From: a phage | Direction: 5' to 3' (one strand) | Sequence record: OZ556245.1 | DNA length: 64,000 nucleotides | In this document: in pieces, positions 1-64,000 of the stretch | Numbering within the stretch: position 1 is the first letter of the stretch | Layout of the letters: each line of letters begins with the position of its first letter | Notes under the pieces: generated by a model | Databases searched by the model: none | Seen by the model: the letters and a program-made list of their open reading frames with translations, nothing else | Told to the model about the DNA's origin: nothing | Position numbers and translations under genes: made by a program

Positions 1-262
1 CAATAGTGCGCGCGAGCTGAGACCGACGTTGACGAATATGACTTAGAACTGCACTGAATCCTTGTTTAGAACGCTGATTACCTACATAAAATCGTGCAGA
101 TACGCATGAACCATATGAACCATCGAATTCGCTTATTAAAAAGTAAAATCCAGGTTTAGATAAAATATCTTTGTGCGGAGTTCCCAAAAACCATTCACCG
201 CCCTTGATTGTACCAATAACAGTAGCACCTGCATTATTCAGATCAGTAACAGTCATGTATTT
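1..262 (-). CDS. hypothetical protein, N-terminal portion only (ORF runs off the window start)
   Basis: ATG near 262 preceded by GAGG Shine-Dalgarno; open reading frame continues to position 1 on minus strand; not in ORF track because incomplete. Confidence 0.4.
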
Positions 263-324
263 CATATTAATTTCCTCTAATTATTTTCTACTCCAAGGCC
301 GCATGAATACACACGGCCGATAAA

Positions 325-540
325 TTAATCGTCGCAGTCGACGCTCAATTCCCAGAACTCTTCTACGGTATAAGTTTCAGTATCATTTTCAATACAGAAA
401 CGTTCATTACTGTTGTTTGCTAAAGTAGCATTAACTGTCATTTTCTCGCTAGTGCTCTTAAGAGGTGAAATACGAATTAACTGATCACCACTATCTAAGC
501 AAAAAATTTCGCCAACTTTTACATCTTTAAAAATTTTCAT
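325..540 (-). CDS. hypothetical small protein (71 aa)
   Basis: ORF track; GAGGTG SD upstream; packed between neighbors. Confidence 0.5.
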   Translation of the reverse strand: MKIFKDVKVGEIFCLDSGDQLIRISPLKSTSEKMTVNATLANNSNERFCIENDTETYTVEEFWELSVDCDD

Positions 541-548
541 AATTCACC

Positions 549-659
549 TCAGGGAGTATAAAATCCAAATGCAGTTGTTGACCATCCCATCCAATACGGA
601 AAATTTGCACCGACGTAAAACATGAGAATATAAAACCAACCACTCAATAAATTCATCAT
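549..659 (-). CDS. tiny hydrophobic peptide (36 aa)
   Basis: hand-translated; ATG overlaps stop of upstream gene (ATGA); strongly hydrophobic; below ORF-track size cutoff. Confidence 0.3.
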   Translation of the reverse strand: MMNLLSGWFYILMFYVGANFPYWMGWSTTAFGFYTP

Positions 660-853
660 TTTACACCATTCCAAATTGTTTCAACCACAGATTTTAAGCC
701 ATTTTGATGAATGTCCATTCCGACAACTGCCATCAAATAAATTCCAACTACAACTGAACCTAAGGCAAAAATCAGCATGAAAATGAATAAAGCCGGAAAA
801 ATATTATCGAAAAACCATTCAATAAATGTAAAAGCACTGCGTTTACGCTTCAT
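656..853 (-). CDS. small membrane protein (about 65 aa)
   Basis: ORF track 656..874 trimmed to internal ATG with GAGGAAA SD; hydrophobic segment. Confidence 0.45.
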   Translation of the reverse strand: MKRKRSAFTFIEWFFDNIFPALFIFMLIFALGSVVVGIYLMAVVGMDIHQNGLKSVVETIWNGVK

Positions 854-860
854 ATTTTCC

Positions 861-974
861 TCACATAAATCCAAAGTAAGCGTTTAATACATCAATCATT
901 AAAACGATTGGGAATATACTCAAAACTACTAGTATTATAACTACATTCCATATAGCTTTAACAATCTTTTTCAT
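861..974 (-). CDS. small membrane protein (37 aa) downstream of conserved promoter-leader cassette
   Basis: ORF track 861..1070 trimmed: N-terminal part is translation of promoter/leader; true ATG follows GGAGGAACAGAAA leader. Confidence 0.4.
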   Translation of the reverse strand: MKKIVKAIWNVVIILVVLSIFPIVLMIDVLNAYFGFM

Positions 975-1248
975 TTTCTGTTCCTCCGTAGTTGATAGTT
1001 GTATAGTACCACAAAGGAACAGTCTTGTAAACAACTTTTTAAAAATATTCGTAATAAATGTGAATACCAATCACCACTGCCGAAACTTGTGCAACCCACC
1101 ATGCACAAGCAATAAGTACAGAATTCAAAATTTTCATAATAACCTCATTACAAAAGTAAATGTTAAACAAATTAATGGAATACTAACTAACCAAACAAAA
1201 CACCACCACAATGAACTCATAGTTCAATCTCAACGATTTTCATTTTAC

Positions 1249-1455
1249 TCAATAATCCGCTAAAAGATCGACGATTGTATCACGAAGACATTTATTCGCG
1301 ATACGTTTAAGAGCAATTTCAGTTTCTGGAGCATTTTGAATAATCATTGAATTCAATTCAGCTTCAGCAAACTGAAGTTCTTTAACTAATTCAGCTTTAT
1401 ATTTTCCTTGCCCTTTCTTAGCTTTTGCTCGTTTTAATTCAGCTGTAGTAAACAT
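1249..1455 (-). CDS. hypothetical small protein (68 aa)
   Basis: ORF track trimmed from TTG to ATG immediately after conserved leader GGAGAATAAA. Confidence 0.5.
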   Translation of the reverse strand: MFTTAELKRAKAKKGQGKYKAELVKELQFAEAELNSMIIQNAPETEIALKRIANKCLRDTIVDLLADY

Positions 1456-1487
1456 TTTATTCTCCAAATCCGTATCAGTTGATAGTT

Positions 1488-1519
1488 GTATAATACCACA
1501 GTCCTTGTGGTATGTAAAC
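1488..1519 (-). promoter_or_regulatory. early promoter (GTTTAC -35, TGGTATTATAC -10) with conserved leader
   Basis: reverse complement reads GTTTAC-17 nt-TGGTATTAT; copy of repeated promoter-leader cassette. Confidence 0.55.
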
Positions 1520-1536
1520 CATTTTGTGAAAATTTT

Positions 1537-2094
1537 TTAAATGGAAAGATACCATCCGTTGTAGTTGCTTTTTCTTACAACCTTACGAAGGTCTTCTCTA
1601 TCACCGATGAACTTCGGAGTGTACTGGATGACACCTGGATGAATTTCTTTAGTGTTGAATATAATTATACAGTCAGCGACCTGATGATTCAGAATGGGCC
1701 CTAGATTTATTCCAGAACCGTATGGATACTCTCCGCTGCATCCTGTTGTTACAGAAATCCAACGCGAGTCAGTTTGATGTGTCTTAACTTCTACGCGAAG
1801 CCCGCAGTATCTTGGATGCGCCAATACATCCCATGCGTATGTATACGGGTCATTAACATCCTCTTGGCCTTTGTTAACATACCCGCTTAGCCAATCTGCT
1901 ACAAAAAACTCTGCGTACACCGCGATACGACATCTTTCAATAACTTCTGCTTTATCCTGGTTCGGGTTTTGTTTTAAAGAGTATCTTGCTGTATCAGCAA
2001 TTTTGACCTTCATTTCACTAGTCAAGTCACTGTTCGATAGGGTAAATGTCGGAATCTGAAATAGTCTCTGTAAACCCGGATTCGTTTTCTGCAT
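1537..2094 (-). CDS. denB: endonuclease IV-like protein (T4 DenB position and length, 185 aa)
   Basis: position two genes downstream of rIIB and exact T4 DenB length; no catalytic motif verified; 5' end overlaps upstream ORF by 68 nt so start may be an internal Met. Confidence 0.55.
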   Translation of the reverse strand: MQKTNPGLQRLFQIPTFTLSNSDLTSEMKVKIADTARYSLKQNPNQDKAEVIERCRIAVYAEFFVADWLSGYVNKGQEDVNDPYTYAWDVLAHPRYCGLRVEVKTHQTDSRWISVTTGCSGEYPYGSGINLGPILNHQVADCIIIFNTKEIHPGVIQYTPKFIGDREDLRKVVRKSNYNGWYLSI

Positions 2095-2356
2095 TTAGAC
2101 TTTCCTTTTTACCGCTGAGATAAGCGTTATATACTTTAAGAGTGCCGTAATAAATTCGGTCATTTTCATCTAAAGACTCACGGTCAAGTTCATCGAGTTC
2201 CTTTTTATCCATGACTATAACATCATTGCAGTAAAGAAACCCAAGTTTTTCGTGACCAAACTCAAATTTATTGCAGTACACAATATTAGCGTGATGATTT
2301 CCGTGTAGATTAATCTCTTTTATGTCGGAATCACCGATATTCATACAATAAATCAT
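2027..2356 (-). CDS. hypothetical protein (109 aa)
   Basis: ORF track; overlaps denB 5' end. Confidence 0.45.
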   Translation of the reverse strand: MIYCMNIGDSDIKEINLHGNHHANIVYCNKFEFGHEKLGFLYCNDVIVMDKKELDELDRESLDENDRIYYGTLKVYNAYLSGKKESLNAENESGFTETISDSDIYPIEQ

Positions 2357-2374
2357 AATTTTTCCTTAAAACAA

Positions 2375-2392
2375 AAGGGCCGAAGCCCCTTA
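2375..2392 (-). terminator. UUCG-tetraloop hairpin, terminator-like
   Basis: GGGGCUUCGGCCC stem-loop followed by U-rich tract on transcript. Confidence 0.5.
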
Positions 2393-2394
2393 TT

Positions 2395-2589
2395 TTATTT
2401 GAATTGTGCAATTCTTTTTTCTAAACAATCTGCGTAAGATTTCATTGAGATGAATTGTGAAAGCAGTAATTCTTGCTCAACTTCATTAATCATTAGAAAC
2501 TTTGTGCTTTCTAAAAATTTGCTCAGTGCATTAATTTTGAGCATTAATTGATCGTATTCTTCTTTTACTCGTGCTTGATAACCTAACAT
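2395..2589 (-). CDS. hypothetical small helical protein (64 aa)
   Basis: ORF track; SD AAGGAAAA upstream; flanked by UUCG hairpins. Confidence 0.5.
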   Translation of the reverse strand: MLGYQARVKEEYDQLMLKINALSKFLESTKFLMINEVEQELLLSQFISMKSYADCLEKRIAQFK

Positions 2590-2602
2590 AATTTTCCTTA
2601 GT

Positions 2603-2620
2603 TAAGGGCCGAAGCCCTTA
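2603..2620 (-). terminator. UUCG-tetraloop hairpin at rIIB stop
   Basis: AAGGGCUUCGGCCCUU overlapping rIIB stop codon. Confidence 0.45.
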
Positions 2621-3556
2621 TTTAAATTGTTCAGTAACGTCTTCAACTACTTCGTATTGGCAGGTACGCATTTTAGCATCGTTGTAATCAATCGGAATTG
2701 ATACTACATCACGCGGATGCACTTTAACTTTTACAACTCGACTGGTTGAACTGCCAAAGTGACGAATATAAGATTTAGAACACACATGCAGACCACGAGA
2801 ACAAGTTTGTGTATCATCGTCATTCACACGAGTACGTGGCATTTTAACTACTTTACCAGGACTGTTATCAAAAGTATTTGAATGACAGTCAAAGTAATTG
2901 CTGCGAACTACTTTCCAAGCATAGAAGTAGCCATCTTCTGTAATTTCAATATCGTTTGCTACCAAGAAATCAAAGAGTCGAGATACCGCTTTTTGGCTTG
3001 GGTTTTCCAACAGATTTTCCAAGAACGGAAAATAAAATTCAAAGTTTTCGCCTTTTTCCATCGAATCGAGAATACGATCAACTAAACCAGACCGCAATTC
3101 AATATTTTGATAGAACAAGCTTCCACCTTCAATTCGAACATCACCGGAAATATATTTTTCAACGGCGCGACGAACATTAATTTTTTGTGCCGCTTCTTCC
3201 AATTTATCTGCAACAAGCAGATTAAGAATTTCCTGGAAGTTTGAATGAGTATTAGGAGTTGCGTTATAAGTTACACCATCAACAGTAATTGAAATGAATT
3301 TTTTAGATGCATTCCAAATAATGTCAGATTTAGCAACTGGAGCGATAGTTGTATCGCTATTAACTTTAACCGTAATGTCACCGCTAATGGTAACTTTGGA
3401 ACGCTCAGCTTCTTCAGCATTTTTCAAAACACGACGGATTGTGTCAACCGATACACCTTGCCAATCAGCCAATTCCTGTTGGGTGTAATTACCACTTGAA
3501 TACAGTTTGACAATTTCAGCTTGTTCGTTTTTGGTCAGGCATTTAATATTGTACAT
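2618..3556 (-). CDS. rIIB: rIIB protein (membrane-associated rapid-lysis / exclusion protein)
   Basis: 312 aa, same length as T4 rIIB, immediately downstream of rIIA. Confidence 0.85.
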   Translation of the reverse strand: MYNIKCLTKNEQAEIVKLYSSGNYTQQELADWQGVSVDTIRRVLKNAEEAERSKVTISGDITVKVNSDTTIAPVAKSDIIWNASKKFISITVDGVTYNATPNTHSNFQEILNLLVADKLEEAAQKINVRRAVEKYISGDVRIEGGSLFYQNIELRSGLVDRILDSMEKGENFEFYFPFLENLLENPSQKAVSRLFDFLVANDIEITEDGYFYAWKVVRSNYFDCHSNTFDNSPGKVVKMPRTRVNDDDTQTCSRGLHVCSKSYIRHFGSSTSRVVKVKVHPRDVVSIPIDYNDAKMRTCQYEVVEDVTEQFK

Positions 3557-3567
3557 AATTTTCCTTA

Positions 3568-5745
3568 TTAGGCCGCAAGGGCCTTCATAGTTTTAGCGAT
3601 TTGGGAAACTTCATCATCACTTAAAGAGTTGCGATAACCGATGAAGTCGGAAACAATACGGAATTTCTTGGTAAACTCAGCAACCATTTTATCACTGTTT
3701 TTTGAAGCATTATTTGATAATACATCAAAAAGATTAGTTACTGTCCAGATGTCATGACCGATGGTACCTTTTCCACCGTTGAAATATATACCCTGCAATG
3801 AACTAACCATATTACCAAGGCGAGTATATTCTTCAGAAACTTCATCTACACTGAAGTACTTCATCATAAAATCTAACTCAGGATACTTGATAATTTTATC
3901 AATATATCGTTTAGCTGAACTTGAATAACCTACATACTTATCATAATCTACAGCATCAAAAGCATCTACATATAAATCACGTAGAGTTTCAAAAATACAT
4001 TGGCACTGACCGAGTTCTTTTACCTTTTTCTGCAAAAGCGGACGAATAACATAAAATTCATTAATGCCAATAAGATTAGCCATACGAGTCAAAATACTCG
4101 TAGATGGATGACAAAGCGATGTAGTACCATCCATAGAGAAAATATCAGAACGATGCATGTATGCTACATAACCAGTAATTTCATCTGCTTCTGATGTGAG
4201 TGTAAACAGTTCCTCTTTTTCCCAGCGTCCGTCTTTAATTTCAAACTTAAATGCAGTAGCAGCTTTAGGACGAGGAGCTTTACTTTTAACTACCTTCGGA
4301 ATATAACTTTTAACTAAAGCTTCAATTTCTGACAAATAATGAATGTTAACTTCATCACTTTCAAACATCGCAATAATATCAGGAAGTAAATCAATCTGCG
4401 ATTCTACTTCCGGGTTAATAAACAGAAGACGCTCATTATGATGAATATTTAAAGTGTTATTAAATTCACTATCATCTAACGCATGTGCTAATCCACGGAC
4501 AATATTAACACGATTTTTAATATCATCAATAACGATATTAATTTTTGTTGTATTAATACCGAACAGACGATAGCTTGATGCAACGGCTGAAGTTTCATGG
4601 CTTTGCTTAATGCGTTTCAGTCGAGGGTCAAGATTTACTTCATACACAACCCCTGCATTACATAACTTACTATCAGGTTCAAACATGCTCTGCATCTTCT
4701 TATATGACAAATTTTTAGTCGTGAATTTGACTGAATTACTAATCATATAATCTCGAGCAGAATACCCCATCTTCATCAATTCGCGATATGTGTGACGAGG
4801 AGATGTAGATTCTTTAAATCGTTTTACATCTTCATTAAATGCTTGCTCACTAAGTTCTTTAACTCGTTCAATAATATTTTTACGAGTACGATCATCCAGT
4901 GAAAGAGCCTCGCGAGATGGAGCAATATCAAGTGAACCCATTGGAAACTTAATGTAATTCACTTCATTACGAATGCTTAGCCAGTTACGCTCTCTAATAA
5001 CACCATCAATAGGATAAACAATACCGCCATAGATGGCATACAATCCACCACGATCAGGCCAATATCTTTCTGGATTTACGCCATAGTAGTCATCAAAATC
5101 CGGAAAATAATCAATTTCACGGTCAAGACCATTGATGATAGCCAAATCTTTGAATGGCCGCATGATATAAGAAACTTCATAAGCAAAGTTTCTAAAGTCT
5201 TTTTCTTCAACTGGAACTACGATTTCAATACCAGTTTTATCATCTGGGCCCATTTCTTTTACAAATGTAGGTTTAATTTGTGGACCATCGCCATCCATAT
5301 AAGCTACATAACCACGAATTTCGCCTTTATGATACGAAGTAATACTAAACGTATCAGTATAACTAAATGGAGATTTAGAACCTAAACCAAATCCGCCAAT
5401 GAAATCGTTGGATTCGGCTTTAGATGAACTGAAGTATGAATTATACAGACCAGGAGAATTATCATCACCTTGAATATCAAAATCGCTCATACCCGGACCA
5501 AAATCTCGGCAAACAAATCGCGGATCTAATCGTCCTGGAACTTGAATGATAAATTTTTCATGATTTCCATTGAGAGCATGGGCGTCAATCATGTTGGTAA
5601 TCAATTCACGGACTACTGCGCGAATCTTGTTTGTATACAAATCAGATGACAGAATTTTAAATACTTTAGGAGATGCTGTGATGCTAAATGCTTTTGATTT
5701 AGAACCATTACCAAGAATTGTTTCTTTTTCAGTGGTGATAATCAT
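3568..5745 (-). CDS. rIIA: rIIA protein with N-terminal GHKL-type ATPase fold
   Basis: 725 aa as T4 rIIA; Bergerat N-box ELITNMIDA and DFGPGM G1 box near N-terminus. Confidence 0.9.
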
Positions 5746-5755
5746 AATTTCCTCA

Positions 5756-5959
5756 TTAATTCATATTGCGTTTAATAACTTCAGCAACTTCTAGTAGTTC
5801 ATCTTTAGTTGCGGTGTCGGATTGAATTTTATCTCTAATATCCTTAAAGCGGTTTTTAAACTCTTCGGCTTCTCCCATATCGAAAAAGCGTTGAATGATT
5901 CTATATTCTCGATGAACTGCTTTATCAAAAAGTTCTAAATTTACTTTATATGATTTCAT
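5756..5959 (-). CDS. hypothetical small protein (67 aa), rIIA.1 position
   Basis: ORF track; early promoter just upstream. Confidence 0.5.
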
Positions 5960-5984
5960 TTCAATATCCTCATTTGCCCAATTA

Positions 5985-6014
5985 ATTATACCACATCCTT
6001 GTGGTAAAGTAAAC
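5985..6014 (-). promoter_or_regulatory. early promoter between gene 39 and rIIA region
   Basis: GTTTAC - 17 nt - TGGTATAAT on transcribed strand. Confidence 0.6.
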
Positions 6015-7834
6015 TATTGGCTCATCCATTCTTTACGAAGGTCAGCATTATCTCCCATGAGCATTTCAAAAAGCTCTTTCCAGTTCTCAGGAAGTTTAAC
6101 AACATCATATACTGGGTTTTGAATCATCTCACGGTATTCAGATTTTTCCAAAGAGCCAAGTCCCTTAATATAACGGATGCTATGTTTAGGTAGAGCATCT
6201 TTGGCACTCTCATATTCAGCGACTGTATAAAACCATTCTTGTTTTTTACCGACCTGAGCGATGATTACAGGAGTTTTGACGAAGCGAATTCTTCCTTGTT
6301 CAAACAGTTCTGGCCAATTACTAAAAAATCCGAGCAGAGAAGGATAAATGCTTCCTAGACCATCATGGTCGGCATCGGTCATAATTGCAATATTATGATA
6401 ATTCAAGTTTTCAGCCTTTTCACCAAGAACTAATCCAGTGATTGCGCAAATATCAAACAGTTCTTTGTTTTTAAGCATATCAGCATATGACATACCCCAG
6501 CTGTTAAGAACTTTACCGCGTAATGGATAACCACCATGAAGTTCTTTATCACGAACATCAATAAGATATCCGATAGCCGAATCACCCTCAGTCAAGAAAA
6601 GAGTAGTGTCAGCATCTTTACCACAAAGATTCGCTTTAATATGTTTATGAACCTTAGCTTTAGAAGCCTTTTTAGCTGCTTTAGTTTCTGCTGCCTTTTC
6701 TGCAGCCAATTTACGAGCCAAAGCAGCTTCAATAATTGGCATTAAAATTGCTTCATTGTTTAAAATAGCGCGTGAAATCTTTTTAGCATCAAGCTGAATA
6801 TGACTACGAATTTCACCAAATGGAGAAGTCAAACGCTCTTTAGTTTGAGAATCAAATCGCATGTTTTTCATATCACGAACAAACATGACGATAGTCAAAC
6901 ATTCTTTAACACGTGCTTTAGTTACATCAATTTTGAACTTGCGTTTGATTTGTGGAATAAGGTCTTCACAAATATCATCCATAACACAGTCAATGTGATG
7001 ACCACCATTCTTAGTATGAATGTTATTAACGTATGTTAATTGACGAAAACCATCCGGTGAACGACCAACCGCAATAGAACAATTTTCTTGTTCTTGAACA
7101 ATAGCATGCTCATCATATTGGCGTGCGTATTTCTTAAAATTACCCTGAACCTTTTTACCATTAAAGGTAAATTGAATATCAGGATAAACTACTGCAAGTG
7201 TCTGGAGACGATCTAGTGTAATGTCAAGATAAACTTGAGATAGCTCATTAGTTTCAAATGACATAAAATCAGGAATGAAAGTAACACGTGTTCCTTTCCA
7301 TTTTCCAGGAATATCTTCCCATGATTTATTTTCCATGCCATTTGAACAACGAACTACAATATTATTTTGACCGTCGCCAGTTTCACCGATAAACATCACA
7401 GAAAAAATGTTAGTTAAACTAGAACCAACACCGTTCATACCGCCAGTGACGCGTTCTTTGTCATCACCAAAGTTACCACCTGCTTTTGGAATAGTCCAGG
7501 CAGCAACAGGACCAGGAATTTCTTCACCAGTAGGTGTTTTAACCATCGCTTGTGGAATACCACGACCGTTATCTTCAACTGTTACTTGATTGTTTTTGAT
7601 AGTAACATTAATTTTATTCGCGAATTTAAACTTAGTACGAATACCTTCATCTACCGAGTTATCGATAATTTCATCAATAAGCTTAACAAGACCAGGTACA
7701 TACTGAACACTTTCCCATTTACCAAACAGAAAGCGCTCATGCATTTCATTAGCGGAAGAGCCAATGTACATGCCGCTACGCTTTTTGATATGTTCAATAT
7801 CGCTCAGAATTTTAATTTCATTCTTAATCATCAC
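6014..7834 (-). CDS. 39: DNA topoisomerase II ATPase/TOPRIM subunit, single uninterrupted ORF equivalent to T4 gp39 plus gp60
   Basis: 606 aa; GHKL N-box LIDEIIDNSVDEG, G1 box EDNGRGIP, TOPRIM motifs LTEGDSA and MTDADHDG. Confidence 0.9.
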   Translation of the reverse strand: MMIKNEIKILSDIEHIKKRSGMYIGSSANEMHERFLFGKWESVQYVPGLVKLIDEIIDNSVDEGIRTKFKFANKINVTIKNNQVTVEDNGRGIPQAMVKTPTGEEIPGPVAAWTIPKAGGNFGDDKERVTGGMNGVGSSLTNIFSVMFIGETGDGQNNIVVRCSNGMENKSWEDIPGKWKGTRVTFIPDFMSFETNELSQVYLDITLDRLQTLAVVYPDIQFTFNGKKVQGNFKKYARQYDEHAIVQEQENCSIAVGRSPDGFRQLTYVNNIHTKNGGHHIDCVMDDICEDLIPQIKRKFKIDVTKARVKECLTIVMFVRDMKNMRFDSQTKERLTSPFGEIRSHIQLDAKKISRAILNNEAILMPIIEAALARKLAAEKAAETKAAKKASKAKVHKHIKANLCGKDADTTLFLTEGDSAIGYLIDVRDKELHGGYPLRGKVLNSWGMSYADMLKNKELFDICAITGLVLGEKAENLNYHNIAIMTDADHDGLGSIYPSLLGFFSNWPELFEQGRIRFVKTPVIIAQVGKKQEWFYTVAEYESAKDALPKHSIRYIKGLGSLEKSEYREMIQNPVYDVVKLPENWKELFEMLMGDNADLRKEWMSQ

Positions 7835-7858
7835 TTATCCTCGTTTGGTTTCGGGAAT

Positions 7859-7883
7859 ATTATACTCCGGTAATCATAAAGCT
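7859..7883 (-). promoter_or_regulatory. candidate MotA-dependent middle promoter upstream of gene 39
   Basis: GCTTTA MotA-box-like element 12 nt upstream of TATAAT. Confidence 0.45.
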
Positions 7884-7902
7884 AAAGGCCCGAAGGCCTT
7901 TT
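7884..7902 (-). terminator. UUCG-tetraloop hairpin
   Basis: AAAGGCCUUCGGGCCUUU. Confidence 0.5.
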
Positions 7903-8170
7903 ATTTAAAACGGATAGTCGAATCCTTGAAGAATAGACCAGAACACACGGTTCCTTCTACTTTCTGCCCAGTAGGTCCAATAGCACGAAATCCAGTATGT
8001 TGAAAATCATTTTCAGAGCAACCGAACCAGTTGTATCCAGTGATTTCAATATTAGTAAAACCACTTGAAGACAAAACTTTGGTTGCATTATCAGCATCAG
8101 TACATCCTGCTAAAGACACTGCTAATACTAATGCTGCGATAGAACGATTAATATATTTCATAGTTTTCAC
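7901..8170 (-). CDS. small lipoprotein (89 aa)
   Basis: signal peptide with lipobox LAGC. Confidence 0.55.
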   Translation of the reverse strand: MKTMKYINRSIAALVLAVSLAGCTDADNATKVLSSSGFTNIEITGYNWFGCSENDFQHTGFRAIGPTGQKVEGTVCSGLFFKDSTIRFK

Positions 8171-8538
8171 TTAAATTTAATGGCTTGAAGGAGACTAATA
8201 ATTCTCAAGCGACTTCTTTCATCTTTAACTGTAAATGAAAGAGGGTCACCAGATTTCATAGTGATAGTGCATTCAAAATCAAAACCTTCGGGGACTTCTT
8301 CGAATAGGTCAAATTCTTCATCATATATTAGAACATTACTCTGAAAACTGTGAAGAATTTTTCCATCATTTCCAGATGCTGTACTAATCATTGTAACATT
8401 ATGGCCTTTCATATCTTCAACGATAAATTCGCTTGTAGATATTACGGCATTAATAGAACCATTCCTATAAATAGAAGAAAGTAGATATTTCTTTTCTTCA
8501 CCTTCGCGAACACGATATTTCTTACCGATTTTAAACAT
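8167..8538 (-). CDS. hypothetical protein (123 aa)
   Basis: ORF track trimmed from GTG to ATG; translationally coupled to upstream zinc-ribbon ORF. Confidence 0.5.
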   Translation of the reverse strand: MFKIGKKYRVREGEEKKYLLSSIYRNGSINAVISTSEFIVEDMKGHNVTMISTASGNDGKILHSFQSNVLIYDEEFDLFEEVPEGFDFECTITMKSGDPLSFTVKDERSRLRIISLLQAIKFK

Positions 8539-8540
8539 AA

Positions 8541-8717
8541 TCACCCTTTAAGTAAGTCGTAAAAACCACCATTCACATGCTTAGGAGCAGAAGGCCGACG
8601 AGTAGACAGACGATGACATTTAGGGCAAACATCATTTTCTCGTTCAGAAATCTTTTTAATTTTTTCATATTCATGCCCACAATCTTCGGATTGGCATTTA
8701 TAATCATACATTGGCAT
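8541..8717 (-). CDS. FmdB-family-like zinc-ribbon small protein (58 aa)
   Basis: hand-translated MPMYDYKCQSEDCGHEYE...CPKCH; CxxCG...CPxC pattern typical of FmdB zinc ribbon; AAGGAATAATT SD; absent from ORF track (under 60 aa). Confidence 0.5.
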   Translation of the reverse strand: MPMYDYKCQSEDCGHEYEKIKKISERENDVCPKCHRLSTRRPSAPKHVNGGFYDLLKG

Positions 8718-8719
8718 AA

Positions 8720-9139
8720 TTATTCCTTAAAGTGTGCTTTCAACATCTGATACAAGGACCATGCCTGTTCATTATTTTCAATAGTGACTTTCATTACCGG
8801 GAATTCTGTGAAATCTTCTATTTGTTCTTGCTCTTCCTGCTCTTGTTCTTCAGCAGCCTGATATGGATTTTCCACTTCATCAAAGAATTCAGCTTCATTC
8901 GATGAAAGCCAAATAAAATCTTCATCCAAAATATCTTTACCAGAAGATAGTACTAAATTTCCAGCAAATGACATAATTTTAATAGGACGCCCAAGAGCAT
9001 CCACATCTAAAATTTTAAAAGGATGCATACCTAAACGCCGCGCATAGATTCCGTTATCAGTATGGTCTTTAATAAAATTTTCTTGAGCTTGTTTATTTTT
9101 AAATTGATACCATTTATTAACTTCAAATTTAATAGCCAT
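8720..9139 (-). CDS. hypothetical acidic protein (139 aa), goF position
   Basis: ORF track; synteny only. Confidence 0.5.
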
Positions 9140-9354
9140 TAATAAATTTCCTTCCAGTAAGTTGTACCGTCTTCAGTGATTTCACGAAATACACCGTAAA
9201 TTGGTTGTTTATCCCCAACCTTTTCATACACATAAACCGAAGTCAAGTGAGTAAACTTAGCAGTGTGTTCCTTTTGAACTACTACCAAATCTGGATCGAA
9301 TAACACATCTTCAAATTCGTCATTAGTGCAGTTCTGAACAATTTTACGTTTCAT
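9139..9354 (-). CDS. hypothetical small protein (71 aa), cef position
   Basis: ORF track; length equals T4 Cef but sequence not verifiable. Confidence 0.5.
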
Positions 9355-9525
9355 TACAATTTCCTCATTAATTGAACATTGGAGCGATGCGTTTCAGAAG
9401 AGTAGCAGCACCTTTGGCAAATTTTCCATTTTATTCTCCAAGTTATTTTCTGTATCAGTAGTTGATATTGATATAGTACCATAATCAACTACTGATGTAT
9501 ATAGTTTTATGAAAAATTTTAAACT

Positions 9526-10017
9526 TTATGCATAGCGAGCTTTGCTATAGTGTTTAATCCAACTTTCAGGAATGACTTTGTATGTTCCTAAAAATACCAC
9601 ATTGTACAACTTAACGCCATCTTCTACCCATTGATCTGTAATGTATGCACACATAGCGCGAGTACGATGAGGAAGTGGTTGTCCACCTTCAGTAAATTCA
9701 AACTCATAAGGAGCAACGAACTTAATAGCTTGACCGAGTTTCCACTTAAAGTCTACACCTACATGCGAAGTATCAATCGTTTCAATTCCTTTAGCAGGAA
9801 CAGCTTTCAAAAACGCAGATTCAAGAAATTTCGCGCGAACATAACCAAACTGAGGTTTAGACTTTCCATCTTTAGGAATGATACGAACTTTTACTTCAGA
9901 ATCTTCATCTTTAACACCATGCTTAAGCTGAATGCTTACAATTTCGACCAATTTTCCTGCTGCTTTAGAACGGGATTTATCAGATACACGAGCTAATTCA
10001 CCAATATTAATAATCAT
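9526..10017 (-). CDS. hypothetical protein (163 aa), MotB position; paralog of next gene
   Basis: C-terminal motif ITDQWVEDGVKLYNVV shared with 10094..10633. Confidence 0.55.
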   Translation of the reverse strand: MIINIGELARVSDKSRSKAAGKLVEIVSIQLKHGVKDEDSEVKVRIIPKDGKSKPQFGYVRAKFLESAFLKAVPAKGIETIDTSHVGVDFKWKLGQAIKFVAPYEFEFTEGGQPLPHRTRAMCAYITDQWVEDGVKLYNVVFLGTYKVIPESWIKHYSKARYA

Positions 10018-10061
10018 AGTTATCTCTCACTTGTTAAAAAGATTTTATACTCCGCGGGACC

Positions 10062-10091
10062 ATTATACTCTGGTCCCAAGAGTTTGTAAAC
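10062..10091 (-). promoter_or_regulatory. early promoter with palindrome GGGACCA/TGGTCCC flanking the -10
   Basis: GTTTAC - 18 nt - GAGTATAAT; 7-bp inverted repeat around -10. Confidence 0.5.
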
Positions 10092-10093
10092 TA

Positions 10094-10633
10094 TTAATTC
10101 AAAATAGCTACCACCGCACTACGAGGTACTACACTAAAATCACCTGCATGAACAACGTTCAGAAGTTCAACACCATCTTCAATCCACTGGTCTGTTACCC
10201 AACCACAGACCGAAACAAATGGGGTCTTGATAGCTACAGCACAAGTCAAAAGGTCAGTAGGATCGCATTCTTGAAAGAGGATAAGCTCTGCTTCAAAGAC
10301 TATAGTTTTAATTACTTCATCATTATCTAAGCGTTGTGCTCGAATCACATAAGCTTTATTCTTATCATGCCAATTACTTTTTGAAAAACTTTTAACCACA
10401 AACTCGCCTTCACCAAAAACACTAGTCAATGCTTTATAACCCAAACTTAGTTCAGTAGTTTTAATTTCAGTTTCAACCAGTTTGTAGGTTTTGCCGATTT
10501 CAATAGCGGTAGTCATAGTAGGTTCCTTAATTTCTAGTGGTTTAACAGGGCATACATAAGTGCTTACAACATCAAAATCAATCAGTTTAGCTACCGGATT
10601 TGGTGTGTATTCAGGATTATAATTAAATTTCAT
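10094..10633 (-). CDS. hypothetical protein (179 aa), paralog of 9526..10017
   Basis: C-terminal motif VTDQWIEDGVELLNVV. Confidence 0.55.
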   Translation of the reverse strand: MKFNYNPEYTPNPVAKLIDFDVVSTYVCPVKPLEIKEPTMTTAIEIGKTYKLVETEIKTTELSLGYKALTSVFGEGEFVVKSFSKSNWHDKNKAYVIRAQRLDNDEVIKTIVFEAELILFQECDPTDLLTCAVAIKTPFVSVCGWVTDQWIEDGVELLNVVHAGDFSVVPRSAVVAILN

Positions 10634-10635
10634 AA

Positions 10636-11136
10636 TTATCTCATTTCAATAAAATCTATAAGTTCAGCATGGGATTTACGGAACATTACTTGATGTCCGC
10701 CAATGATAACTTGGTCATCTGGCACTTCGTATACAGCAAGATAAAATCCTTTAGAAGATAATTCTTCACGCTCTTCTCGTGTGAACCATCTCATCATATC
10801 ATATTCACTAGCGAAAGCAAAATGATAAAGAGCTATAAACCATCCTGGAATATGATATTCTACTCCAACATAATCTTTCTTGAACTTAGTATTAATTACT
10901 ATATTAGCGTTTTTAACTAATAGTTTATCTTCATGTGGTACAGGAATTCTTTTATTATCATCGCTATGATGCATAAAATTAGGTCTACTATAACCTACAC
11001 GTAATAGCCACTCTTCGCTCCATGAATCTATTATACTCCTGTACGGCGTTATTTGAACACAAAGATTTCGACGTATTGTTATAGCATCTTCATAATCAAG
11101 AATACTAAACGATGATTCAACACGATAAATTTTCAT
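10636..11136 (-). CDS. hypothetical protein (166 aa)
   Basis: ORF track 10636..11175 trimmed: first 13 codons overlap promoter -10; internal ATG has GAGGATAATAAA SD. Confidence 0.5.
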   Translation of the reverse strand: MKIYRVESSFSILDYEDAITIRRNLCVQITPYRSIIDSWSEEWLLRVGYSRPNFMHHSDDNKRIPVPHEDKLLVKNANIVINTKFKKDYVGVEYHIPGWFIALYHFAFASEYDMMRWFTREEREELSSKGFYLAVYEVPDDQVIIGGHQVMFRKSHAELIDFIEMR

Positions 11137-11160
11137 TTTATTATCCTCAGTAGCTATGGT

Positions 11161-11193
11161 GTTATAATACCACAACTAACCGAGGAAGTAAAC
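11161..11193 (-). promoter_or_regulatory. early promoter
   Basis: GTTTAC ... TGGTATTATAAC. Confidence 0.5.
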
Positions 11194-11199
11194 AACTTT

Positions 11200-11883
11200 T
11201 TATCGTTTTGTTGGAAGAGACAGAGGATCGCACTCTTCCTCTGACGGAGCATCTTCAAGACCCATAGCATATCGCAAAGCATACTTCATCATCAGGATGT
11301 CTTTCGCACAGTCATGAATAGAATCATGCGCAACGAATCCGTCTAAAGTTCCCTTTGGAAGAGGACATGTAGTCATATCACGAACAAGCAGAAGTGCTTC
11401 AATTCTGGTACGAATATCACGCTGATTCCAGAATTTACATGGTTCTAACTTAAATGTATCAAGCTCATTCTCAGAAACGCCGTTAAAACGTTGAATATCA
11501 CGAATGAGATCGACTAAAATTGGAAAATCAAACGACATTCCACGGCACCAGCCTTGAGATTTCCAAGGATCAATGTTATGTGCATTGATGTAATCATTAA
11601 ATTTTGCAATACCGTCGATAGTGCTTACATCTTCATCTGATGGCGCAATATTTTTTCGAGCTTCAGGAGATTGATTTTTCCACCATTCGATAGTGCTTTT
11701 AGTAAAAAGACGATGTCCTTTTTGGCTTTTTAAATCAAACTTGATTTTAATGCCGCGTGAAACTAATTCATCAAATGTTTCAACTACTTCTGGGTTAGGA
11801 TCAAAGGCAATAACAGCTAAGTCAATAACAGCTGCTTTTTCACCGCTTCCCATTGTTTCAAAATCTATAATAAAATCAAACAT
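11200..11883 (-). CDS. dexA: exonuclease A (DEDD 3'-5' exonuclease)
   Basis: 227 aa as T4 DexA; N-terminal DFETMG exonuclease motif. Confidence 0.8.
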   Translation of the reverse strand: MFDFIIDFETMGSGEKAAVIDLAVIAFDPNPEVVETFDELVSRGIKIKFDLKSQKGHRLFTKSTIEWWKNQSPEARKNIAPSDEDVSTIDGIAKFNDYINAHNIDPWKSQGWCRGMSFDFPILVDLIRDIQRFNGVSENELDTFKLEPCKFWNQRDIRTRIEALLLVRDMTTCPLPKGTLDGFVAHDSIHDCAKDILMMKYALRYAMGLEDAPSEEECDPLSLPTKR

Positions 11884-12158
11884 TAAATTTTCCTCGCTAA
11901 ATCGCGAATTTGACCTACAGTATAATCTTGGATATAAACTTTATTAACGGGCTCATCAATAAATTTTGCCATAGATTCAATATCTTTTTGTATCTCTTCA
12001 AGACTGTATACTATCTTTAAAGCTTTTTCGCGAATAGTAACATTATCAGGTCCTGGATTTTCTTGAATGACAGCTTTAACATTTGCCATAAGAGATTTAA
12101 ACTGATGCAAACTCAATTCAATCATTAATAACCGCCTTATAAAGATGGCTAATTTCAC
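11883..12158 (-). CDS. hypothetical small protein (91 aa)
   Basis: ORF track. Confidence 0.45.
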   Translation of the reverse strand: MKLAIFIRRLLMIELSLHQFKSLMANVKAVIQENPGPDNVTIREKALKIVYSLEEIQKDIESMAKFIDEPVNKVYIQDYTVGQIRDLARKI

Positions 12159-12378
12159 CTAAAATATAATCACTGATTGTAACAGTTTTCACTTCACCGC
12201 AAAAGAATTCTAACGCAATCAAATCTCGTTCAATTTCTTCCAATTGAAGCATTAACTTGCCTGATTCAATTTTTACATTTGTACGATTTTTACTATAAGC
12301 TATTTCATAAATTTCGCTCACTTTATCTTGAAGCAGATAAAACTGGTCTTTAGTTATTTCCACGAATAGCTTCCTCAA
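12118..12378 (-). CDS. hypothetical small protein (86 aa)
   Basis: ORF track; 3' overlap with neighbor. Confidence 0.45.
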   Translation of the reverse strand: MRKLFVEITKDQFYLLQDKVSEIYEIAYSKNRTNVKIESGKLMLQLEEIERDLIALEFFCGEVKTVTISDYILGEISHLYKAVIND

Positions 12379-12610
12379 ATTTAATTAGTAATTTACAGAC
12401 ACTTTCATCTAGCGTAATTACCGTATCTGTATTACTGTGATATGATTGTTTTTCAATTCGTTTAATTGCTAGTATAGTATCACTTATAAGATTAAGCTTA
12501 TAAAGGAGCTCAGCTCCTGTTACCATAACACTGAGGTTATCTTGCTTATCAGTGTGCTTCTTTATACCATCTATTAGACGATTTAAATATTTTGAATTGA
12601 TGTTAATCAT
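12350..12610 (-). CDS. hypothetical small protein (86 aa)
   Basis: ORF track. Confidence 0.45.
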   Translation of the reverse strand: MININSKYLNRLIDGIKKHTDKQDNLSVMVTGAELLYKLNLISDTILAIKRIEKQSYHSNTDTVITLDESVCKLLIKFEEAIRGNN

Positions 12611-12616
12611 ATATCC

Positions 12617-13936
12617 TCACACATAAAACACATCATAACGACCACGAGTGACACCAACATAAAGAAGCTGCTGAGCCAATTCAGCGTCTGCATAATGAAT
12701 ACAAGGCGTATAGATGAAAGCACGGTCTACAGACATACCCTGCGCTTTATGGAACGTTGATGCAGGAAGTGCTTTCACTTTACTAAACTGTGATTTAGCA
12801 TCCCAAAAATCACTCCACGGAGCTTTTCCACCTTTATTCCAATTTTTATAAGTTTCTGCTGTTTTACCTAAAAATAGGTTAAACTTATACAGCTCTTCAT
12901 CAGATGAAATTATTTTAATCTTTTCACGATAATATTCATCATCGCCGTAAGTTTCTACTGTTAAATCCCAATGACGAATTAGATATTCTCCAGAAACACC
13001 ACGAGCTTTAACAAATGTTGATGTATACTCTGCTTCTATAATACGAACTAATTGTCCGTTATTAAAAATAATTTCTGACACAGGCTTTCCATCAATTTTA
13101 TATGTTTTAATTAATGGTTCCTGCATTACAATAATTTCACCAACGATAAAATCTTTATCAGTTTCAAAAATCTTTTTGCGAATAATGCTATTTAACTTAT
13201 CAACAGATTTATTCGTAAATGCCATTACGCGATTTTCAAACAAATCATCTAGTGATTTTACGATTGAAAAATAATTTACCATAAAATCGCGTAAAGCGGT
13301 ATCACCAGTAAATCCACGTACTCCATGGCCGTCAACAACTTTATCATAAATCCACTTACCGTTGCGAACATCAGTAGCTACATCAATAATAGGAGCATTA
13401 CTGCGTTTAACTTCAGTGAGTTCACACTGATAAAAATCTTTATGTGTAAAGAATGGACTGATATAAGCAGTGTTTTCTCCTGGGTCAACAGGTCTAATTT
13501 GCTTATTATCCCCTATTCCAATTATAGTACACCATGGCGGGATAGTTGAAAGTAGAATTTTGAATAGCTTTCTATCATACATTGACACTTCGTCGCAGAT
13601 TAATACTCTGCATTTAGCTAAATCCGGTACTTCTTTTTGTTCAAAAAGAACGTTTTCTTCATATGTTACTGGGTTAATTTTAAGAATACTGTGAATAGTA
13701 CTCGCTTCTTTCCCTGACAGTTTTGAAAGAATCTTTTTAGCTGCATGTGTAGGAGCTGCTAAAATAATGCCAGTTTCGCCTGTAGATATTAAGGCTTCAA
13801 TGATAAACTTGGTAAGAGTAGTCTTACCAGTACCGGCAGGTCCATTAATAGTCACATGATGTTTCTTTTCTTTGATAGCCCTCATAACAATGTTAAAGGC
13901 ATTTTTCTGACCTTCGGTCAAATCATCAAATGTCAT
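12617..13936 (-). CDS. dda: Dda DNA helicase (SF1B)
   Basis: 439 aa as T4 Dda; Walker A GPAGTGKTT. Confidence 0.85.
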   Translation of the reverse strand: MTFDDLTEGQKNAFNIVMRAIKEKKHHVTINGPAGTGKTTLTKFIIEALISTGETGIILAAPTHAAKKILSKLSGKEASTIHSILKINPVTYEENVLFEQKEVPDLAKCRVLICDEVSMYDRKLFKILLSTIPPWCTIIGIGDNKQIRPVDPGENTAYISPFFTHKDFYQCELTEVKRSNAPIIDVATDVRNGKWIYDKVVDGHGVRGFTGDTALRDFMVNYFSIVKSLDDLFENRVMAFTNKSVDKLNSIIRKKIFETDKDFIVGEIIVMQEPLIKTYKIDGKPVSEIIFNNGQLVRIIEAEYTSTFVKARGVSGEYLIRHWDLTVETYGDDEYYREKIKIISSDEELYKFNLFLGKTAETYKNWNKGGKAPWSDFWDAKSQFSKVKALPASTFHKAQGMSVDRAFIYTPCIHYADAELAQQLLYVGVTRGRYDVFYV

Positions 13937-14244
13937 CGTAAATTCCCTGCAATTGGTATACTAACAATACGCCCAGTATCTAAAATTCGCCGATATAATC
14001 TTTGTGTGTCTACATCAGGCTTAACACGTTTAACTTCTATTTTATTAAACCAAAACTTGCGTGGAGTCTCAACTAATCTCGGAATTCCCATACCTAAAGC
14101 TAGTCGATACTGCTCTTTAAGAGTAGTAAATACTTTATCAGCAATCTCCCTTTCAAAAAATACAGCAGGGCGATGTTCATCAAGCGGAACTGGCGCCGTA
14201 AATCCATCTTTATCTCTATAAACTATCGCATATACATAAAACAT
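13933..14244 (-). CDS. hypothetical protein (103 aa), dda.1 position
   Basis: ORF track. Confidence 0.5.
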   Translation of the reverse strand: MFYVYAIVYRDKDGFTAPVPLDEHRPAVFFEREIADKVFTTLKEQYRLALGMGIPRLVETPRKFWFNKIEVKRVKPDVDTQRLYRRILDTGRIVSIPIAGNLR

Positions 14245-14245
14245 A

Positions 14246-14992
14246 TTATCCTCGGATAAGTTTAAAAATTGAACAATTTAGCGGGTATCCTCTTTTCAGT
14301 TTAAGTTTATCAATAAAAGACAAGTTTTGATACCGCTCTACACCTTGAATAATTTTATCACACATATCATATTGCATTTCTGCTTCTGACAACTTTTTCA
14401 CAGTTTTCCAATCCGAGCCTTTAAGAAGAACGTTCAATTTAACAACTTCAGCGCCTTCTGCTATACGAGAACCATCAATACGAGCTTTGAGTGCTACAAT
14501 CGTTAGCTTAATATCAGAGGTTTGTTTTGATTTAGAAAGCTGAGAAATGTGTTCAATTCTGTTTTCACGTTTTTTCTGTATAGCTTTAATTTGATTATAA
14601 GTCTTTTTGATTTTAGCCCATTTCTTTTCATCTAAATTTAATTTATGAACTTTTTTCGCAGATGAACGACCAATTCGCAAAGCAAATAAATCACGCTTTT
14701 CAATCAACTCTTCTAAAGTATAATCAGAACGAAATGTATTGTACTTTTTCTTTACTGCAATAACATTCCCTTTAATGTATCCAACGTTATTATCAAAACG
14801 TTCTAATGATAATTTCTCTCCTTCAATATGGTTATCAAAAGGTTCTCCCGAGTAAGCGCAAACTTTCTGATCTAAAATGTTCTTAATGTAATTGAAGTCT
14901 AAGTTAAAATCTTTAGAACGTCTTTTGGCAGATGCCTGAGTGTGCTCTAGACGACGTGTAATTTTACGAATTTGATTTTTAGACAGTTTCAT
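14246..14992 (-). CDS. basic protein at T4 srd position (248 aa) carrying an HNH-like motif
   Basis: synteny between dda and modA; lysine-rich; segment LERFDNNVGYIKGNVIAV resembles HNH_3 endonuclease motif. Confidence 0.5.
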   Translation of the reverse strand: MKLSKNQIRKITRRLEHTQASAKRRSKDFNLDFNYIKNILDQKVCAYSGEPFDNHIEGEKLSLERFDNNVGYIKGNVIAVKKKYNTFRSDYTLEELIEKRDLFALRIGRSSAKKVHKLNLDEKKWAKIKKTYNQIKAIQKKRENRIEHISQLSKSKQTSDIKLTIVALKARIDGSRIAEGAEVVKLNVLLKGSDWKTVKKLSEAEMQYDMCDKIIQGVERYQNLSFIDKLKLKRGYPLNCSIFKLIRG

Positions 14993-15024
14993 ATTTTTCT
15001 CACGGACGGGTTAACTACTTATAC

Positions 15025-15052
15025 TATAACATTTTTACTTCAGTTTGTAAAC
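15025..15052 (-). promoter_or_regulatory. early promoter upstream of srd-position gene
   Basis: GTTTAC - 17 nt - TTATAGTAT. Confidence 0.45.
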
Positions 15053-15108
15053 AACTTTATGAAAAATGCTTTAAAACTTTCGTGGTATAATGAATCTAAG
15101 TCCTTCCA

Positions 15109-15711
15109 TTATAGATTAAATCCTTCAAAATCAAGAGTATAGATAGTGTATGTTGAATACTTTTTATACTCGTATCTATCCGCAATTCTAAATACACTTC
15201 CAGCTGGTATCATTACTTCTTGTTCATCTGAAACTAATTCCATATTACGATAGCGATGGCTATCTGGAAACTTAAAACTTGGACTATATTCTTTACAGCG
15301 TAGAGCTTTTATAGCATACTCCTGGAAATTAAACACCATAGGAGCTTTGAATTCAAAAATAACTTGTGTATTGTATTCTAATCCAGAAGCAAAATGTAGA
15401 GCTATATTTTTATCATATGAAGCTGATACTACTTTATCAAATGTAATAATATCAATTCCTTGATTTAACACCTGTTTAGTCTCAACTGGAACACCTCTCC
15501 AAAGAGGTTTATCGTTTGGTTCCAAACGAGATTTGATTATTTCATTTAACCAAGAATGATCGTCTGGTTTATTAGTAATACAATGAATTAAAAGTTCAAT
15601 TTCAGATAAATTAAATCCTTCGGAAAGTAATTCTTCACGAATAGAAGCACGCACCGATGCATCCATTGATTTGATTTTAAAATCTTTTAATTGCATTGCT
15701 GAATATTTCAT
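15109..15711 (-). CDS. modA: ADP-ribosyltransferase ModA
   Basis: 200 aa as T4 ModA; R-S-E ART motif elements (WRGVP, SAS, EQEVMIP). Confidence 0.8.
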   Translation of the reverse strand: MKYSAMQLKDFKIKSMDASVRASIREELLSEGFNLSEIELLIHCITNKPDDHSWLNEIIKSRLEPNDKPLWRGVPVETKQVLNQGIDIITFDKVVSASYDKNIALHFASGLEYNTQVIFEFKAPMVFNFQEYAIKALRCKEYSPSFKFPDSHRYRNMELVSDEQEVMIPAGSVFRIADRYEYKKYSTYTIYTLDFEGFNL

Positions 15712-16343
15712 TCAACTACCTCAATATCATACACTTTAAATGTTCCAAATGAATCATGTAATTTTTCTTTTGAAATAGAAGTTATTTTATACTTTCCAAT
15801 TGGAATCATCCATTCTTGTTCACGTACAATCATCATTAAGTTATCAGTACGTTCTGAATCTAATCCATCAGTATCTTCATATGTATACTTAAACTCAGTA
15901 TTAGGAGAAGAAAGTATAATATCGCTGATATGGTCAGAATAATTAAAAGCTTTATCAGTTTTTAAGCGAAATATTATTTCAGTGGAATATTCAACATAAG
16001 AAAAATCACAAGCTGTGTGCAAACTAGTAGTAAATGAATCTACTCTGTTCGTTGAAAACACTTCTCCGATTTGTAAATCTTTAATGAGTTCTTTTGTCGA
16101 TTTTGATATACCACGATATAGCTGATAAGGCGATTTAGTTAAATGCTTTTTAACGATTTTATTCAACTGCTGATGAAGAGCTTCATTCTTTTTGGCTTCC
16201 ATACATTGCCAAAGAATTGACTGTTCAAAGTCAGTAAATTTTTCACAGACCTTTTTATACATATCATATTGAAAATCGACACTTTCAGCTTTTATAGATA
16301 ACTGTTCAACATCTGCGAGATTAATAATCATGATAGCCTCCAT
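15708..16343 (-). CDS. modB: ADP-ribosyltransferase ModB
   Basis: 211 aa; ART motif elements (YRGIS, STS, EQEWMIP); adjacent paralog of modA. Confidence 0.75.
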   Translation of the reverse strand: MEAIMIINLADVEQLSIKAESVDFQYDMYKKVCEKFTDFEQSILWQCMEAKKNEALHQQLNKIVKKHLTKSPYQLYRGISKSTKELIKDLQIGEVFSTNRVDSFTTSLHTACDFSYVEYSTEIIFRLKTDKAFNYSDHISDIILSSPNTEFKYTYEDTDGLDSERTDNLMMIVREQEWMIPIGKYKITSISKEKLHDSFGTFKVYDIEVVE

Positions 16344-16398
16344 ATACTTCAGAAGCTATCATATCATTGTTAGGAAGGAAAGTAAACAACTTTTTGAA

Positions 16399-16581
16399 TT
16401 ATTTTGCCCAGGGAGCCCAAGGCGGAGGGTCAAGATGGTATGAAGCTAGTTCTTCTAGAAGAGCATCTGGGGCTTCAATTCCATAATTCTGTAATACTAT
16501 ACGGTACTCTTTCTTATAATCACTAGAATCATTCTGGATATTCGTAGAATGATTATCTTCTAACATCTCAAATAAATCCAT
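16399..16581 (-). CDS. hypothetical small protein (60 aa)
   Basis: ORF track. Confidence 0.4.
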   Translation of the reverse strand: MDLFEMLEDNHSTNIQNDSSDYKKEYRIVLQNYGIEAPDALLEELASYHLDPPPWAPWAK

Positions 16582-16589
16582 ATTAATTC

Positions 16590-17072
16590 CTAGCGATAAA
16601 AACCAAAATAACGATTAGCTTCAATAATCTTTCTTTCTTCTTCAGATATTCTCCAGCGTAGTCCAACATCAAAATGAGCCCAGACCATCTTAACAAATGC
16701 ATTTATATCTTTAATATCTTCAATAATGAATGTTTTACTTTTAGAAGGTTGACCTGCTAAATTAAGTGCTAATTTAACTTTATCGTCTTCAAACAGGGCA
16801 AAAAGACCATATTCATGAGCTCTTTTATAGCCTTTAATAGTTAAAGCTTCAGAAGAAGAAAACGGTGAATCAGTATTCTGTAAAATATCTTCAGTATGCT
16901 TTATAATTAGAATAACATTTTCTGGATATTTTCTTTCTTTTATATCTTTAATTAAAAGATCCGGATTTTCTGCTAAAGGAATAATTAATGAGCATTTTTT
17001 ATCAAGTGCATTTACTGATTTACCTTCTTTAGACATAAATTCTATTGAATAATGTTTTGCTACTTCAATCAT
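16590..17072 (-). CDS. hypothetical protein (160 aa)
   Basis: ORF track; start overlaps stop of upstream small ORF. Confidence 0.5.
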
Positions 17073-17229
17073 GTGATTTCCTTTTGCCTACTAATGGACC
17101 GTCAGGAATTTTGTTTTCCTGGATATATTTCTCATTTTCTTCCATCATTTTACTGCCAATTTTAAGAAGCAAATCCATTGCTTCATTTGCTTTAGCTTTA
17201 GCCTCTTCTAATGTCATATCTCTGTTCAT
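17065..17229 (-). CDS. small hypothetical protein (about 54 aa)
   Basis: hand-translated [19 protein letters not shown]...; ATGA overlap with upstream stop; missing from track. Confidence 0.35.
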
Positions 17230-17429
17230 GATTTATCCCCATAGATATCTCTCATCAATTTAAGCGCTGAGCGTTCTAATTTCTTTTCTTTCTCAGCACT
17301 AATCATTGATTTCATCAATTCTTCTGATTCGTTCTGCATTTCTTTATTTACCTGTTCAACCCAACCATCGTCAATGTACATTGAGTTTGGTCTATTGAAC
17401 CATTCAAGCATCTTCTTCAGAACTTTCAC
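17226..17429 (-). CDS. hypothetical small protein (67 aa)
   Basis: ORF track. Confidence 0.45.
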
Positions 17430-17901
17430 TTGTTTTACCTAAAACAATAGTAGGAGCATCGTCAAATTCATGAATTTTTAGCAATTTTGGATTTAAATTA
17501 TTCCATACATAATAAATGAAGTATGATAAAGCATCTTCACTCGCAATTATAAATTTATTTCCTTTATCTATTTTCCAGTCATATACTGAATCATATGAAT
17601 ATAATGGCAATGGTTTATTGTTATAATATGATTCAGCAACATCAATATAGTTAGATTTAGTAAATGCTTGAATTGACATAAATGGAGAATTTCGTACAGT
17701 TTCAATAATTCCGATCTTTTTAAGTTTTATTTCAACATCTTCTGGAACTGGCATTGAAATAAAATCTTCTACTAGATACATGTTATTATCATATCTTTTA
17801 TCAATTATTACTGCTACTGTAATTGGAATATCTTTAGCAAATGCCATGCTATCACTGCTAATATACATTTCAAACAAAATTGCTTCCATAATTTTCCTCA
17901 A
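17404..17901 (-). CDS. hypothetical protein (165 aa)
   Basis: ORF track. Confidence 0.5.
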
Positions 17902-18236
17902 TCACAAGATGTAGATGAACAACTAGAATCACAAGAACTTCCACATGAATCGCCCGTCCACACATGAACAGGAACATTAGTATCATATGAATCAGAACTA
18001 GACTGTGTATTCTGCGTATTAGATGATGTAGGTGTTGACCAACGCCAAGGATTTTTATAATATTCCTGGGCTTCTTCATAAGTCATAGTAACTGCTTCTA
18101 CTGTTCCATCTCCCATATAAACATATTCAACTACAGTTAAAGGAAGGTAGTCATTTGAAATAGGAACTACACCTTCTCCGGGAGTCGTAGAGAAAAAATC
18201 CGTAAAGAAACTTTTAAACCAATTAAAGATAAACAT
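17898..18236 (-). CDS. hypothetical protein with Cys/Ser-rich C-terminal tail (112 aa)
   Basis: ORF track; tail [17 protein letters not shown]. Confidence 0.45.
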
Positions 18237-18448
18237 TACAAAAAGCCTCTTTGAAATTCGACTCTTTGAAATCCACCCCAGTCAGTGTATCGCATTTCAG
18301 CATTGAACTCGACTGAACCATCTGCATGCATCATGAATGAATGCGTGACGATATCACAATCCCAGCTTTTCATACCCCATTTATCAGAGATAGCTTTATC
18401 AAGAACCTTCTGGAGGTCTTCATTTGGTTTAATCCAGCGATTTAACAT
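18236..18448 (-). CDS. hypothetical small protein (70 aa)
   Basis: ORF track; early promoter upstream. Confidence 0.45.
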   Translation of the reverse strand: MLNRWIKPNEDLQKVLDKAISDKWGMKSWDCDIVTHSFMMHADGSVEFNAEMRYTDWGGFQRVEFQRGFL

Positions 18449-18474
18449 AGTGCTCTCCTCTATAAGATAATTTT

Positions 18475-18504
18475 ATTATACCATACTTGTTTTGGAAAGT
18501 AAAC
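18475..18504 (-). promoter_or_regulatory. early promoter
   Basis: GTTTAC ... TGGTATAAT immediately after soc terminator. Confidence 0.55.
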
Positions 18505-18520
18505 CGGTAAAATGAAAAAA

Positions 18521-18540
18521 GGACTCCCGGAGGAGTCCTT
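18521..18540 (-). terminator. intrinsic terminator after soc
   Basis: GGACUCCUCCGGGAGUCC hairpin followed by UUUUUUCAUUUU. Confidence 0.65.
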
Positions 18541-18546
18541 GAATTA

Positions 18547-18792
18547 TTAACCACCAGTTACTTTCCACAAATCTTCGTTTGCAGTAATCCATGCATCACG
18601 TTGATTTTCTTCGTATACAGTAGTATATGCTGCTTTTTCTGAAGGGAATGTCTGGTAATGAGCACCAGAAATTTTGTGAACGTCAGAATAAAGAGGGAAA
18701 GCTACAGAAATTTCCTTTCCTTCAATTTTCTTATTTCCATCTAATTTTTGCTCAAATGTTTTAATATTAACATAACCGCGAGTACTAGCCAT
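18547..18792 (-). CDS. soc: small outer capsid protein Soc
   Basis: 81 aa; late promoter TATAAATA about 30 nt upstream; strong hairpin terminator downstream. Confidence 0.85.
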   Translation of the reverse strand: MASTRGYVNIKTFEQKLDGNKKIEGKEISVAFPLYSDVHKISGAHYQTFPSEKAAYTTVYEENQRDAWITANEDLWKVTGG

Positions 18793-18808
18793 GTAATTCT
18801 CCTTTTAT

Positions 18809-19018
18809 TTAAATTACATGACTATTTATAATAAATTCTTGCGGAACGTTAAAATACCCAATTTTAGTTAATATAACAACATCACCGTTAATAATTACCG
18901 GAGAATAATCGGCTGGAGCATTAAACTTCCAATGAGCTCTAATATTATATCCATCAGAACCAAATGCTCGACTAGCCGGTTTCCCGGCTTTTTGCCATGC
19001 ATAAAAATCAAATTTCAT
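18809..19018 (-). CDS. hypothetical small protein (69 aa)
   Basis: ORF track. Confidence 0.45.
   Translation of the reverse strand: MKFDFYAWQKAGKPASRAFGSDGYNIRAHWKFNAPADYSPVIINGDVVILTKIGYFNVPQEFIINSHVI
18823..18830 (-). promoter_or_regulatory. late promoter for soc (TATAAATA)
   Basis: TATAAATA on transcribed strand about 30 nt upstream of soc ATG. Confidence 0.55.
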
Positions 19019-19215
19019 TTTGAATGCTCTATAATTAATTTTAAGGCTTCTTCATGCACCTTACCTAATTGTATATGTCCAGTTTTAATTGTGTAAGCTT
19101 TGTGGAGCTGATTAGATAAGAGCTCACATACGAGCTCTTTGTCATAATTTTTAAATAGCTGGTCAATACGTTTCTTGTGGGCTTTCTTAAGCTGGCGTTT
19201 ATTTAAACGAGCCAT
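19015..19215 (-). CDS. hypothetical small basic protein (66 aa)
   Basis: ORF track. Confidence 0.45.
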   Translation of the reverse strand: MARLNKRQLKKAHKKRIDQLFKNYDKELVCELLSNQLHKAYTIKTGHIQLGKVHEEALKLIIEHSK

Positions 19216-19733
19216 TAATAACCTCGGTCTTGACGAGCGAAGTTTTCAGCATTTTTCAGATAATAAAGTTTAAAGATTTCTTCAGCCGTAAGACCGAGAC
19301 CTTGGAACATGTTCAGAACGAAATGAAGAATATCAATCATTTCGAATTTAATTTCCAACTGGTCTTGTGGAGACAAATCAGTAATCAGAGTTTCACGTCG
19401 TTCACCATGCTGAGCTTTCCAAGGCTTCCATACAGCAGATGCATCTTTTTCACCATTGCTCATACCACCAAGAGAAGTCAATAGTTCGCGGAATTCATCA
19501 TCAATATAATCTTTCTGATTACGCAGCCAATCAACAACTTCACCCGCAGTAGCCAAATCATCAGGATGACGGTTATATTCAGGTTTATCTTTAGCTAAAC
19601 GAACCTGCAGAGATTTCTGCATATCAAGCATAACCTGCAGCGGGTCTTTTTCATCACCGAGAATATCCCAGTATTCATTTTGAGCTTTATCAGCGCCTTC
19701 AATCAGTTGTGAACATTCATTAAAGTATGCCAT
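19215..19733 (-). CDS. 56: dCTP pyrophosphatase (dCTPase/dUTPase, MazG-like)
   Basis: ORF track 19215..19826 trimmed to internal ATG (MAYFNECSQ...) with AAGGAAAAATA SD, giving about 172 aa as T4 gp56. Confidence 0.8.
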   Translation of the reverse strand: MAYFNECSQLIEGADKAQNEYWDILGDEKDPLQVMLDMQKSLQVRLAKDKPEYNRHPDDLATAGEVVDWLRNQKDYIDDEFRELLTSLGGMSNGEKDASAVWKPWKAQHGERRETLITDLSPQDQLEIKFEMIDILHFVLNMFQGLGLTAEEIFKLYYLKNAENFARQDRGY

Positions 19734-19804
19734 TATTTTTCCTTTCAATTCATGGGTTAGTAGATTAATTATACAATAAATATATAAAGCAATAAGGAGG
19801 ATAT

Positions 19805-19900
19805 ATGGTACAAAAATTAATGGCACTTGTCGATGCCATAAAAGGTAATAAAAAACGTATAGCTTTTACTATTTCTGTTATGATAGGAATTTTACTCTGA
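19805..19900 (+). CDS. candidate plus-strand micro-ORF (31 codons, TGA stop)
   Basis: AAGGAGG SD 4 nt before ATG; lies in the only sizeable gap between minus-strand genes 56 and 61; followed in frame by 34 hydrophobic codons. Confidence 0.25.
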   Translation: MVQKLMALVDAIKGNKKRIAFTISVMIGILL

Positions 19901-20001
19901 AATTTTGTTTTATCACCAATTGCTATTGCTCATGGTGTTAATATTCCGGTAATTACTCTTGATACATTCGTAGATTTAGCATTTGCTTTGGTTGGGTTAA
20001 T

Positions 20002-21030
20002 TTAAATCTTAGCATATTTAGATAGCCGCATTTTAGCCATCAACCCTTGGGCAATATTATTTTTCATATATTCCATAATTTGTTTAGGGGTTGCACCTTC
20101 CTTTCTAATCATATCATTAACATCTTTTGATTTCCAGGGAGATTTGTCCCAAAACATAACCCTTTCTCCTGCATCAACTAATTTAGTCATTCGTTTAATA
20201 GTGTCAGGATGACGAGGTTCATTATCTAAAACCCATACACGTCTATCTTTAAATGGAACAATTTCTAGGTCTAATTGACCACCCGTAATAGCTATACCAT
20301 TTTCAATAAAAAGTGAATCTATAGGTCCTTCTAGAACATATACATCACCATCTTTGACTCGTTCGACTCCATAGATTTTTGTTGCCTCAGGATAAGCTTT
20401 GATGGTGATATATTTTTGAGGAGCATCTTTCTTTAATGCACGTCCTTGAAAAGACTCGGCTTTTCCGTTAGCATTATAAATTGGAATAACAAGACGAGGC
20501 TCAGGTATTTCCTTTTTATATGTTCCTGGCGCTATGCTATTAACTAATTTAGGCCATTCGGTTGTAAACCAAAGATATTTCCATTTATTCTTTGGAATAC
20601 AACGAGCTTTTACATATTTTATAATTGGATGGTCTTCCGCCAGTTTATCTAATCTAATGCATGACGGAAGAGATTTAATTATTTTCTTCTCAGGTTGTTT
20701 AGGAAGTTCTTTAGGTTTTTCTACTGGACGACTTTTACCTTTTTCTTTTCTTATTTCAAAGATATACTCACGATATAAATCAGGTTCAAACTCCTTTAAA
20801 TATATTCCGATTGGTGCATGATAGTTGCAGTTATAACAATGAATATTTCCTTCATTATTATCACCATAATACCATCCACGGGCTTTATTTTGGTCGGTTT
20901 TTGAATCTCCACAAACAGGGCATCTAAACCGTAATTTAAAAGTTGAACTATTATTTACTTGTGTGAATTTAGGTAAATGAGCTAATGCACGGTATGCAAA
21001 CTCATTATCAATCCAAGGTATTGATGACAT
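20002..21030 (-). CDS. 61: DNA primase gp61
   Basis: 342 aa as T4 gp61; N-terminal zinc ribbon CPVCG...CYNC. Confidence 0.9.
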   Translation of the reverse strand: MSSIPWIDNEFAYRALAHLPKFTQVNNSSTFKLRFRCPVCGDSKTDQNKARGWYYGDNNEGNIHCYNCNYHAPIGIYLKEFEPDLYREYIFEIRKEKGKSRPVEKPKELPKQPEKKIIKSLPSCIRLDKLAEDHPIIKYVKARCIPKNKWKYLWFTTEWPKLVNSIAPGTYKKEIPEPRLVIPIYNANGKAESFQGRALKKDAPQKYITIKAYPEATKIYGVERVKDGDVYVLEGPIDSLFIENGIAITGGQLDLEIVPFKDRRVWVLDNEPRHPDTIKRMTKLVDAGERVMFWDKSPWKSKDVNDMIRKEGATPKQIMEYMKNNIAQGLMAKMRLSKYAKI

Positions 21031-21032
21031 TT

Positions 21033-21197
21033 TTACTCTTCTTTTTCTTTAGATTCCTCTTTTTTCTTTTTAGGAATCTGTTCAGGACCTTTATTTACTA
21101 CAGCGCCTGATGTTGTTCCAGTGGAGATATTTTCAGGATTACCACCTGAATCTCCAGCTACCATATCTTCTTTAATAAATTCTTTATATGTTTTCAT
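21033..21197 (-). CDS. small Lys/Glu-rich protein (54 aa)
   Basis: hand-translated MKTYKEFIKEDMVAGDSGGNPEN...; GAGGTTAAT SD; absent from track. Confidence 0.35.
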   Translation of the reverse strand: MKTYKEFIKEDMVAGDSGGNPENISTGTTSGAVVNKGPEQIPKKKKEESKEKEE

Positions 21198-21198
21198 A

Positions 21199-21555
21199 TT
21201 AACCTCTATTCATAAAAGCATTAAAAATTTGGTCATCAATCGATGGAACAGCAACCTTTTCGGCATCATTTAGCAAATCATTAATTTCATCAGATAGCAT
21301 AACGCATGTACCTTTATTTCCTGTAATTGTTACTGCACAATTACGAACGTTTTCTTTATCAAATTTTAGGTTAATATTTTCGTAGTGAAAATCCTTTAAT
21401 GCCGAATATATTTTTAAAATGAAATTGTCTTTTACTGCAATAAACCCAACTTCACTATTAAAACGTGGTTCATGGAAACTGTAATAAACCTTTTCATCTA
21501 TAAAATCGTATGAAATTTTTTCCATTTTTAAATATGAAAATTCAGAACTGTACAT
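21199..21555 (-). CDS. hypothetical protein (118 aa), T4 61.1/61.2 position
   Basis: ORF track; synteny. Confidence 0.5.
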   Translation of the reverse strand: MYSSEFSYLKMEKISYDFIDEKVYYSFHEPRFNSEVGFIAVKDNFILKIYSALKDFHYENINLKFDKENVRNCAVTITGNKGTCVMLSDEINDLLNDAEKVAVPSIDDQIFNAFMNRG

Positions 21556-21567
21556 ACTAACCTCTAA

Positions 21568-21861
21568 TTACTCACCTACCACTTCAGCGATGATATTTTT
21601 ATTATTAAAGTTTTTATCGCAATACAGAACATAATTATACTGCATTACACCGCCAGACTTAAGCTGTTTTTGCACTTCAGCTTTCATTTCAGGACGATCA
21701 CGCTCAACGATATTCATAATATCTGCTTCAATTTGAGTTTCAACTTCAGTCTGATCTGCAGTCATAGACCATTCACACAAATCTTTGTCATAACCCGCCA
21801 TAGCAGGCTGAGCAGCGCAAGAAGATAAAGCAAAAATTGTAGCAAAGATAAATTTTTTCAT
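21568..21861 (-). CDS. sp: periplasmic protein Spackle-like (superinfection exclusion)
   Basis: 97 aa with cleavable signal peptide, at T4 sp (61.3) position. Confidence 0.6.
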   Translation of the reverse strand: MKKFIFATIFALSSCAAQPAMAGYDKDLCEWSMTADQTEVETQIEADIMNIVERDRPEMKAEVQKQLKSGGVMQYNYVLYCDKNFNNKNIIAEVVGE

Positions 21862-21919
21862 GATAATCTCCTCAGTAGTTTATGTTTATAGTATCTCAAT
21901 TTCCAATAAAAGTAAACAG

Positions 21920-22177
21920 CTATTTTAAAACTTCTGCATAATCACATGTTACAAACTGTTTCTCTAACTTGGCGATTTTACGAAAGTATCTTTTGCATTG
22001 ACGAATCTGTCGCTTCGTAGGGCGCACAGCAAACTTAATAAATTCCACTCGACCAAATGGAGGACTTTCTTCTGCTGGAATATCTAATACCAATTCCCAC
22101 GTATCTACAATAAGTGCTTTGAATTGAGTATTTTTCCTGACATTATACGGAGTAGGTTTAAATAAAACAATATGCAT
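21920..22177 (-). CDS. hypothetical basic protein (about 85 aa), T4 61.4 position
   Basis: ORF track 21920..22219 trimmed to internal ATG to remove overlap with dmd. Confidence 0.45.
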   Translation of the reverse strand: MHIVLFKPTPYNVRKNTQFKALIVDTWELVLDIPAEESPPFGRVEFIKFAVRPTKRQIRQCKRYFRKIAKLEKQFVTCDYAEVLK

Positions 22178-22178
22178 A

Positions 22179-22361
22179 TTATCCTCGGCAATCCACTTCA
22201 CATACTTTCTTGTCATCAATGAAAGCTTTAACTAATGCTTTATTAACTTCAGCGTATTGATTAGTAGCCCATTGAACGTCATCTTTCATCATTGTGATTT
22301 CTTTAGTAAACATGCTTTCGTTCTTAAACCACCCCATAAAAACTACCTTTACCAATTCCAT
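22179..22361 (-). CDS. dmd: Dmd-like small protein (60 aa)
   Basis: 60 aa as T4 Dmd, immediately downstream of gene 41 with own early promoter. Confidence 0.55.
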   Translation of the reverse strand: MELVKVVFMGWFKNESMFTKEITMMKDDVQWATNQYAEVNKALVKAFIDDKKVCEVDCRG

Positions 22362-22390
22362 AACAATCTCCTCATTTAACCAACAAGACT

Positions 22391-22420
22391 ACTATACCAT
22401 AGTCTTGTTGGCTTGTAAAC
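22391..22420 (-). promoter_or_regulatory. early promoter upstream of dmd
   Basis: GTTTAC ... TATGGTATAGT. Confidence 0.5.
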
Positions 22421-23847
22421 TAAAATTTTAATTCATTTGCCAAAGCATCTAACTGAGCTCGAGCAGATTCGTTTCTTTGATAGCGATTCTGTTCAGCCTG
22501 AATCTGCTGTGAACCTGCTACTTCGTTCACTTCAGTTGGAGTAGAATCTTGTTCAATTTCTACCCATTTCTGATTTCCTTTTTGAACACCCATCAAAAAC
22601 TTATTCCATTTATTCTTATCACCGTATCGTGATTTGATTTGCTTAATGAGTTGTTGTTCAGCAGCTGCTAACTCCTCGGTTTCAATGACCGCAAGCATAA
22701 AATCGGCTGTTGCTGGAAGACCGGCAGATTCTGCGATATCGCTCATGTTAACATCAGAAGAATCCCAAGCTTGTTTACCAACCTGTGCTGCAGTCCAAAG
22801 AACAGTTTCAGTTTCAACAGCCAGAGCACGCAATTCCTCTGCGATAGCTTTAACAGTTGTGTAACTATTTTCTGAGTAAACTCTGATGCGGCAAGATTTA
22901 CAAATACCCAGATAGTCAACAATAATGATTGTTGGAACAAAATTCTTCTTGAGCTTCAATTCATTCAAGAGAGACCTGAATGTATTAGCGTCTGCTCCAC
23001 CAGTAGGATACTGTTTAACGATTAAACGGCCGAGAGTAGATTTCTCACGCCATTTTTCCATTTTTCCTTTATACTCAGCGTAAGAAATATGCCCATCATC
23101 AATGTCATCAAGAGAAACATCAAGCATATTAGCGTCAATACGCTTAGCACAGACTTCTTCTGCCATTTCCATGGAAATGTAAAGAACATTATGTCCGAGC
23201 TGCAAATAATCTGCTGCCAATGAACACAGACCTAATGACTTACCGACGTTAACACCAGCCATTAAAACGTTCAGTGTTCCAGTTTCAGCTCCGCCTTTAG
23301 TAATTTTATTTAGAATTTTGAGTTTAAATGGAACCTTACGAGCTTTATTCATATAAGATAGCCAACGTGCTTCGTAGTCATCTATCCAATCATGACCAAC
23401 GTAACTATCAAATGAAATTGATAATGCTTGGCGCATGATGTCAGGAATAGCACCTACATCTGGCATTTTCTTATTTCGTTTTTCTGGAGGAAGCTCAGCA
23501 TTAGTTTGAATTTCAATTATTTTAGACGTAGCATTAAACATCGCCCTTTGCTGAACATATTTTTCTGTTTCTTTTACTAACCAGCTGTGGTCTTCCGGAG
23601 AATCGGCTAGTTTTGAAATAAGTGTTTTTACACCAGAATATTCTGTTTCAGTAAATGAACTATTTTCTAATGCAACATTTAACGCATTAATAGATGGAAC
23701 GCTATGGTATTCATTAACATGAGATTTAATTAATTTGAATGTATTTTTAGCTGGACCACTTTCAAAATATTCTGAATCCATATATGGCCAAACTTTTGAA
23801 AAATAAGCTTGATCAAATATGAGATGGGAAAGAATAATTTCTACCAC
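22420..23847 (-). CDS. 41: replicative DNA helicase gp41 (DnaB-like)
   Basis: 475 aa as T4 gp41; Walker A GVNVGKS. Confidence 0.9.
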   Translation of the reverse strand: MVEIILSHLIFDQAYFSKVWPYMDSEYFESGPAKNTFKLIKSHVNEYHSVPSINALNVALENSSFTETEYSGVKTLISKLADSPEDHSWLVKETEKYVQQRAMFNATSKIIEIQTNAELPPEKRNKKMPDVGAIPDIMRQALSISFDSYVGHDWIDDYEARWLSYMNKARKVPFKLKILNKITKGGAETGTLNVLMAGVNVGKSLGLCSLAADYLQLGHNVLYISMEMAEEVCAKRIDANMLDVSLDDIDDGHISYAEYKGKMEKWREKSTLGRLIVKQYPTGGADANTFRSLLNELKLKKNFVPTIIIVDYLGICKSCRIRVYSENSYTTVKAIAEELRALAVETETVLWTAAQVGKQAWDSSDVNMSDIAESAGLPATADFMLAVIETEELAAAEQQLIKQIKSRYGDKNKWNKFLMGVQKGNQKWVEIEQDSTPTEVNEVAGSQQIQAEQNRYQRNESARAQLDALANELKF

Positions 23848-23856
23848 ACTTACTCC

Positions 23857-24219
23857 TTAAAAGAATTTAAATTTTTTCTTTGACCTTTTATTAAATGCAT
23901 CTTGTAGTTGCATTGTAATACATTTTTCTACATGAGGAGCTAACTCAGCTTTTCTTTCTTGGTCAAGAACAGCAAAGTCCATTACGACTTTTCCATCAAC
24001 CCAATCTAATTTTGTCACATACACAATGTGTGTAGAACCATCTTCTAGTTTAATGACAATCTCCTGGATAACATTTTCCATGGCAGATTTAATTATCTTA
24101 AGAGATTCATTAAAAAGACGTTCTTTTCTTTCTTCTTCCCCCTCCGAAGAGGGGGATTCATCGATAATTTCTAGATCTAAATCTAAATCATCTTTATTCA
24201 TTAAATTCTTCCATATCAC
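23857..24219 (-). CDS. hypothetical acidic protein (about 120 aa), T4 gene 40 position
   Basis: ORF track; 5' end overlaps uvsX 3' end so start probably internal. Confidence 0.5.
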   Translation of the reverse strand: MIWKNLMNKDDLDLDLEIIDESPSSEGEEERKERLFNESLKIIKSAMENVIQEIVIKLEDGSTHIVYVTKLDWVDGKVVMDFAVLDQERKAELAPHVEKCITMQLQDAFNKRSKKKFKFF

Positions 24220-25375
24220 TTAACTGATCTAGGTCAGTTTCTAAATCAGCTGCTGATTTACTTTTGCTTTCTGGAGATTTAAATTTTTCAACCTTTGAGT
24301 TAATCAATTCATCAACTTCAGCTTCAACAATTTCATTACTATCAATAGCACCTAACTGATAAGCACGTTTAATAGCGTCTCGGAATGGTTGATGCTTAAA
24401 TAAAGGACCCCAGAATGTAGTGCAGTTGGTATCTTTTGCACGCCAAGATTTTTCTTCTCGAATCATCTCGCCAGTTTCTTCGTCAAGAAATTCACGAGCA
24501 TACCAGCCATTTTTAGGTTTTACCACAAATCCTAATTCAAGAGCCATATCTAACAATCCAGAATAAGGATCGATACCACCGTCAAATTTAACATCAATAA
24601 AGAATTTACTTTTTTCTTTAACGGTACGAGATTTTTCTACATTTAGAACAAATTGATACCCCTGAAGATCAGAACCATCTTTAATCTGGCGCTTACCGAT
24701 AATGAATACAGTATCAGCCGAATACATTACGCCTGTACCACCTGTCATCACGGTTTTACTGAACATTTCAATTGTTTCAATTGTATGGTTAACCGCAACG
24801 CATGGAATGTTTTTAATACTAAAATAAGGAGTAACAATACGGAATAATGACTTCAGTGATTTAGCACGAGTCATATCTGCCACAGATTTTTCATTCAAGG
24901 CATCTTCCGTTTCTTTCTTAGAAGCCATATTACCGATTGAGTCGATGAATACAATAACTTTTTCACCACGCTCAATAGCTTCAAGCTGATTCACCATATC
25001 AATTTTCAGCTGTTCAACTGACTGAATTGGTGTATGAATTACTCGTTCCGGGTCAACTCCCATGGATCGCAAATAAGCTGGAGTAATACCAAATTCGCTA
25101 TCATAAAATAGACATACCGCGTCAGGATATTTGTTCAAATACGCCGCAACCATAGTCAAAGACATATTTGATTTAAAGTGTTTAGAAGGACCTGCAAAAA
25201 TGGTTAAACCAGACTGCATTCCACCATCAATCGCACCTGAAATAGCGATATTAAGCATTGGGATTTTTGTACGGATTACATCCTTTTCATTAAAGAATTT
25301 AGATGTAGTCAGTTCAGCAGTCATTTTAGAAGTGGAAGCTTTAATCAAACGGGATTTTAAATCTGCAATAGACAT
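24194..25375 (-). CDS. uvsX: UvsX recombinase (RecA/Rad51 family)
   Basis: 393 aa; Walker A GPSKHFKS; acidic C-terminal tail. Confidence 0.9.
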   Translation of the reverse strand: MSIADLKSRLIKASTSKMTAELTTSKFFNEKDVIRTKIPMLNIAISGAIDGGMQSGLTIFAGPSKHFKSNMSLTMVAAYLNKYPDAVCLFYDSEFGITPAYLRSMGVDPERVIHTPIQSVEQLKIDMVNQLEAIERGEKVIVFIDSIGNMASKKETEDALNEKSVADMTRAKSLKSLFRIVTPYFSIKNIPCVAVNHTIETIEMFSKTVMTGGTGVMYSADTVFIIGKRQIKDGSDLQGYQFVLNVEKSRTVKEKSKFFIDVKFDGGIDPYSGLLDMALELGFVVKPKNGWYAREFLDEETGEMIREEKSWRAKDTNCTTFWGPLFKHQPFRDAIKRAYQLGAIDSNEIVEAEVDELINSKVEKFKSPESKSKSAADLETDLDQLSDMEEFNE

Positions 25376-25452
25376 TCATTTTTTCCATAGGCATCATTAT
25401 ATTTTCCTCACTGGTTAAAGATAGAGTAATTATAACACAATAAATTTAGGCA

Positions 25453-26301
25453 TTAATCAACTGCTATTGGATGAATAGCATTAAACTTATGAAACGCTTC
25501 TGATTTTTCTTTGCGCGAAACACACATGCGAAGAACCTTTAATGGCTCGTCTTCTTCACCCAACGATTTTCTCTTTTCAATATTCGATGTTTTCCAACGA
25601 GCTTGCTCTGGAAACTCTCTATTGATTTGCTCAAGAGCTCTATTATGTTTTGAATTACTACGAATTGAACTACATCCGCCAGGAGCCTGTGCTTTTCCAG
25701 ACACAACTAGATATTTGAACAGGGCCAAATGCGGATAACCTTGATTAATTAAATTGAGAAATGCATACATATCTTCGCATAAATCAATTTTTCCATACCC
25801 AATTTGTTCTGTCGTGAGTTTTCCGAGGTCATACCAAGTATTCGTGAATCCATATGAATTTTCACGATAATTACCCCAAGATGAAGTAATTTTAAAAATT
25901 GGTAAACGAGCATGACCATGATAATACCCACAATCCATGGCATCTTCAACGTATTGAATCAATTCATAGAACTGTTCACGAGTTAACTGATTAATTTTAT
26001 CTACGCAGCGACGATCATCTTTCTTTCGCATTGAACTCATACGAATAGTAGTATCATCATCAATCATCCAAATTCGTTGACCTGCATACATATCAGTAAT
26101 TGCTTTACGAGTACCAGCAATTCCATTAACATCATCAGGAATAGTTATAATTTTGGCTCTAGACCCGTAAGCGTCATAATAAGCTTTTTCTTCGTGTTCA
26201 CGTACTACAATATGCGGTTCATAATCAGATGGAAACATATCAAGGGCAGAAACTGCCCCTACGCGTTGATAGCTTGGAATTACGAATTGAATCATTTCCA
26301 C
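25453..26301 (-). CDS. DXD-motif glycosyltransferase at the beta-gt locus (candidate hmC-glucose modifying enzyme)
   Basis: 282 aa; WMIDDDTT DXD motif; sits between uvsX and gene 42 where T4 has beta-glucosyltransferase (351 aa). Confidence 0.6.
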   Translation of the reverse strand: MEMIQFVIPSYQRVGAVSALDMFPSDYEPHIVVREHEEKAYYDAYGSRAKIITIPDDVNGIAGTRKAITDMYAGQRIWMIDDDTTIRMSSMRKKDDRRCVDKINQLTREQFYELIQYVEDAMDCGYYHGHARLPIFKITSSWGNYRENSYGFTNTWYDLGKLTTEQIGYGKIDLCEDMYAFLNLINQGYPHLALFKYLVVSGKAQAPGGCSSIRSNSKHNRALEQINREFPEQARWKTSNIEKRKSLGEEDEPLKVLRMCVSRKEKSEAFHKFNAIHPIAVD

Positions 26302-27032
26302 TCACCGTTATAATCTTTTTTCGCAATATGAGTTTCGCCAGTTTTCCACCAATGGTCAACCAAATAAAAATGACGGGAATACACATGAAGGCTTCCGACA
26401 TTCCATATAATGGAACCTGCTTTATACTGACGAGTTGAATCACCTGCATTCAAATCAGATACTAATTTATCTAGTACGTATTTTTGCCATGCATAATCAT
26501 TACGGAATCCGAAGACCACGTCATTTGAACGCATGCTTACTACTGCATTGACTTTCTTATCACGAATCAGGTACTGTACTGTATTCGTACACATGAAATC
26601 TGACATACCGTCTTTATTGTAGTCAAACTGCATGGATGGACGAGTATAAATCATGATACCACGTCGAGAATCAGGATTTTGACCAAGTTCAGCTAAACAC
26701 ATATCATACTGGGCATAGTTATCTTCTGACCAGATGGCCCAACCATAATTCGAGTTAATTTCGCCTTTAGAAGATGCTACCTGCTGCCAAATCTTCGGTG
26801 TTTCACCCGGAATATCTTTAACAAACAAACTTTTAGATTTATACCATTCAAGTTCATGTTGAATGTATTCATCATTAAGAGCGCCAAAAATAAACGGTTC
26901 ATCTGCTACAAATGATGCACCAATAATTTCAATAGTTTTAACACCAGTTTTATCAACTACGAAATCTTTTTCCTTTAATGCAAGCCCCAAATGAAGACGG
27001 ATTTCTTCAACTGTCATAGAGTCACTAATCAT
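26292..27032 (-). CDS. 42: dCMP hydroxymethylase
   Basis: 246 aa as T4 gp42; position between glycosyltransferase and imm. Confidence 0.85.
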   Translation of the reverse strand: MISDSMTVEEIRLHLGLALKEKDFVVDKTGVKTIEIIGASFVADEPFIFGALNDEYIQHELEWYKSKSLFVKDIPGETPKIWQQVASSKGEINSNYGWAIWSEDNYAQYDMCLAELGQNPDSRRGIMIYTRPSMQFDYNKDGMSDFMCTNTVQYLIRDKKVNAVVSMRSNDVVFGFRNDYAWQKYVLDKLVSDLNAGDSTRQYKAGSIIWNVGSLHVYSRHFYLVDHWWKTGETHIAKKDYNGEWK

Positions 27033-27039
27033 TTAAACC

Positions 27040-27189
27040 TCAATTGATACATTCATATTTAACTTGTAACAGTAATAAACCCCAACCTATAATAAGTGTC
27101 GGAATCATAAGAGGAACTGTTACGCTATAGTATATACTTATTATAATCATCAAGATTAAAAGCAATACTGCTAAAATTTTGCTTTTCAT
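27040..27189 (-). CDS. small membrane protein (about 49 aa)
   Basis: hand-translated MKSKILAVLLLILMIII...; ATGA overlap with imm stop; missing from track. Confidence 0.35.
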   Translation of the reverse strand: MKSKILAVLLLILMIIISIYYSVTVPLMIPTLIIGWGLLLLQVKYECIN

Positions 27190-27437
27190 TCCTTCTCTCT
27201 GATGATAATTACTTGGTTTTGCTGTGCAGATTTTTTAGTTTCACCCGCAATTGACCAAATAAATGTAATAAACCAACCAATGATTGACCAGTTAAACAGT
27301 AAAGATGTGAAAAAGATTCCTACTGTCGATTTTGACCCACGCATCAAGGCGATGAACCACGGAAGCATGTATATAATAATAGCCAACACGCCTGAAACTA
27401 AAACCATAAAAATTGAACCTGCTACTAAAGTTTCCAT
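27186..27437 (-). CDS. imm: immunity (superinfection exclusion) membrane protein Imm
   Basis: 83 aa, two hydrophobic helices, next to gene 42. Confidence 0.8.
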   Translation of the reverse strand: METLVAGSIFMVLVSGVLAIIIYMLPWFIALMRGSKSTVGIFFTSLLFNWSIIGWFITFIWSIAGETKKSAQQNQVIIIREKE

Positions 27438-27444
27438 GTTTTCC

Positions 27445-27825
27445 TCACTTAGTCAAATTTTTTACGCATGAATTATAAGAATTCACTACATACTCCATTG
27501 GAGCATTTTTACCAGTACGCCATTGGTAATTATTAGCCCAATTAGCCCAAAGTTCGGCGCAGTAGTTTTCAATTTTTTCTTCGCGTGTAATTACATCCGA
27601 ATTACGATATGCTTGGGCAGATTCATCTGGACGAATAGCTTCATCAAAATTCGCCTGCATTTGTTCTACTGTCTGTTTTGGAGCTTCTTTATAACACTTG
27701 ACGTTAGGATTATAAAATTTGCTTGAACAGTTTACAATTTTTCCTACATCAGACTGATTTACTACCGGTCCTTGAGCTACACAGCCAGTAAGACCTAATG
27801 CAATAACCAAAATAGCAATTTTCAT
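27445..27825 (-). CDS. lipoprotein (126 aa)
   Basis: signal peptide with lipobox LTGC. Confidence 0.55.
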   Translation of the reverse strand: MKIAILVIALGLTGCVAQGPVVNQSDVGKIVNCSSKFYNPNVKCYKEAPKQTVEQMQANFDEAIRPDESAQAYRNSDVITREEKIENYCAELWANWANNYQWRTGKNAPMEYVVNSYNSCVKNLTK

Positions 27826-27835
27826 AATAATTTCC

Positions 27836-28093
27836 TCAAATACAAGTAGTAATTACTCCAGTAGTGCTTACACAGGTATTACCTAATTGAACACCAAGCG
27901 TTCCATTAGTATTCATATGAAGATTATCATCAATTTTTGTTGATACTTTACCATTCATGTGAATAACAGTATTAGATTCAATCACATTCTGAGTGTCATT
28001 TTCAATATCAATAAATGGAACAGCTGCTAATGCAACTAGAACAACTGCTAATGCAACTAAACACGCTGCTAAACAACCATAAACAATTTTCAT
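27836..28093 (-). CDS. small secreted/membrane-anchored protein (85 aa)
   Basis: ORF track 27836..28282 trimmed to ATG after conserved leader; N-terminal hydrophobic segment. Confidence 0.5.
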   Translation of the reverse strand: MKIVYGCLAACLVALAVVLVALAAVPFIDIENDTQNVIESNTVIHMNGKVSTKIDDNLHMNTNGTLGVQLGNTCVSTTGVITTCI

Positions 28094-28123
28094 TTTATTC
28101 TCCAAATCCGTATCAGTTGATAG

Positions 28124-28157
28124 TTGTATAGTACCACGGAAGAACAGGGATGTAAAT
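28124..28157 (-). promoter_or_regulatory. early promoter with conserved leader (cassette copy)
   Basis: ATTTAC ... GGTACTATAC followed by leader ACAACTATCAACTGATACGGATTTGGAGAAT. Confidence 0.5.
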
Positions 28158-28243
28158 AGTTTTGTGAAAAAATTTTTAATGAATTTACAGGACCTAGAAT
28201 CATCTATTTTTATTAAGTATAGATTTATATTACTTGTATGAAA

Positions 28244-28262
28244 AAGGGACCCGGAGGTCCCT
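28244..28262 (-). terminator. intrinsic terminator after gene 43
   Basis: AGGGACCUCCGGGUCCCU hairpin followed by UUUUUCAU. Confidence 0.6.
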
Positions 28263-28274
28263 AGATTTATTCTA

Positions 28275-30971
28275 TCAGCCAAACAGGAAGTCTAACGAAG
28301 CTTTTTCTTCATAGTCCATACCCGCCGATTCACACATGCCCGCAAGCGGTTTAACAAACGATTTTTGGAACAAAGTTGAGTAGTCAATCCAAGACAGTAC
28401 ATCAGAACGAATTTCTTTTGGAAGTTCTGTGCCTGATGGCCAAGCAATGCACTTGTCACCAAATGGATTTCCTTCACGTAATGGAAGAACCATTACCTTA
28501 TTTCCATCCAAAATTGGAGCTACACCTAAACCGCTAACAGCTCGACGATAAGTTAGCACACCACGAATATGGAACGGACATTTAAATCCTGGCCAACCTT
28601 TATCATCATATTTCGCTATATCGTTCGCAGTTTTTACTTCAGCAATAACTTTATAGTCAAGTTGACGATATTCTTTCTCAAAGTTCTTGTAGTATTCTTG
28701 GACAGACTCTTCGCCTTCCTGAAGAATACGACGAATACTTTCTTCGAGAGCTTCTTGTACTGCTTTTGGTGTTGAACTCTGCTGAGTTTCCATACCCATG
28801 ATTTTTAGATGTGGTTCAGCAAATCGCTTATCTTCCATATCATAAACGTTCAGAGCATAACGTTTTTTCGCTTTCCAAAATCCACCAACACCCTTTGAAC
28901 CAAGCGGAGGACAAGAAATAGCTTCACGGTCCATATGCATCAGATGCTCGCGGTTATTCATATAATCACATAACTCACGATATGCAACATCAATCATAGG
29001 TTCCATCTTTTTCTTACCAAACTGATTCATGAATTCAACTAAATCATTTTGTTCTTTAAAGCGATCAAGACCTACTTTTTCAATTACTTTATCTACACAA
29101 ACATATACCGAATCAGTATCACCTGCTGCGATGAAATCTTCACCATTAGTTCCACACACTTTATTTAGATATTCATTAATTTTGCGAGCAATCCACTGAA
29201 TACCGACTTGACCGAAAATTGTGATAGCAGTAGCATTTCGCAAATCATAGTAACGGAAATGAATATTACCAAGAGCGCCATAAAGACTGTTAATAAGAAT
29301 TTTACGGTTCAGCTGATTTGTGTTAGCAAGTGTAGCAGCTTTTTCACATTCTTCAATCAGACTGTTAAGAACAGATTCGGTGTAATTCGATAATTCGTTT
29401 AAGAAATCATCACTGAACTTAACATATCGTTCAACTTCTGGTTTAGTTGAGCAAGACCCTGCACCTTTCATAATAATCTTTTTAATAGATTCGGCATTCA
29501 TTTCTTCCGCGAACATTTTCTTTTTCCAATCTTTACGCTGGAAAAATACTTTAGCGATTTCCTTTGGAATGATACCTTCTTGGTGCTTATCATACATCCA
29601 TCCATTCGGAGAGCAAGAATATTCATCACTTGGCTTAGGAGCTGTTCCTGCGATATATTCATGAATTGGATGAACTTTAAACTGCCCGCGAATAGTCTCA
29701 GGACTAATGTTAACCTGACGAATAATGCTAGGATACAGAGACGTCAAGTCAAAACTCATAATGTATCGACGAGCAATCGGTTTAGGTTCAAACACAAATG
29801 CACCTGGAAAACTCTGTTTAACGTGCGAACCTTGTTGAGGAATAACCTTATGTTCACCTTTCAGTGAGTTAAAAATAATAGCGTCCCAAGTTTTAATAGG
29901 ACTCATTACACCAGAAAAAGGCATTTTAGCGTAATAAGACATACTTAAAACTAGATCGATAAACCCACGAATTTTATCAATTGCTTGAACTGATTCTACG
30001 TCAATGATGTTATAACTAATGTATCGTTGATGATTAGTCTCACGAAGTTTATTAATAGGACCATCGTACGGCAATTTACCTTTTTTGGTTTCATGTTGAG
30101 CAACTGATTCCAAAGAGAACGATGGCAAATTAGTAAATGCGAATTTCTTGTACAAATCTAAATAATCAAGAATAGATACGCCATCAATAGAATAAATTTC
30201 TTTACTACCGTACATATTTTGAATTAGTTTAGATTTTACTCGACCGATTGGAGAGAAGCGTTTCATACTACGTTCACCGAGAACCATTTTAACACGATTC
30301 ATGATATACGGAACGTCAAATCCCTCAATATTCCAACCAGTAAAAATAGCAGGTCGTTTCTGTTCCCAGAGATTGATATATTCCATGAGCATATCACGCT
30401 CATTATCGAATGGCATATAAATTACTCGGTCAAGAATTTCTTGAGGAACTTCATCACCACCTTCACAGTCAAGCTTAGCAGCTAACTTTGCATCCCATTT
30501 TGATACTGAACCGTACATTGAATTCAACAAATCAAAGACGTAAAAACGATCATCAATTGAATCATAATGAGTGATAGCATCAATTTCATATTCTGCTTTC
30601 ATTGGGTCAGGAAATTTATCACCAGTAACCTCAATGTCGCAGTTAGCTACACGAACAAATTTTCGGTCATAAACAATTTCTGAACCATATGTATCACTGA
30701 TATAAGCGAGTTTAAAATCGTTCATACCGAGAGCTTCGAGACCGATGTCTTCCATTCGCTTCATCCAGTCTCGTGCATCTTTCATTGATGGAAATTTTTG
30801 AGGAGCACAATTTTTACCATAAATGTCTTTGTATTTTGACTCTTCCTTACAATGCCTAAACATAGTCGGAAGATATTCTACTTCACGGGTACGTTCCTTT
30901 CCATTTTCATCAATATAACGTTCAACAATATTATTTCCGACTGTTTCGATAGAGATATAAAATTCTTTCAT
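28275..30971 (-). CDS. 43: DNA polymerase gp43 (family B, with 3'-5' exonuclease)
   Basis: 898 aa as T4 gp43; exo motif CDIEV; polymerase motif AAGDTDSVY. Confidence 0.95.
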   Translation of the reverse strand: MKEFYISIETVGNNIVERYIDENGKERTREVEYLPTMFRHCKEESKYKDIYGKNCAPQKFPSMKDARDWMKRMEDIGLEALGMNDFKLAYISDTYGSEIVYDRKFVRVANCDIEVTGDKFPDPMKAEYEIDAITHYDSIDDRFYVFDLLNSMYGSVSKWDAKLAAKLDCEGGDEVPQEILDRVIYMPFDNERDMLMEYINLWEQKRPAIFTGWNIEGFDVPYIMNRVKMVLGERSMKRFSPIGRVKSKLIQNMYGSKEIYSIDGVSILDYLDLYKKFAFTNLPSFSLESVAQHETKKGKLPYDGPINKLRETNHQRYISYNIIDVESVQAIDKIRGFIDLVLSMSYYAKMPFSGVMSPIKTWDAIIFNSLKGEHKVIPQQGSHVKQSFPGAFVFEPKPIARRYIMSFDLTSLYPSIIRQVNISPETIRGQFKVHPIHEYIAGTAPKPSDEYSCSPNGWMYDKHQEGIIPKEIAKVFFQRKDWKKKMFAEEMNAESIKKIIMKGAGSCSTKPEVERYVKFSDDFLNELSNYTESVLNSLIEECEKAATLANTNQLNRKILINSLYGALGNIHFRYYDLRNATAITIFGQVGIQWIARKINEYLNKVCGTNGEDFIAAGDTDSVYVCVDKVIEKVGLDRFKEQNDLVEFMNQFGKKKMEPMIDVAYRELCDYMNNREHLMHMDREAISCPPLGSKGVGGFWKAKKRYALNVYDMEDKRFAEPHLKIMGMETQQSSTPKAVQEALEESIRRILQEGEESVQEYYKNFEKEYRQLDYKVIAEVKTANDIAKYDDKGWPGFKCPFHIRGVLTYRRAVSGLGVAPILDGNKVMVLPLREGNPFGDKCIAWPSGTELPKEIRSDVLSWIDYSTLFQKSFVKPLAGMCESAGMDYEEKASLDFLFG

Positions 30972-31008
30972 AGATATTCCTTAGTTTATAGCCCGAGTTA
31001 TTAGGCTC
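30972..31008 (-). promoter_or_regulatory. candidate gp43 translational operator (hairpin plus SD upstream of gene 43)
   Basis: AGCCUAAUAACUCGGGCU hairpin directly 5' of AAGGAA SD and ATG of gene 43. Confidence 0.45.
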
Positions 31009-31028
31009 TTGATATATTATACTCCAAA

Positions 31029-31046
31029 TAAGGGGCCGAAGCCCCT
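31029..31046 (-). terminator. UUCG-tetraloop hairpin after regA
   Basis: AAGGGGCUUCGGCCCCUU. Confidence 0.55.
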
Positions 31047-31049
31047 TGC

Positions 31050-31418
31050 TTAATTACCAATCGTATATTTTGGAACGAGTTTCCATTCATGTTTTTGTTT
31101 AAAAGAAATAACTCGGAAGTTATTGGTTAAATCTTTCATAAAAGTTCTTTGACCAGGAACGATTTCAATCAGTCCCCAATCTTCTAACAGCCACGCAATC
31201 GAATCACGACGAACTTCATCTTCTTCTGTCATTTCAACCTGACGGCCATCCATACGAAGCATTTCTTTAAAATGAACGATATAGTATAGTCCTTTTTTCT
31301 GAAGAATATGACAGGACTGATACAGAACTTTATCTTTATTATTAGCAATTCCCATACGAGTCAAGGTTTCTTTTACTTTCAGAAAATCTTCAGGTTTTTT
31401 AAGAGTAATTTCAATCAT
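31050..31418 (-). CDS. regA: translational repressor RegA
   Basis: 122 aa; between gene 62 and gene 43. Confidence 0.85.
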   Translation of the reverse strand: MIEITLKKPEDFLKVKETLTRMGIANNKDKVLYQSCHILQKKGLYYIVHFKEMLRMDGRQVEMTEEDEVRRDSIAWLLEDWGLIEIVPGQRTFMKDLTNNFRVISFKQKHEWKLVPKYTIGN

Positions 31419-31419
31419 T

Positions 31420-31983
31420 TTACCATTCCAATGCTAGTTTTTTGAATTGTTTCTGTTCTTTTACATTCTTAGTCACTTCTTTTAAAAAATCATCCGTGAC
31501 TAAACCTTTTAGTTCTTTTAATACTAAAGGAAGTTTTCCATTTTTAGCAAGAATTGATTTATAGTTAATTGCATCATTTGTATTAACTTGATACCGCTTA
31601 GCAAGTAACTTAATAATCAATACTTCAGTAGAATCTTCAACCAGTTTTGCCCATTTACCATATCTTTTACCACGAGGAACAGCAGCCATTAGATAATTAA
31701 AATGAGCTTCATCGCTTAAACCTGATCCAATTAAATTCATAGCATATACAGCTGGCATGCACTCAGGAAATTGTGATAATGCATTCTCAACCATGTATTT
31801 TGAATAATCTTTTTGAGCAATAGAGCATTTAGTTTTATTATTAATAGCTCCAATTATTTCAAAAAATTCATTTTCAGCTTTTTCCTTAAAAGAATCAGCA
31901 GCAGATTGGACAGCTGTCCAATCTTTTGAATACCAAGCAACTTGATGCTCGTTTAATTGAATATCATCTTCAAATAAGCTCAT
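31420..31983 (-). CDS. 62: clamp loader small subunit gp62
   Basis: 187 aa; translationally coupled to gene 44. Confidence 0.85.
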
Positions 31984-31984
31984 A

Positions 31985-32959
31985 TCACTTCCACTGCATT
32001 TCGCATGCTAATTGAATGAAAAGATATGCTAAATGTAATTCCGTATTAGCCGCAATTCCATGATACTGGTTATTTTCACCAACAATTTCATACATACGAA
32101 TAATACTTTGCGGAGTTACGCGTGTATAGATTTCTTCGGCAAGTTTACCTACGAACCACGAATAATCAGCTGCATATTTTGGTGCTAAAGCTCTGAGCTG
32201 TTTAACATCTTTATTTTTGAGAGACTCAAGAACATCATCAATAGCACCACGATCGTTAGTAACCAGTGATAAAATACCAGCATCCAAAACACCTTTAGAT
32301 GAATAACTATCGAGCTCGCCGATAGTTTTACGAAAATCAGGAAAATTCTTTTTAACCAAAGCTGCTACAACTTTCATATCAGCTATAGCAATTCCTTCAT
32401 GCTTGCAGATTTCAGTCAATCGACGAATCATCTGCTTCATCATTTCAATTTTATCTTCATCGGTCGGTTGACCGAATGTAATAACACGACAGCGTGACTG
32501 AAGCGGTTTAATAATACCATCAATATTGTTAGCAGTAATAATAATACTGCAGTTTGAACTATAAGCTTCCATAAAGGAACGAAGATGTCGCTGAGACTCT
32601 GCTAACCCTGAGCGGTCAAATTCATCAATAACGATTACTTTTTGACGACCATCAAATGAAGCTGCACTAGCAAAATTAGTCAAAGGACCACGAACGAAAT
32701 CAATTTTACAATCTGATCCATTCACAAACATCATATCAGCATTTACATCATGACACAATGCTTTTGCTACAGTTGTTTTACCTGTTCCTGGAGAAGGAGA
32801 ATGAAGAATAATATGTGGAATCTTACCTTTACTTGTAATAGATTTAAAGGTTTCTTTATCAAAGGCGGGAAGAATACATTCATCGATAGTAGATGGACGA
32901 TATTTTTGTTCAAGAATGTGTTCTTTTTCATTTACAGTAATCATAATTTCCTCATTCAA
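31985..32959 (-). CDS. 44: clamp loader ATPase gp44 (AAA+)
   Basis: Walker A GTGKTT; SRC motif LQSRCRV. Confidence 0.9.
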
Positions 32960-32974
32960 GTTTTAGTGTAAATT

Positions 32975-32992
32975 TAAGGGCCGAAGCCCTTT
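32975..32992 (-). terminator. UUCG-tetraloop hairpin between genes 45 and 44
   Basis: AAGGGCUUCGGCCCUU. Confidence 0.5.
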
Positions 32993-32993
32993 A

Positions 32994-33680
32994 TTAAAAG
33001 TCGTGGGTAGAATCAGCTTCAAGAGCTACTACATAATTCGCGTGTTCACCTTCAAATTTAGCAGCACCTTGTTTACCTTTTGCCCAGAGCAGAAGTTTAT
33101 AATTTCCTGGTTGCATTTTCATATTTGCCATATTGATAATGAAATTAAATGTATTTTCACCATCATAATCACCAAGAGTCAAAGAATATTTAACACGGGT
33201 CAAAGCAGAATCTTCTACTTTATTAAAACCGTTAATTACGATTTTTCCTTCTTTTACTGTGATAGCAATTGTATCAATCTGCAGACCACGAGATACACGC
33301 AACAGCTGTTGAAGGTCTTCAGCTTTAATTTCAGTAACAACAGATGCTACCGGGAATGGAATTGGTTTATTAGGAGCAACTACTGTACTTGGATCGGCTG
33401 CTGGCCAAAAAATTGTTGAACGAGCATCAGCAATTTTAATATTTCCATCTTCTGACTGGGAAATTTCTGCATCGTCATTAACTAGGGACAGAATACCGAG
33501 AAAACCGTTCAAATCGTAAATTGCTACATCAAAATCAATAGTGTCAGAAATATTTGCTTCCGCATAAGTTGTACCATTAACTGCGCGAGTCATAATAAAT
33601 TGACCAGATTTAAGCATAATACCAGAGTTAATAGTAGCGAAATTTTTAAGCAGAGCAGTAGTATCTTTAGACAGTTTCAT
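32994..33680 (-). CDS. 45: sliding clamp gp45
   Basis: 228 aa as T4 gp45; upstream of 44/62. Confidence 0.9.
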   Translation of the reverse strand: MKLSKDTTALLKNFATINSGIMLKSGQFIMTRAVNGTTYAEANISDTIDFDVAIYDLNGFLGILSLVNDDAEISQSEDGNIKIADARSTIFWPAADPSTVVAPNKPIPFPVASVVTEIKAEDLQQLLRVSRGLQIDTIAITVKEGKIVINGFNKVEDSALTRVKYSLTLGDYDGENTFNFIINMANMKMQPGNYKLLLWAKGKQGAAKFEGEHANYVVALEADSTHDF

Positions 33681-33735
33681 GTAATTTCCTTCAATTCAAA
33701 TGAGATTTAATTTTATAACTAATTTAATAAAGCAA

Positions 33736-34125
33736 TTAACGATTAAAATCGGCAGCAATTGTTTCCGCAACAATTTGAGCAGCGACAATTAGGCGTTCAT
33801 CTGCATTACCACAATAATCGTCTTCAAGGCGTTCACCGCATGAAGTCATAATAAATTTAGCACCAGCATTTAAAGATTCTGTCGTATGTTTGCGCATTAG
33901 TTCAATCCATTTATTACTTACTTCGCGATCGATAGCTTCATAATACGCATGACGAGCAGGTGCAGATTTAATTTTGCTCTGAATAACTTCCATCGCGTTA
34001 TCAGAAAGAGACAAAACCCATGCTCGACGAATTTTATTTTGGTTTTGTGGATTTGAATCAGAACGCACGTGTTTTGGCTGAATATCTTTTACATCAACAG
34101 TATAATTCACAGTAATTTTAGTCAT
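33736..34125 (-). CDS. rpbA: RNA polymerase-binding protein RpbA
   Basis: 129 aa; between gene 46 and gene 45. Confidence 0.7.
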
Positions 34126-34134
34126 AATACACCT

Positions 34135-34323
34135 TTAGTCATAATAATCAGTAACAGTCCAAGCTTCATTTCTGTTGGACATTATTTTCGTATATTCTGC
34201 TTTAAATGCATTCTTAAGCATAGATTCAGTAACTATATGCTCTTCATTAGAAAAATTATTTCTCAGAATATATCGTTTTATTTCAGGAATAGTTAATAGA
34301 TGCTGTCCAGTTGAATATTCCAT
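34135..34323 (-). CDS. hypothetical small protein (62 aa)
   Basis: ORF track. Confidence 0.45.
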   Translation of the reverse strand: MEYSTGQHLLTIPEIKRYILRNNFSNEEHIVTESMLKNAFKAEYTKIMSNRNEAWTVTDYYD

Positions 34324-34378
34324 GTTTTTCCTCCATAGAGATTATACTCTAATAAATTAAAGCATAATCTCTTATAAA

Positions 34379-36061
34379 TTAAACCATTACAGTAAATCGA
34401 CCAACTTTCTTCATTTGAAGATGCTGACCATATTCTTGTGGGTCATGGTCTTTATGTGAAATTATAAAAACATTAGTATTTTTCATTGAATTTATAATAT
34501 TAGCTACACCTTTAATACCTTCGGCATCAAATGACCCATCAAACACTTCATCGAGTATTAATGTACTAATACTAACACCAGATACAATAGAAGCAATATC
34601 ACGCCAAGTAAATAAAAGAGCAATATCAATTCGTGCTTTTTCACCTTCACTAAATGAAGCATAACTAAAATCTTCACGACCACGGGATTTAATTGTCTCA
34701 TTAAATTCTTCATCTAATGTAAACACATAATCCGCTTCCATTATTTTAAGATAATGGTTAATCTGCTTATTAAATAATGGAATGTACTTTTTAATAATAG
34801 CACCTTTAATACCAGAATCTTTGAGCATATCAGTCAAAATTCCTCTGTGGTATTTTTCCATTACCAAATTAGTTTTTGTCTTAACAATTTTATCAAGTTC
34901 TTCTTGAAGCAGTGCTATTTCATCAGCATGGTCAATAAACTCAGATGATGCTTTTTCTATAGCTGCTTTAACTTTTTTAGCTTTATCTACCGTCGTGATT
35001 AGAGATTGCTTTTTATTGCGAATATCATTCGCCAACGTCTGCTGGGTTTTAATATTATCTCTGTATTCATCAACAAGAACTTTTAAATTATCACGATGTG
35101 TTGAAAGCTGTTCAAACGAATGTGTGCATTCAGAAACTTTATCTTTAATTTTAGAAACAACTTTATCACCGGAACTTAATTGTGACAAACAGGTTGGACA
35201 TAATCCACCTTCGTGATACATATTAATGACTTTATTATACGAGTCAATTTTTGATTTAATTAAAAATGCTTCTTGACCGATTTTATTAAATGCATCAGTC
35301 GGGTCTTCATCCAAAACAATATTAACTAATCTTTCATTAGCTTCTTCTATTTCCGATTTTAACGTTCTAGCTTCTTTTGCCAAATCATCATACATATTCT
35401 GCAGACGAGTAAGGTTATCACCGGTTAATTTTTTCTGGCGTTCAACGTTATCATTATATATTTTAATTTGCTGGATAATACTATCTTTTTTAACATCAAG
35501 CACTTGGTTTTGTGAATTTAATTCACGTATTAGTGCTTTATTAAGCTTATCCATTTCAGCTAATGTTCCTACCTCGAGCAAGTCTTCGACGAGTTTTCTT
35601 CTTGCAGGAGTGGATAGGCCCATAAAAGGGGTATATCCAGCCGTGCCGAGTACGACGATTTGTTTGAAACTGGCATATGACATTCCGATAAGCTGTTCAA
35701 ATTCTGCTTGGAAATCTTTACTGCTGGCAGATTCATTAAGACGTGTACCGTTAACGGTGATTTCGAAAACATTCGGTTTTTGTCCTCTTTTGATATAGTA
35801 CTTTTTCTCATCATATTCCATCCACAGTTCAACTAAAAGTTCTTTCTTATTTGTGCTGTTTATTAATTGACCTTTCTTTACATCACGAAATGGCTTGCCA
35901 AAAAGCCCAAATGTGATGGCTTCTAACATAGTAGACTTACCACCGCCATTTCGTCCAGTAATAAGAGTTTTTTGAACCTTATCTAGTTGAATGTCAATAG
36001 GATTTCCACCTACTGACATTATATTTTGATACCTAACTCGGTTTAGTTTAAAATTCTTCAC
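34379..36061 (-). CDS. 46: recombination/repair ATPase gp46 (Rad50/SbcC-like)
   Basis: 560 aa; N-terminal Walker A GRNGGGKST; zinc hook CPTC; C-terminal LILDEVFDG. Confidence 0.9.
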   Translation of the reverse strand: MKNFKLNRVRYQNIMSVGGNPIDIQLDKVQKTLITGRNGGGKSTMLEAITFGLFGKPFRDVKKGQLINSTNKKELLVELWMEYDEKKYYIKRGQKPNVFEITVNGTRLNESASSKDFQAEFEQLIGMSYASFKQIVVLGTAGYTPFMGLSTPARRKLVEDLLEVGTLAEMDKLNKALIRELNSQNQVLDVKKDSIIQQIKIYNDNVERQKKLTGDNLTRLQNMYDDLAKEARTLKSEIEEANERLVNIVLDEDPTDAFNKIGQEAFLIKSKIDSYNKVINMYHEGGLCPTCLSQLSSGDKVVSKIKDKVSECTHSFEQLSTHRDNLKVLVDEYRDNIKTQQTLANDIRNKKQSLITTVDKAKKVKAAIEKASSEFIDHADEIALLQEELDKIVKTKTNLVMEKYHRGILTDMLKDSGIKGAIIKKYIPLFNKQINHYLKIMEADYVFTLDEEFNETIKSRGREDFSYASFSEGEKARIDIALLFTWRDIASIVSGVSISTLILDEVFDGSFDAEGIKGVANIINSMKNTNVFIISHKDHDPQEYGQHLQMKKVGRFTVMV

Positions 36062-36321
36062 AAAAGATTCCTTTTAATGTATCTTTTAGACCATTCTATC
36101 ATATCATCATAATCTAAAAAGTATTCATCAAATTCAGCCATGCAAACAACACCTTGCGCTGCTTTTGATGTGATATAAATTATTCCAACATATCTAGAAT
36201 CTTCTTCGGTGTAATCAATATTTGCTACGAATTCATCGTTAATGTCAAATGTCGAAAACTTCACAGTATGCATCCTTAATACAAGATACAGCCATATCTT
36301 GTAATGATTTAGGTGTGTCAT
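36058..36321 (-). CDS. hypothetical small protein (87 aa)
   Basis: ORF track; overlaps neighbor, start may be internal. Confidence 0.4.
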   Translation of the reverse strand: MTHLNHYKIWLYLVLRMHTVKFSTFDINDEFVANIDYTEEDSRYVGIIYITSKAAQGVVCMAEFDEYFLDYDDMIEWSKRYIKRNLL

Positions 36322-36508
36322 TATCTAAAATGTTGAAGTTAAAAGATACAGCCCAGTCAGTGCAGACCGTAACCTTTTTAATACAATTATCTTCAACCTC
36401 TAGCGGTTCAAACCAATATTCAATAATTTCTTTATGCCCAATATCATCTTTTACTTCGCATTCAAAATGCTGACTCATCATAACATTTTTAAATTCATCA
36501 AAAGTCAT
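36245..36508 (-). CDS. hypothetical small protein (87 aa)
   Basis: ORF track. Confidence 0.45.
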   Translation of the reverse strand: MTFDEFKNVMMSQHFECEVKDDIGHKEIIEYWFEPLEVEDNCIKKVTVCTDWAVSFNFNILDNDTPKSLQDMAVSCIKDAYCEVFDI

Positions 36509-37524
36509 TGTGTTGCCTCTACATATAACTGGTTTGCATATTGAATAAGTGCTTCGCGATCAGAATCAGTGATGTCTGGAATTGCATTAATGTATTCTTC
36601 CATTAACGTCTGAAGTGATTGAACTTCAACTTCTTCACTATCATCTGACTCGACAGAGTTATCAATCTTTGACACAACTCGTAATGAATGCACAACTTTT
36701 TCTAGTTCAGATTCGAACTTCGTTAGATTTTTGTCTACTTCAGTTACTATAACACGCACTGATAGATTTGTAAAATCTTTATAGTCAATTTTTCCCTTAA
36801 ATGGATATTGAATTCGACGATGCCAGGTAGTGTTGTTTGGAATAAATTCCATTCGTTCTGTTTCTGTATCAAACATCCAGAACCCACGAGGGTCATTCTC
36901 GTCACCCGCAGTTAGTGTCCATGGTGTCCCAATATATCTGACGTTAGCAGCCTCAGAGATAGTATGGAAGTGACCAGACCACACCTCTTTATAAGTCTTA
37001 AGGAAATCAGGTTCAAGACCGTGAGATTTCATTCCTTTATAAAAATAAAATCCATTCAGTTCCCAGTGACCAACACAAAAAGAAGCAGATGAAGTTTTAA
37101 TATGTTCAAGAATTTCACCAGTATTTTCTTCACACATCCAAGGAATTAAATCAATCAAACATCCGTCAAAATCTACTGTAGTAGGCTTATCATATACTTT
37201 AACATTAGGATATTTAGCCAAAAGCTCAGTAGAAGCATTTGGAGTTAAAGTATTTTTAAAGTGCATATCATGGTTTCCTACGACAGTATGTAGGGTAATA
37301 CCAGCATCATCAAGCATTTGAACTATTTCACGAGCGAACTCCATAGTTTTATGCGTAATTGCTTTTCGCACATCAAAAATATCGCCGTATTGAATCCATG
37401 TAGTAATTCCGTTTTTCTTAGAATATTCTATTGCTTGTTTAATTCCATCCAACTGAATGGATTGAACCCATTCATCGTCGGCTTTAACACCTAAATGCCA
37501 ATCACCTAAATTTAAAATTTTCAT
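36505..37524 (-). CDS. 47: recombination nuclease gp47 (Mre11/SbcD-like phosphoesterase)
   Basis: 339 aa; motifs GDWHLG and GNHD. Confidence 0.9.
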   Translation of the reverse strand: MKILNLGDWHLGVKADDEWVQSIQLDGIKQAIEYSKKNGITTWIQYGDIFDVRKAITHKTMEFAREIVQMLDDAGITLHTVVGNHDMHFKNTLTPNASTELLAKYPNVKVYDKPTTVDFDGCLIDLIPWMCEENTGEILEHIKTSSASFCVGHWELNGFYFYKGMKSHGLEPDFLKTYKEVWSGHFHTISEAANVRYIGTPWTLTAGDENDPRGFWMFDTETERMEFIPNNTTWHRRIQYPFKGKIDYKDFTNLSVRVIVTEVDKNLTKFESELEKVVHSLRVVSKIDNSVESDDSEEVEVQSLQTLMEEYINAIPDITDSDREALIQYANQLYVEATQ

Positions 37525-37659
37525 ATATCAAGAACCGTCATTGAAATGCAAAATAAAATTATTGAAATAAATCCATCTGGAGTGCTAAAGAACCCAATCC
37601 AACATGCTCTAGTGAATAGATAAAACGCGAGAAAAAGTACCACATATCCAAGAAATATC

Positions 37660-37684
37660 ATTATATCAAACTCCGTATAAAGCT
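37660..37684 (-). promoter_or_regulatory. candidate MotA-dependent middle promoter upstream of gene 47
   Basis: GCTTTA - 12 nt - TATAAT immediately after UUCG hairpin. Confidence 0.45.
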
Positions 37685-37702
37685 AAAGGGCCGAAGCCCT
37701 TT
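37685..37702 (-). terminator. UUCG-tetraloop hairpin after alpha-gt
   Basis: AAAGGGCUUCGGCCCUUU. Confidence 0.55.
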
Positions 37703-38903
37703 ATTTTGTAATAATGTCAAACTGTTCTTTAAAGCAGAAGCTTGAATCTTGATGCTGATACAAAAATTCATAAGCTTTTTCGCGTTCACGGTCATAAAGA
37801 GCTCGGTCAGATGACAGTTCTTTAATACGTTCAAATGTTGATTCCATGTCATTTTCATCAAACCAAACGATACCGCTATCATGAGAAATTAACGGAGTAT
37901 TATCAACACGGAATTTTAAATTTTCGCCAGTAGATTTCCAAAATACCGGAATTGTTCCACACGCACCAAGCTCGAGATGAGTATATTCTAAAGAACGTTG
38001 TAGATATTTTTTATCCAACTTACTCAGCTGATAACCAAATCCGGATTTACTCATGCGTTCAAGCATTTCGCTATTTACATAACGGTCGAGAATTTGCGTC
38101 GGCAAATTAGGAGCAATTTTAATTTGGTCTACTTGATGAAGACGATAATATTCGTATGGAATTCCTTTTTCTTTAATAGGAATGAACGCTGGAGAACGTT
38201 CCAGACCTTCCATAATAGTACTTAATCCCGCAGGTTTAAGATGTTTTTCGTGAAAATCAAACATCTGATAAAAACCTTTCCATGTAGTCGTACGACCGAT
38301 CCAACGGTTGACATTCATATTAATTTCAGAAACATCTTTCCAGTAGGTTGATCGAACCTTCGCAATATCCATAGGAGGCTGAAAGTTGTATACAGTCGGT
38401 GCTTCTTCAATATCATCAAACAGAGAAACTGTTTCTGGATACCATTCTTTCATCAAAACTTTATTAAAATCGCCATTATCAGAATGACTAAAAATAACAT
38501 CAGCTCGACGAACAGTTTCTTCTAATCCCAAATTTCGGCGCAAAGAAAGAGAAGAATGGTCATGTTGATAAACTACAACACGAACCGAAGGTTTAATGTT
38601 ATCAATAATTTTTTTATAGTTATTAATAGTGTCTTCTTCGACTGAAGTAGCAGGAACTGAATTGATAATTAGAATATCACAATCATTTACCAGCTTAAGT
38701 GTTTTATCGTATTCTTTTGCCAATAAAACCGGAATTGAAAATGATTTATAATCATGCGCACAATTACGGGTAAATGATTTATCTTTAGCATAAACCAAAG
38801 TTACTTCATGACCATTTTTAATAAACCAATCACGTTGCTCGAGAGAAAATTTAGTTACGCCGCAACCTTCAAGACCTCGAGCCATAAAAATGCATACTTT
38901 CAT
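37701..38903 (-). CDS. agt: DNA alpha-glucosyltransferase
   Basis: 400 aa as T4 alpha-gt; between gene 47 and gene 55. Confidence 0.8.
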   Translation of the reverse strand: MKVCIFMARGLEGCGVTKFSLEQRDWFIKNGHEVTLVYAKDKSFTRNCAHDYKSFSIPVLLAKEYDKTLKLVNDCDILIINSVPATSVEEDTINNYKKIIDNIKPSVRVVVYQHDHSSLSLRRNLGLEETVRRADVIFSHSDNGDFNKVLMKEWYPETVSLFDDIEEAPTVYNFQPPMDIAKVRSTYWKDVSEINMNVNRWIGRTTTWKGFYQMFDFHEKHLKPAGLSTIMEGLERSPAFIPIKEKGIPYEYYRLHQVDQIKIAPNLPTQILDRYVNSEMLERMSKSGFGYQLSKLDKKYLQRSLEYTHLELGACGTIPVFWKSTGENLKFRVDNTPLISHDSGIVWFDENDMESTFERIKELSSDRALYDREREKAYEFLYQHQDSSFCFKEQFDIITK

Positions 38904-38927
38904 TTAATATCCTCATTGTTTTGGTTT

Positions 38928-38951
38928 ATTTTACCAAAAATTTATAAAGCA
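38928..38951 (-). promoter_or_regulatory. candidate MotA-dependent middle promoter upstream of alpha-gt
   Basis: TTGCTTTA MotA box about 11 nt upstream of TAAAAT. Confidence 0.45.
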
Positions 38952-38952
38952 A

Positions 38953-38972
38953 TATAGGAGCCGAAGCTCCTA
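38953..38972 (-). terminator. UUCG-tetraloop hairpin upstream of alpha-gt
   Basis: AUAGGAGCUUCGGCUCCUAU. Confidence 0.45.
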
Positions 38973-39143
38973 TCCGCATAATACACCATACAGAGGCTCA
39001 TTAGAGCTTCTAAATTTTATACGCTTATATGTTATAGTTCCTTCTGCTTTAGCTTTATCATGAGACTCTTTAAAGCGTCTCATCATTTCTGCTTTAGAGG
39101 AACGAATTTTATTATAATCTATTTCAGAAGTCTGGGTGTTCAT
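38970..39143 (-). CDS. small basic protein (about 57 aa)
   Basis: hand-translated MNTQTSEIDYNKIRSSKAEMMRRF...; ATG follows stop of upstream ORF; not in track. Confidence 0.3.
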   Translation of the reverse strand: MNTQTSEIDYNKIRSSKAEMMRRFKESHDKAKAEGTITYKRIKFRSSNEPLYGVLCG

Positions 39144-39146
39144 CTT

Positions 39147-39353
39147 TCACAGTTGCCACCATTTTTTGACTTGATAGGAATCAACCCACACTTTCATATT
39201 AGGGTCTGCTCTTACAATAGGAGGATTAACTTCTTTAATTGAACTATCATGGTATTCTTTTTCAGAAATTTTCACACAAAGATGACCGTTCAAAGATTCA
39301 GTAAATCCTGCATTAATTTTAAGACGCTTGAATTTTACGTTTGTAAGCATCAA
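39147..39353 (-). CDS. hypothetical small protein (68 aa)
   Basis: ORF track. Confidence 0.45.
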   Translation of the reverse strand: MMLTNVKFKRLKINAGFTESLNGHLCVKISEKEYHDSSIKEVNPPIVRADPNMKVWVDSYQVKKWWQL

Positions 39354-39636
39354 TCATATCCTCAATCTGCGATCTAGTAGTCTTCCAAAGAATACTAATG
39401 AGTTCATCGTTATATGGCTGTTTTAGAATATCCCGACTTTTCTTGATAGCATATTCGTATTGAGCAAAATTATTGTTTTCAGCTGCAATCTGAGCGTGCT
39501 TATAAAGACGGTTCAGTTCGCGTTTGTTTTTAGACAATAACTTATTTGCTTTTCTTTCTGCTTCAAGACGGTTCTTTTCTTCAATAGAAGAAATAAGCTT
39601 TTCCACTTCATCATTAATTTCGGGTTTATCAGTCAT
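39319..39636 (-). CDS. hypothetical coiled-coil protein (105 aa)
   Basis: ORF track. Confidence 0.45.
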   Translation of the reverse strand: MTDKPEINDEVEKLISSIEEKNRLEAERKANKLLSKNKRELNRLYKHAQIAAENNNFAQYEYAIKKSRDILKQPYNDELISILWKTTRSQIEDMIDAYKRKIQAS

Positions 39637-39637
39637 A

Positions 39638-39856
39638 TTATTTCTCTAATATAAAATAAAAATCATCATCTGTTAAATGATACCGATAGTTTAATTCTAC
39701 ACCATTAGATTTAAAAGCGGTATCATACGGATTTTCTGGATCAATATCAATGTCAAGAGCTAAAACTTCCCTGAGATACATTTTAAGTAAATAGGGAATA
39801 GCTTCAACTTCAGGTATTTCTTCCAAGAATCCGGAGAGGTTAATCGTTAGCCTCAT
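39638..39856 (-). CDS. hypothetical small protein (72 aa)
   Basis: ORF track. Confidence 0.45.
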
Positions 39857-40403
39857 ATAAAAAATCCAAACTAGGAGAATCGTCTACAACACTTTTCTTT
39901 TCAGCCCCCGGTGTTCTATAGGTTGATTCTTCGTAATGCGTCATTTTATCGTAGATGTCTTGAATAAAAGTTTCATCTACTAACGCAACCATATCGTCGT
40001 CACGACTGTCATAGACATTGTGAACGAAGTAACTGTATTTCTTTGCAACTTCCTTACGTTCTTTTTTAATACGTTGGACGAATGCATTAAAACAAGCTTG
40101 AGTTATATATGCATGCGGGTTTTTATATTTCGTTTCATCAAAATTATGAAGCCCCTTAATAGAAGCTTCTATACCATCTGCAATCATTTCTTGTTTCCAG
40201 GATTGGGTGTATCCTGAAAAGTTGAAACGTTTAGATAAGCCTTCTGCAATAAGCATAATGGCTAATCCGATAGTATCATTCTGACGAACTACTTTATTTG
40301 GGTCTTTATTATTTGCTAATTCTGTTTTCCAATCAATAATAGCTTGTAAAAGCTCTTTATTGTTTACGTAATTATATTTAGGCTTAGTTTCTGACATTTT
40401 CAC
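39840..40403 (-). CDS. 55: late-transcription sigma factor gp55
   Basis: 187 aa; position between nrdH region and alpha-gt. Confidence 0.8.
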
Positions 40404-40475
40404 CTCTTAGCTCAATTCATAGATCTATTATATCATAATATTTGAAGATCTATCTTAAAGCATAGAGGATATCAG

Positions 40476-40745
40476 TTATCTAAGTAAGCAGTATGCTTGG
40501 AACACTTTCTCCATCATCTTTTTAAATTCATGAATATCTATGTAATGACTAGTTAAATCAGCGTGATATAAAAAGTCTAAAAACTTTTCATGCGTGCTAA
40601 CATATTCGCTTTCATTTAATTCAGAAACATGGCTTTCCCAATATCCAACACCAGTCTTATTTGGGAAAAATGAAATTTTCATGTATTGATCAACATAGAA
40701 AATGCCATAATTTTCAATAGTAATAGAAATATTAATAAATTTCAT
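40476..40745 (-). CDS. hypothetical protein (89 aa)
   Basis: ORF track. Confidence 0.45.
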   Translation of the reverse strand: MKFINISITIENYGIFYVDQYMKISFFPNKTGVGYWESHVSELNESEYVSTHEKFLDFLYHADLTSHYIDIHEFKKMMEKVFQAYCLLR

Positions 40746-40963
40746 GCATTCATCAACTTAGCCGCTTCAAGAGCTGCATCTAGTGAATCAAACTGGTCAA
40801 CATATTCAATCAATTCGCCGTAATTAGCGTATAACCACCATTGGCTAAATTCATACTCAAGGATGAATCCATTTCCTTCAATTTGAGTTAAACCAATGCC
40901 ATTTGTATTTACTTCATATCCGGCAAGACGTAAATCGTTAATAAGAGCTTCGTTCATATTCAT
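40742..40963 (-). CDS. hypothetical protein (73 aa)
   Basis: ORF track. Confidence 0.45.
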   Translation of the reverse strand: MNMNEALINDLRLAGYEVNTNGIGLTQIEGNGFILEYEFSQWWLYANYGELIEYVDQFDSLDAALEAAKLMNA

Positions 40964-41286
40964 ACCTTAGCAATTTTCAGGTCAGCAAATTTTTTCTTGC
41001 GTTGATTTTTCATACGACGAATAGTTTTATCGGAAATTTCATGCTTTTGATAAGCTTTAGATTCTACACCAAAAGCTTTAACATCAAATTCTGACAAGAT
41101 ATATTGAACCAACAATTCGCGGACAGTATTGCGTCCAATCTTCTGATCGTTTTGTTTCATCGTCTGATGAAGCTCTTTTTCCCATTTATCCAAAATTTGA
41201 GGAGTTACAATATCGCCTTTTTCTAGCAAAGAAACCACTTTATCATATGCGTAAGAATTGATGGCGTTTTTAATTTGAATAGTCAT
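40960..41286 (-). CDS. hypothetical protein (108 aa)
   Basis: ORF track. Confidence 0.45.
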   Translation of the reverse strand: MTIQIKNAINSYAYDKVVSLLEKGDIVTPQILDKWEKELHQTMKQNDQKIGRNTVRELLVQYILSEFDVKAFGVESKAYQKHEISDKTIRRMKNQRKKKFADLKIAKV

Positions 41287-41323
41287 ACATTATCCTCAAT
41301 TGCGTTAAAATTTTATTATCCAA

Positions 41324-41341
41324 AAAGGGCCGAAGCCCTTA
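41324..41341 (-). terminator. UUCG-tetraloop hairpin
   Basis: AAGGGCUUCGGCCCUU. Confidence 0.5.
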
Positions 41342-41539
41342 GCTAAACTGTTTGGCGCCCTTCCAGCCTTCGTACATCATTGCGGCTGATATTAATATTG
41401 CTCCTGAGCAACTTGAATATTTGTGATTCCAAAACCAGTTTAGAAAAACTTCGTCATCAATACCTTGAGCTATCATATTTTCAAAGAACTGACGACGAGC
41501 TTCAGCAATTCGTTGCGATAATTTAGATTCAGGATTCAT
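41339..41539 (-). CDS. hypothetical protein (66 aa)
   Basis: ORF track. Confidence 0.45.
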   Translation of the reverse strand: MNPESKLSQRIAEARRQFFENMIAQGIDDEVFLNWFWNHKYSSCSGAILISAAMMYEGWKGAKQFS

Positions 41540-41671
41540 TTAAATTTTCCAGTTACCATTTTCATCAATAAATTTAATCCAGTCATTTACTGACCACTTG
41601 GTCGTATCGCCTTTTGGAGCAACATTTAAAGTGTATAATCCTTGTTTAAAAAGCATGCGTTTGATATTCAT
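41540..41671 (-). CDS. hypothetical small protein (43 aa)
   Basis: ORF track 41540..41755 trimmed to internal ATG with GGAAAAT SD after upstream stop. Confidence 0.35.
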   Translation of the reverse strand: MNIKRMLFKQGLYTLNVAPKGDTTKWSVNDWIKFIDENGNWKI

Positions 41672-41678
41672 ATTTTCC

Positions 41679-41972
41679 TCAGCTGTAACGATAGCACTCG
41701 TTTGATTTACGCTTAGCAACTCGTTGAGAAGTATTGTAATCAAAATCATCGTCAATGTAAACTGATTTTTTCAACTTTCTTACTTCACCACGTAATTGGC
41801 GATTTAACTCATCTTTAACTTCTGAATCAATGCCTTTCATTCTACGCCATTTATCAGAGCGAAAAATGTTTTCGACCATATCTTTATGACTTACACCATC
41901 AGGAGCTTTACGCTTTCCAAAATAGTCATAATCACGCACTTTTAAATCTTTACGACGATACGTTTTACCCAT
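41679..41972 (-). CDS. hypothetical basic protein (97 aa)
   Basis: ORF track 41679..42017 trimmed to first ATG. Confidence 0.45.
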   Translation of the reverse strand: MGKTYRRKDLKVRDYDYFGKRKAPDGVSHKDMVENIFRSDKWRRMKGIDSEVKDELNRQLRGEVRKLKKSVYIDDDFDYNTSQRVAKRKSNECYRYS

Positions 41973-42147
41973 GGAGTTTAATTTCCTTAGCAACTGAACT
42001 AAATACAGCACGATCACAAATCATCTGTTTATGTAACTTGAGTATAAGATAATAAACTTCAAAGCCGTTTACATAAGTAACACGAACAACATTACCATTA
42101 ATAAAATAATACTGTCCCTTTTTAATTTCTTTATCAACCACAACCAT
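41965..42147 (-). CDS. hypothetical small protein (60 aa)
   Basis: ORF track; early promoter upstream. Confidence 0.45.
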   Translation of the reverse strand: MVVVDKEIKKGQYYFINGNVVRVTYVNGFEVYYLILKLHKQMICDRAVFSSVAKEIKLHG

Positions 42148-42175
42148 ATCAATTCCTCAAAGGCAATTCATGTGT

Positions 42176-42207
42176 TAATAATACCACAGTTTGAACTTCT
42201 TGTAAAC
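42176..42207 (-). promoter_or_regulatory. early promoter
   Basis: GTTTAC ... TGTGGTATTAT. Confidence 0.5.
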
Positions 42208-42284
42208 AACTTTGTGAAAATTATTTTAGGGAATGATAAGAAGGGAACGATAGTTAGAATGGTAATATACAGAATGTGAGAAAG

Positions 42285-42303
42285 AAAGGCCCAGAGGGCC
42301 CAT
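42285..42303 (-). terminator. hairpin terminator after nrdH
   Basis: GGGCCCUCUGGGCC hairpin followed by U-rich tract. Confidence 0.5.
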
Positions 42304-42304
42304 C

Positions 42305-42613
42305 TTAGTCTTCTATGATATCTCTATCATATCCAAGTGAAATGAGAGTTTCTTTGAACTGTTTAATGTTCTTTTGTCTAGAATCATTAATGAAAATGAC
42401 TGGATACCGAATGTTAAGAGATGTGAATCCAGCACGTTTAGCAAGAGATACAATCAGTGGACGATCATACTCAATCTTACCATTATTTGTAAGAACTTTA
42501 TAGAAAGTAAAAGGAGCATTGAGCTCCTTTAAAAGTTTTGTAACTGATTGACATCCAGGACAACGACCTACTTCATCTGGAATTCCATAGACTTCAATCT
42601 TGTTCTGTTTCAC
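42305..42613 (-). CDS. nrdH: glutaredoxin-like protein NrdH
   Basis: 102 aa; CPGC redox motif; adjacent to nrdG/nrdD. Confidence 0.8.
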   Translation of the reverse strand: MKQNKIEVYGIPDEVGRCPGCQSVTKLLKELNAPFTFYKVLTNNGKIEYDRPLIVSLAKRAGFTSLNIRYPVIFINDSRQKNIKQFKETLISLGYDRDIIED

Positions 42614-42615
42614 AA

Positions 42616-42828
42616 CTATTCCTTACTAAGAGCAGCATTCAGTTTATTAGTAATTTTATCCAGACGCTCATTGAACTCGCTAGAAGACAGTCCTTTTTCT
42701 GGAGAAATCAAACTAATCACGAAAAATATAGCAATAAAAGGAATAAGAAAAATAGCACCAACTGCCATAAACAAAAAGAACGTTACAGTTGTAAGAAAAT
42801 CAGCTAAACCTTTACGAAATTTATACAT
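42616..42828 (-). CDS. small membrane protein (70 aa)
   Basis: two hydrophobic segments. Confidence 0.5.
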   Translation of the reverse strand: MYKFRKGLADFLTTVTFFLFMAVGAIFLIPFIAIFFVISLISPEKGLSSSEFNERLDKITNKLNAALSKE

Positions 42829-42943
42829 ATTTTATCCTTAATTGATTAACCAAGCATTGATAAGCACTAAACTATATTGTGAATAAAATTCTGGACCAAA
42901 ATGAAAAATCATATCATTTATAGTGTCCATAATATAATTCAAT

Positions 42944-43414
42944 TTAATCATGTTTCCACACCCCATCGGTATTTGACCAAAGTCGCTGATTATCTGATCC
43001 TCGCCACAGCTTTTTGGTCGGAAGATTTTTCTCATACTTCCCATCAATAATAACATCAACATATTTAAGCATTTCTAGTTGTTTAATATCCTCAAACTTA
43101 TATCCTGTCCACAACCAAATGCTTTTATTTGGATAAAGATTTTTTACTGTTTGAACAATGCAATGAATAACATCTCGGTTATCAGGATAGAGAGGGTCTC
43201 CTCCAGTTATAGTCAATCCTTCTATATAATCATTATTCAAACATTCAATTAATTGTTCCAGTGTTTCACCAGTGAATGGAACGCCATTTCTAGCATTCCA
43301 TGTTGATTTATTATAACACCCTTCGCATTTATGCAAACAACCTGTAACGAAAAGAACGACCCTGCATCCAGGGCCATTCACAAAATCACAAGGATAAAAT
43401 CTATCATAATTCAT
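42944..43414 (-). CDS. nrdG: anaerobic ribonucleotide reductase activating protein NrdG (radical SAM)
   Basis: 156 aa; CLHKCEGC radical-SAM cysteine motif. Confidence 0.85.
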   Translation of the reverse strand: MNYDRFYPCDFVNGPGCRVVLFVTGCLHKCEGCYNKSTWNARNGVPFTGETLEQLIECLNNDYIEGLTITGGDPLYPDNRDVIHCIVQTVKNLYPNKSIWLWTGYKFEDIKQLEMLKYVDVIIDGKYEKNLPTKKLWRGSDNQRLWSNTDGVWKHD

Positions 43415-45228
43415 CGGTGTTTAACCCTATGCATGATTTCTTTATTTTTTCCAAGATTAAATCCGCGTTCATTCGGATTTCCCAAATAACCACAAGTTCT
43501 TCTTATTGTGTTCATCTTTTTAGGATCAGTTTCTCCACAAATAGAACAAACAAACCCGTTTTCAGTAGGAGTCATTTCATGGGTACTTCCGCATGTAAAA
43601 CATTTATCTACTGGCATATTAACACCAAAATAATCTAAATGTTGTGCAGCATAATCCCATACAGCCTCAAGACCTTTTAGGTTATTTTTCATATCAGGAA
43701 GTTCAACATAAGAAATGTGACCACCTGTCGCAATGAAATGATATGGGGCTTCGCGAGAAATCTTTTCAAACGGAGTAATATTTTCTTCTACTGAAACATG
43801 GAAACTATTAGTGTACCAGCCTTTATCAGTAACATCCTTTACACTTCCATATTTCTCAGTATCAAGTTTACAGAAGCGATAGCACAGGTTTTCAGCAGGA
43901 GTAGAATACAAGCTAAAAGCAAAACCGGTTCTTTCAGTCCACTGCTTAAGACGAGCATTCATTTTAGTTAAAATTTCCTGTCCAATATCACGACCGACAA
44001 GAATATTCAATTCGTGAATACCAATGTATCCTAAGGACACTGAACTTCTACCGTTTTTAAATAACTCAATTATGTCGTCATCAGGTTTAAGACGAACCCC
44101 AAATGCACCTTCTTGGTAAAGAATAGGAGCAACAGTCGCTTTAACTCCTTTTAAGGAACTAATTCTACACATCAAAGCTTCAAAACACAAATCCATTCGT
44201 TCATTGAACAATTCAGCAAATTTCTGTTCATTGAACTGTGTTCCAATATAAGAATCTAACGCAATGCGAGGAAGATTCAGTGTTACAACGCCAAGATTAT
44301 TACGTCCATCAAGAATTTCATTACCAGTCGAATCTTTCCATACGCTCAAGAAACTACGGCAACCCATTGGAGAAACAGGAATAGATGAGCCGGTGATAAC
44401 TTTATTGTTCTTAGCTGAAATAATATCAGGATACATTCTTTTGCTTGCACACTCTAAAGCAAGCTGCTTAATATCATAGTTCGGATCGTCCTTATAAAGA
44501 TTAACACCTTCTTCAACGAACATAACAAGTTTAGGGAAAATAGGAGTTATCCCATCACGGCCAAGGCCTTTAATACGATTTTTCAGAATTGCTTTCTGAA
44601 TCATTCGTTCAGTCCAGTCAGTTCCCGTACCAAATGTAATTGTTACAAAAGGCGTTTGTCCGTTTGAACTAAAGAGAGTATTTACTTCATATTCATAAGC
44701 TTGGAATGCATCGTATACGTCTTTTTCTGTTTTAGATTGGGCATAATTCAATGCATCGGCGATTTGCCATTTTTCTGCATCCTCAATATGTTTTGCATAG
44801 GTGCGTTTAACATAAGGAGAAAGTACTTTATCTACATTCGCAAAAGTCGTTCCGCCATATTGATGAGAAGCAACCTGCGCAGTAATTTGTGCCATAATTG
44901 CAGTAGCAACGCCGATTGATTTAGGAGTTTCAATCTGCGCATTACCGAGCTTAAATCCGTTCTCAAGCATTCCTTTTAAATCTACTAAACAGCAATTAGT
45001 AAATGGAAGAGCAGGGGAATAATCAATATCGTGGAAATGGATAATTCCGCTTTCATGCGCTTTCATAATAAAAGACGGGACCATATTTTTGGCAATGTGT
45101 TTAGACACAATACCAGCCATAAGGTCCCGTTGAGTTGGAAAAACACGAGAATCTTTATTAGCATTCTCGTTTAAAAGGTCTTTATTAGTTTTATGAATCA
45201 ATCCTTCAATTTCTTTTTCAATTGTCAT
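43411..45228 (-). CDS. nrdD: anaerobic ribonucleoside-triphosphate reductase NrdD, uninterrupted
   Basis: 605 aa; C-terminal glycyl-radical motif RRTCGY and zinc ribbon CFTCG...CSICG. Confidence 0.9.
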   Translation of the reverse strand: MTIEKEIEGLIHKTNKDLLNENANKDSRVFPTQRDLMAGIVSKHIAKNMVPSFIMKAHESGIIHFHDIDYSPALPFTNCCLVDLKGMLENGFKLGNAQIETPKSIGVATAIMAQITAQVASHQYGGTTFANVDKVLSPYVKRTYAKHIEDAEKWQIADALNYAQSKTEKDVYDAFQAYEYEVNTLFSSNGQTPFVTITFGTGTDWTERMIQKAILKNRIKGLGRDGITPIFPKLVMFVEEGVNLYKDDPNYDIKQLALECASKRMYPDIISAKNNKVITGSSIPVSPMGCRSFLSVWKDSTGNEILDGRNNLGVVTLNLPRIALDSYIGTQFNEQKFAELFNERMDLCFEALMCRISSLKGVKATVAPILYQEGAFGVRLKPDDDIIELFKNGRSSVSLGYIGIHELNILVGRDIGQEILTKMNARLKQWTERTGFAFSLYSTPAENLCYRFCKLDTEKYGSVKDVTDKGWYTNSFHVSVEENITPFEKISREAPYHFIATGGHISYVELPDMKNNLKGLEAVWDYAAQHLDYFGVNMPVDKCFTCGSTHEMTPTENGFVCSICGETDPKKMNTIRRTCGYLGNPNERGFNLGKNKEIMHRVKHR

Positions 45229-45698
45229 TTTAAACTCTTTCTAAGCTGCTTCTTAAATGAAGCTATTAATTGTGTTTTAGTGTCAGATTCATTATATTCA
45301 AATCCTCTTTGAAGCATCTCAGCCATCATTTCCTCTTTTCCCAAACGAGAAAATTCCTTTGATTTATCTCCAACGAAGTTAGGGTGAATATTATTTTGGG
45401 TGTAATCGGATTTTAAATAAGTAAGTAAATTTTCTAACCATTCAAGATAATCAACGCCTTGCCCCTTTAAGCCAGAACGATTAAATTTGTGTTTCATTTG
45501 ACCTTCCGCTGCATTGCAAAGATTACAGAGCAATCCACGTACCTTTCCTGCTTTTGGTCCATTTAATTCATGGTCATGGTCAAGGTGATTAGCTTGAACA
45601 TCAGGATTTAGTTCTCGTTGGCAAATTAAGCATTTACCGTTTTGTGCGTTATAAAATTTCTGTTTTTCTTCTTTATATAATTTGCCAGTCAATAACAT
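45225..45698 (-). CDS. 49: endonuclease VII (Holliday junction resolvase)
   Basis: 157 aa as T4 gp49; Cys/His zinc-binding cluster CLICQ...HLDHDHE...CNLCN. Confidence 0.85.
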   Translation of the reverse strand: MLLTGKLYKEEKQKFYNAQNGKCLICQRELNPDVQANHLDHDHELNGPKAGKVRGLLCNLCNAAEGQMKHKFNRSGLKGQGVDYLEWLENLLTYLKSDYTQNNIHPNFVGDKSKEFSRLGKEEMMAEMLQRGFEYNESDTKTQLIASFKKQLRKSLK

Positions 45699-45739
45699 AA
45701 TAAACCCTTACCTTAAATAGATAAGGGTATTTATTATTT

Positions 45740-46225
45740 TCAAGTATTGTAAAACATTTGATGCAATCGCTTATATTGCCGAATCTTTTGGTCAGAAAAA
45801 GAAATTTGAGTTTCAAGCCATTCAATATATTCTGCTGCAGCTTGCATCAAATTTCCTTCATAACCATCATTATTTTCTTGTGCAGCTAATTTAGCTAATG
45901 CATATGAAATACGTTCACCTTGAAAAGCGGCTTTAGGTTTATGAAGAGCTTGATCAACTCGTTCTACAACTTCTTCAATTTCGCCATTTTCCGCTGATTC
46001 AGTATTCCACAAGCACCAATACGTAATTGGCTTATCATAGATGTTAATAATCTTTCCATCAGAAAGTTCAATTTCAATAATTCCAGTATCAGGTTCTATA
46101 TCATCTTCGCATTCTTTTGCAAGTTCACGAACTTTAAAGACAGTACCTGCACTAAGTTCCGGCCAGTAATTACACAGCCCTTTATCAGCACGATTAATTC
46201 TAAACCACTTATCTACTGCAATCAT
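45740..46225 (-). CDS. hypothetical protein at T4 pin position (about 161 aa)
   Basis: ORF track 45740..46243 trimmed from TTG to first ATG; synteny only. Confidence 0.45.
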   Translation of the reverse strand: MIAVDKWFRINRADKGLCNYWPELSAGTVFKVRELAKECEDDIEPDTGIIEIELSDGKIINIYDKPITYWCLWNTESAENGEIEEVVERVDQALHKPKAAFQGERISYALAKLAAQENNDGYEGNLMQAAAEYIEWLETQISFSDQKIRQYKRLHQMFYNT

Positions 46226-46348
46226 GTCCCATCTCCATATCAATTAAGTCGTTTATCGTCGGTTCATTATATACTGTTTCTTCATCAGTGTAAACCGGTT
46301 CTTCCGGCTCTGGCTCTACTGTTTCCCATCTAGCCGCCCACCAAGGTT

Positions 46349-46669
46349 TTATAGCGTAATCCATTCTCGTACTGTCTGAGTTACTACACGTTCACGGGGC
46401 TCGACTAGTTCAACAGTCGGAACTGCATAATACCAGTCAGAATGGTAAGAACCTGAGCGAGTTTCATTTACAGACACATGAACGTTATGTTTTGGACTAA
46501 AATAAACACACTGACGATAATGGCATTTACCATCTTGTACCCAATCTTCTATTTCGATAGGTTTAAGATAATCCGAAAAATCGAAATCATAATTTTCTGA
46601 AAATGCATCATGGTCTTCGATGATTTCACTCAGAACTGCATCAACATCTAATTTATTTTCAATAGTCAT
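46349..46669 (-). CDS. hypothetical acidic protein (106 aa)
   Basis: ORF track. Confidence 0.45.
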   Translation of the reverse strand: MTIENKLDVDAVLSEIIEDHDAFSENYDFDFSDYLKPIEIEDWVQDGKCHYRQCVYFSPKHNVHVSVNETRSGSYHSDWYYAVPTVELVEPRERVVTQTVREWITL

Positions 46670-46679
46670 TTTTCACCAA

Positions 46680-46889
46680 TTAATTTCGCAATTTATTAAG
46701 TTCTTCATAATCAATCCAGGATTCTAGTCCTGATGGCAAATCAGATTCAATTTCCCAAAGAAGTTCTTCAATTTTCTGAAGACGATCTAATTCTTCAGCA
46801 GGAATAGTAACCATTGACGGAGTTCTTGATACGCTAATATCGTAAATCATATTTACCCCAGTTTGACCATACAATCGCCATATTTCCAT
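46680..46889 (-). CDS. hypothetical small protein (69 aa)
   Basis: ORF track. Confidence 0.45.
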   Translation of the reverse strand: MEIWRLYGQTGVNMIYDISVSRTPSMVTIPAEELDRLQKIEELLWEIESDLPSGLESWIDYEELNKLRN

Positions 46890-47068
46890 TTAGAAATAGA
46901 CTTTTCACCATTAGAATAATAAACTTCAAGTTTAGCACGATTATTTTTAATTTGAATAACCTTTGCTGTCATCAAAGTTCCATACCCATAATAAACTGCA
47001 ACCTCATCACCTACATATACCGCGCTTCCGCGGTAGTCATGGATATAATCAGTTCCTTCGAGCATCAT
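46853..47068 (-). CDS. hypothetical small protein (71 aa)
   Basis: ORF track. Confidence 0.45.
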   Translation of the reverse strand: MMLEGTDYIHDYRGSAVYVGDEVAVYYGYGTLMTAKVIQIKNNRAKLEVYYSNGEKSISKWKYGDCMVKLG

Positions 47069-47328
47069 TTAAAGTATTCCCGCAATTGGTCAAATCCACC
47101 AATATGACTTCCATCAGGAGCAAATACTTGCGGCATTGTCAAACCAATTTGAGTATCACGACCTAGTTTCGTCAGAAGCTCAGCGATTTTCTCATCATCA
47201 AAAACACCTTTTTCCGGCATAATGTTGATAAATTCAAACGGCTGTTTCTTCACAGTCAAAAGACGTTTTGCATTATCACAATACACGCATTTATGGATAC
47301 TGCTATCATAACCATATACTTTAAACAT
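47065..47328 (-). CDS. nrdC: phage thioredoxin/glutaredoxin NrdC
   Basis: 87 aa; CVYC active site. Confidence 0.85.
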
Positions 47329-47572
47329 AATATTCCTTAATTCCTAGTACTTGTTTAAAAGTCTCGTCGTAATCAAGACTTTGGCCCGTTTGTTCTTTAT
47401 GTTTGTATATAATATCACTTACTTCTGATAGCATATTTTTATATGAACGAGTTAAAGCAGATTTAAGCACGCTGTATCTATCAGGAAATTTACCATGTTC
47501 ATAATAATAAGCTATTGCTAATTCACGGACTGCCTTTTCAGCAGTCTCCATATATTCTTTACGCTTTGTCAT
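47321..47572 (-). CDS. hypothetical protein (83 aa)
   Basis: ORF track. Confidence 0.45.
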
Positions 47573-47876
47573 TTTCTTCTCGGTTAAATCGGTGTTTGCA
47601 ATGACGGCATTTATAACGAAGATTACTAGTCTGCCAATGGACTAATTGAACCTGTTCAGTACCGCATTCAGGACAATTAGGAACGCTTTTAGAAGCCCTT
47701 TCGCGACGTTCAACCATAGCCATAATGGCATCCCAAGCTGGAGGTTTAAAATCTAAATCATCGCAACCATGAATCTTTCCACACATTTCCAGATCGTCTT
47801 CTTCACCAGCCATAATAATTTTAATTAGACTGGAATTACTTGAAGCTGCAATATCTTCTAATAAGCGCTTTTTCAT
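47559..47876 (-). CDS. zinc-ribbon protein (105 aa)
   Basis: CPECG...CRHCKH motif. Confidence 0.5.
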
Positions 47877-48802
47877 TTCAATACCTCAATAGCATTACGT
47901 AAACCATTTGCTTTTGCATTAAGAGCTTTTAACAATTTGGTGTGTTCGGCAATCTGGGCTTCAACTTCAATTAAACGAGCATTGAGATATTCACGTTCTT
48001 CGCTCAGGTTATCAACCTTTTCTACTTTAGGTTCTTTTACAGCTGTCTTATATGTATTAGGGTTCTTCAGTTTAATTAGAATGCGTGAACTGTATAACAT
48101 TGAACCATTATCTTCGGTTTCGTCATACATTTCTACTACGTCCATGATTTTTAACATCATGCGGAGTTTATAAGACAACGAACGAATAGTTTTGTTGTGC
48201 TTATTAATTTCTCTAGAGTTCATGGTGCCGAGATTACGTGAGTAATAATAAGGAACCTGGATATTAATTAGCACTGATGAACCACCTGGCTTATGTGTTA
48301 CTTCATCAGCAATAACCCAGTCCTTAACATGAACTGTATTTGTACGGTCATCACCAGCAGTAAATAGTTTGCGAGCATGCTTAAAAAGCATATTCACTTG
48401 GGTATTGAATTGACAAGCAAATTTATCAGCAAATTTAGTTTCAGGAATGGTAGATAACCAATCAGCCAAATGGGTCTTTTTAACATCGTTAACAATAGTA
48501 AATTCAACCAAATCGGTTATAGATGTCGTAGATTTAATGAAGCTCGGCTTCATAAAGTTTTTAATGTTATCGCGAGCTACAGTAGAAGATAACATACGAG
48601 AACGTTTAAACCATTCAAGCAAATTGCCTAACGAATGAGAATAAGCGTTTTGAGTATCTTTACAGATATGATTTTCCTGGCCAACATATTGAAGGAAATC
48701 ACGAAGAATATTATTGATTACTGCTCTGTGTCCGATATTATAATTACGGTGTTTAGTAATAAGGCTGTCAAAATAATCAATATAATGTTTACGAGTTTTC
48801 AT
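47873..48802 (-). CDS. hypothetical protein with C-terminal coiled coil (309 aa)
   Basis: ORF track; heptad-like C-terminal 45 aa. Confidence 0.55.
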   Translation of the reverse strand: MKTRKHYIDYFDSLITKHRNYNIGHRAVINNILRDFLQYVGQENHICKDTQNAYSHSLGNLLEWFKRSRMLSSTVARDNIKNFMKPSFIKSTTSITDLVEFTIVNDVKKTHLADWLSTIPETKFADKFACQFNTQVNMLFKHARKLFTAGDDRTNTVHVKDWVIADEVTHKPGGSSVLINIQVPYYYSRNLGTMNSREINKHNKTIRSLSYKLRMMLKIMDVVEMYDETEDNGSMLYSSRILIKLKNPNTYKTAVKEPKVEKVDNLSEEREYLNARLIEVEAQIAEHTKLLKALNAKANGLRNAIEVLK

Positions 48803-48854
48803 GTTCTTCTCACTTGGTTAATGATTTATACTCCGAGCCATCCTTGGCTTTAAA

Positions 48855-49856
48855 TTACTTAATTAACTGTAAAGCTTGTTCAAGACGATCCAGGCGATTA
48901 ACAGATTCTTCCCAAATCCTTTTAGCTTGCTCATATTCTTTCTGCGCTTTATTAGAAATTTCTAGAACTTCTTTATAAGCTTTTTCTAATGCAATAACTT
49001 CTGGACGAATTTCTACCGGTTCAGGTGAATCGTCAAGACATTCCATTAGTTTCTCAAGGGTAGTTTCTTCTTTAGGAGTATTCACAATTTCTTCACATTT
49101 TTGTTGATAAATTTCTTTATCAGTCGGTGAGTACGCACACTTTACTTCACGGAGACTAACTACAATTTTATATCCTTCCCAACCGCATATATTCTTAAAA
49201 GGATAAGTATGAATATTTTCTACTGTTTCCATACAAAGTAATGCGGTCTCTAACTGACGAGTTATATCGCTAGCAATTGAGAAAAATTTATTAATGTTCT
49301 TTTGATTAGCTTCTGGTGTAAAAAATTCATAATTCACAAAAATAGCTGCTTTATTTTTATCAAGTTCATATTCTTTTATGATAATCATATCAGAAGCCCA
49401 AGGATGAATTTGACGATAATCGCCATAGCATAATTTAGAAGCTGATTTTAGAATTTGCTTTTTGAAAAGTCTGAAATTACTAATCCAACGACGAGTAAAA
49501 ATATTCTCAGGGTCTTCTTTATTATTAAGATGATATGAATTAACATCACCGAACCAATTATATCCTACTACATCTTTAGTTCGTTTAATTTCTTTCCCAA
49601 ATTTACCGAGAATATCTTGGTTAACTAAATATGAAAGAAGACGAGAACCTTTGAAGGTTTCCTTAATATCATCTTTATATTCGCGACTAGAAATTTTATG
49701 AACTTCATGAATAAATTTGTTGGAAGAGACAATACTTGCATCAGTATTATTGAGCCATTGATTGATAATGGAAATAACACTATTCTGACTAGACACAGGT
49801 TTAACTTTATCATCAATAACGCTATTGAATGATTTGATATATTCGTTACGAGTCAT
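48855..49856 (-). CDS. hypothetical protein with C-terminal coiled coil (about 333 aa)
   Basis: ORF track 48855..49907 trimmed: first 17 codons are promoter sequence; ATG with GAGGAG SD. Confidence 0.55.
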   Translation of the reverse strand: MTRNEYIKSFNSVIDDKVKPVSSQNSVISIINQWLNNTDASIVSSNKFIHEVHKISSREYKDDIKETFKGSRLLSYLVNQDILGKFGKEIKRTKDVVGYNWFGDVNSYHLNNKEDPENIFTRRWISNFRLFKKQILKSASKLCYGDYRQIHPWASDMIIIKEYELDKNKAAIFVNYEFFTPEANQKNINKFFSIASDITRQLETALLCMETVENIHTYPFKNICGWEGYKIVVSLREVKCAYSPTDKEIYQQKCEEIVNTPKEETTLEKLMECLDDSPEPVEIRPEVIALEKAYKEVLEISNKAQKEYEQAKRIWEESVNRLDRLEQALQLIK

Positions 49857-49885
49857 ATTAATCTCCTCAGTAGAAAGTAAGAACA

Positions 49886-49914
49886 TTATACCACATCCTT
49901 GTGGCAAAGTAAAC
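49886..49914 (-). promoter_or_regulatory. early promoter
   Basis: GTTTAC - 17 nt - TGGTATAAT. Confidence 0.55.
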
Positions 49915-50936
49915 TAGTTTAGTGCATTTAGTGCATTGTTCAGTTTAGAACGTTGCTTCGTAAGATTTTTGACTTTTTCTTGAGCTTTTTCTAGCATCTT
50001 TTCAGCTTCTAACACTTCATTAGTTGCTTTAACGAGTTCATCATCTACTGCCTTGATAGACTTCTCAATCGCATCCGCATGCCATTTTTCAACAGGTTTA
50101 AGACTCGGATTTTCAACAGGAAGAAAATTCACTTTATTGAATTTCCATGCATCTTTATTACTTGAACTATACATCCAAAATTTAGGATCGTTTGATGAGT
50201 AATTGGATAAATTTAAGTTATCTTGCACTTCCTGCTTTTTCTCTTGTGGGACTTCGTCCTTTCTCAAAAAATCGTATTTAAATGAAACGATCATATCAAG
50301 TTCATACGTTGTTGTATGTTCCCAATTTCGCTCAAAATGAGGTAAAATCTTAGACTGAACAGCGGCAACAACATCCATATACTTAAATGCTTCTGTCAAC
50401 TGTGATTTAAGGCATTCGCAAATTGAAAGAGAATTTTTTGTATTAGGTTTAAAGCTAATTCGCGCAGTTCTGTTATTTTCTTTTAATGGTCTTACTTCCA
50501 TCTGAAGAGTATAATCATCAAATTTCAGATTCTTTAAGTTAATATCAGAACCTTTTAATCGACTCGCAATTGATAAAATTTGTTTTAATTGTTTACGGAA
50601 TAGAGCAATAAATCTCCATTCAATACGATAATGATTTGGATTGAAAAATCCAGATGATAAATCGACCTTACTTTGACCAACGCCTTGAACAAATAGAGGA
50701 TTTTTATAATCAATAGTTTTACAGAAATCGGTGAGCTGCTCACGAGCAGTCATTTGTGTAATATATCCTGCTTGGTTAAAATTGCGCACCCATTCACTGC
50801 TGTTCAGATGTTTAAAGGCATGAATGGAACAATTAACTTTACCAAGGTCTAAATTATTTTCACACAAAAACGTCATAGCATCACGAGTATAGCTGGCATT
50901 ACGAACCATATCTTCAATTTGAGAACGAGTTTTCAT
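49914..50936 (-). CDS. hypothetical protein with C-terminal coiled coil (340 aa)
   Basis: ORF track. Confidence 0.55.
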   Translation of the reverse strand: MKTRSQIEDMVRNASYTRDAMTFLCENNLDLGKVNCSIHAFKHLNSSEWVRNFNQAGYITQMTAREQLTDFCKTIDYKNPLFVQGVGQSKVDLSSGFFNPNHYRIEWRFIALFRKQLKQILSIASRLKGSDINLKNLKFDDYTLQMEVRPLKENNRTARISFKPNTKNSLSICECLKSQLTEAFKYMDVVAAVQSKILPHFERNWEHTTTYELDMIVSFKYDFLRKDEVPQEKKQEVQDNLNLSNYSSNDPKFWMYSSSNKDAWKFNKVNFLPVENPSLKPVEKWHADAIEKSIKAVDDELVKATNEVLEAEKMLEKAQEKVKNLTKQRSKLNNALNALN

Positions 50937-50944
50937 GGTGTTCC

Positions 50945-51856
50945 TTAAGATTTAAGTAAATCGACAATTTTAATTAACTTTTCACGCTCAGATTTAGCTT
51001 TACTACTCAGTCCAGATAGTCTGAAAATTTCATCATCATATTGTTGAATAGAAATATTCAGCTCTTCAATTTGCTTATTAAAATAATCAATTTGTTCAGA
51101 ATGTTTTTCGTTACTACGAACTGGTACAGGTTTCGTAGGCAATGTAGTTGAACTGGATTCATCCGGGCGGTAAATTAAAATACAACTTGAACCAATAGGG
51201 CATTTTGCACCAGATGAATATTCTAATGTTCCAGATTCTTTTAAAACTTCAAAAGCTAAACAGAGATGATGCCCCATATTAATATAATCTGTAGAGCGAG
51301 CTCTGATGTAATAATCATCGCCACGAATACTAAATTTAAAGCATTTAAGGTCTTCTGTATTATTGGTCTTAAAAATCATTTGTTTATCTAGACCTTTAGC
51401 TAATCGAGCGCCTAATGCTAATAATCGTCTTTGATTTTCCCACAAATCCGCAATCATTTGATCGAATGATAATTTTGGCATCAGTCGACCATAAAGGTCA
51501 TATCCTTTATTATAATTACGAAGGATTTCATTCGCGTTAATACGAGACAATGCTCCAATTTTATTAAGGGCTTTCATAATGCGATTAGATAAACTCATTC
51601 CAGATCCGTTTGTTCGCTGCAAATGTTTTTCTAATCCAAATCCAATATCAACTTTAAACTTATCTAAAATTTCTGCATGAACATCTCTGTCGATAACATT
51701 CAAATCCAAAGTTGAGTTAAATCTATGAAAAAATTTATCTGGCTCTGCACTGCGAAATACAGTCCATTCATTCATCATTTTTTTATTAACTAAAGATTTA
51801 ATTACTGCATTGACATTATTAATTACTACTGACATATTTTCCTCACTCAATTTCAA
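50945..51856 (-). CDS. hypothetical protein with C-terminal coiled coil (303 aa)
   Basis: ORF track. Confidence 0.55.
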   Translation of the reverse strand: MKLSEENMSVVINNVNAVIKSLVNKKMMNEWTVFRSAEPDKFFHRFNSTLDLNVIDRDVHAEILDKFKVDIGFGLEKHLQRTNGSGMSLSNRIMKALNKIGALSRINANEILRNYNKGYDLYGRLMPKLSFDQMIADLWENQRRLLALGARLAKGLDKQMIFKTNNTEDLKCFKFSIRGDDYYIRARSTDYINMGHHLCLAFEVLKESGTLEYSSGAKCPIGSSCILIYRPDESSSTTLPTKPVPVRSNEKHSEQIDYFNKQIEELNISIQQYDDEIFRLSGLSSKAKSEREKLIKIVDLLKS

Positions 51857-52250
51857 TTTTACTAAATATACAGAATAAGATGGAACAGACTATATAAGCA
51901 CCACACACAGATTGAACTAATACCATTCCAAAGAACCAAACAATATTATCAAACAATGTCTGTTTTACGTCGAAAGGACGTAAACTTACAGTAATATTAT
52001 CACCTTTTTCTATTGAAGAATACATCTCTGGGGAAATATATTCACTAAATCTATAACCGTCTTTTAGTTCATATACGGCAATAAACGATAAACTAGACCC
52101 TTTTCCTTGTGTTCCTGTAATGGTATTAACTACAGTAACATCATAATCTTTATAATGCATATAATCATTAATTGCGTAATAACCATATGCAATTACTACA
52201 CATAAACAACATATCAATAAATTCAATCTTTTAATTATCAACTGTTTCAT
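51843..52250 (-). CDS. membrane protein (135 aa)
   Basis: two predicted transmembrane segments. Confidence 0.5.
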   Translation of the reverse strand: MKQLIIKRLNLLICCLCVVIAYGYYAINDYMHYKDYDVTVVNTITGTQGKGSSLSFIAVYELKDGYRFSEYISPEMYSSIEKGDNITVSLRPFDVKQTLFDNIVWFFGMVLVQSVCGAYIVCSILFCIFSKIEIE

Positions 52251-52305
52251 AATAATCTCAATTAAAAGGGCTTAGAACCATTATACCATCCTTGGTATAA
52301 AGCGG

Positions 52306-52833
52306 TTATGCGAGTACCGTCTTTAACCGTTCTTCAAACTTCCGAAGAGTATTTTGGCGTTCAGCTCTTTGCTTTTTGTAAGTTTCAATACGCTCTGAAA
52401 TGAGAGAGTATCGTTCATTTACTGATTCTTTCATAAAATCAGGAATTTCACGAGAAGCTTTAATCTCGTCAAATTTATCAATAACAGCCTGCTCTTCAGC
52501 AATTAAGTTATCATACATTAAAATATCTTTCTTGATGAACTCAATATCTTCTTGAGTTACACGAGATAATTTAGATGCTTTATCCTTTTTGTACTGTTCG
52601 TTAGTATCACGAGACCAGTGTAATGTACGATTTTTATTCGTATTTTTGTAAATTTCTACAATACCGATCTCATCGATAATAACGATCCAATTCCAACGGG
52701 ATTTGTAAATTTGTCCTCCATCAACAGTGATTTCACCTCCAATTGAGATGTCATTAAAGAACTTGCTTTGCGCTTCAGATTTAAATTTACCATCGTTGTA
52801 ATTTACCAAGTTGAAAATATCTTTAGCGTTCAT
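52306..52833 (-). CDS. hypothetical protein with C-terminal coiled coil (175 aa)
   Basis: ORF track; directly follows conserved promoter-leader cassette. Confidence 0.55.
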   Translation of the reverse strand: MNAKDIFNLVNYNDGKFKSEAQSKFFNDISIGGEITVDGGQIYKSRWNWIVIIDEIGIVEIYKNTNKNRTLHWSRDTNEQYKKDKASKLSRVTQEDIEFIKKDILMYDNLIAEEQAVIDKFDEIKASREIPDFMKESVNERYSLISERIETYKKQRAERQNTLRKFEERLKTVLA

Positions 52834-52859
52834 TTTGTGTTCCTCCGTAGTTGATAGTT

Positions 52860-52891
52860 GTATAGTACCACAGAGGAACAGTCTTGTAAAC
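52860..52891 (-). promoter_or_regulatory. early promoter with conserved leader (cassette copy)
   Basis: near-identical to cassette at 1000..1032. Confidence 0.5.
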
Positions 52892-52893
52892 CA

Positions 52894-53208
52894 CTAAAAG
52901 AAACTTCTTTCACATTTTTTTCCACTGAACCATGCACTTACCGCTTTCTTGGTCTCAGGAGCAGTGTTATCCATAAACCATTCAAAGGCAGCCTTTTTAT
53001 GATTCTGGAGGGCTTCTCGGGCTTTAATCTGCTCACGGTCTATTAACACTAACATATGAGCCTTTCTTGTCACCATGGGCTTCTTATGATTTTTTGAATA
53101 CTCCCAGTCATTTGTCCATCGCATTGTCGTTGCGAACTGAAATACTGCTTCTTTAATTTTAGTTTCGTAAATTTCACGAGCCTTTGAGTATAACATCACT
53201 ACCTCCAT
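52894..53208 (-). CDS. hypothetical protein (104 aa)
   Basis: ORF track. Confidence 0.45.
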   Translation of the reverse strand: MEVVMLYSKAREIYETKIKEAVFQFATTMRWTNDWEYSKNHKKPMVTRKAHMLVLIDREQIKAREALQNHKKAAFEWFMDNTAPETKKAVSAWFSGKKCERSFF

Positions 53209-53297
53209 TCACCAGTTTAATTCTAGTCATCTTTTTAATGGCAGTCCATATAATCTATTTCTGAACTGCCTTTTTGTCATAGAAGTCCTCTTATGAA

Positions 53298-54284
53298 TTA
53301 TTTCAGAAGAGTAACCTCAGCAATTTCTTCCCAACCGTTTTTGTCGGTCATAATAAAGTCAGCAAGATAAAGAGCAGTACGCAGTGAAACATTGCGTAAA
53401 CGATTAACATTAACTTTCATCCATGATAATGCTTTATAAGTTTCTTCATCAGAAAGACCGCGCTTTTGCATCATGTCAGTTGAAAGAATAACATCTTCAA
53501 CCCTGACCATAATTTCTTCATTAGTGTGAACACCCAAATCTAAATAAACCGAGCGGGACACTAATGCTTGTAAATGTGGAGCAAGTTTAGTACCACGGTC
53601 TAATTCGCGGTCAATGTCAACGTTTGTGATAAAAACAATCGTTCCTTTAAATTCAAACTCACGCTCAATGCCTTTTTCTTCTAAGTAAGAAGACGCAGTG
53701 CTCCAGCAGACTTTACGGGTCTCTCCAGTGTCCAGAGCGGCTTTTAGAAGATTAAGAATATCCATATCAGAGAAAACATCCACATCATCAATCAAAAGGA
53801 CAGAATTCTCTTCACGATTATTCCAAAGCTGCTCATAAAGACCAATACCAGAGATTTTACCATTAATGCTTTTATATTCAATGTATCCAATATCATTTGC
53901 TTTATTCAAAGCTTTATCTAAAGAATACGTTTTACCAATACCTGCTGCGCCAGAGATAATTAATGAACGAATATTTCCATTAATAATACCATTCGTCATC
54001 ATTCCCATAACATTAAATCTTTTATTAATGCGGGTTTTCATATCTTCATATGATTCTTTAACTTCTTCAACTTTTACACCATCATATGAAATATCTGATT
54101 TGTAAACCCAAACACCGCGACGCTTACCGTCAATTTCAACAAAAACTTTACCATCTCCTTGTGCATCTACCGGAGCATTATCTGGGAACCATTCGCCTAA
54201 GAGCTCAAAAGTTCCAGAGATTTCTTTACCGAAGTAGATACCCTTATTGATAGTTACAGTTTTCATTTTATTCTCCAATTTCAC
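53298..54284 (-). CDS. AAA+ family ATPase (328 aa)
   Basis: Walker A GAAGIGKT, Walker B VLLIDDVD, sensor-1-like FITN. Confidence 0.65.
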   Translation of the reverse strand: MKLENKMKTVTINKGIYFGKEISGTFELLGEWFPDNAPVDAQGDGKVFVEIDGKRRGVWVYKSDISYDGVKVEEVKESYEDMKTRINKRFNVMGMMTNGIINGNIRSLIISGAAGIGKTYSLDKALNKANDIGYIEYKSINGKISGIGLYEQLWNNREENSVLLIDDVDVFSDMDILNLLKAALDTGETRKVCWSTASSYLEEKGIEREFEFKGTIVFITNVDIDRELDRGTKLAPHLQALVSRSVYLDLGVHTNEEIMVRVEDVILSTDMMQKRGLSDEETYKALSWMKVNVNRLRNVSLRTALYLADFIMTDKNGWEEIAEVTLLK

Positions 54285-54335
54285 ATTTGTTTTGATAGGG
54301 TAATAGTATCACACTACTACCCTACTGTAAACAAT

Positions 54336-54599
54336 TTATTTTAATGTTTGCCAAATTTTTACTGCTTCGCGACGAGATACTTCTACAGCTCCAAGTTCTA
54401 CGGCTTTTTGGCGTCGGCGAGCATGTAAGTCATAATGTTTAATGCGTTTATCTTGAAACCAAGAACGTTTCATTCCTATTGCTTCTGCCATTTTATGAAG
54501 CTCTTCAATATCTCCATCAGTGAACATATGACAATTTTTAGTTGGATGACCGCGAAGTTTCCATCCATGATTCATTAAAACATCTACGTAAACTGTCAT
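54336..54599 (-). CDS. DUF4031-like small protein (87 aa)
   Basis: MTVYVD...CHMFTDGDIEELHKMAEAIGMKRSWFQ...HYDL pattern; translationally coupled to upstream 49-aa ORF. Confidence 0.5.
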   Translation of the reverse strand: MTVYVDVLMNHGWKLRGHPTKNCHMFTDGDIEELHKMAEAIGMKRSWFQDKRIKHYDLHARRRQKAVELGAVEVSRREAVKIWQTLK

Positions 54600-54745
54600 T
54601 GATTCTGCTCCAAATATGTTTCTATAATTTTCTGAGCGAGATAAACTGCGTTATCTTCAGTTGCATCTTCTAAGAAATTTTCAAAATAAACTGAAATTTC
54701 TTCTGTGTCAATCAACTTTTTTACTTCAATTAACGTAGTTTTCAT
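54596..54745 (-). CDS. small acidic protein (49 aa)
   Basis: hand-translated MKTTLIEVKKLIDTEEISVYFENFLEDATEDNAVYLAQKIIETYLEQNQ; ATG directly after conserved leader GGGGAATAAA; stop overlaps next ATG. Confidence 0.4.
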   Translation of the reverse strand: MKTTLIEVKKLIDTEEISVYFENFLEDATEDNAVYLAQKIIETYLEQNQ

Positions 54746-54777
54746 TTTATTCCCCAAATCCGTATCAGTTGATAGTT

Positions 54778-54809
54778 GTATAGTACCATAAAGCTTTATG
54801 CTTGTAAAC
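54778..54809 (-). promoter_or_regulatory. early promoter with conserved leader (cassette copy)
   Basis: GTTTAC ... GGTACTATAC plus leader ending GGGGAATAAA. Confidence 0.5.
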
Positions 54810-54839
54810 CGTTTTGTGAAAAAATTTTGAAATAAAAAA

Positions 54840-54860
54840 GGGAGCCCGAAGGCTCCCTAT
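54840..54860 (-). terminator. UUCG-tetraloop hairpin after nucleotidyltransferase gene
   Basis: AGGGAGCCUUCGGGCUCCCUUUUUU. Confidence 0.6.
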
Positions 54861-55873
54861 CATTTATAATAACTTCGATGGTTTTCAAGATAAACCCTCT
54901 CAAGGAAGTCATCCCAAAAACACATGTCTACTTTTTGCTGCATACCGTTCTTAGAAGCTTCAATGGATGCTGCTTCTACTTGATCGACCACATCTTCCAA
55001 AAACTCTTGAACAGTTTTAAATGGATGTTTACCCAACTTCACGTCGAGAATAAATGGAGCGTCTTGAAGTGGATAGACTAAGTCACCAGTTTTGTAAATT
55101 TCCAATAGTTGGAGTCCACCACGGCAAGCATGACTCAGAGCTTTCCAGTCAATGCCCTCATTAGCTTCGGCCTTACGAGCGCGTTCGCCGTATTCAGCAT
55201 CAAGTTTATTCAAAGATTGCTTAAGCTCGATAAGAGAAAGCGTTGTTTGATATTTACGACCCAACACGGTGTAGAACGTTTGTGGGCCTGTTTTCTCATG
55301 ATTATGGAATACCCATTCACAGAATTCGTTCTCTGGAAGACGATGCTTAATATCTTCAACTTTAGTTCGACGCTGCTTAATGGAACCGTCTTCTTGGTAA
55401 TCAACCCATTGCTCAGGGATTTGATTAACTACTTTCAATACATCACGTAATGCGGCCAAACGAGAACCCTTAACACCGTATTTAGAAGCTTGCTTGCGAA
55501 CATATCCTAAATAGGATTTCATGTTAGTCGTATAAAAACGAGAACGATTGTCTTGAATAAACTTCCATACATCAGGCAAATCAGATTTAACCACTAGTTC
55601 CGGTGGAGTGTGGAGCATATCCAATGCTACAGTTTCACCATCTGCAGCTAATTTAAAGAAATACTTAAGACTATATAGTTCATGGTCAATATCATCTTTA
55701 GTGTTTTTAGATGATGTGTTGTTAGTGTTTTTACTCATATGCTCTTTAACATTTCCGATAAGAATATCGCGAGCAGGAGGAACAAAGATTTCTTTAAAAT
55801 CTACATCAGATTCTGGAGTAGAAGTTCCATAAAGATGACTACCAAAATAGCTTTTCATTACTGTTTTCATCAT
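54860..55873 (-). CDS. Pol-beta-superfamily nucleotidyltransferase (337 aa)
   Basis: N-terminal GS-x10-SDVD nucleotidyltransferase signature (GSHLYGTSTPESDVDF). Confidence 0.55.
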   Translation of the reverse strand: MMKTVMKSYFGSHLYGTSTPESDVDFKEIFVPPARDILIGNVKEHMSKNTNNTSSKNTKDDIDHELYSLKYFFKLAADGETVALDMLHTPPELVVKSDLPDVWKFIQDNRSRFYTTNMKSYLGYVRKQASKYGVKGSRLAALRDVLKVVNQIPEQWVDYQEDGSIKQRRTKVEDIKHRLPENEFCEWVFHNHEKTGPQTFYTVLGRKYQTTLSLIELKQSLNKLDAEYGERARKAEANEGIDWKALSHACRGGLQLLEIYKTGDLVYPLQDAPFILDVKLGKHPFKTVQEFLEDVVDQVEAASIEASKNGMQQKVDMCFWDDFLERVYLENHRSYYK

Positions 55874-56355
55874 TCAGCCTTATATTCAATAACAGGACAT
55901 ACTTTAGCTTTACGCGCTTTTAAAAATTCGACGATAATAGATTTCTTGGGTTGAATAGGCTCAAGTCCATTTTTGATTCGTTCTTCGTTTTGTACAATGA
56001 GCTCAATTTCTTTATTGAGCTTTCGGTCGTTATATTTGTCTAACAACCAGGAAGGACCAATTACCGCCCCGACAGCAATAAGAACCATGACCGATAATGC
56101 TAAAATGCCTATACCAATTGAAGCCGGAACTAATGTCCATAGGCTACTAAAGACAAAGAATTTAATTAAAATTTCTTGGCCAATTATTGCGGTACCCGCT
56201 AAAGTTGCAAATCCAACAATTGAAACAGCTAATACCGGGAGAAACGTTTTCCAAAAATAAGCACATAACGTTTTTGGACGATTCCATGTGCTGTTAAATG
56301 CCGAGTAAATTTTATAGTGCCAAGAGTTTTCATTAATAACCATAATTATAATCAT
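55870..56355 (-). CDS. integral membrane protein (161 aa)
   Basis: multiple hydrophobic helices. Confidence 0.5.
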   Translation of the reverse strand: MIIIMVINENSWHYKIYSAFNSTWNRPKTLCAYFWKTFLPVLAVSIVGFATLAGTAIIGQEILIKFFVFSSLWTLVPASIGIGILALSVMVLIAVGAVIGPSWLLDKYNDRKLNKEIELIVQNEERIKNGLEPIQPKKSIIVEFLKARKAKVCPVIEYKAE

Positions 56356-56873
56356 CCTTTCATTGAAGGTGTAACAGTTGTTAAATACTTAATCATAGCT
56401 TCAGCTTCTGATTTTGATAATGAAATTTCTCCATTGTTTTGACGAATAGAAATAAAATCCGGATGACGGTCACCACCAGCTTTTAAAACACACATATAAG
56501 TATCAGTTTCATCTTCAATATCTGAAATGATTGAAGCAGTTCCACATGAATGTGGTTTTTGATAAATCAATGCAGCTTTTCTTCCACCGTTTGACTGTTC
56601 ATAAACTTTTAACACATCAAACAAATCACTTCTTTTGTCAATAGCTAAGATGTTGTTTTCATCTTCAATGTTAAATCCTTCGGATACTTCATAAAGTGTC
56701 ACCCATAAATCACCTATATCAATAACAGCGTTCACTTTTCCATGACTTTCAAGAGCATGACAAATTTTCTTGATTTCATCATAACTCATTTTAATAATAT
56801 CATCTCCTTGAATAAGAAAGATGTCATTTTTAAATTCAACACGAATTAAACCGCTTTCACTTGAAATAAACAT
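56352..56873 (-). CDS. hypothetical protein (173 aa), paralog of next gene
   Basis: C-terminal SKSEAEAMIKYLTTVTPSM matches TKDEAIALKTYLDSVIPTM in 56880..57443. Confidence 0.5.
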   Translation of the reverse strand: MFISSESGLIRVEFKNDIFLIQGDDIIKMSYDEIKKICHALESHGKVNAVIDIGDLWVTLYEVSEGFNIEDENNILAIDKRSDLFDVLKVYEQSNGGRKAALIYQKPHSCGTASIISDIEDETDTYMCVLKAGGDRHPDFISIRQNNGEISLSKSEAEAMIKYLTTVTPSMKG

Positions 56874-56879
56874 ATTTCC

Positions 56880-57443
56880 TCACTTTGAAATCATAGTTGG
56901 AATGACAGAATCGAGATAAGTCTTTAGCGCAATAGCTTCGTCTTTGGTAAATGTGACAATATGTGAACGAAAATCATCAATTTGACGAATAGTTAAGACA
57001 TCTCCATCTTCATAGCATTTTGACACATTTAAAACAGTTTCATCATTTTGATCGCACTGATCGCAAGCGTTAGTAATAATAGCATTGCAATTTTTGAGCC
57101 ATTTTAAACTATGTTTTCTTTCATTAGAATAATAAAAATATTTAATCTTATCTATAAAACTATCCCAATGGATAACTGATAAACACATTGACTCACTTTT
57201 AATATTAAATCCTGGACATGAAGAATAAAAATGAATTTTGTGCTCATCATTGATGCTTACTATTTTATCAGTATAAGGATATTCAATTTGGGTTAAATGA
57301 ATGATTTCGCTAGGAGTAAAATATAGCATATCATCTTCTTGTGTCAAGCGATACATGTTATTTACTTTTTCTATAGCCAATTCACCAAAAAGCGGACTAA
57401 CTTCTAATACTAATCGTTTCATATTAATCCTTTTTACTGACAT
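56880..57443 (-). CDS. hypothetical Cys-rich protein (187 aa), paralog of previous gene
   Basis: shared C-terminal motif. Confidence 0.5.
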   Translation of the reverse strand: MSVKRINMKRLVLEVSPLFGELAIEKVNNMYRLTQEDDMLYFTPSEIIHLTQIEYPYTDKIVSINDEHKIHFYSSCPGFNIKSESMCLSVIHWDSFIDKIKYFYYSNERKHSLKWLKNCNAIITNACDQCDQNDETVLNVSKCYEDGDVLTIRQIDDFRSHIVTFTKDEAIALKTYLDSVIPTMISK

Positions 57444-57702
57444 AAATTTGTTCTAAAATTTTAGAGTATTCCTTTGTATCAGATTTACGCACAATCGATA
57501 CGCTATAAGGCATACTATCAGTGTCTTTTATAAAGCGTTCCAAATGACACTCTAACAAAATTTCTGGATTATAAATCGTGTACATCAAATTACCTGTTGC
57601 TCCACGATATTGGCAGATTTCTACTGATTGAGCATCATTCCACAATTTTGTTAAGACTAAATCACCTACTTCTAATTTCGGAAAGCTCACATTATTCACC
57701 AA
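57424..57702 (-). CDS. hypothetical protein (92 aa)
   Basis: ORF track. Confidence 0.45.
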   Translation of the reverse strand: MVNNVSFPKLEVGDLVLTKLWNDAQSVEICQYRGATGNLMYTIYNPEILLECHLERFIKDTDSMPYSVSIVRKSDTKEYSKILEQIYVSKKD

Positions 57703-57877
57703 TTAAAGTTTCAATATAAGAATCAAGATTTACTTTAGCTTCTTCCATAAGAGTTTTGTATTTAATCTTGTTAGCATATCCAGAGAAAGCTGATTCATCA
57801 ATAACTGTTGATGTATGAACAGCTTTACTATACATCTCAATTAATTCTCTTAATTTAAAAGCCTGCTCACTTGTCAT
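57692..57877 (-). CDS. small helical protein, S/T-x-EQ family (61 aa)
   Basis: N-terminus MTSEQAFKLRELIE; early promoter upstream. Confidence 0.45.
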   Translation of the reverse strand: MTSEQAFKLRELIEMYSKAVHTSTVIDESAFSGYANKIKYKTLMEEAKVNLDSYIETLIGE

Positions 57878-58006
57878 TACATACTCCTTTGAATAATATC
57901 AATAATGTTATTCACCAAATTATACGTAAACATTGGGTAATTATATTGAATCATCACATACACAACAAACAAAACTTTCATTCTCTTCTCCTTGGCAGTT
58001 GACAAG

Positions 58007-58039
58007 ATTACTATACCATAACCTTGCCAACTTGTAAAC
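58007..58039 (-). promoter_or_regulatory. early promoter
   Basis: GTTTAC ... TGGTATAGT. Confidence 0.5.
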
Positions 58040-58041
58040 CA

Positions 58042-58215
58042 TTAAATGACGTTTTCAATAAAATTCTGAAGCTTTGTGTGAGCATCAACCATGATTTTCA
58101 TTTCTTCCTTTGCGAAAGCTGTACCTCTTTCCCGAGCAGAATACTCATAGTCAGAAACTGCATTAGCATATTCTTCAATTAGCTTCATTAAAAACATCTG
58201 CTTTTCAGTTTTCAT
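58042..58215 (-). CDS. small helical protein, S/T-x-EQ-like family (57 aa)
   Basis: hand-translated MKTEKQMFLMKLIEEYANAV...; not in track. Confidence 0.35.
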   Translation of the reverse strand: MKTEKQMFLMKLIEEYANAVSDYEYSARERGTAFAKEEMKIMVDAHTKLQNFIENVI

Positions 58216-58399
58216 TATTCCACCTAATCATTTCAAGATATTGAACTAACTTAGCTTTGGATTTATCCAAATCCTTTTTAGTTGCTTCTATACCATCGTA
58301 TGAGTATCCTTCACAATGCTCAACTGCTAATTGGTATGAATCTATTTCAATATCACGTGCTAATTTAATGATTTTTTCAAACTGTTCACTTGTCAGCAT
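58205..58399 (-). CDS. small helical protein, S/T-x-EQ family (64 aa)
   Basis: N-terminus MLTSEQFEKIIKLARDI. Confidence 0.45.
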   Translation of the reverse strand: MLTSEQFEKIIKLARDIEIDSYQLAVEHCEGYSYDGIEATKKDLDKSKAKLVQYLEMIRWNNEN

Positions 58400-58401
58400 A
58401 C

Positions 58402-58605
58402 TTAAACTCTCGTATTATGATCGATAATTTCATCAAGAAACATATCTAAAGCTTCTACAGCATTATTAACTTTAGCTTCAAATTTTTCAATACCTTTATT
58501 TGCAATGCCTGCCGAAAACCAAGCAAAGTCACTAAGTTCCTCATCTGCTTTGCGAATTAAAGCTACCAATTCTTTAATTTTATCTGCTTGTTCAATTCTA
58601 GTCAT
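58402..58605 (-). CDS. small helical protein, S/T-x-EQ-like family (67 aa)
   Basis: ORF track 58402..58641 trimmed to internal ATG ([14 protein letters not shown]). Confidence 0.45.
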   Translation of the reverse strand: MTRIEQADKIKELVALIRKADEELSDFAWFSAGIANKGIEKFEAKVNNAVEALDMFLDEIIDHNTRV

Positions 58606-58838
58606 TATTCCACCACATATGAAAGAGAGAATATTGCACACGCCATATGAGTTGCAGCTTCATCACACATATCATAACGTTTCTTAAGAAGTTCTACAAG
58701 TTCTTCACTAGTAACTTCATCCATGTCGACGAAAAAATCACCATTAATGATGACGTAGATATTTCCTTCTTGATTGAGTGCTTCAATTTTCATGATGTTC
58801 TCCTCTTTATCCGATGGTTGTATAGTATCACGGCTCAA
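58605..58838 (-). CDS. hypothetical small protein (77 aa)
   Basis: ORF track; early promoter upstream. Confidence 0.45.
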
Positions 58839-58866
58839 ATTGAAAGTAAACTGGTAAAATGAAAAA

Positions 58867-58884
58867 AGTCTCCCGAAGGAGACT
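58867..58884 (-). terminator. UUCG-tetraloop hairpin
   Basis: AGUCUCCUUCGGGAGACUUUUUUC. Confidence 0.6.
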
Positions 58885-58888
58885 AATG

Positions 58889-59275
58889 TTATTCGAGGGA
58901 AAGAAGATATTTGCTCTGGTAAAACATCCCAGTAATATCATCTATCGTGCTTTGAATGGCTGGAGGCATTTCTTTATAAATGCTGTTAGATTGGTCTAGT
59001 ATGTGATCAATCATTTTAATTGTATCGGTAGGAAGTTTACTGGCATCTGGAATAGAAGGCGTGTATTTTCTACCAGAATACCCCAAATATTGCTCACCAA
59101 ATTTATCAATCAAATCTGGCAATTCAGAGAAAATAAAATCGTATGCTTTGTGTCTAGCATAACTTTTAGTTTCAAAATGTGCAGAATGAAAATAAGCTTG
59201 TGCAGCCATTAATAAACCTAAGTATTCATCTGCCTTTGAAGGTTTTCCACTTTGTGAAAAGTCGCTGAATTTCAT
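58889..59275 (-). CDS. hypothetical protein (128 aa), rI.-1 position
   Basis: ORF track; synteny. Confidence 0.5.
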
Positions 59276-59565
59276 TCAGTCTCCAATTTAATGTTCATAA
59301 TTCTAGCGTATGATTGTGCCATCTCCGCGCCTCGCTCTATACATTCAAAATCGGAAGAGCACGGGTCATTTTTATAAGTCGTTCGCATAAAACTATAGAA
59401 CTGTTCAGATGATTCTACGCTTTTATTTTCAAAAAGCATATAAACGTGTCTAATACCAGATTCCATAAATTTATCAAAATGAGGATCGACATTCGCTTCA
59501 ATTGGTGGAGATAAAGCAAACGCTAATCCTAGCATGGCAAATAGTGCCGTTGCTTTTAAGGCCAT
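59272..59565 (-). CDS. rI: lysis-inhibition regulator rI (periplasmic antiholin)
   Basis: 97 aa with N-terminal signal/SAR segment, next to tk. Confidence 0.75.
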   Translation of the reverse strand: MALKATALFAMLGLAFALSPPIEANVDPHFDKFMESGIRHVYMLFENKSVESSEQFYSFMRTTYKNDPCSSDFECIERGAEMAQSYARIMNIKLETE

Positions 59566-59577
59566 AAAGGCCTCCTA

Positions 59578-59790
59578 TCATTTTTGTCCTGTATTTACTT
59601 TATGCCGATGCACGGCCTTAACTTTATCAAGGTATTTTTCAAAATTTCGCAATCTAGTATAGTCTGCCGGAGATTGGTTGAGTGATACTTCTCGACGCAA
59701 AGCTGAAATGATATTTCCAACTTCCCTACGAATTTCATCTAATTGAAGAACAGTAAGATTGCGAAGTTGCTTTTCAGTTAATTGTAGCAT
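59578..59790 (-). CDS. hypothetical protein (70 aa)
   Basis: ORF track. Confidence 0.45.
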
Positions 59791-59832
59791 ATATACCCCT
59801 TTAGTTAGATAAACCTATTTATAACTTTTGCA

Positions 59833-60414
59833 CTAACCAAGCTTTTTAGTTAATTCATTCCAATGTTTTCTACACAAAGAAACATAAATTTCATCACCAA
59901 TACAGATTTGATTACCTTCTTTAACTGGCGTTCCATCTTCCATTAATCGAGCTGTCATAATAGCTTTTTTACCACAATGACAAACTGCTTTTAGTTCAAT
60001 AAGTTTATCTGCAATCGCCAAAAGTTCTTTAGAACCTTCAAATAATTTTCCAGCGAAATCAGTCCTTAGTCCATAAGCCATAACAGGAACATTATATGTA
60101 TCAACAATTCGGCTTAATTGATGCACCTGTTCAGTTTTTAAAAACTGGGCTTCATCTACAAATACACAATGAATATCCTTTTGTGCTTCAGCCCATTTAT
60201 AGAACTCAAAAATATCCATATCATCCGTAATAATATTCGCTTCCTGCTTAATTCCAATGCGAGAAACGACTTCACAGACAGAATCACGAGTATCAATAGC
60301 AGGCTTAAGAACTAATACACCCATTCCGCGTTCTTTATAATTATGCGCAGCAGTCAAAAGAGAAGCAGATTTTCCAGCATTCATTGCTGCGTAAGTAAAA
60401 ATTAAACTCGCCAT
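59833..60414 (-). CDS. tk: thymidine kinase
   Basis: 193 aa; P-loop AAMNAGKSASLL; C-terminal Cys cluster. Confidence 0.9.
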   Translation of the reverse strand: MASLIFTYAAMNAGKSASLLTAAHNYKERGMGVLVLKPAIDTRDSVCEVVSRIGIKQEANIITDDMDIFEFYKWAEAQKDIHCVFVDEAQFLKTEQVHQLSRIVDTYNVPVMAYGLRTDFAGKLFEGSKELLAIADKLIELKAVCHCGKKAIMTARLMEDGTPVKEGNQICIGDEIYVSLCRKHWNELTKKLG

Positions 60415-60415
60415 C

Positions 60416-60604
60416 TTAGTCCTTAGTTAAATTTTCTAAATATGTTTCTAAATCATTTTCAGCTTTATCGATAGATTTTACTAATTCGTAATATGTTTCA
60501 GCATCTCCATAATCTGAAGCCGCTTCAAAAGATAAATCTCGTTCTAAACTAACAATTTCGCTGATTAAAAATCGTATTTCATTCTTTTGTTCGCGAGTAA
60601 TCAT
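60416..60604 (-). CDS. small helical protein, S/T-x-EQ family (62 aa)
   Basis: N-terminus MITREQKNEIRFLISEI. Confidence 0.45.
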   Translation of the reverse strand: MITREQKNEIRFLISEIVSLERDLSFEAASDYGDAETYYELVKSIDKAENDLETYLENLTKD

Positions 60605-60786
60605 AAGGAATTTATATAATCAATAAGTTCTTGTTCTTTATCGTCGAAATCTTTACACAGTTCTTCGTATTCATCGGTATTAAAAGGACCGCATTCATCA
60701 CAAACTTTTTCTAATTCATTGTTTTTATCCATAACTTCATGAATAAGAGAAAACAGCCTGTCTTTCTGTTCTTTGCTTAGGCTCAT
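60601..60786 (-). CDS. small helical protein, S/T-x-EQ family (61 aa)
   Basis: N-terminus MSLSKEQKDRLFSLIHEV. Confidence 0.45.
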   Translation of the reverse strand: MSLSKEQKDRLFSLIHEVMDKNNELEKVCDECGPFNTDEYEELCKDFDDKEQELIDYINSL

Positions 60787-60955
60787 AGTATGTCAATCCC
60801 CAAAAGTTTTAAAATGACTCGTTTCTGATTCATAACCGCTACGATTGAATGACCGTTGGGGTCTTTTTGACCTGATCCAATTATAAATCCTTTTTGCGCA
60901 GAAAGTTCAATCAAAACATCAAGTTCACGTAATAATTGATATTTTAAATCATCAT

Positions 60956-61183
60956 TCATTTTGGTTTACCTTCTTTAACGAAATCGGGATAAGGATAAAA
61001 TCCTGAATAAAATCCTTCACCTTTATGATTGATGCATCCTTTATTAGAACAGTAGCACCAATAATCGAAATCACAAGCCATTTCATCATTACATAAAGCA
61101 AAAACAACCGGCCATTCACACTTTTCGCAGTGGGCATTTTTAAGAATACTAGTTTGGCTCATAACCATGTAACCTTTAAGCAA
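60956..61183 (-). CDS. Cys-rich small protein (75 aa)
   Basis: eight Cys in CEKCEW...CNDEMACDFDYWCYCSNKGC. Confidence 0.45.
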   Translation of the reverse strand: MLKGYMVMSQTSILKNAHCEKCEWPVVFALCNDEMACDFDYWCYCSNKGCINHKGEGFYSGFYPYPDFVKEGKPK

Positions 61184-61371
61184 TATTCTTCTACGTGCTG
61201 TTTACGACCTTTCTTATCAATAAAGGTATATTCAACGAATGTTCCAACATAGTCTTTATTTACATCATGTGGACTATTAATTGGGCATTTAGTACGGCAA
61301 ATGCGTTCCCATTGACGAATAATTTCCACTTTGTTTTTAGGATCAAATGGATGCGGGTAATGTACTTTCAT
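61159..61371 (-). CDS. hypothetical protein (70 aa)
   Basis: ORF track. Confidence 0.45.
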   Translation of the reverse strand: MKVHYPHPFDPKNKVEIIRQWERICRTKCPINSPHDVNKDYVGTFVEYTFIDKKGRKQHVEEYCLKVTWL

Positions 61372-61822
61372 AATCCACCACTATTAAATCAATATCAGGA
61401 GTAAACATGTCGATTAATTTAGAAACCTTATCCCAATCGCCGCCAGCAATACCGCAACCGATGCGTGGAATGTAAATTACTGGTTTAAACAAAAGGGTTT
61501 CTGCCTGTAGATTTAATTCTATCATGCAGTTTACTAAAGCACCATAATCAAGATTAGGACCCGGTTCGTATTGCGTATACAAATTATAGCACATACTAAA
61601 TCCTGTAGGATTATGTTTAAAAACAATAGACATATCGCCTAATTTATCACGAGAACCGTACTCGGTAGTGGTTTTATCTATTTCTAAAATTTTGGGATAG
61701 GCTCTTGCTAATTGACCTGCTACGCCAGAGCCCATTGTGTGGAAGCAATTACACCCGTGCGCAATAATATTACCTTGAAGAAATAGGGCGACAATATCGC
61801 CCTTGATATATTTTACAATCAT
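61343..61822 (-). CDS. macro-domain protein (ADP-ribose binding/processing fold)
   Basis: KGDIVAL...HGCNCFHTMGSGVAGQL...IPRIGCGIAGGDW matches macro-domain GDI, Gly-rich loop and second Gly loop. Confidence 0.6.
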   Translation of the reverse strand: MIVKYIKGDIVALFLQGNIIAHGCNCFHTMGSGVAGQLARAYPKILEIDKTTTEYGSRDKLGDMSIVFKHNPTGFSMCYNLYTQYEPGPNLDYGALVNCMIELNLQAETLLFKPVIYIPRIGCGIAGGDWDKVSKLIDMFTPDIDLIVVDYESTLPASI

Positions 61823-62166
61823 CTAGTACTCAATCCTCGATTATAAGAATCTACTAAACGGTCAACCATTGAATGACAAGCGGCTTTATCTTTCTCCTCC
61901 GCAACTGAACATTCTAAGGTATTCCACTTTTTAGCATATCGTTTTAACAATGTATCATTTTTGTATCTGCTTGATTTATCTCTTTCTCCGCCTTTATATG
62001 CATATATTAATTTCTGCGCAAATTCAGCTTGGCATGCTTTATTTTTCCCACAATAATCCGCGGCAGTACGGTTTACATACTCTCTAATTTCAGTATATGA
62101 TGTATCTGCTAACGCAGAAGCAGAAAATGAAATTAATCCTATACATAAAACCAAAATTTTAGTCAT
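61819..62166 (-). CDS. secreted small protein (115 aa)
   Basis: N-terminal signal peptide MTKILVLCIGLISFSASALA. Confidence 0.5.
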   Translation of the reverse strand: MTKILVLCIGLISFSASALADTSYTEIREYVNRTAADYCGKNKACQAEFAQKLIYAYKGGERDKSSRYKNDTLLKRYAKKWNTLECSVAEEKDKAACHSMVDRLVDSYNRGLSTR

Positions 62167-62704
62167 TTACTATTTCCAAAAGTTTATTATTTTTAAGGTA
62201 ATTAGCCTTTTCTAGGACTTCAGAAGCATATTTAGAACCTGCTTTAACATTCCATCCCGAATTATAAGAGGATATCGCCTTTCTTATATCGCCCTTATGT
62301 ATATTTAACCAATAAGAAAGTTCAATGTACGCCCAGGAAGCTGAATTGGACCGTTTATTCAACATTCTTTTTATTTCAGCATCGGTCATATTATAACCAA
62401 GTTCCTTAACTCTTGCTCGCATAGTAGGCAAATAATTTTGGAACATTCCATAGGCATGATGCTTTGGTTTAGATTTTAAATTAACTCCGCCAGAGCTTTC
62501 TTGCCATAAAATGGCTGCCATTATATGACCTAATCCACTCTTGTGGATATTTTTGTGCGTTTTATATTTTCCATCCTTAGAAAACTGTTCCCCGAATTGA
62601 TACGCGTAACGCATGTTATCGAGTTGGACATTACTGAAAGTATGCTCGGAGCTATGTGCCATCATTGAAATGGCCAATAGACCAGCGAGTAGTGCTTTTC
62701 TCAT
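62159..62704 (-). CDS. periplasmic lytic transglycosylase-like protein (SLT domain)
   Basis: signal peptide; catalytic-type motif ILWQESSGG and AYGMFQ. Confidence 0.6.
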   Translation of the reverse strand: MRKALLAGLLAISMMAHSSEHTFSNVQLDNMRYAYQFGEQFSKDGKYKTHKNIHKSGLGHIMAAILWQESSGGVNLKSKPKHHAYGMFQNYLPTMRARVKELGYNMTDAEIKRMLNKRSNSASWAYIELSYWLNIHKGDIRKAISSYNSGWNVKAGSKYASEVLEKANYLKNNKLLEIVND

Positions 62705-62711
62705 GCTTACC

Positions 62712-63173
62712 TCATTGAGTTTTAATTACTGCTTTAGAAGCCTTTCCTGGTAAACGACGACTGTTAATAATTGCCATCCTGCATTGAAGCGACGGGTCTT
62801 TGAACTTCGCATTAGGTTTACAAACTGTAAATCCAAGCCAAAGATTTCCATCTGTAATTTCTAAACGTCCAGGACGGTATTCAACCCCATCAATAAAATC
62901 CTCATCAATGTCAGGACGCGGAGGCATACTCAGGAATTCATTAACTTCTAAAACATGGTCTTTTATTTTGTGGAATAATTCAAAAACATATGTCTCATCA
63001 ATCTCCCGTTGAATTGCACGATCAAGAAGATGCTGAGAATATTTTAGATGAAACGATGAGACCCCTGCTGCTTTTGATGCCTCACGAATCTCATTGTTAA
63101 TTTGACGAAACTCCGACTCAAAGTGACGACGAAGCTTATTTCGACGGATAAAAACTTCTGTGTTGATAGTCAT
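62712..63173 (-). CDS. regB: RegB endoribonuclease
   Basis: 153 aa as T4 RegB; own early promoter immediately upstream. Confidence 0.75.
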   Translation of the reverse strand: MTINTEVFIRRNKLRRHFESEFRQINNEIREASKAAGVSSFHLKYSQHLLDRAIQREIDETYVFELFHKIKDHVLEVNEFLSMPPRPDIDEDFIDGVEYRPGRLEITDGNLWLGFTVCKPNAKFKDPSLQCRMAIINSRRLPGKASKAVIKTQ

Positions 63174-63201
63174 GTTATTCTCCTCTTAACTGATAGAAAA
63201 A

Positions 63202-63231
63202 TTATACCACAGTCAAGAGGAAAAGTAAACA
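63202..63231 (-). promoter_or_regulatory. early promoter upstream of regB
   Basis: GTTTAC - 17 nt - TGGTATAAT. Confidence 0.55.
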
Positions 63232-63232
63232 G

Positions 63233-63553
63233 TTATTCTTTAAATTTAATCAATTTATTCATAGACTTTGAAACTTCTGCACGGACCTCATGTAGGTTTT
63301 TAAGCTGTTCAAGACGTTGCTCATAGTAAGCAATTTCATCTTCTTCAAGACAGTCCTGTGAATCTTCTTTAAGATAACGTGCATAGTCCTGGAAAGCTTT
63401 ACGGACTACTTCTTGGAAGTCATCAAGACTTTGAATTTTCTTAGGAGCAACAGATACACGACGAGGGGCAGTATAATACTCATAACCAAACCCTGCGCTT
63501 AATTGAGCCATTAATATTTTTCCTCTGGTTGGAATACCGCGCGACAAGCCCAC
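63233..63553 (-). CDS. hypothetical protein (106 aa)
   Basis: ORF track. Confidence 0.45.
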
Positions 63554-63813
63554 ATACTAGCTTCTTTGAGTTTCGTTTTAGCAATAGTTAGCTGATCAAG
63601 GCTTTCAGCATAATTCTTTGCGAATTCGTAGTCTTCGCAATTATCTAGTGCTTCCCAGAATTCATCGTATAAAGCGTCAAAGATAAGTCCTAAACGAACT
63701 TCAGCGTCTTTAATAGCATTCACTTTATCGATTTTCTCTTCAGTGTGCGGCTTATAACCTTTAATATCTTCAATCATATTTGACTTCCTCACCCGTTCCC
63801 AAATCATATTCAA
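63511..63813 (-). CDS. hypothetical helical protein (about 100 aa)
   Basis: ORF track; start may be internal. Confidence 0.45.
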
Positions 63814-63991
63814 CTAAACGAATAGGTTCATGAATGCCATATCCTTGAACAGAAATTTCTGTCGTAGGATAAATTCCATTAATATCACCCATGTTCCACG
63901 CTTCATTAAATTGCTGTTCGCCTGAATTACTAAACCATTCGGCAAAAGCATTTAACACATCTTCAGAACCTTCAATAATCATCTTTGCCAT
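63770..63991 (-). CDS. hypothetical acidic protein (73 aa)
   Basis: ORF track. Confidence 0.45.
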   Translation of the reverse strand: MAKMIIEGSEDVLNAFAEWFSNSGEQQFNEAWNMGDINGIYPTTEISVQGYGIHEPIRLVEYDLGTGEEVKYD

Positions 63992-64000
63992 TACAAGCTC

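Follow-up and report, generated by a model that had tools for sequence, protein, structure and literature searches.

The interval between helicase gene 41 and primase gene 61 of bacteriophage T4 has been called a possible 'anti-TA island' (Srikant, Guegler & Laub 2022, eLife; PMC9391042). Within it, gp61.2 is AdfA, a 208-aa anti-DarT factor, and gp61.4 is TifA, an inhibitor of the ToxN endoribonuclease (PMC9391042, PMC10853763); ToxN toxicity is rescued by the TifA proteins of T2, T4 and T6, each, which are more than 96% identical to one another. The expression of dmd and tifA is driven by an early promoter upstream of dmd (PMC9391042), and 61.2, sp, 61.4 and dmd all give early RNA and early protein in T4. 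The RNA of 61.1 is likewise early; the gp61.1 protein was undetected in a T4 proteome time course. Neutralization of DarT1 by AdfA has been traced to a single position, which is His in the active proteins (H165 in T4 and the R164H variant of RB69 AdfA) and Arg in the inactive RB69 protein (PMC11257639), and T2 has been described as lacking an adfA homologue.

Here we analysed the corresponding interval in a 64,000-nt stretch of phage DNA (record OZ556245.1; hereafter the window). The gene identities are established by homology, and the whole is very probably a T4-type islet consisting of four accessory genes directed against threats and one non-accessory gene, 61.1. It would be the form that the T4 61.1-dmd block takes in Tequatroviruses, a set of small genes that are all transcribed early in T4, with the accessory genes inserted between helicase gene 41 and a conserved 61.1-61 pair; the four accessory products are each expected, through direct protein binding, to neutralize a threat from the host or from a rival phage. 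For the short AdfA-like protein and gp61.1 we infer the roles, as set out below.

Organization of the 41-61 interval

The five open reading frames that the original prediction had placed between genes 61 and 41 are all present on the minus strand (Table 1), and they are genuine genes rather than chance reading frames, as judged from matches of the islet DNA to 510 phage records at an identity of at least 90%, from the families matched by their products (curated Pfam families above gathering score for four of the five and PHROG families for all five) and from low pN/pS values of two of the genes (61.1 and the 118-aa gene). The source phage is a Tequatrovirus, with islet DNA 99.1% identical to that of phage ZCEC15; positions 19794-21243 of the window are 96.5% identical in DNA to positions 17725-19176 of T4.

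Table 1. Features of the 41-61 interval in the window.
Feature	Position	Strand	Description
Islet, record OZ556245.1	21033-22361	minus	five closely spaced ORFs flanked by genes 61 and 41
Gene 61, DNA primase (downstream flank)	20002..21030	minus	342-aa ORF; DNA primase in the ZCEC15 annotation
Gene 61.1	21033..21197	minus	54 aa; Lys/Glu-rich tail
Short AdfA-like gene (T2/RB32 'ORF033c' type, phrog_4122)	21199..21555	minus	118 aa; slot of T4 61.2/adfA
Near-copy of adfA 3' end and coupling junction, TAGAGGTTAGTATG	21553..21566	minus	direct repeat D3
sp (61.3), Spackle	21568..21861	minus	97 aa
tifA-sp intergenic region	21862..21919	minus	putative T4-early-like promoter and sp ribosome-binding site
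tifA (61.4)	21920..22177	minus	85 aa counted from ATG
dmd (61.5)	22179..22361	minus	60 aa
41-dmd intergenic region	22362..22419	minus	early-type promoter and overlapping hairpin
Gene 41, replicative helicase (upstream flank)	22420..23847	minus	475-aa ORF; DnaB-like helicase in the ZCEC15 annotation; collinear with T4

The islet genes are separated by 1-12 nt, except at two 58-nt gaps that hold promoter-like sequences. The gap between gene 41 and dmd contains an early-type promoter scoring 10/12 in a promoter scan (-35 TTTACA from 22419, a 17-nt spacer and a TG-extended -10 TATAGT ending at 22391), and a hairpin with a perfect 12-bp stem (22380-22391 and 22400-22411; inverted repeat I3, 100% complementary) overlaps it. 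In the gap between tifA and sp, a T4-early-like promoter (GTTTAC, 18 nt, TACTAT) was read by eye from the letters, and it is given here as putative because its score falls under the threshold of the sigma-70 scanner; the ribosome-binding region of sp recurs upstream of dmd (repeat D2). No intrinsic terminator was detected within 20900-22500, and the nearest minus-strand copy of the late promoter TATAAATA lies outside the islet, at 18823.

Spackle, TifA and Dmd as known factors

Three of the products could be matched directly to characterized T4 proteins, in agreement with the original prediction of Spackle for the 97-aa protein, of a basic protein for the one of about 85 aa and of Dmd for the 60-aa protein. 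Spackle is 98% identical to T4 Spackle over 97 aa, matches Pfam T4_Spackle (PF25676; E=6.8e-45, covering residues 1-96 of 96) and retrieves the PDB entries 6x6o and 7cn6, both 'Protein spackle' (E=2e-61 for 6x6o). Its N-terminus is a hydrophobic, signal-like leader (MKKFIFATIFALSSCAAQPAMA) that differs from that of T4 at one residue; the 75-residue chain of 7cn6 aligns from residue 23, and K53E is the sole difference from T4 in the mature protein. Spackle would be exported to the periplasm and would then block the gp5 tail lysozyme of a superinfecting phage.

TifA shares 82 of its 85 residues with T4 gp61.4 (96%; changes A24V, V69A and I83V) and matches Pfam DUF7279 (E=1.7e-20); a PDB sequence search gave no match. 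With 17 Lys/Arg against 9 Asp/Glu residues it is a basic protein. It carries K55, R56 and R59, the basic RNA-binding residues, and Phe at interface residue 41 (roles from PMC10853763). TifA together with RNA is expected, by analogy, to bind ToxN and hold it in an inactive ribonucleoprotein. By its sequence, F41 is the weaker, T4-type allele, so that full resistance to ToxIN would probably require amplification of the gene, as in T4. The ORF lister starts the tifA reading frame further upstream, giving a 99-aa form from a TTG codon.

Dmd shares 59 of its 60 residues with T4 Dmd (98%; T34N) and matches both Pfam Dmd (PF17587; E=1.3e-45) and PDB 5hy3_B, 'Antitoxin Dmd' (E=1e-36), and it would bind and inhibit the RnlA and LsoA RNase toxins. 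The mechanisms given for Dmd, TifA and Spackle are carried over from the literature on these proteins of 96-98% identity. The sequences accordingly predict a phage resistant to RnlAB and LsoAB, weakly protected against ToxIN by its F41 TifA allele and able to exclude superinfecting T-even phages via Spackle, and one that carries no full-length AdfA.

The original prediction of a counter-defence and exclusion islet was thus borne out, the homologues of Spackle, TifA and Dmd having been published as such. Its further suggestion that the unassigned reading frames are leads to counter-defence functions applies to the 85-aa protein, which is TifA and already published, and probably fails for the 54-aa protein, whose long homologues in distant T4-like phages are found alone between genes 41 and 61. 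In the BLASTP comparison with the T4 61.x products that it proposed, four of the proteins are 96-98% identical to their T4 counterparts, but the 118-aa protein is not the product of 61.2.

gp61.1 combines two head-maturation-like sequences

gp61.1 is 98% identical to T4 gp61.1 and belongs to a family with a short form (phrog_1823, E=7e-34) and a long form (phrog_2086, E=2.6e-16); 51 representatives were recovered from 1.84 billion proteins searched. No Pfam family was matched, an NCBIfam scan with gp61.1, the 118-aa protein and TifA gave no match even at E=10, and a literature search on gp61.1 and its gene returned nothing relevant, nor is it mentioned in a review of T4-related genomes. The protein consists of an N-terminus resembling the capsid-targeting sequence (CTS) of the T4 internal proteins (MKTYKEFIKE), a core resembling the gp23 cleavage site and N-fist (residues 11-42) and the Lys/Glu-rich tail that the original prediction had pointed out. 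The first of these shares 8 of its 10 residues with the CTS MKTYQEFIAE, among them those of the Ile-x-Glu cleavage motif. Among 1992 T4 ORFs, an N-terminus of the form MKT[YF]xEF was present only in ipI, ipII, ipIII and 61.1, and T4 61.1 and ipI share their first 22 nt.

The core aligns to residues 57-93 of gp23, the major capsid protein (BLASTP E=1e-8; score reached by 0 of 2000 shuffles). The family profile retrieved gp23 from the T4 six-frame ORFs (E=5e-14) and, as the sole match, from the PDB (E=1.4e-5); gp24 was considered as a second relative and rejected (E=5.7). The family shares a module, (hydrophobic-x-E)-x-MVAGDxGGxxxNIAxGxxSGxVxxKGP followed by a Lys-rich tail, that is also found in gp61.1 of the window, and the hydrophobic-x-Glu protease motif occurs in 61 of 66 members. 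Between genes 41 and 61 the family is kept in synteny in Aeromonas, Vibrio, Acinetobacter and Klebsiella phages, and in distant T4-like phages such as Aeh1 the long homologues sit alone between the two genes, which argues that 61.1 is probably an ancestral resident of this interval across the Straboviridae rather than an accessory gene. The pooled pN/pS of 61.1 is 0.03, a value based on few substitutions and on non-independent pairs. The N-terminal domain of the long homologues has neither a Pfam family nor a counterpart in T4 or the window, and the idea that it persists in T4 as a separate gene was therefore rejected.

Taken together, the sequence of gp61.1 points to the capsid maturation machinery and not to a toxin: the protein appears to be a truncated member of a Straboviridae-wide family whose conserved module is a copy of the maturation site and N-fist of gp23. 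From the protease motif, the gp23 homology and the shared leader we infer, tentatively, its packaging, cleavage and function; gp61.1 and its Straboviridae family may possibly be substrates of the gp21 prohead protease. In the Tequatroviruses, the 10-aa capsid-targeting leader of the internal proteins would have taken the place of an ancestral N-terminal domain some 100 aa long, and the protein would enter the prohead and be cut after Glu10, freeing a 44-aa peptide made of the gp23 N-fist copy and the Lys-rich tail.

Two other readings of gp61.1 were weighed against this proposal. A replication accessory factor acting with primase and helicase, its resemblance to gp23 and the CTS being functionally irrelevant, would account for the fixed 41-61 position in distant genera, for a stop codon only 2 nt ahead of the primase start, for early transcription and for the lack of a late promoter within the islet. 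Nevertheless, we regard it as unlikely: gp61.1 has no resemblance to DNA-replication proteins and no Pfam or NCBIfam match, its significant similarities are confined to gp23 and the internal-protein leaders, and its position is not decisive for a role in replication, since the same early cluster also includes gene 40, a head gene.

Alternatively, gp61.1 could be an early-made counter-defence decoy that displays the N-terminal segment of gp23 to saturate or mislead a host sensor recognizing gp23. Homology to gp23 residues 62-96, early RNA in T4 and a place adjoining known counter-defence genes fit this idea; capsid-sensing defences do exist, the Gol region of gp23 activates Lit, and about 100 N-proximal gp23 residues stabilize binding to EF-Tu. 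This is quite improbable, however, given that the 41-61 synteny is maintained across the Aeromonas, Vibrio, Acinetobacter and Klebsiella phages, unlike anti-defence genes with their fast turnover, and that the hydrophobic-x-Glu motif, which a decoy would not need, is conserved in nearly all members. The Gol core, which we take to lie just downstream of the gp23 segment homologous to gp61.1 and outside it, also counts against a decoy.

If gp61.1 is indeed a protease substrate, it would be a previously unrecognized component of the head or of the ejected material or, alternatively, a mimic of the capsid protein. For a hypothetical protein of a sixty-year-old model phage, one that joins two head-maturation sequences and is conserved family-wide, such a role is directly testable by virion mass spectrometry (target sequence DMVAGDSGGNPENISTGTTSGAVVNK).

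A half-size paralogue in the adfA slot

The 118-aa protein encoded in the 61.2 slot matches the Pfam AdfA family (PF23813) with 34.6 bits (cut-off 27; E=1.6e-8), spanning only positions 113-211 of the 211-position model, that is, the C-terminal half. It is 35% identical to residues 109-208 of T4 AdfA (BLASTP E=1e-9), with no alignment outside this range, and its last 14 aa are the same as those of T4 AdfA; the full-length architecture of about 208-216 aa with two model halves is thus not present in this protein, and no full-length adfA was found anywhere in the 64,000-nt window. Its Cys73 aligns with the His position that neutralizes DarT1 (ENVRNCAV compared with ENIINHIA). A tblastn search recovered the 118-aa protein in 333 phage records, 295 of them at an amino-acid identity of at least 80%, and the intact 118-aa ORF with a precomputed PF23813 match was found in all five short-form clusters (90%). 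The gene is intact and looks constrained, with a pooled pN/pS of about 0.14 (few substitutions; pairs non-independent). The AF2 model is a compact domain of five strands and three helices (pLDDT 77, pTM 0.68). A Foldseek search of the PDB with this model returned nothing better than E=0.1 or a TM of 0.36, so the fold gave no functional lead, and a PDB sequence search gave no match.

Directly upstream, TAGAGGTTAGTATG nearly copies TAGAGGTTAATATG at 21195-21208, and in phage T-01 the same junction sits 3' of full-length adfA and 5' of the short gene. In the window, TAGAGGTTAGTATG is probably a scar that remained when full-length adfA was deleted, and the short gene takes its ribosome-binding site from it. 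Relatives show a modular islet, T4 carrying only the long adfA, the window and T2 only the short form and T-01, GiZh and vB_Eco_Some both; extra cassettes are present in SH7 and ADUt. Since T-01, GiZh and vB_Eco_Some each have the short form in tandem with an intact long gene, it is a half-size paralogue of AdfA and neither a truncation product nor T4 gp61.2. The 61.2 slot holds two paralogues, a long and a short AdfA, that have been lost in a lineage-specific manner, and the published statement that T2 has no adfA homologue therefore needs qualifying.

Literature data on T2 bear on the function of the short form. A T2 delta-adfN mutant becomes sensitive to DarTG1, and the full-length T2 islet has a DNA identity of 95.9% to that of the window, so that T2 presumably carries the same short AdfA-like allele; the 118-aa protein therefore does not appear to block that DarT1 at its native level. 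It retains the C-terminal half of AdfA, the part with the specificity residue. Its most likely role is the binding of a toxin, perhaps a variant of DarT, and it is a ready candidate inhibitor of a toxin other than that DarT1. A decaying and functionless adfA remnant, which would fit half of the AdfA model, a window without any full-length adfA, the scar-like 3' junction, the T2 phenotype and a frameshift within the first 10 codons of the short gene in T-01, is very unlikely in view of the intact ORF in every cluster, the 295 well-conserved records, the low pN/pS (on few substitutions), the coexistence with intact long adfA and the compact predicted domain.

Comparison with known systems

Position, gene order, strand and the early promoter context upstream of dmd are shared with the T4 array 61.1-61.2(adfA)-sp-61.4(tifA)-dmd, and four products (gp61.1, Spackle, TifA and Dmd) have identities of 96-98% between the two phages, whereas T4 has a full-length adfA (208 aa) where the window has the 118-aa paralogue. 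T2, RB32 and ZCEC15 carry the same five genes, including the 118-aa form (full-length DNA identity 99.1% for ZCEC15 and 95.9% for T2), with essentially no difference, and the window is a further member of this allele group. Relative to AdfA itself (PF23813; RB69 AdfA and T4 gp61.2), the short protein has the homologous C-terminal half, the identical last 14 residues and the same slot, but it lacks the N-terminal half and has Cys at the His/Arg specificity position.

For gp61.1, the comparison runs to two head systems. Its leader matches the CTS of the T4 internal proteins, a stretch of about 10 aa with (L/I)-x-E at its end, at 8 of 10 positions; unlike those proteins, gp61.1 is early, has no late promoter nearby and has not been reported in virions, and its body is a gp23-like peptide rather than a globular basic protein. 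The module of its family aligns with the maturation cleavage site and N-fist of gp23 (residues about 62-96) across L-T-E|A-E-I-G-G-D...G-P, and the protease motif is spaced alike in both, but in contrast to gp23 gp61.1 lacks an HK97-fold body and has a Lys-rich tail after the module.

The islet is therefore mostly known: three of the five genes encode published counter-defence or exclusion factors and a fourth encodes a half-size relative of one, and, as a further sequenced copy of a published counter-defence locus, its value lies mainly in annotation. Beyond the literature searched are the intactness, apparent constraint, tandem occurrence with full-length adfA in some relatives and encoded Cys residue of the short AdfA-like gene, and the probable standing of gp61.1 as an ancestral gene with head-maturation-like sequence.

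Composition of the islet and its flanks

The 64-kb window is collinear with T4 from ~165.8 kb through the map origin to ~63.5 kb, at 89-98% nucleotide identity, and the islet with its flanks (20900-22500) matched 510 phage records, nearly all of them Escherichia, Shigella or Yersinia Tequatroviruses, with vB_Eco_ZCEC15 as the top match (99.1%). Between the primase and helicase genes, 21033-22361 is filled by five minus-strand ORFs, whose sizes and location the original prediction had described accurately throughout. Alignment to the original T4 61.1-61.5 record (S57514) identified four of the products as those of T4, including the 97-aa and 60-aa proteins predicted to be Spackle and Dmd; both assignments were borne out by Pfam (T4_Spackle, E 7e-45; Dmd, E 1e-45) and by near-identical PDB chains ('Protein spackle', 6x6o and 7cn6; 'Antitoxin Dmd', 5hy3). 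The 85-aa protein, read from the ATG at 22177 instead of the upstream TTG chosen by the ORF lister, matched DUF7279 (E 2e-20); this TifA carries F41 and keeps K55, R56 and R59. The comparison with the T4 products did not hold for the fifth, 118-aa ORF, which, judged by its sequence, is not T4 61.2.

Features of the islet, its flanks and related loci (L007, SH7; L008, T-01; L009, ADUt; other coordinates, window)
Feature	Coordinates	Length (aa)	T4 counterpart	Identity
Primase (islet flank)	20002-21030	342		
61.1	21033-21197	54	gp61.1	98%
Short AdfA-like gene	21199-21555	118		
sp	21568-21861	97	Spackle	98%
tifA	21920-22177	85	gp61.4	96%
dmd	22179-22361	60	Dmd	98%
Helicase (islet flank)	22420-23847	475		
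Junction repeat copies	21195-21208 and 21553-21566			
Flank differences from T4	19773-19794, 18830-19252, 25363-26310			
T-01 tandem adfA-type genes	L008 467-1450			
SH7 cassette, tifA-sp interval	L007 1185-1439	84		
ADUt cassettes, tifA-sp interval	L009 1166-1348 and 1413-1667			

In the relatives SH7 and ADUt the tifA-sp interval holds additional cassettes: both phages encode an 84-aa goF-like protein (phrog_2980), and ADUt also a 60-aa phrog_37915 protein; these insertions fit an accessory-gene hot spot. Both cassettes are absent from the window, which holds the minimal five-gene version of the islet. Compared with T4, the window has neither segF nor, in the stretch from gene 56 to gene 61, dam (T4 16825-17725), and a 282-aa glucosyltransferase ORF (25453-26301) replaces segA and beta-gt. 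ZCEC15, the closest islet relative, has dam and two more ORFs adjoining primase, which makes the flanks mosaic. Around gene 56 (dCTPase; 19252-19773), DNA identity to T4 falls to 77%, far short of the 91-98% in neighbouring segments, which indicates an exchanged allele.

A half-length AdfA paralogue

T4 DNA spans only 75% of the islet because T4 61.2 (AdfA, the anti-DarT factor) has 208 aa. The 118-aa protein aligned with AdfA residues 109-208 (35% identity, E 1e-9), the final 14 residues (SIDDQIFNAFMNRG) being identical, and scored 34.6 bits against Pfam AdfA (PF23813; cut-off 27) over model positions 113-211 of 211 only. PHROGs places it in a separate family (phrog_4122). Its members fall into just five 90% clusters, uniformly 118 aa long and with 75% identity or more, which makes the family narrow, yet it is common: by tblastn, the short gene (query residues 1-104) was found in 333 phage records versus 487 for long adfA.

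The short gene looks functional on sequence and model grounds. Its pooled pN/pS was ~0.14, from few substitutions, and AlphaFold2 predicted a compact domain of five strands and three helices (pLDDT 77, pTM 0.68), for which Foldseek returned no significant match in the PDB. Cys73 lies at the position of RB69 AdfA R164H, a substitution that gains DarT1 binding (PMC11257639); T4 AdfA has His165. T2 has been described as having no adfA homologue (PMC11257639), and T2 with adfN deleted is DarTG1-sensitive. Across its full length the T2 islet shares 95.9% DNA identity with that of the window, so that T2 presumably carries the same short allele; given this paralogue, the published description of T2 as lacking adfA should be qualified by a footnote.

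T-01, GiZh and vB_Eco_Some have long adfA and the short gene as a tandem pair. Both adfA-type genes of T-01 share the same ~50-nt end, which continues into '...GGTTAATATG', where the next gene starts, and the window has a 14-nt near-copy of this junction, TAGAGGTTAGTATG, immediately following the stop of sp. The copy resembles a scar, as if long adfA had been cleanly deleted; no long adfA was found elsewhere in the 64-kb window. T4, unlike the window, has lost the short gene. Together, the tandem pairs and the junction copy suggest that one paralogue or the other was deleted by lineage. In T-01, a 1-nt difference (L008 780-830 versus window 21525-21555) puts codons 1-10 of the short gene out of frame, and its start is annotated there at the equivalent of Met11 in the window protein (21525). 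The protein may not need its first 10 residues, of which residues 1-4 had pLDDT <50 in the AlphaFold2 model.

A capsid-targeting-like leader and a gp23-like core in gp61.1

The leader of gp61.1, MKTYKEFIKE, agrees at 8/10 positions with MKTYQEFIAE, the capsid-targeting sequence of T4 IPII/IPIII; the matching positions take in the Ile-x-Glu at which the prohead protease (gp21) cleaves. Across the 1992 ATG ORFs (≥30 aa) in the six frames of T4, MKT[YF]xEF occurred only in ipI, ipII, ipIII and 61.1, and it occurred once in the window; T4 61.1 and ipI share an identical first 22 nt. Furthermore, residues 2-38 align with residues 57-93 of the major capsid protein gp23 (43% identity, E 1e-8; score 80 versus 29 ± 4.5 in shuffles, 0/2000 as high), which brings I-K-E↓D opposite L-T-E↓A, the point where gp23 is cut during maturation. 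gp23 was also the top non-self match in the T4 six-frame translation, the sole PDB match below E 0.01 when gp61.1 was searched as a single sequence (E 0.0085), and the sole molecule matched at E <=1 by the family profile (E 1.4e-5). The gp23 segment after the cleavage site begins the 'N-fist' of mature gp23*, a 25-residue element that touches four neighbouring subunits and helps to make the Soc binding site (PMC9958956). Our literature search found no paper on 61.1; some NCBI homologue records are titled 'major capsid domain-containing protein', so automatic pipelines have caught the likeness.

Exhaustive profile searching gave a family of 51 representatives, many of 120-165 aa with the module C-terminal (phrog_2086), and tblastn with one long form retrieved 609 phage records, spanning Aeromonas, Vibrio, Acinetobacter, Klebsiella, Enterobacter and Mosigvirus-type coliphages. 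Aeromonas phage Aeh1 encodes nothing but gp61.1 (155 aa) from gene 41 to gene 61. Neither T4 nor the window was found to encode the N-terminal domain seen in the long forms. Pooled pN/pS of 61.1 in Tequatroviruses was ~0.03, and searching 2387 six-frame segments of T4 with a module HMM built from family members retrieved gp23 (E 5e-14). These observations lead to the conclusion that 61.1 was probably the original resident of the interval, with dmd, tifA, sp and adfA as the inserted accessory genes. A hydrophobic-x-Glu motif ends 0-1 residues ahead of the MVAGD core in 61/66 members, the same spacing as in gp23, and because this protease motif is conserved, it suggests that family members may be gp21 substrates. 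Against a packaged gp61.1 stand the early 61.1 RNA of T4 and the protein's escape from detection in the T4 proteome time course (PMC9697503 supplement), and no late promoter was found nearby.

Published functions and expression of the islet

The product of 61.4, a gene renamed tifA, is a protein that inhibits the endoribonuclease ToxN (Srikant, Guegler & Laub, eLife 2022, PMC9391042); the same study lists dmd (61.5) as inhibiting RnlA and 61.2 as adfA, and calls the region's other genes 'attractive anti-toxin candidates'. TifA binds ToxN and RNA, trapping ToxN in a ribonucleoprotein complex, and its residue 41 sets potency, Phe (T4) being weak and Ser or His stronger (Guegler et al., NAR 2023, PMC10853763). 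Given this literature, the original central idea, of the unassigned ORFs as counter-defence candidates, is correct but already in print; the feature is real and rightly located, and its interpretation was mostly, not entirely, right. The locus is known and published, and the phage genus has been sampled very thoroughly; interest is slightly raised by the short AdfA paralogue and by the cheaply testable relationship of gp61.1 to the capsid-targeting sequence and the gp23 N-fist.

The translation-initiation regions of sp (21856-21874) and dmd (22356-22374) are near-identical (TGAGGAGATTRTYATGRAA), consistent with a cassette-like organization in which each unit has a promoter and ribosome-binding site to itself. 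The spacer from the end of gene 41 to the dmd start codon contains a perfect inverted repeat of 12 bp, its loop 8 nt long (22380-22411), which overlaps the -10 of the early promoter, is not followed by a T-run, and could be an RNA stability/processing element or a regulatory hairpin. T4 61.2, sp, 61.4 and dmd have early RNA and early protein (PMC9697503 supplement), and the sigma-70-type promoter that our scan identified in the 41-dmd spacer (10/12, extended -10) agrees with the early promoter described for T4.

Follow-up and report, generated by a model that had tools for sequence, protein, structure and literature searches.

The Locus between uvsX and Gene 42

We analyzed a 64,000-nucleotide stretch of phage DNA (sequence record OZ556245.1; hereafter, the window), in which a minus-strand open reading frame occupies positions 25453..26301. 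A preliminary description had placed this frame between uvsX and gene 42, and the PHROG matches that identify the neighboring genes agree with that placement (Table 1). It had also given the product as 282 amino acids, which is the length read from the GTG at 26301 in a program-made list of open reading frames. The frame stands, but its length needs correction by two codons. Gene 42 ends GAG TGG AAA TGA, and the ATG at 26295 overlaps its stop codon as ATGA; the curated records of T2, PP01, TB37, and PBM-1 all begin the gene at the equivalent ATG, which gives a protein of 280 amino acids. From these sequence comparisons, the real start is likely to be the ATG at 26295 and not the GTG at 26301.

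The gene that precedes this frame is annotated as gp42 dCMP hydroxymethylase at the syntenic position in T2, T6, and PP01. On the other side, the spacer to uvsX is 77 nt long and contains neither segA nor a remnant of beta-gt, as judged from the coordinates of the open reading frames and from tblastn. In the T4 record, segA and the 351-residue beta-gt lie between uvsX and gene 42, and the preliminary description was thus right about the gene that T4 carries at the equivalent position. The gene order in the window (61 to 41, 40, uvsX, 42, imm, and 43) agrees with that of T2, T6, and PP01. The 12 kb around the frame shares 98.5% identity with Escherichia phages PBM-1 and EPIMAM01 and 96–97% identity with many other Tequatrovirus genomes. 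On this similarity, the source of the window is a T2/T6-like Tequatrovirus.

Three further observations concern the surrounding sequence. A promoter scan of 25300..27300 returned 12 sites, where chance would yield 8.5 ± 3.6, and so gave no expression signal. A hairpin with a 9-bp stem, TAGGGGCAGTTTCTGCCCTTG, falls within codons 12–18 of the frame and was flagged as terminator-like in a scan that found two such elements where 1.2 were expected; T2, T6, and PP01 have the same letters here, and the hairpin is probably nothing more than coding sequence. An open reading frame of 148 codons from a TTG lies between imm.1 and gene 43. PHROG 4189 matches it over residues 64–148 only, and the product annotated at this position in related records has about 78–85 amino acids; the C-terminal half is probably the true gene.

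Table 1. Positions of the genes and sequence features discussed in the text
Feature	Position in the window	Strand	Evidence or remark
uvsX, downstream flank	24194..25375	minus	PHROG 97, E = 1e-109
ba-gt (TAGT) coding sequence	25453..26295	minus	280 aa plus stop; ATG at 26295; PHROG 842, PF20691, identity to T2
E174-D175, conserved acidic pair, candidate catalytic base	25771..25776	minus	alignments A2 and A3
D79-D80-D81 (GAT GAT GAT), DXD-type motif	26053..26061	minus	within WMIDDDTT, 26070..26047
Hairpin within ba-gt, probably coding sequence	26261..26241	minus	9-bp stem; flagged as terminator-like
Gene 42, dCMP hydroxymethylase	26292..27032	minus	PHROG 160 (thymidylate synthase family), E = 5e-67
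Open reading frame between imm.1 and gene 43	27836..28282	minus	148 aa from TTG; PHROG 4189
alpha-gt	37701..38903	minus	PHROG 2888, E = 8e-222; 395/400 identical to T2 alpha-gt

Identity of the Gene

The preliminary description had pointed to a transferase of the T2/T6 type here instead of beta-gt. Comparison with the T2, T6, and T4 proteins supported this. The window protein is identical to the T2 beta-glucosyl-HMC-alpha-glucosyltransferase at 275 of 280 residues in an ungapped alignment, and it differs from the T6 protein at six of 261 comparable residues. The corresponding enzymes of PP01, TB37, CP, and Some differ from it by two, three, four, and five residues, respectively. The synteny is that of T2, T6, and PP01. 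The protein also gave significant full-length matches to both of the relevant family profiles: PHROG 842 (beta-glucosyl-HMC-alpha-glucosyltransferase) matched with E = 3.5e-89 over profile positions 3–269 of 270, and Pfam PF20691 (TET-associated glycosyltransferase, TAGT) matched with 38.7 bits, against a gathering cutoff of 27.5, over profile positions 2–205 of 205. These matches make the protein a member of the TAGT family, and near-identity over the full length, together with the position between gene 42 and uvsX, makes it an ortholog of the T2 and T6 enzymes. TAGT was the sole Pfam family found for all 12 homologues when they were searched at E values up to 1, and Glycos_transf_2 matched none of the 12 even at E = 1. 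The supply of the acceptor is also provided for, as alpha-gt and gene 42 are both present in the window.

T4 beta-gt showed no similarity to the window protein: the best BLASTP match had an E value of 3.3 and covered 8 residues, which rules out a homologue of T4 beta-gt, and the two proteins do not align over their full length. When the 64-kb window was searched with T4 beta-gt by tblastn, the best E value was 0.15, and we found no beta-gt-like sequence within the window. This result and the short spacer rule out a decayed beta-gt remnant beside the gene. The window represents 64 kb of a genome of roughly 167 kb, and in related genera where TAGT and beta-gt both occur, the two genes adjoin each other at this locus. 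We also reject a pseudogene, in view of the open frame and the intact invariant residues.

We conclude that the gene very probably encodes a beta-glucosyl-HMC-alpha-glucosyltransferase of the T2/T6 type (ba-gt, also g-gt, ggt, or TAGT), which makes gentiobiosyl-hmC with UDP-glucose as the donor. Our analysis provided the sequence identity, the gene order, the predicted fold, and the conserved residues on which this conclusion is based, and it found alpha-gt but no beta-gt in the window; the activity and the DNA composition of the relatives come from the literature. The gene is already known, has been experimentally characterized in relatives, and lies in its usual place, and the finding is correct but ordinary. 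The original cloning of ba-gt was reportedly described by Winkler and Rueger in Nucleic Acids Research in 1993.

Predicted Fold and Conserved Residues

A search of a large protein database returned 12 clusters at 29–99% identity, most of which were tagged PF20691. Conservation was assessed in two alignments, A2 and A3, the latter of 11 sequences. D79 and D80 show no variation in A2 and A3, whose homologues extend down to 22–31% identity, and D81, which is invariant in A3, is replaced (by Ser) only in a 22%-identical homologue from a Stenotrophomonas phage. Both residues of the acidic pair E174-D175 are invariant in A2; in A3, D175 is invariant and E174 is at least 90% conserved. R11 is likewise conserved in both alignments.

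Searches of the PDB returned unrelated proteins only, with best E values of 0.77 for the single protein and 0.64 for a 12-sequence profile. An AlphaFold2 model made from the single sequence was unusable (pLDDT 41). A second model, for which A3 was the input, was adequate (pLDDT 77.5, pTM 0.81), with low-confidence loops at residues 131–148 and 202–210. The best structural matches of this model were GT-A glycosyltransferases, and the proteins matched included WrtF, AvpGT, cellulose synthase, chondroitin synthases, GlfT2, TarP, TarS, SpsA, and dolichol-phosphate mannose synthase. The predicted model has a GT-A fold, and the conserved DDD motif follows directly on the end of strand beta-4 (residues 74–78).

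A GT-A-type DXD motif within WMIDDDTT had been pointed out in the preliminary description. A lone DXD triplet could easily occur by chance, but because this one is conserved and is placed after the strand formed by residues 74–78 of the model, we regard its assignment as sound. The T6 TAGT has been described as a GT-A-fold protein that is sister to GT2 (PMC13216743), a conclusion that the model of the window protein independently reproduces at the level of prediction. According to this model, ba-gt is a GT2-type transferase that consists of one small domain with a GT-A fold.

Proposed Pathway and Mechanism

The primary reports on the glucosylation of T2 and T6 DNA are those of Lehman and Pratt in 1960, Kornberg et al. 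in 1961, and Kuno and Lehman in 1962. The DNA of T2 and T6 contains alpha-glucosyl-hmC and beta-1,6-glucosyl-alpha-glucosyl (gentiobiosyl) hmC, and it is ba-gt that attaches the second glucose to the alpha-glucosylated base (PMC6024577; PMC13216743). A T6 mutant that lacks ba-gt has been described as containing alpha-glucosyl-hmC only (PMC11078745; bioRxiv 10.64898/2026.02.25.707755).

In the window phage, gp42 would produce hydroxymethyl-dCMP, and hmC would be incorporated during replication. The product of alpha-gt would add an alpha-linked glucose to hmC in DNA, and ba-gt would transfer a second glucose from UDP-glucose, in beta linkage, to the 6-OH of the first, which would yield gentiobiosyl-hmC. 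Because a beta linkage is to be formed from UDP-alpha-glucose, an inverting mechanism is required, and a GT2-like GT-A enzyme would invert by means of a DXD-bound metal and a carboxylate base. The DDD motif (D79–D81) most likely holds a divalent metal and the diphosphate of UDP-glucose, with D79 and D81 as the putative metal site, and by analogy with GT2 enzymes the catalytic base is most likely supplied by E174/D175.

Expected DNA Modification and Variation among Alleles

Among the Durham Tequatrovirus phages, TB37, CP, and Some carry alpha-GT and TAGT without beta-GT, and their DNA was found by HPLC/MS to contain about two-thirds alpha-gentiobiosyl-hmC, about one-third hmC, and no beta-glucosyl-hmC (PMC13390438). 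As the enzymes of these phages are only three to five residues away from that of the window, their DNA composition indirectly supports the earlier proposal that the hmC decoration here is probably not T4-like. Because the window lacks beta-gt, we expect the virion DNA to contain gentiobiosyl-hmC and some alpha-glucosyl-hmC but no beta-glucosyl-hmC. Bare hmC would make up an inferred share of about 25–35%.

The extent of diglucosylation differs among relatives. Gentiobiosyl-hmC accounts for about 5% in T2 and about 72% in T6 (PMC6024577; PMC11078745), and the enzymes of these two phages are about 97–98% identical. In the Tequatrovirus phages EL, BGP, and Geo, hmC, alpha-glucosyl-hmC, and gentiobiosyl-hmC occur at 1:2:2 (PMC13390438). 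With values this far apart, sequence alone does not predict the proportion of diglucosylation. The same enzyme might have a low, T2-like output in the window phage, whose DNA would then contain mostly alpha-monoglucosyl-hmC with a few percent gentiobiosyl-hmC and would behave as alpha-glucosylated DNA. The window protein is as near to the T2 enzyme (five differences) as to the T6 enzyme (six), and the intermediate composition of EL, BGP, and Geo fits such a range of outputs. Nevertheless, we consider this outcome unlikely: two of the T2 substitutions, R11H and P251S, are private to T2 and absent here, and R11 is kept by all other family members examined. Because the window allele lacks these two substitutions, we favor, with limited confidence, a T6/TB37-like degree of diglucosylation, a preference drawn from the sequence of the allele.

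R11 lies directly after the first beta-strand (VIPSYQR). Among the homologues examined, down to 22–31% identity (A2 and A3), T2 alone departs from it: R11H occurs, together with P251S, in all three independent T2 records. We suggest only tentatively that the ba-gt allele, through a hypomorphic R11H in T2, might determine the extent of diglucosylation. If R11H is hypomorphic, it would account for a 60-year-old difference between T2 and T6, and the window phage, with R11 and P251, would be predicted to be of the high-gentiobiosyl T6/TB37 type. This lead concerns the TAGT family and nothing unique to the window, and it is mildly new.

It is very improbable that the window enzyme has a different specificity, such as the use of another sugar donor or the primary glycosylation of bare hmC. 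More distant TAGT homologues are found with beta-GT or by themselves, and specificity varies among them (PMC13216743); tandem TAGT and beta-gt genes are found in Karamvirus, Gelderlandvirus, and Muldoonvirus. However, the window enzyme is 98–99% identical to those of phages with measured gentiobiosyl-hmC and has the same alpha-gt partner, which makes a switch very unlikely, and the residues that separate it from the TB37 enzyme (S23, K92, and I101) are conservative differences at nonconserved positions in A2 and A3. Equally hard to credit is a gene that is present but nonfunctional, whether as a decaying copy or through a laboratory-stock lesion: T6 records with an amber codon at codon 10 or with loss of an Asp from DDD indicate that alteration of the gene is not lethal to the phage, but in the window the frame is full length, Q10, R11, DDD, E174/D175, and all other family-invariant residues are intact, and the gene is still coupled to gene 42 through ATGA.

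The two T6 stocks contain two different variants in ba-gt. In MH550421, there is an in-frame TAG at codon 10 (7951..7953 of the record piece; TAT TAG CGT, as opposed to TAT CAA CGC in the window and PP01), and because of this TAG the gene is annotated from Met20 as 261 amino acids. The TAG is odd for a phage with 72% gentiobiosyl-hmC, and it could be a stock mutation or be overcome by suppression or reinitiation. In AP018814 (piece 2135..2974), codons 10 and 11 are intact, and one GAT of the (GAT)3 repeat is lost, which leaves WMIDDTT and a protein of 279 amino acids; the (GAT)3 repeat that encodes DDD may be prone to slippage.

Expected Sensitivity to Defense Systems

A change in sensitivity to glucose-specific restriction systems had been predicted from the presence of this gene. 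Published work on relatives supports the prediction for Brig1 and BapA, but not for GmrSD and BrxU, which still target gentiobiosyl DNA. Brig1 does not degrade gentiobiosyl DNA in vitro, yet T6 is still restricted in vivo, and in the authors' model Brig1 acts prior to addition of the second glucose (PMC11078745). T6 from which ba-gt has been deleted is more sensitive to Brig1, and the DNA of the mutant is a substrate for Brig1 and BapA, whereas wild-type T6 DNA is not (PMC11078745; bioRxiv 10.64898/2026.02.25.707755). The BapA deglucosylase is unable to strip glucose from gentiobiosyl-hmC (bioRxiv 10.64898/2026.02.25.707755). GmrSD targets both glucosyl stereoisomers as well as gentiobiosyl-hmC (PMC13216743), and all 12 of the modified Durham phages examined, the gentiobiosyl-rich ones included, were susceptible to BrxU (PMC13390438).

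Packaged DNA of the window phage should therefore resist excision by Brig1 in vitro and deglucosylation by BapA better than alpha-monoglucosylated DNA does, and the phage should stay sensitive to enzymes of the GmrSD and BrxU types. The expected fraction of bare hmC would also expose the DNA to hmC-directed systems (bioRxiv 10.64898/2026.02.25.707755), and the phage should be sensitive to systems that attack this base. For the window itself, the value of these results lies in annotation and in the prediction of a phenotype only.

Comparison with Known Systems

We found ba-gt at a nucleotide identity of at least 90% in 480 phage records and, by tblastn, in 691 records, about 200 of which are from Klebsiella, Enterobacter, Salmonella, and Citrobacter phages at 60–80% identity. 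T4-type beta-gt was found in 29 records, at least ten of which are T4 itself. A 2026 paper in NAR came to the same view: in most genomes TAGT is accompanied by alpha-GT or beta-GT, and the T4-like pair of alpha-GT and beta-GT occurs in only 6 of 753 (PMC13216743). Within Tequatrovirus, carriage of TAGT is the usual condition, from which T4 departs. The textbook reference is atypical, and unlikeness to T4 at this locus is therefore no sign of rarity.

The labels given to these genes in sequence records are variable. In RB55 (KM607002) and RB59 (KM607003), a gene that is 100% identical to T4 beta-gt is labeled beta-glucosyl-HMC-alpha-glucosyl-transferase, and in Ge15 (PP359696) the TAGT gene is labeled alpha-glucosyl-transferase. 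Many records list TAGT as a hypothetical protein, and thymidylate synthase is a frequent label for gene 42.

The TAGT proteins of Karamvirus, Gelderlandvirus, Muldoonvirus, and Klebsiella phages are 47–66% identical to the window protein, and their genes likewise lie directly after gene 42. Karamvirus, Gelderlandvirus, and Muldoonvirus differ from the window in having gene 42, TAGT, beta-gt, and uvsX in tandem. We found TAGT and beta-gt side by side in Enterobacter phage vB_Ent31 (Karamvirus), Salmonella phage Melville (Gelderlandvirus), and Serratia phage Muldoon; in the coordinates of the extracted record pieces, the tandems span 3001..4910, 3007..4910, and 3001..4949. Because beta-gt is part of the tandem, the acceptor of these TAGTs is presumably beta-glucosyl-hmC. 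We infer that the apparent replacement of one gene by the other in T-even phages plausibly reflects selective retention: T4 and T2/T6 may descend from a locus with both TAGT and beta-gt, of which each retained a single gene.

Cellular GT2 enzymes with a GT-A fold (TarP, TarS, SpsA, and the catalytic domain of cellulose synthase) are only 7–16% identical in sequence to the window protein. Their acceptors are lipid, teichoic acid, or a growing glycan, whereas the acceptor of ba-gt is a sugar on duplex DNA.

T4 beta-gt occupies the same genomic slot as ba-gt, uses UDP-glucose as the donor, and forms a beta linkage on phage DNA (PMC13216743). The two enzymes differ in fold, which is GT-B in T4 beta-gt and GT-A (predicted) in the window protein, and in acceptor, which is bare hmC for the former and alpha-glucosyl-hmC for the latter. 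PDB entry 1JG7 is the structure of T4 beta-gt. T4 beta-gt is an analogue at the same locus and not a homologue.

The T2 and T6 enzymes share with the window protein a length of 280 residues, the slot between gene 42 and uvsX, an alpha-gt partner, and about 98% identity to each, and the ATGA overlap with gene 42 is as in T2. The T2 enzyme differs from that of the window by R11H, S23T, K92R, I101V, and P251S, and the T6 enzyme differs by S23T, Y40N, D55G, K92R, I101V, and R106H. The window allele thus carries neither the T2-private H11 and S251 nor the stock-specific lesions of T6.

Follow-up and report, generated by a model that had tools for sequence, protein, structure and literature searches.

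NrdC.3, NrdC.4, NrdC.5 and NrdC.6 of T4-like phages as probable diverged paralogs of one superfamily

Here we report that four adjacent early genes of a T4-like coliphage, nrdC.3, nrdC.4, nrdC.5 and nrdC.6, are probably anciently duplicated and strongly diverged tandem paralogs of a single superfamily, a reading to which we assign a probability of about 0.7. T4 is the best-studied virulent phage, yet the majority of its ~130 accessory genes lack an assigned function. The four proteins are already assigned to curated families (PF26897, PF23882/DUF7235 and PF26899; PHROGs 1435, 2351 and 2257), with nrdC.3 and nrdC.4 placed together in both PF26897 and phrog_1435. The databases nevertheless hold them as three separate families of unknown function, which the present evidence joins. 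We propose as new the single superfamily made out of these three families and its reach into distant T4-like phages; in our searches it was found only in T4-like phages.

The analysed window is a 64,000-nucleotide stretch of phage DNA (record OZ556245.1), which belongs to a Tequatrovirus. The original prediction described five genes in a row; all five open reading frames exist and correspond to T4 nrdC.3, nrdC.4, nrdC.5, nrdC.6 and nrdC.8, each on the minus strand, but nrdC.7 sits between the last two (Table 1).

Table 1. Positions of genes, protein segments and promoter-like sites in the window
Feature	Description	Coordinates	Strand	Basis or remark
nrdC.3	309 aa, proposed superfamily member	47873..48802	-	ORF, ime09 annotation, phrog_1435
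nrdC.3 C-terminal heptad helix	Last 50 residues	47876..48025	-	
nrdC.4	333 aa, proposed superfamily member	48855..49856	-	ORF, phrog_1435, AF2 model pLDDT 83.5
nrdC.4 C-terminal heptad helix	Residues ~285-333, single 48-residue helix in model	48858..49004	-	
nrdC.4 central unit	Strand-strand-helix-strand-strand, model residues ~157-234	49152..49385	-	Common with nrdC.6
Promoter-like site, nrdC.5/nrdC.4 gap	TTTACT-17-TATAAT, extended -10 TG	49885..49913	-	Consensus match only
nrdC.5	340 aa, Pfam DUF7235	49914..50936	-	Pfam E 4.7e-126
nrdC.5 C-terminal heptad helix	Last 50 residues	49917..50066	-	
nrdC.6	296 aa, PF26899, remote structure-level candidate member	50945..51835	-	AF2 pLDDT 78, Foldseek links
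nrdC.6 C-terminal helical region	Residues 243-296	50948..51109	-	
nrdC.6 central unit	Equivalent strand-strand-helix-strand-strand, residues 166-222	51170..51340	-	AF2 model
nrdC.7	135 aa, predicted membrane protein, non-member	51843..52250	-	Inside array
nrdC.8	175 aa, separate highly conserved protein, non-member	52306..52833	-	phrog_2274
Promoter-like site upstream of nrdC.8	TTTACA-17-TACTAT	52862..52890	-	Consensus match only

Homology and predicted fold of the four proteins

The sequences of nrdC.3 and nrdC.4 are clearly homologous from end to end. BLASTP aligned them across 226 N-terminal residues (E 3e-7), and hhalign gave a probability of 98% (E 4e-15; 1e-14 for the N-terminal part alone), with a Smith-Waterman z of 13 for the N-terminal parts. 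Both match phrog_1435 along their whole length (E 7e-116 for nrdC.3 and 1e-165 for nrdC.4). The homologues collected with the nrdC.3/nrdC.4 profile, some of them 95-98% identical to nrdC.4, all carry PF26897. Comparison of nrdC.5 with the nrdC.3 and nrdC.4 profiles yielded probabilities of 89-92% (E 6e-7 to 2e-6); the hhalign alignment (90.8%, E 1.2e-6, 223 columns) extends from about residue 50 through the last residue of nrdC.5. The protein itself matches PF23882 (DUF7235) from position 1 to 307 of the 307-position model, scoring 420.8 bits where the gathering threshold is 30.

The link to nrdC.6 is a remote one. A database entry 100% identical to nrdC.6 (P0066) carries PF26899, as do all 105 homologues. 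Against the profiles of the other three, nrdC.6 scored E 0.007-0.2, which is not significant by sequence; three independent weak profile alignments recovered the same motifs in the same order. Structural analysis of two AF2 models, those of nrdC.4 and nrdC.6, revealed a common order of elements: helix-helix-short helix-strand-strand-helix-strand-strand, a linker and a terminal helix. The nrdC.4 model matches the model of nrdC.6 from phage JS10 with a Foldseek E of 4.3e-5 over 339 columns, and the nrdC.4 and nrdC.6 models share matches (E 1e-7 to 1e-4) to uncharacterised proteins of ~300-335 aa in distant T4-like phages, namely Pectobacterium PM2, Enterobacter IME523, Acinetobacter Acj9 and Acj61, Klebsiella Mineola, Erwinia Cronus and Yersinia fHe-Yen9-01. 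The TM-scores of the structural matches behind this link are modest, at 0.38-0.50. We regard nrdC.6 as a remote member on the strength of its predicted structure.

Judging by these two models, a family member would span 300-340 aa: first a helical domain at the N terminus, then a central unit in which two to three helices lead into strand-strand-helix-strand-strand, then a linker modelled with low confidence, and at the C-terminal end an amphipathic helix of ~45-50 residues with unbroken heptads. The N-terminal parts had first been taken as unrelated; they are homologous, by sequence in nrdC.3, nrdC.4 and nrdC.5 and by predicted structure in nrdC.6.

Variability of the array and its counter-defence context

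The array genes are variably present, recombine with one another and evolve faster than their neighbours. The dN/dS values of nrdC.3 to nrdC.6 are 0.13-0.26, compared with 0.02-0.04 for nrdC, nrdC.8, nrdC.10 and nrdC.11; all array genes stay below 1 overall, giving no direct sign of positive selection. Identity between genera is 22-50% for nrdC.4, nrdC.5 and nrdC.6, against 68-85% for nrdC.8 and ~78-85% for nrdC.11. The genes were counted in 742 (nrdC.8), 742 (nrdC.6), 654 (nrdC.3), 582 (nrdC.5) and 554 (nrdC.4) records, and natural deletions and fusions occur in phages Pinarejo, ACG-C40, Manna, P0056 and L007. In Salmonella phage Manna, the body of nrdC.6 is fused in frame to the tail of nrdC.4. 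Furthermore, nrdC.1 to nrdC.6 are among the large fragments missing from viable genome-reduced mutants of laboratory T4 (PMC9825161).

A function has been demonstrated for one member. In experiments, T4 nrdC.5 neutralises Dsr1, a SIR2 NADase defence, and restores plating on dsr1-carrying cells (Srikant et al. 2022, eLife, PMC9391042). With ~90% identity to T4-type sequences, the DUF7235 domain and the same genomic position, nrdC.5 of the window is its orthologue. Its paralogs are nrdC.3 and nrdC.4, to judge by sequence, and nrdC.6, to judge by predicted structure. As nrdC.5 is the one member with a demonstrated function, an anti-defence role of the other three would follow from homology and context: nrdC.3, nrdC.4 and nrdC.6 may likewise be host-range or counter-defence factors. 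Since they are at most 20-25% identical to nrdC.5, the same target cannot be assumed, and the diverged body of each paralog may bind a different host target. Paralogy to nrdC.5 makes these hypothetical genes testable candidates for such roles, and the shared scaffold and C-terminal helix set the targets for mutagenesis. Homologues occur as well in T4-like phages of Klebsiella, Acinetobacter, Pectobacterium, Yersinia and Erwinia.

Other accessory clusters of T4-like phages, such as the dmd/tifA/adfA 'anti-TA island' and the genes for internal proteins IPI-IPIII (PMC9391042), likewise consist of dispensable, isolate-variable, clustered genes that affect host range by beating specific defences. 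Those clusters encode unrelated small inhibitors, whereas the nrdC array encodes paralogs of one ~300 aa multi-domain protein. DSAD1, the anti-DSR2 protein of Bacillus phages, is also a phage neutraliser of a SIR2-type NADase defence (PMC10981675, PMC11087589) and can serve as a working model: by binding the sensor, the inhibitor keeps a phage structural protein from activating it. It targets DSR2 and comes from another phage group, and the likeness is one of analogy only.

The array could be a set of diversified immune-sensor blockers on one scaffold, with a group-specific coiled coil giving multivalency and with mimicry of virion proteins; we consider this reading unlikely. The body of each paralog would fill the sensor domain of its own host receptor, one that normally detects a conserved phage structural protein. 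The Dsr1 sensor reportedly recognises the major capsid protein (PMC12803255), and nrdC.5 would occupy the capsid-sensing TPR domain of Dsr1. The mimicry would then account for the faint resemblance between the central domain and tail-terminator-type folds.

It seems equally doubtful that the family acts outside immunity, for example in nucleic-acid binding or early-infection regulation, with the anti-Dsr1 effect as a by-product. The N-terminal helices of nrdC.3 resemble the SAM-like N-terminal domain of tyrosine recombinases at sub-threshold scores (Pfam E 0.08, NCBIfam E 0.001), but every such match lies under the curated thresholds, the NCBIfam one far below its cut-off; the array genes are dispensable and variably present, and counter-defence is the only experimental phenotype.

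In the variable regions of T4-like genomes one expects accessory gene families that lie in tandem and evolve fast, and a diverged paralog array at this locus is a useful result, not a surprising one.

The C-terminal heptad helix

Over their last 50 residues, nrdC.3 to nrdC.6 have hydrophobic residues at 86-93% of the a/d positions, compared with 17-31% of the other positions; the signal is strongest in nrdC.5 (93%). Each tail carries seven unbroken heptads (p <= 0.004 against shuffles), and the four share one register relative to a terminal L-x3-[ILV]-x2-[LI]-[KN]. Among the 80 window ORFs of at least 80 aa, five have a heptad tail, four of which are the adjacent nrdC.3 to nrdC.6; by our own arithmetic, the chance of such a four-gene run is ~2e-4. 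Orthologues from three further genera retain the pattern. At least four to five heptads within a helix, as expected of a coiled coil, are present in these four proteins, with nrdC.8 marginal. In the AF2 monomer model, the nrdC.6 tail is a fold-back hairpin of 30- and 18-residue helices, not a single coiled-coil helix, yet its heptad register is continuous.

All five proteins had been predicted to end in a heptad-like helix, which holds, as a non-random feature, for nrdC.3 to nrdC.6. With 64% of its a/d positions hydrophobic and p ~0.03, nrdC.8 gives a weaker signal, which falls under the window-wide threshold, and its orthologues, when tested for heptad periodicity, showed no signal (p 0.23-0.36).

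The helix is the best-conserved part inside each orthologous group, for example with identities of 70% against 41% in nrdC.4 and 62% against 46% in nrdC.6. Between genes, the similarity of the tails does not exceed what heptad composition accounts for: when the C-terminal 60 aa were aligned pairwise against a heptad-preserving null, 0 of 10 pairs reached p < 0.05. The conserved helix plausibly mediates oligomerisation and may form a coiled coil through which each protein self-associates. Its sequence is conserved within a group and differs between groups, and would thus fit homotypic pairing.

Mixed hetero-oligomers of the paralogs, possibly including nrdC.8 and acting as one complex, appear improbable. 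The identical register and terminal motif of the four paralogs, the adjacency of the genes on one strand and the occurrence of nrdC.8 and nrdC.6 in the same 742 phage records would suit such a complex. However, the group-specific, within-group-conserved tails fit homotypic pairing better, single copies are freely lost in natural isolates, plasmid-expressed nrdC.5 alone rescues infection on Dsr1 cells, and the nrdC.8 orthologues are devoid of the heptad signal.

Of the paralogous family with a common module and varied heads that was originally proposed, a family of four with a C-terminal helix stands, and the unrelated heads and the inclusion of nrdC.8 do not. A C-terminal oligomerisation or targeting module shuffled onto unrelated N-terminal effector domains in five genes, which would account for the E/K/L/N-rich helix at the end of all five proteins, the within-group conservation of the tail, the Manna chimera and the different N-terminal part of nrdC.8, is largely refuted here, for the N-terminal domains are homologous, the tails show no significant similarity past composition and heptad periodicity, a search between the 3' ends of the array genes found no DNA-level repeat, the weak nrdC.8 heptad is absent from its orthologues, and the Manna chimera reflects a deletion between adjacent paralogs, with no foreign head acquired. 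With homologous N-terminal parts and tails alike only by composition, the locus is therefore better read as a diverged paralog array than as shuffled heads.

Neighbouring genes and annotation

We rejected nrdC.8 as a family member: its profile showed no similarity to nrdC.3 to nrdC.6 (E >= 0.09), it has about half the length of the paralogs, with a helical C-terminal half, its dN/dS of 0.04 places it in a different selective regime from the array genes, and it has no conserved heptad tail. It is an unrelated slow-evolving neighbour with a tail only superficially like theirs. The other non-member, nrdC.7, adjoins nrdC in Mosigvirus.

Two widely propagated annotations are corrected here, the 'thioredoxin' label on all nrdC.x genes and an over-long start of nrdC.4. 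Many records give nrdC.4 as 343 aa, from an upstream ATG; two features favour the ATG at 49856, a GAGGAG ribosome-binding site and the MTR(N/T)EYI start of the orthologues. Translation of nrdC.6 most likely begins at ATG 51835 rather than TTG 51856, as this ATG is served by a GAGG ribosome-binding site that directly follows the stop codon of nrdC.7. The promoter-like site in the nrdC.5/nrdC.4 gap overlaps the ATG of the 343-aa version of nrdC.4.

The nrdC.3–nrdC.8 locus and its start codons

The 5.8-kb stretch carrying the array shares 99.4% identity with Escherichia phage UGKSEcP2 and is matched by 742 T4-like phage records. Its ORFs were named nrdC.3 to nrdC.8 after the annotated relative ime09, in which the array is flanked by the thioredoxin gene nrdC on one side and by nrdC.9, nrdC.10 and nrdC.11 on the other. 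All five genes of the original prediction are present, each on the minus strand; they do not form an uninterrupted row, as nrdC.7 separates the fourth from the fifth. This small gene lies inside the array in Tequatrovirus and adjoins nrdC in Mosigvirus; in Dhakavirus and Gaprivervirus, another small hydrophobic ORF is located between the nrdC.6-like and nrdC.5-like genes.

Genes and loci of the array and its relatives. L numbers are retrieved phage loci, each in its own local coordinates.
Feature	Source	Coordinates	Strand	Remark
nrdC.3	window	47873-48802	minus	ime09 annotation
nrdC.4	window	48855-49856	minus	ime09 annotation
nrdC.5	window	49914-50936	minus	ime09 annotation; DUF7235
nrdC.6	window	start ATG 51835	minus	ime09 annotation; PF26899
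nrdC.7	window	51843-52250	minus	predicted small membrane protein between nrdC.6 and nrdC.8
nrdC.8	window	52306-52833	minus	ime09 annotation
nrdC.10	window	53298-54284		
nrdC.11	window	54860-55873		
nrdC.3, allele-type comparison	L014	11024-11950		
nrdC.3, allele-type comparison	L021	11033-11959		
Reduced nrdC.6, phage Pinarejo	L006	5001-5141		
Array deletion, phage ACG-C40	L025	4805-5216		
Hybrid gene, Salmonella phage Manna	L026	4215-5252		
Small membrane/hydrophobic ORF	L005	9899-10312		
Small membrane/hydrophobic ORF	L002	6712-6948		
Candidate, Klebsiella phage SmallBear	L024	14997-15971		324 aa; nrdC.3/4 profile E 7e-6; heptad tail
Candidate, Acinetobacter phage Ac42	L023	17853-18899		heptad tail
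Candidate, Pectobacterium phage POP12	L022	11218-12162		one copy adjoining nrdC.11; without heptad tail

The predicted nrdC.4 start, ATG 49856, was retained, because it is preceded by a GAGGAG ribosome-binding site, its orthologues begin with MTR(N/T)EYI, and the upstream ATG of the 343-aa version found in many records sits inside the -10 box of a promoter-like sequence (TTTACT-17-TATAAT) in the intergenic gap at window positions 49857-49913. The 333-aa form is thus well supported. For nrdC.6, the TTG at 51856 was abandoned in favour of ATG 51835, the most likely start, with GAGG upstream. The promoter and terminator scan gave a site count not above shuffle expectation, and only the two promoter-like sites located in intergenic gaps were kept.

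In many GenBank phage entries, nrdC.3 to nrdC.11 (window 47873-55873) are called 'thioredoxin', a label apparently copied from the nrdC gene-name prefix; no thioredoxin or reductase domain was found in the nrdC.3 to nrdC.11 proteins. On the basis of that label, a 2026 paper treated nrdC.8 as a 'nucleotide reductase' (PMC13275509).

The C-terminal heptad helix

Within the last 50 residues of nrdC.3, nrdC.4, nrdC.5 and nrdC.6, the a/d core positions of the heptad are 86-93% hydrophobic versus 17-31% elsewhere. Each tail comprises seven uninterrupted heptads (p <= 0.004 versus shuffles), and all four follow one register set against the terminal L-x3-[ILV]-x2-[LI]-[KN]. AlphaFold2 predicted a single terminal helix of 48 residues for nrdC.4 (mean pLDDT 83.5) and two C-terminal helices, 243-272 and 278-295, for nrdC.6 (mean pLDDT 78). 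As a window-wide control, we applied a heptad score to the C-terminal 49 residues of every non-overlapping ORF of 80 aa or more (80 ORFs), requiring p <= 0.01 and at least 80% hydrophobic a/d positions. Only five ORFs passed, four of which are the adjacent nrdC.3 to nrdC.6; by our own arithmetic, with five positives in 80, four of them would fall side by side by chance with a probability of about 2e-4. For all four genes, the pattern is kept in the orthologues from Mosigvirus, Dhakavirus and Gaprivervirus, and Klebsiella and Acinetobacter phages have more distant candidate homologues that show it too. Moreover, the last 50 residues are the most conserved part within each orthologous group (e.g., 70% versus 41% identity for nrdC.4). 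The helix, predicted for five genes, was therefore confirmed in four: the tail of nrdC.8 has 64% hydrophobic a/d positions (p about 0.03), below the window-wide threshold, and its orthologues gave no heptad signal (p 0.23-0.36).

A homologous tail module detectable by sequence was rejected. Pairwise Smith–Waterman alignment of the last 60 residues, a form of the pairwise check originally proposed, placed four of the ten pairs above plain shuffles at p < 0.05; none held after ten-test correction, and none exceeded shuffles preserving heptad class. With tail HMMs built from each group's C-terminal 60 residues, scores on the other groups did not leave the range obtained from 2,000 shuffles, except that the nrdC.5 model scored nrdC.3 at 19 bits, above every shuffle (maximum 13). 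End-anchored profile scores against column-permuted nulls yielded marginal signals only. The tails have composition, periodicity and position in common, rather than a recognisable sequence module. A search for DNA repeats or gene conversion between the array genes found no repeat linking the 3' ends and, apart from the start ATGAAAACTCGT common to nrdC.3 and nrdC.5, short chance matches only.

Homology within the array and the proposed nrdC.3–nrdC.6 superfamily

Comparison of the N-terminal bodies, which looked unrelated in the original prediction, pointed to a common ancestry, by sequence for nrdC.3, nrdC.4 and nrdC.5 and by predicted structure for nrdC.6. BLASTP aligned 226 N-terminal residues of nrdC.3 and nrdC.4 (E 3e-7), and hhalign gave E 4e-15 for the whole proteins and 1e-14 once the tails were cut off. 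Both proteins match phrog_1435 end to end and conserve the motifs MTRxEYI, FKxSRLLS and GDxRT, and PF26897 is the single Pfam family on all of their homologues. The DUF7235 protein nrdC.5 matched the nrdC.3/4 profile with a probability of 89-92%; in a second hhalign run (probability 90.8%, E 1.2e-6), the alignment covered 223 columns and reached the very last residues, where drLeqAlElLK is set against sKLxxAlxALk. The tail therefore belongs to the inherited architecture.

The link to nrdC.6 (PF26899) comes from predicted structures. Sequence profiles against the other members were not significant (E 0.007-0.2); three independent weak alignments agree in the motifs that they pair and in the order of these motifs. 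The nrdC.6 and nrdC.4 models share an element order of helix-helix-short helix-strand-strand-helix-strand-strand, followed by a low-confidence linker and the terminal helix, and the nrdC.4 model matched the BFVD model of JS10 nrdC.6 over 339 columns (E 4.3e-5). Searches with the two models also converged on one set of uncharacterised proteins, about 300-335 aa long, in distant T4-like phages (E 1e-7 to 1e-3), namely Pectobacterium PM2, Enterobacter IME523, Acinetobacter Acj9, Klebsiella Mineola, Erwinia Cronus and Yersinia fHe-Yen9-01; Acinetobacter Acj61 encodes two such proteins with consecutive accession numbers. Profile comparison gave no link between nrdC.8 and nrdC.3, nrdC.4, nrdC.5 or nrdC.6. 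The reading as a common module joined to unrelated heads thus gives way to one of diverged tandem paralogs, in which the helix was inherited. The genes, their three separate database families of unknown function and one characterised member were already known; what is new is that the three families are joined into one proposed superfamily reaching distant T4-like phages.

An exhaustive HMMER search with nrdC.4 of 1.84 billion representatives returned only eight matches, word-indexed searches found close relatives only, and an nrdC.8 scan of IMG/VR yielded 15 loci, all in phage groups already found. On this evidence, the sequence families are limited to Tequatrovirus, Mosigvirus, Dhakavirus and Gaprivervirus, and structure alone reaches further. 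PDB sequence searches found no match for nrdC.5 and nrdC.6 and, for the remaining proteins, designed helical repeats or generic coiled coils only, with no related solved structure. NCBIfam and PADLOC gave nothing above threshold, and none of these three resources offered a clue to mechanism. T4-like phages of other genera (SmallBear, Ac42 and POP12) also encode candidate superfamily members in the region corresponding to nrdC.11–nrdC.

Divergence and putative function of the array

The array has four copies in Tequatrovirus, three (nrdC.4-like, nrdC.5-like and nrdC.6-like) in Dhakavirus and Gaprivervirus, and two or three in Mosigvirus. In the phage collection, nrdC.8 and nrdC.6 each occur in 742 records, nrdC.3 in 654, nrdC.5 in 582 and nrdC.4 in 554. 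Between genera, identity is 22-28% for nrdC.5, 33-51% for nrdC.6 and 44-51% for nrdC.4, and that of the neighbours is 68-85% (nrdC.8) and about 78-85% (nrdC.11). The four array genes nrdC.3 to nrdC.6 have a dN/dS of 0.13-0.26 within Tequatrovirus, and nrdC, nrdC.8, nrdC.10 and nrdC.11 one of 0.02-0.04. In the same genus, nrdC.3 comes in two allele types only about 61% identical, in genomes that share at least 94% identity in the flanking genes; read off the sequences, the C-terminal helices of the two types are still about 85% identical.

Rearrangements between array copies are frequent. In Pinarejo, nrdC.6 is reduced to its last 47 codons; in ACG-C40, nrdC.4 is gone, as are most of nrdC.3 and nrdC.5, with out-of-frame remnants left behind; and nrdC.4 is split in one IMG/VR genome. 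The nrdC.6 protein of Sf25 (P0065) carries an 83-residue internal tandem duplication, and the metagenomic protein P0056 is an nrdC.5-nrdC.3 fusion. The isolated phage Manna encodes an in-frame hybrid of nrdC.6 residues 1 to ~269 and nrdC.4 residues 251-333, joined at a short QQxxxEI similarity, and nrdC.5 is deleted. Viable T4 mutants with reduced genomes have lost several large fragments, the nrdC.1-6 block being one of them (PMC9825161). The array is thus accessory and fast-evolving.

The sole member with an experimental functional datum is nrdC.5: when the T4 gene is expressed, a deletion mutant regains plating on E. coli with the SIR2-domain defence gene dsr1 (PMC9391042). According to a 2026 preprint (PMC12803255), Dsr1 has a TPR sensor that recognises the major capsid proteins of phages. 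The array most likely encodes diverged paralogous host-range or counter-defence proteins, each of which would bind a host target of its own through its variable body and may self-associate through the heptad helix. This newly nominates nrdC.3, nrdC.4 and nrdC.6 as candidates for such roles, a proposal that is directly testable and not surprising.

Several features of the neighbouring genes were also observed. nrdC.8 accompanies the array in all 742 records and, for a gene in so variable a region, is unusually conserved: 341 records show at least 99% identity. By eye, its N-terminal part appears rich in beta structure. nrdC.10 has sub-threshold matches to AAA/STAND-type NTPases. nrdC.11 matches an RlaP-type nucleotidyltransferase above the Pfam cut-off; with tblastn it was matched in 1,510 phage records, those of Vibrio and Sinorhizobium phages among them. 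Between nrdC.11 and nrdC.10, ACG-C40 carries an ORF annotated as ModB ADP-ribosylase, and Manna has an unannotated ORF of the same size there.

Follow-up and report, generated by a model that had tools for sequence, protein, structure and literature searches.

A DUF4031 gene and a small acidic gene form an early cassette between nrdC.11 and nrdC.10 that is missing from phage T4

Two overlapping genes of opposite charge

What are two tightly overlapping small genes, one encoding an acidic and the other a basic protein, doing in a T4-like phage at a site where T4 itself has neither, and do their products belong together? We followed up this question in a window of 64,000 nucleotides of phage DNA (sequence record OZ556245.1), where the region of interest is 95% to 99.6% identical to many genomes of Tequatrovirus (T4-like) phages. 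A sequence-only reading of the locus had described an acidic open reading frame (ORF) of 49 codons, beginning immediately after a promoter-leader element, whose stop overlaps the start of an 87-aa DUF4031-like protein, and had likened the arrangement to toxin–antitoxin (TA) or inhibitor–target pairs. Both ORFs (54596–54745 and 54336–54599, respectively) and their ATGA overlap are present as described; all local genes, the two-gene pair included, lie on the minus strand, a point absent from that reading.

The small gene runs from an ATG at 54745 to a stop at 54596 and encodes a protein (MKTTLIEV...LEQNQ) with a pI of 4.13 and a net charge of −7.5, which belongs to phrog_6888, a family restricted to T4-like phages. 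The program-made ORF list also contains a TTG-initiated, 53-aa version of this ORF, which is an unlikely start: it would fall inside the Shine–Dalgarno (SD) sequence, and all homologues begin with MK. The second gene (ATG at 54599, stop at 54336) encodes a basic protein with a pI of 9.77 and a net charge of +6. Its affiliation to DUF4031, for which a profile search had been recommended, is secure: the protein gives a full-length match to the Pfam family (PF13223; 76.7 bits against a gathering cut-off of 25.6, E = 1.6e-21, model positions 7 to 73 of 76) and matches phrog_4887 with an E-value of 3.5e-44. At the junction of the two ORFs (CAATGACAG), the TGA stop and the ATG start share 4 nucleotides (ATGA), and a GGAG SD motif lies 8 nucleotides upstream of the DUF4031 start, within the small ORF. 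Overlaps of this kind are routine in the genome, with 4-nucleotide overlaps occurring in 7 of 33 adjacent gene pairs of the homologous annotated region.

Selection on the two genes was assessed across versions from Tequatrovirus, Karamvirus, Jiaodavirus, Gelderlandvirus (Salmonella phage CGG4-1), and Citrobacter phage Moon. The dN/dS ratios are 0.09 to 0.33 for the small ORF, with synonymous sites near saturation in this between-genus comparison, and 0.04 to 0.13 for DUF4031; the small ORF evolves 2 to 3 times faster than its neighbor. The small protein retains 12 invariant residues despite an identity of about 40% to 45% between clades, and it has a conserved face made up of E30-D31-N32 and I40-I41-E42-x-Y44. 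Because purifying selection acts on them across genera, both ORFs are real genes rather than chance ORFs, and the lack of conservation of the small ORF that had been named as grounds for rejecting the paired arrangement is not observed. The AlphaFold2 model of the small protein is a three-helix bundle (pLDDT 86.9). Among 5.8 billion proteins, its family comprises 18 clusters, every one from T4-like phages; no sequence relationship was detected outside the family, and a profile of the small protein matched nothing at approximately 70 distant DUF4031 loci. The acidic protein arose within the T4-like lineage.

The same data bear on the idea that the 49-codon ORF is nothing more than a uORF, a leader translated to bring ribosomes to DUF4031. 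Such a role would fit an ORF that is very short and overlaps the next start codon, but it is contradicted by the pattern of selection and the invariant residues, and it sits poorly with the confident three-helix model, the existence of a PHROG family for the product, and the SD motif that DUF4031 has of its own. We consider a bare leader extremely improbable.

A 479-bp insertion, absent from T4, between repeated promoter-leader elements

The main structural fact about the locus, which the sequence-only reading did not contain, is that the pair constitutes a 479-bp insertion relative to T4 and that the insertion is bounded by repeated promoter-leader elements. It is located between homologues of nrdC.11 (54860–55873, minus strand; 337 aa, RlaP-type nucleotidyltransferase) and nrdC.10 (53298–54266, minus strand; 322 aa, AAA-type ATPase-like), both of which lie outside the cassette. 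In the T4 annotation, nrdC.10 directly follows nrdC.11 at a distance of 114 nucleotides, and both T4 and T6 match just the intergenic part of a 561-nucleotide query spanning the cassette. On the upstream side, the window shares T4's sequence as far as ATGAAAACT, with identity from the terminator via the promoter to ...GGATTTGG(G/A)GAATAAAATGAAAACT, after which the window diverges into the small ORF. On the downstream side, the match to T4 resumes at GGAGAATAAAATGAAAACT-GTAACT..., the start of nrdC.10.

The junctions fall in 19-nucleotide direct repeats of a leader comprising an SD sequence, the ATG, and the codons that follow it. Copy 1 (GGGGAATAAAATGAAAACT; 54737–54755, minus strand; repeat family D3) supplies the SD, the start, and the M-K-T codons of the small ORF and marks the upstream junction, and copy 2 (GGAGAATAAAATGAAAACT; 54258–54276, minus strand) supplies the SD and start of nrdC.10 and marks the downstream junction, 479 nucleotides from copy 1. 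A single crossover in this SD/ATG/MKT microhomology of about 20 nucleotides interconverts the T4 and window arrangements.

The promoter-leader element that had been proposed upstream of the small ORF is real and consists of a terminator hairpin, an early promoter, and the SD/ATG leader. The hairpin, recovered in a terminator scan immediately after nrdC.11 (54839–54858, minus strand; GGGAGCC-UUCG-GGCUCCC followed by a U-run), is an 8-bp, GC-rich structure identical in T4. The promoter (GTTTAC-N18-TACTAT; 54780–54809, minus strand), identified by pattern scan and T4 alignment as the one driving the cassette, is identical to the nrdC.10 promoter of T4, is followed on its 3' side by GGGGAATAAAATG, and has an equivalent in Yersinia phage fPS-65 that is annotated as a predicted early promoter. 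Across the window, the early-promoter pattern GTTTAC-N17-19-TAYWAT is matched 16 times, where chance would give 0.15, and every match is on the minus strand (1003–63230).

A second early promoter of the same form (GTTTAC-N18-TACTAT; 54303–54332, minus strand) begins 3 nucleotides past the DUF4031 stop and drives nrdC.10; it differs from the promoter upstream of the pair, and the same arrangement recurs in all lineages examined. Its spacer and −10 box are enclosed by a strong hairpin (54287–54334, minus strand; a 14-bp inner stem at 54295–54325 plus an outer helix; −20.9 kcal/mol, z = −5.7), which is the strongest among the 16 promoter regions in the window and lies at the 3' end of the cassette in read-through RNA. 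A comparable hairpin, built from other stem sequences, follows DUF4031 in each of the 6 pair-carrying lineage variants, and not in the T4-like Serratia phage PS2. RNAalifold returned no consensus for this 3' hairpin across lineages, because the register of the stems differs between lineages.

Elements with this anatomy are known from T4-like phages as promoter-early stem-loops (PeSLs). PeSL-mediated modular shuffling has been described for RB49/phi1 and PST/T4 (PMC2839356, PMC4122927); crossovers sequenced in PeSL mini-circles map between the −10 box, the SD, and the ATG (Arbiol et al. 2010, PMC2839356), and the promoter consensus in PST/T4 PeSLs is TTTACW-N17-TAYWAT (Comeau et al. 2014, PMC4122927). 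At both flanks of the cassette, a sigma-70-like early promoter is followed by an SD and a start codon. The terminator at 54839–54858 provides the stem-loop of the upstream PeSL just ahead of its promoter, and the downstream hairpin overlaps its promoter. The locus also displays an indel between close relatives with the junction in a repeated element, T4 and T6 being without the 479 bp. We have high confidence in this cassette anatomy and in the indel relative to T4.

Sequences matching the 561-nucleotide query region are present in 709 phage records, of which 157 hold at least 80% of the query; the cassette is therefore accessory and dispensable.

Several features of the surrounding region deserve mention in their own right. 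Of the 16 early promoters, four have their spacer and −10 box enclosed in a strong hairpin (z = −4.9 to −6.6; minus strand in every case, at 54287–54334, 10037–10091, 11139–11193, and 63176–63230), and these may represent a compact PeSL variant in which a terminator or 3'-end stabilizer overlaps the next promoter. Several of the 16 have near-identical spacers, e.g., ACCACAAGGATGTGGT, and the repeated promoters are potential recombination sites throughout the region. Upstream of nrdC.11, at the site of T4's mobD (homing endonuclease), the window encodes a 161-aa predicted membrane protein (55870–56355, minus strand) that is only ~55% identical to its counterpart in relatives that are otherwise 97% to 100% identical (fPS-65 and the genomes at loci L018 and L022); this slot is a further variable one beside the cassette. 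Two adjacent genes (56352–56873 and 56880–57443, minus strand) encode proteins of 173 and 187 aa that have diverged as tandem paralogues (27% identity, E = 4e-10) and whose C-terminal tail, "...EA.A...YL..V.P.M", is conserved; they occupy the stretch upstream of nrdC.11 where T4 has mobD and mobD.1. The nrdC.10 and nrdC.11 homologues carry the label "thioredoxin" in many GenBank phage records, a label that seems to have spread from the "nrdC.x" locus names, and the fPS-65 annotation shows 2 CDSs in place of the intact 337-aa nrdC.11 homologue. Papers on nrdC.10 and nrdC.11 make no mention of the two-gene insert.

Distribution and co-inheritance of the pair

The pair occupies 2 genomic positions. 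In Tequatrovirus and Karamvirus, it sits in the nrdC.11–nrdC.10 interval; the other position, ~1.6 kb downstream of nrdC.10 and among other neighbors, is the one seen in Jiaodavirus (Klebsiella phages), Gelderlandvirus, and phage Moon. At both positions, the 2 genes overlap by 4 nucleotides, and the GTTTAC box of a downstream early promoter follows 0 to 6 nucleotides past the DUF4031 stop. An early promoter lies 58 to 67 nucleotides upstream of the small ORF in all lineages but Karamvirus, and in Jiaodavirus a UUCG hairpin precedes it. In the Karamvirus genomes (loci L004 and L007; 2443–3385), nrdC.11 and the pair are separated by 3 extra small genes, of 72, 94, and 84 aa. Since the acidic 72-aa gene overlaps the small ORF at its start, no promoter directly precedes the pair.

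Searches of the phage collection with tblastn recovered a window-type small ORF in 159 records and DUF4031 at no less than 90% identity in 159, with the same counts per host genus, and a Jiaodavirus-type small ORF in 150 records against 152 with DUF4031 at 60% to 80% identity. The small ORF is thus present in about 309 phage records from at least 5 lineages (the 4 genera named above and phage Moon), at the 2 genomic positions. We conclude that the 2 genes shuffle as one unit.

A few deposited genomes depart from this pattern. The small ORF is frameshifted next to an intact DUF4031 in Klebsiella phage KPV15 (locus L026, 2296–2504) and in Shigella phage SF2-1, and the DUF4031 protein record of Shigella phage CT01 is just 49 aa long; these anomalies may have arisen in sequencing, or one partner may be decaying naturally.

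Does joint inheritance signify a joint function? Because the small gene is co-inherited with DUF4031, we suggest that its product is a partner or regulator of the DUF4031 protein. The co-inheritance could, however, just reflect the missing recombination site (PeSL) between the 2 genes, which would then be unrelated accessory early genes sharing a promoter. Hyperplastic regions of T4 are indeed full of unrelated small ORFs, many with the same 4-nucleotide overlap (the 7 of 33 pairs above), DUF4031 occurs solo elsewhere, PS2 carries DUF4031 without the small gene, and the rates at which the 2 genes evolve differ by the factor of 2 to 3 already given. Against a purely passive linkage, the pairing has outlasted a divergence of about 55% in the amino-acid sequence of the small protein, in 5 or more lineages and at 2 positions, while all other neighbors changed, and across the roughly 309 records the small gene never occurs without DUF4031, as judged from matching totals of records and organisms rather than from a record-by-record intersection. 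On balance, we regard a chance association of unrelated genes as unlikely, although it retains some weight, and a physical partnership of the 2 products as a tentative but serious proposition.

Function of the pair and comparison with known systems

The DUF4031 protein belongs to a large family, with 7,291 clusters at 50% identity (E ≤ 0.001), which occurs in diverse phages and some bacterial contigs; a scan of bacterial genomes with a narrow pattern yielded only 9 loci, their context blurred by ORF noise in high-GC sequence. The AlphaFold2 model is a compact alpha/beta domain (beta-beta-alpha-beta-alpha-alpha, pLDDT 93.8). An alignment of 53 homologues, reaching down to about 40% identity, identified invariant residues that are all present in the window protein (D6, H24, Q49, H55-Y56-D57, and G70 in its numbering); L34 and A38 are invariant too, and R45, W47, and R63 nearly so. 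To judge from the alignment, such a set of residues would suit an active site or one that binds a ligand rather than a host-specific binding surface. Searches of PDB sequences with phmmer and a profile produced no match, and hence no solved structure for the family; nor did we find an informative structural neighbor, a recurrent weak Pfam match across the 53 members, or a second Pfam domain in the 10 longest of the 150 best DUF4031 matches. In the literature, "DUF4031" and "PF13223" each appear in one paper, merely as table entries.

In nearly all other phages, DUF4031 is solo, with heterogeneous upstream neighbors (62 distant loci tabulated). The 115 ORFs flanking distant DUF4031 loci are likewise heterogeneous and include DUF5131 (4 cases), dTMP kinase (2 cases), and single instances of DpdA, a 5-hmdU DNA kinase (hmdU kinase), a TET-associated glycosyltransferase (TAGT), and a methylase, lending these neighborhoods a faint DNA-modification or nucleotide-metabolism flavor. 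DUF5131 (phage Gp37/Gp68-like) was additionally seen 3 genes away at one locus, beyond the 4 immediate neighbors; the loci concerned are L015/L016 (593–1726), L028 (1509–2501), and L040 (1620–2501). We infer that DUF4031 is most likely a small enzyme or a nucleic-acid- or nucleotide-binding factor.

A more specific proposal, which we regard as improbable on present evidence, makes DUF4031 a minimal metal-dependent enzyme acting on nucleic acids or nucleotides. Its site would consist of the Asp/His/His-Tyr-Asp residues on the three-stranded sheet, followed by a Gly-Ala hairpin between 2 basic helices, and T4-like phages would have provided it with a dedicated acidic three-helix inhibitor or specificity subunit, the cassette being a phage-borne enzyme-plus-immunity pair for host takeover or for competition between co-infecting phages. 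If true, the enzyme-plus-immunity proposal would open up a fully uncharacterized family of more than 7,000 clusters.

The likeness to TA or inhibitor–target pairs put forward in the sequence-only reading stands in part. Tight linkage, translational coupling, the acidic/basic combination, and co-inheritance fit a binding partner or inhibitor, whereas the TA analogy itself is not supported. As a TA or toxin–immunity pair, DUF4031 would be a toxic effector that the acidic protein neutralizes stoichiometrically, a notion encouraged by the acidic gene upstream of the basic one with the 4-nucleotide overlap, by the enzyme-like invariant residues, and by the strict co-occurrence of both genes in T4-like phages. 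Yet neither protein matches a toxin, antitoxin, or defense family in Pfam, NCBIfam, or PADLOC, and the flanking genes yielded nothing relevant in these searches. At the 62 distant phage loci and in PS2, DUF4031 has no conserved partner. Small acidic ORFs were found upstream of distant DUF4031 genes in 8 of 62 cases and downstream in 2 of 53, a difference that is not significant and comes from crude ORF calls, so that analogous acidic upstream partners are suggestive at most. The promoter is a generic early one, common to nrdC.10 of T4, with no cassette-specific operator apparent; a strictly lytic phage would have no evident use for addiction; and some deposited genomes keep DUF4031 intact next to an apparently frameshifted small ORF. 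As for the opposite charges that had helped to prompt the comparison, DUF4031 proteins are basic throughout the family (median pI 9.2), so an acidic partner does not account for their positive charge. The cassette is most probably not a TA addiction module, and a toxic effector with its neutralizer is, in our estimation, very doubtful.

The explanation that we favor, and consider probable, is a dispensable PeSL-type early cassette that is gained and lost as one 479-bp unit and in which the small protein is a likely partner or regulator of DUF4031. Gain and loss would proceed by recombination in the repeated leader of promoter, Shine–Dalgarno, and ATG-AAA-ACT, with T4 representing the empty site. 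After infection, the host sigma-70 RNA polymerase would transcribe both genes from the upstream early promoter, DUF4031 would be translated both by coupling at the ATGA overlap and from its own SD, and the strong promoter-embedded hairpin would mark the 3' end of the unit. The cargo would be the DUF4031 protein together with the 49-aa acidic three-helix protein, the latter presumably dedicated to binding or regulating DUF4031, as its co-inheritance suggests.

Parts of this picture are already known, since hundreds of records list the genes as hypothetical or DUF4031 and the mechanism of shuffling has been published; what is new is that DUF4031 is strictly paired with a lineage-specific partner and that the pair is mobile between two positions. 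The locus offers a clean, well-bounded case of promoter-mediated modular shuffling in T-even phages in which the shuffled unit is a conserved gene pair. A co-inherited partner in a tractable phage–host system (E. coli and T4 relatives) also provides a handle on the large, phage-centered DUF4031 family, with T4 as a natural "empty site" control for the cassette.

Several known systems invite comparison. T-even phages have small acidic early proteins that work by binding to a protein target and blocking it, examples being DNA mimics such as Arn and the antitoxin Dmd. The 49-aa protein resembles them in size, acidity, early expression, and lineage-restricted distribution, a comparison intended as a lead only; proteins of the Arn/Dmd type have host-factor targets, whereas the conserved neighbor of the 49-aa protein is a phage protein.

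With type II TA operons, the locus shares a compact, co-transcribed bicistronic layout in which a small upstream acidic gene overlaps a small downstream basic gene, an overlap that the 7 local gene pairs display equally. Unlike in those systems, a cognate antitoxin does not accompany the putative "toxin" wherever it occurs, DUF4031 being usually solo (approximately 70 distant loci and PS2). The small protein is modeled as an acidic three-helix bundle, with no DNA-binding antitoxin fold predicted, no autoregulatory operator specific to the cassette is apparent, the promoter being the one that T4 uses for nrdC.10, there is no family match, and the carrier is a lytic phage.

A further likeness is to PeSL cassettes, with which the locus shares a terminator hairpin, a sigma-70-like early promoter, an SD, and an ATG around small accessory ORFs in a hyperplastic region, as well as presence or absence that varies among close relatives and a crossover that would lie between the −10 box, the SD, and the ATG. 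It differs from published PeSLs, in which the stem-loop lies upstream of the promoter, in that the downstream element has its hairpin within the promoter in place of a separate upstream stem-loop, and it differs from PeSL cassettes in that the cargo is a conserved two-gene unit rather than a single ORFan.
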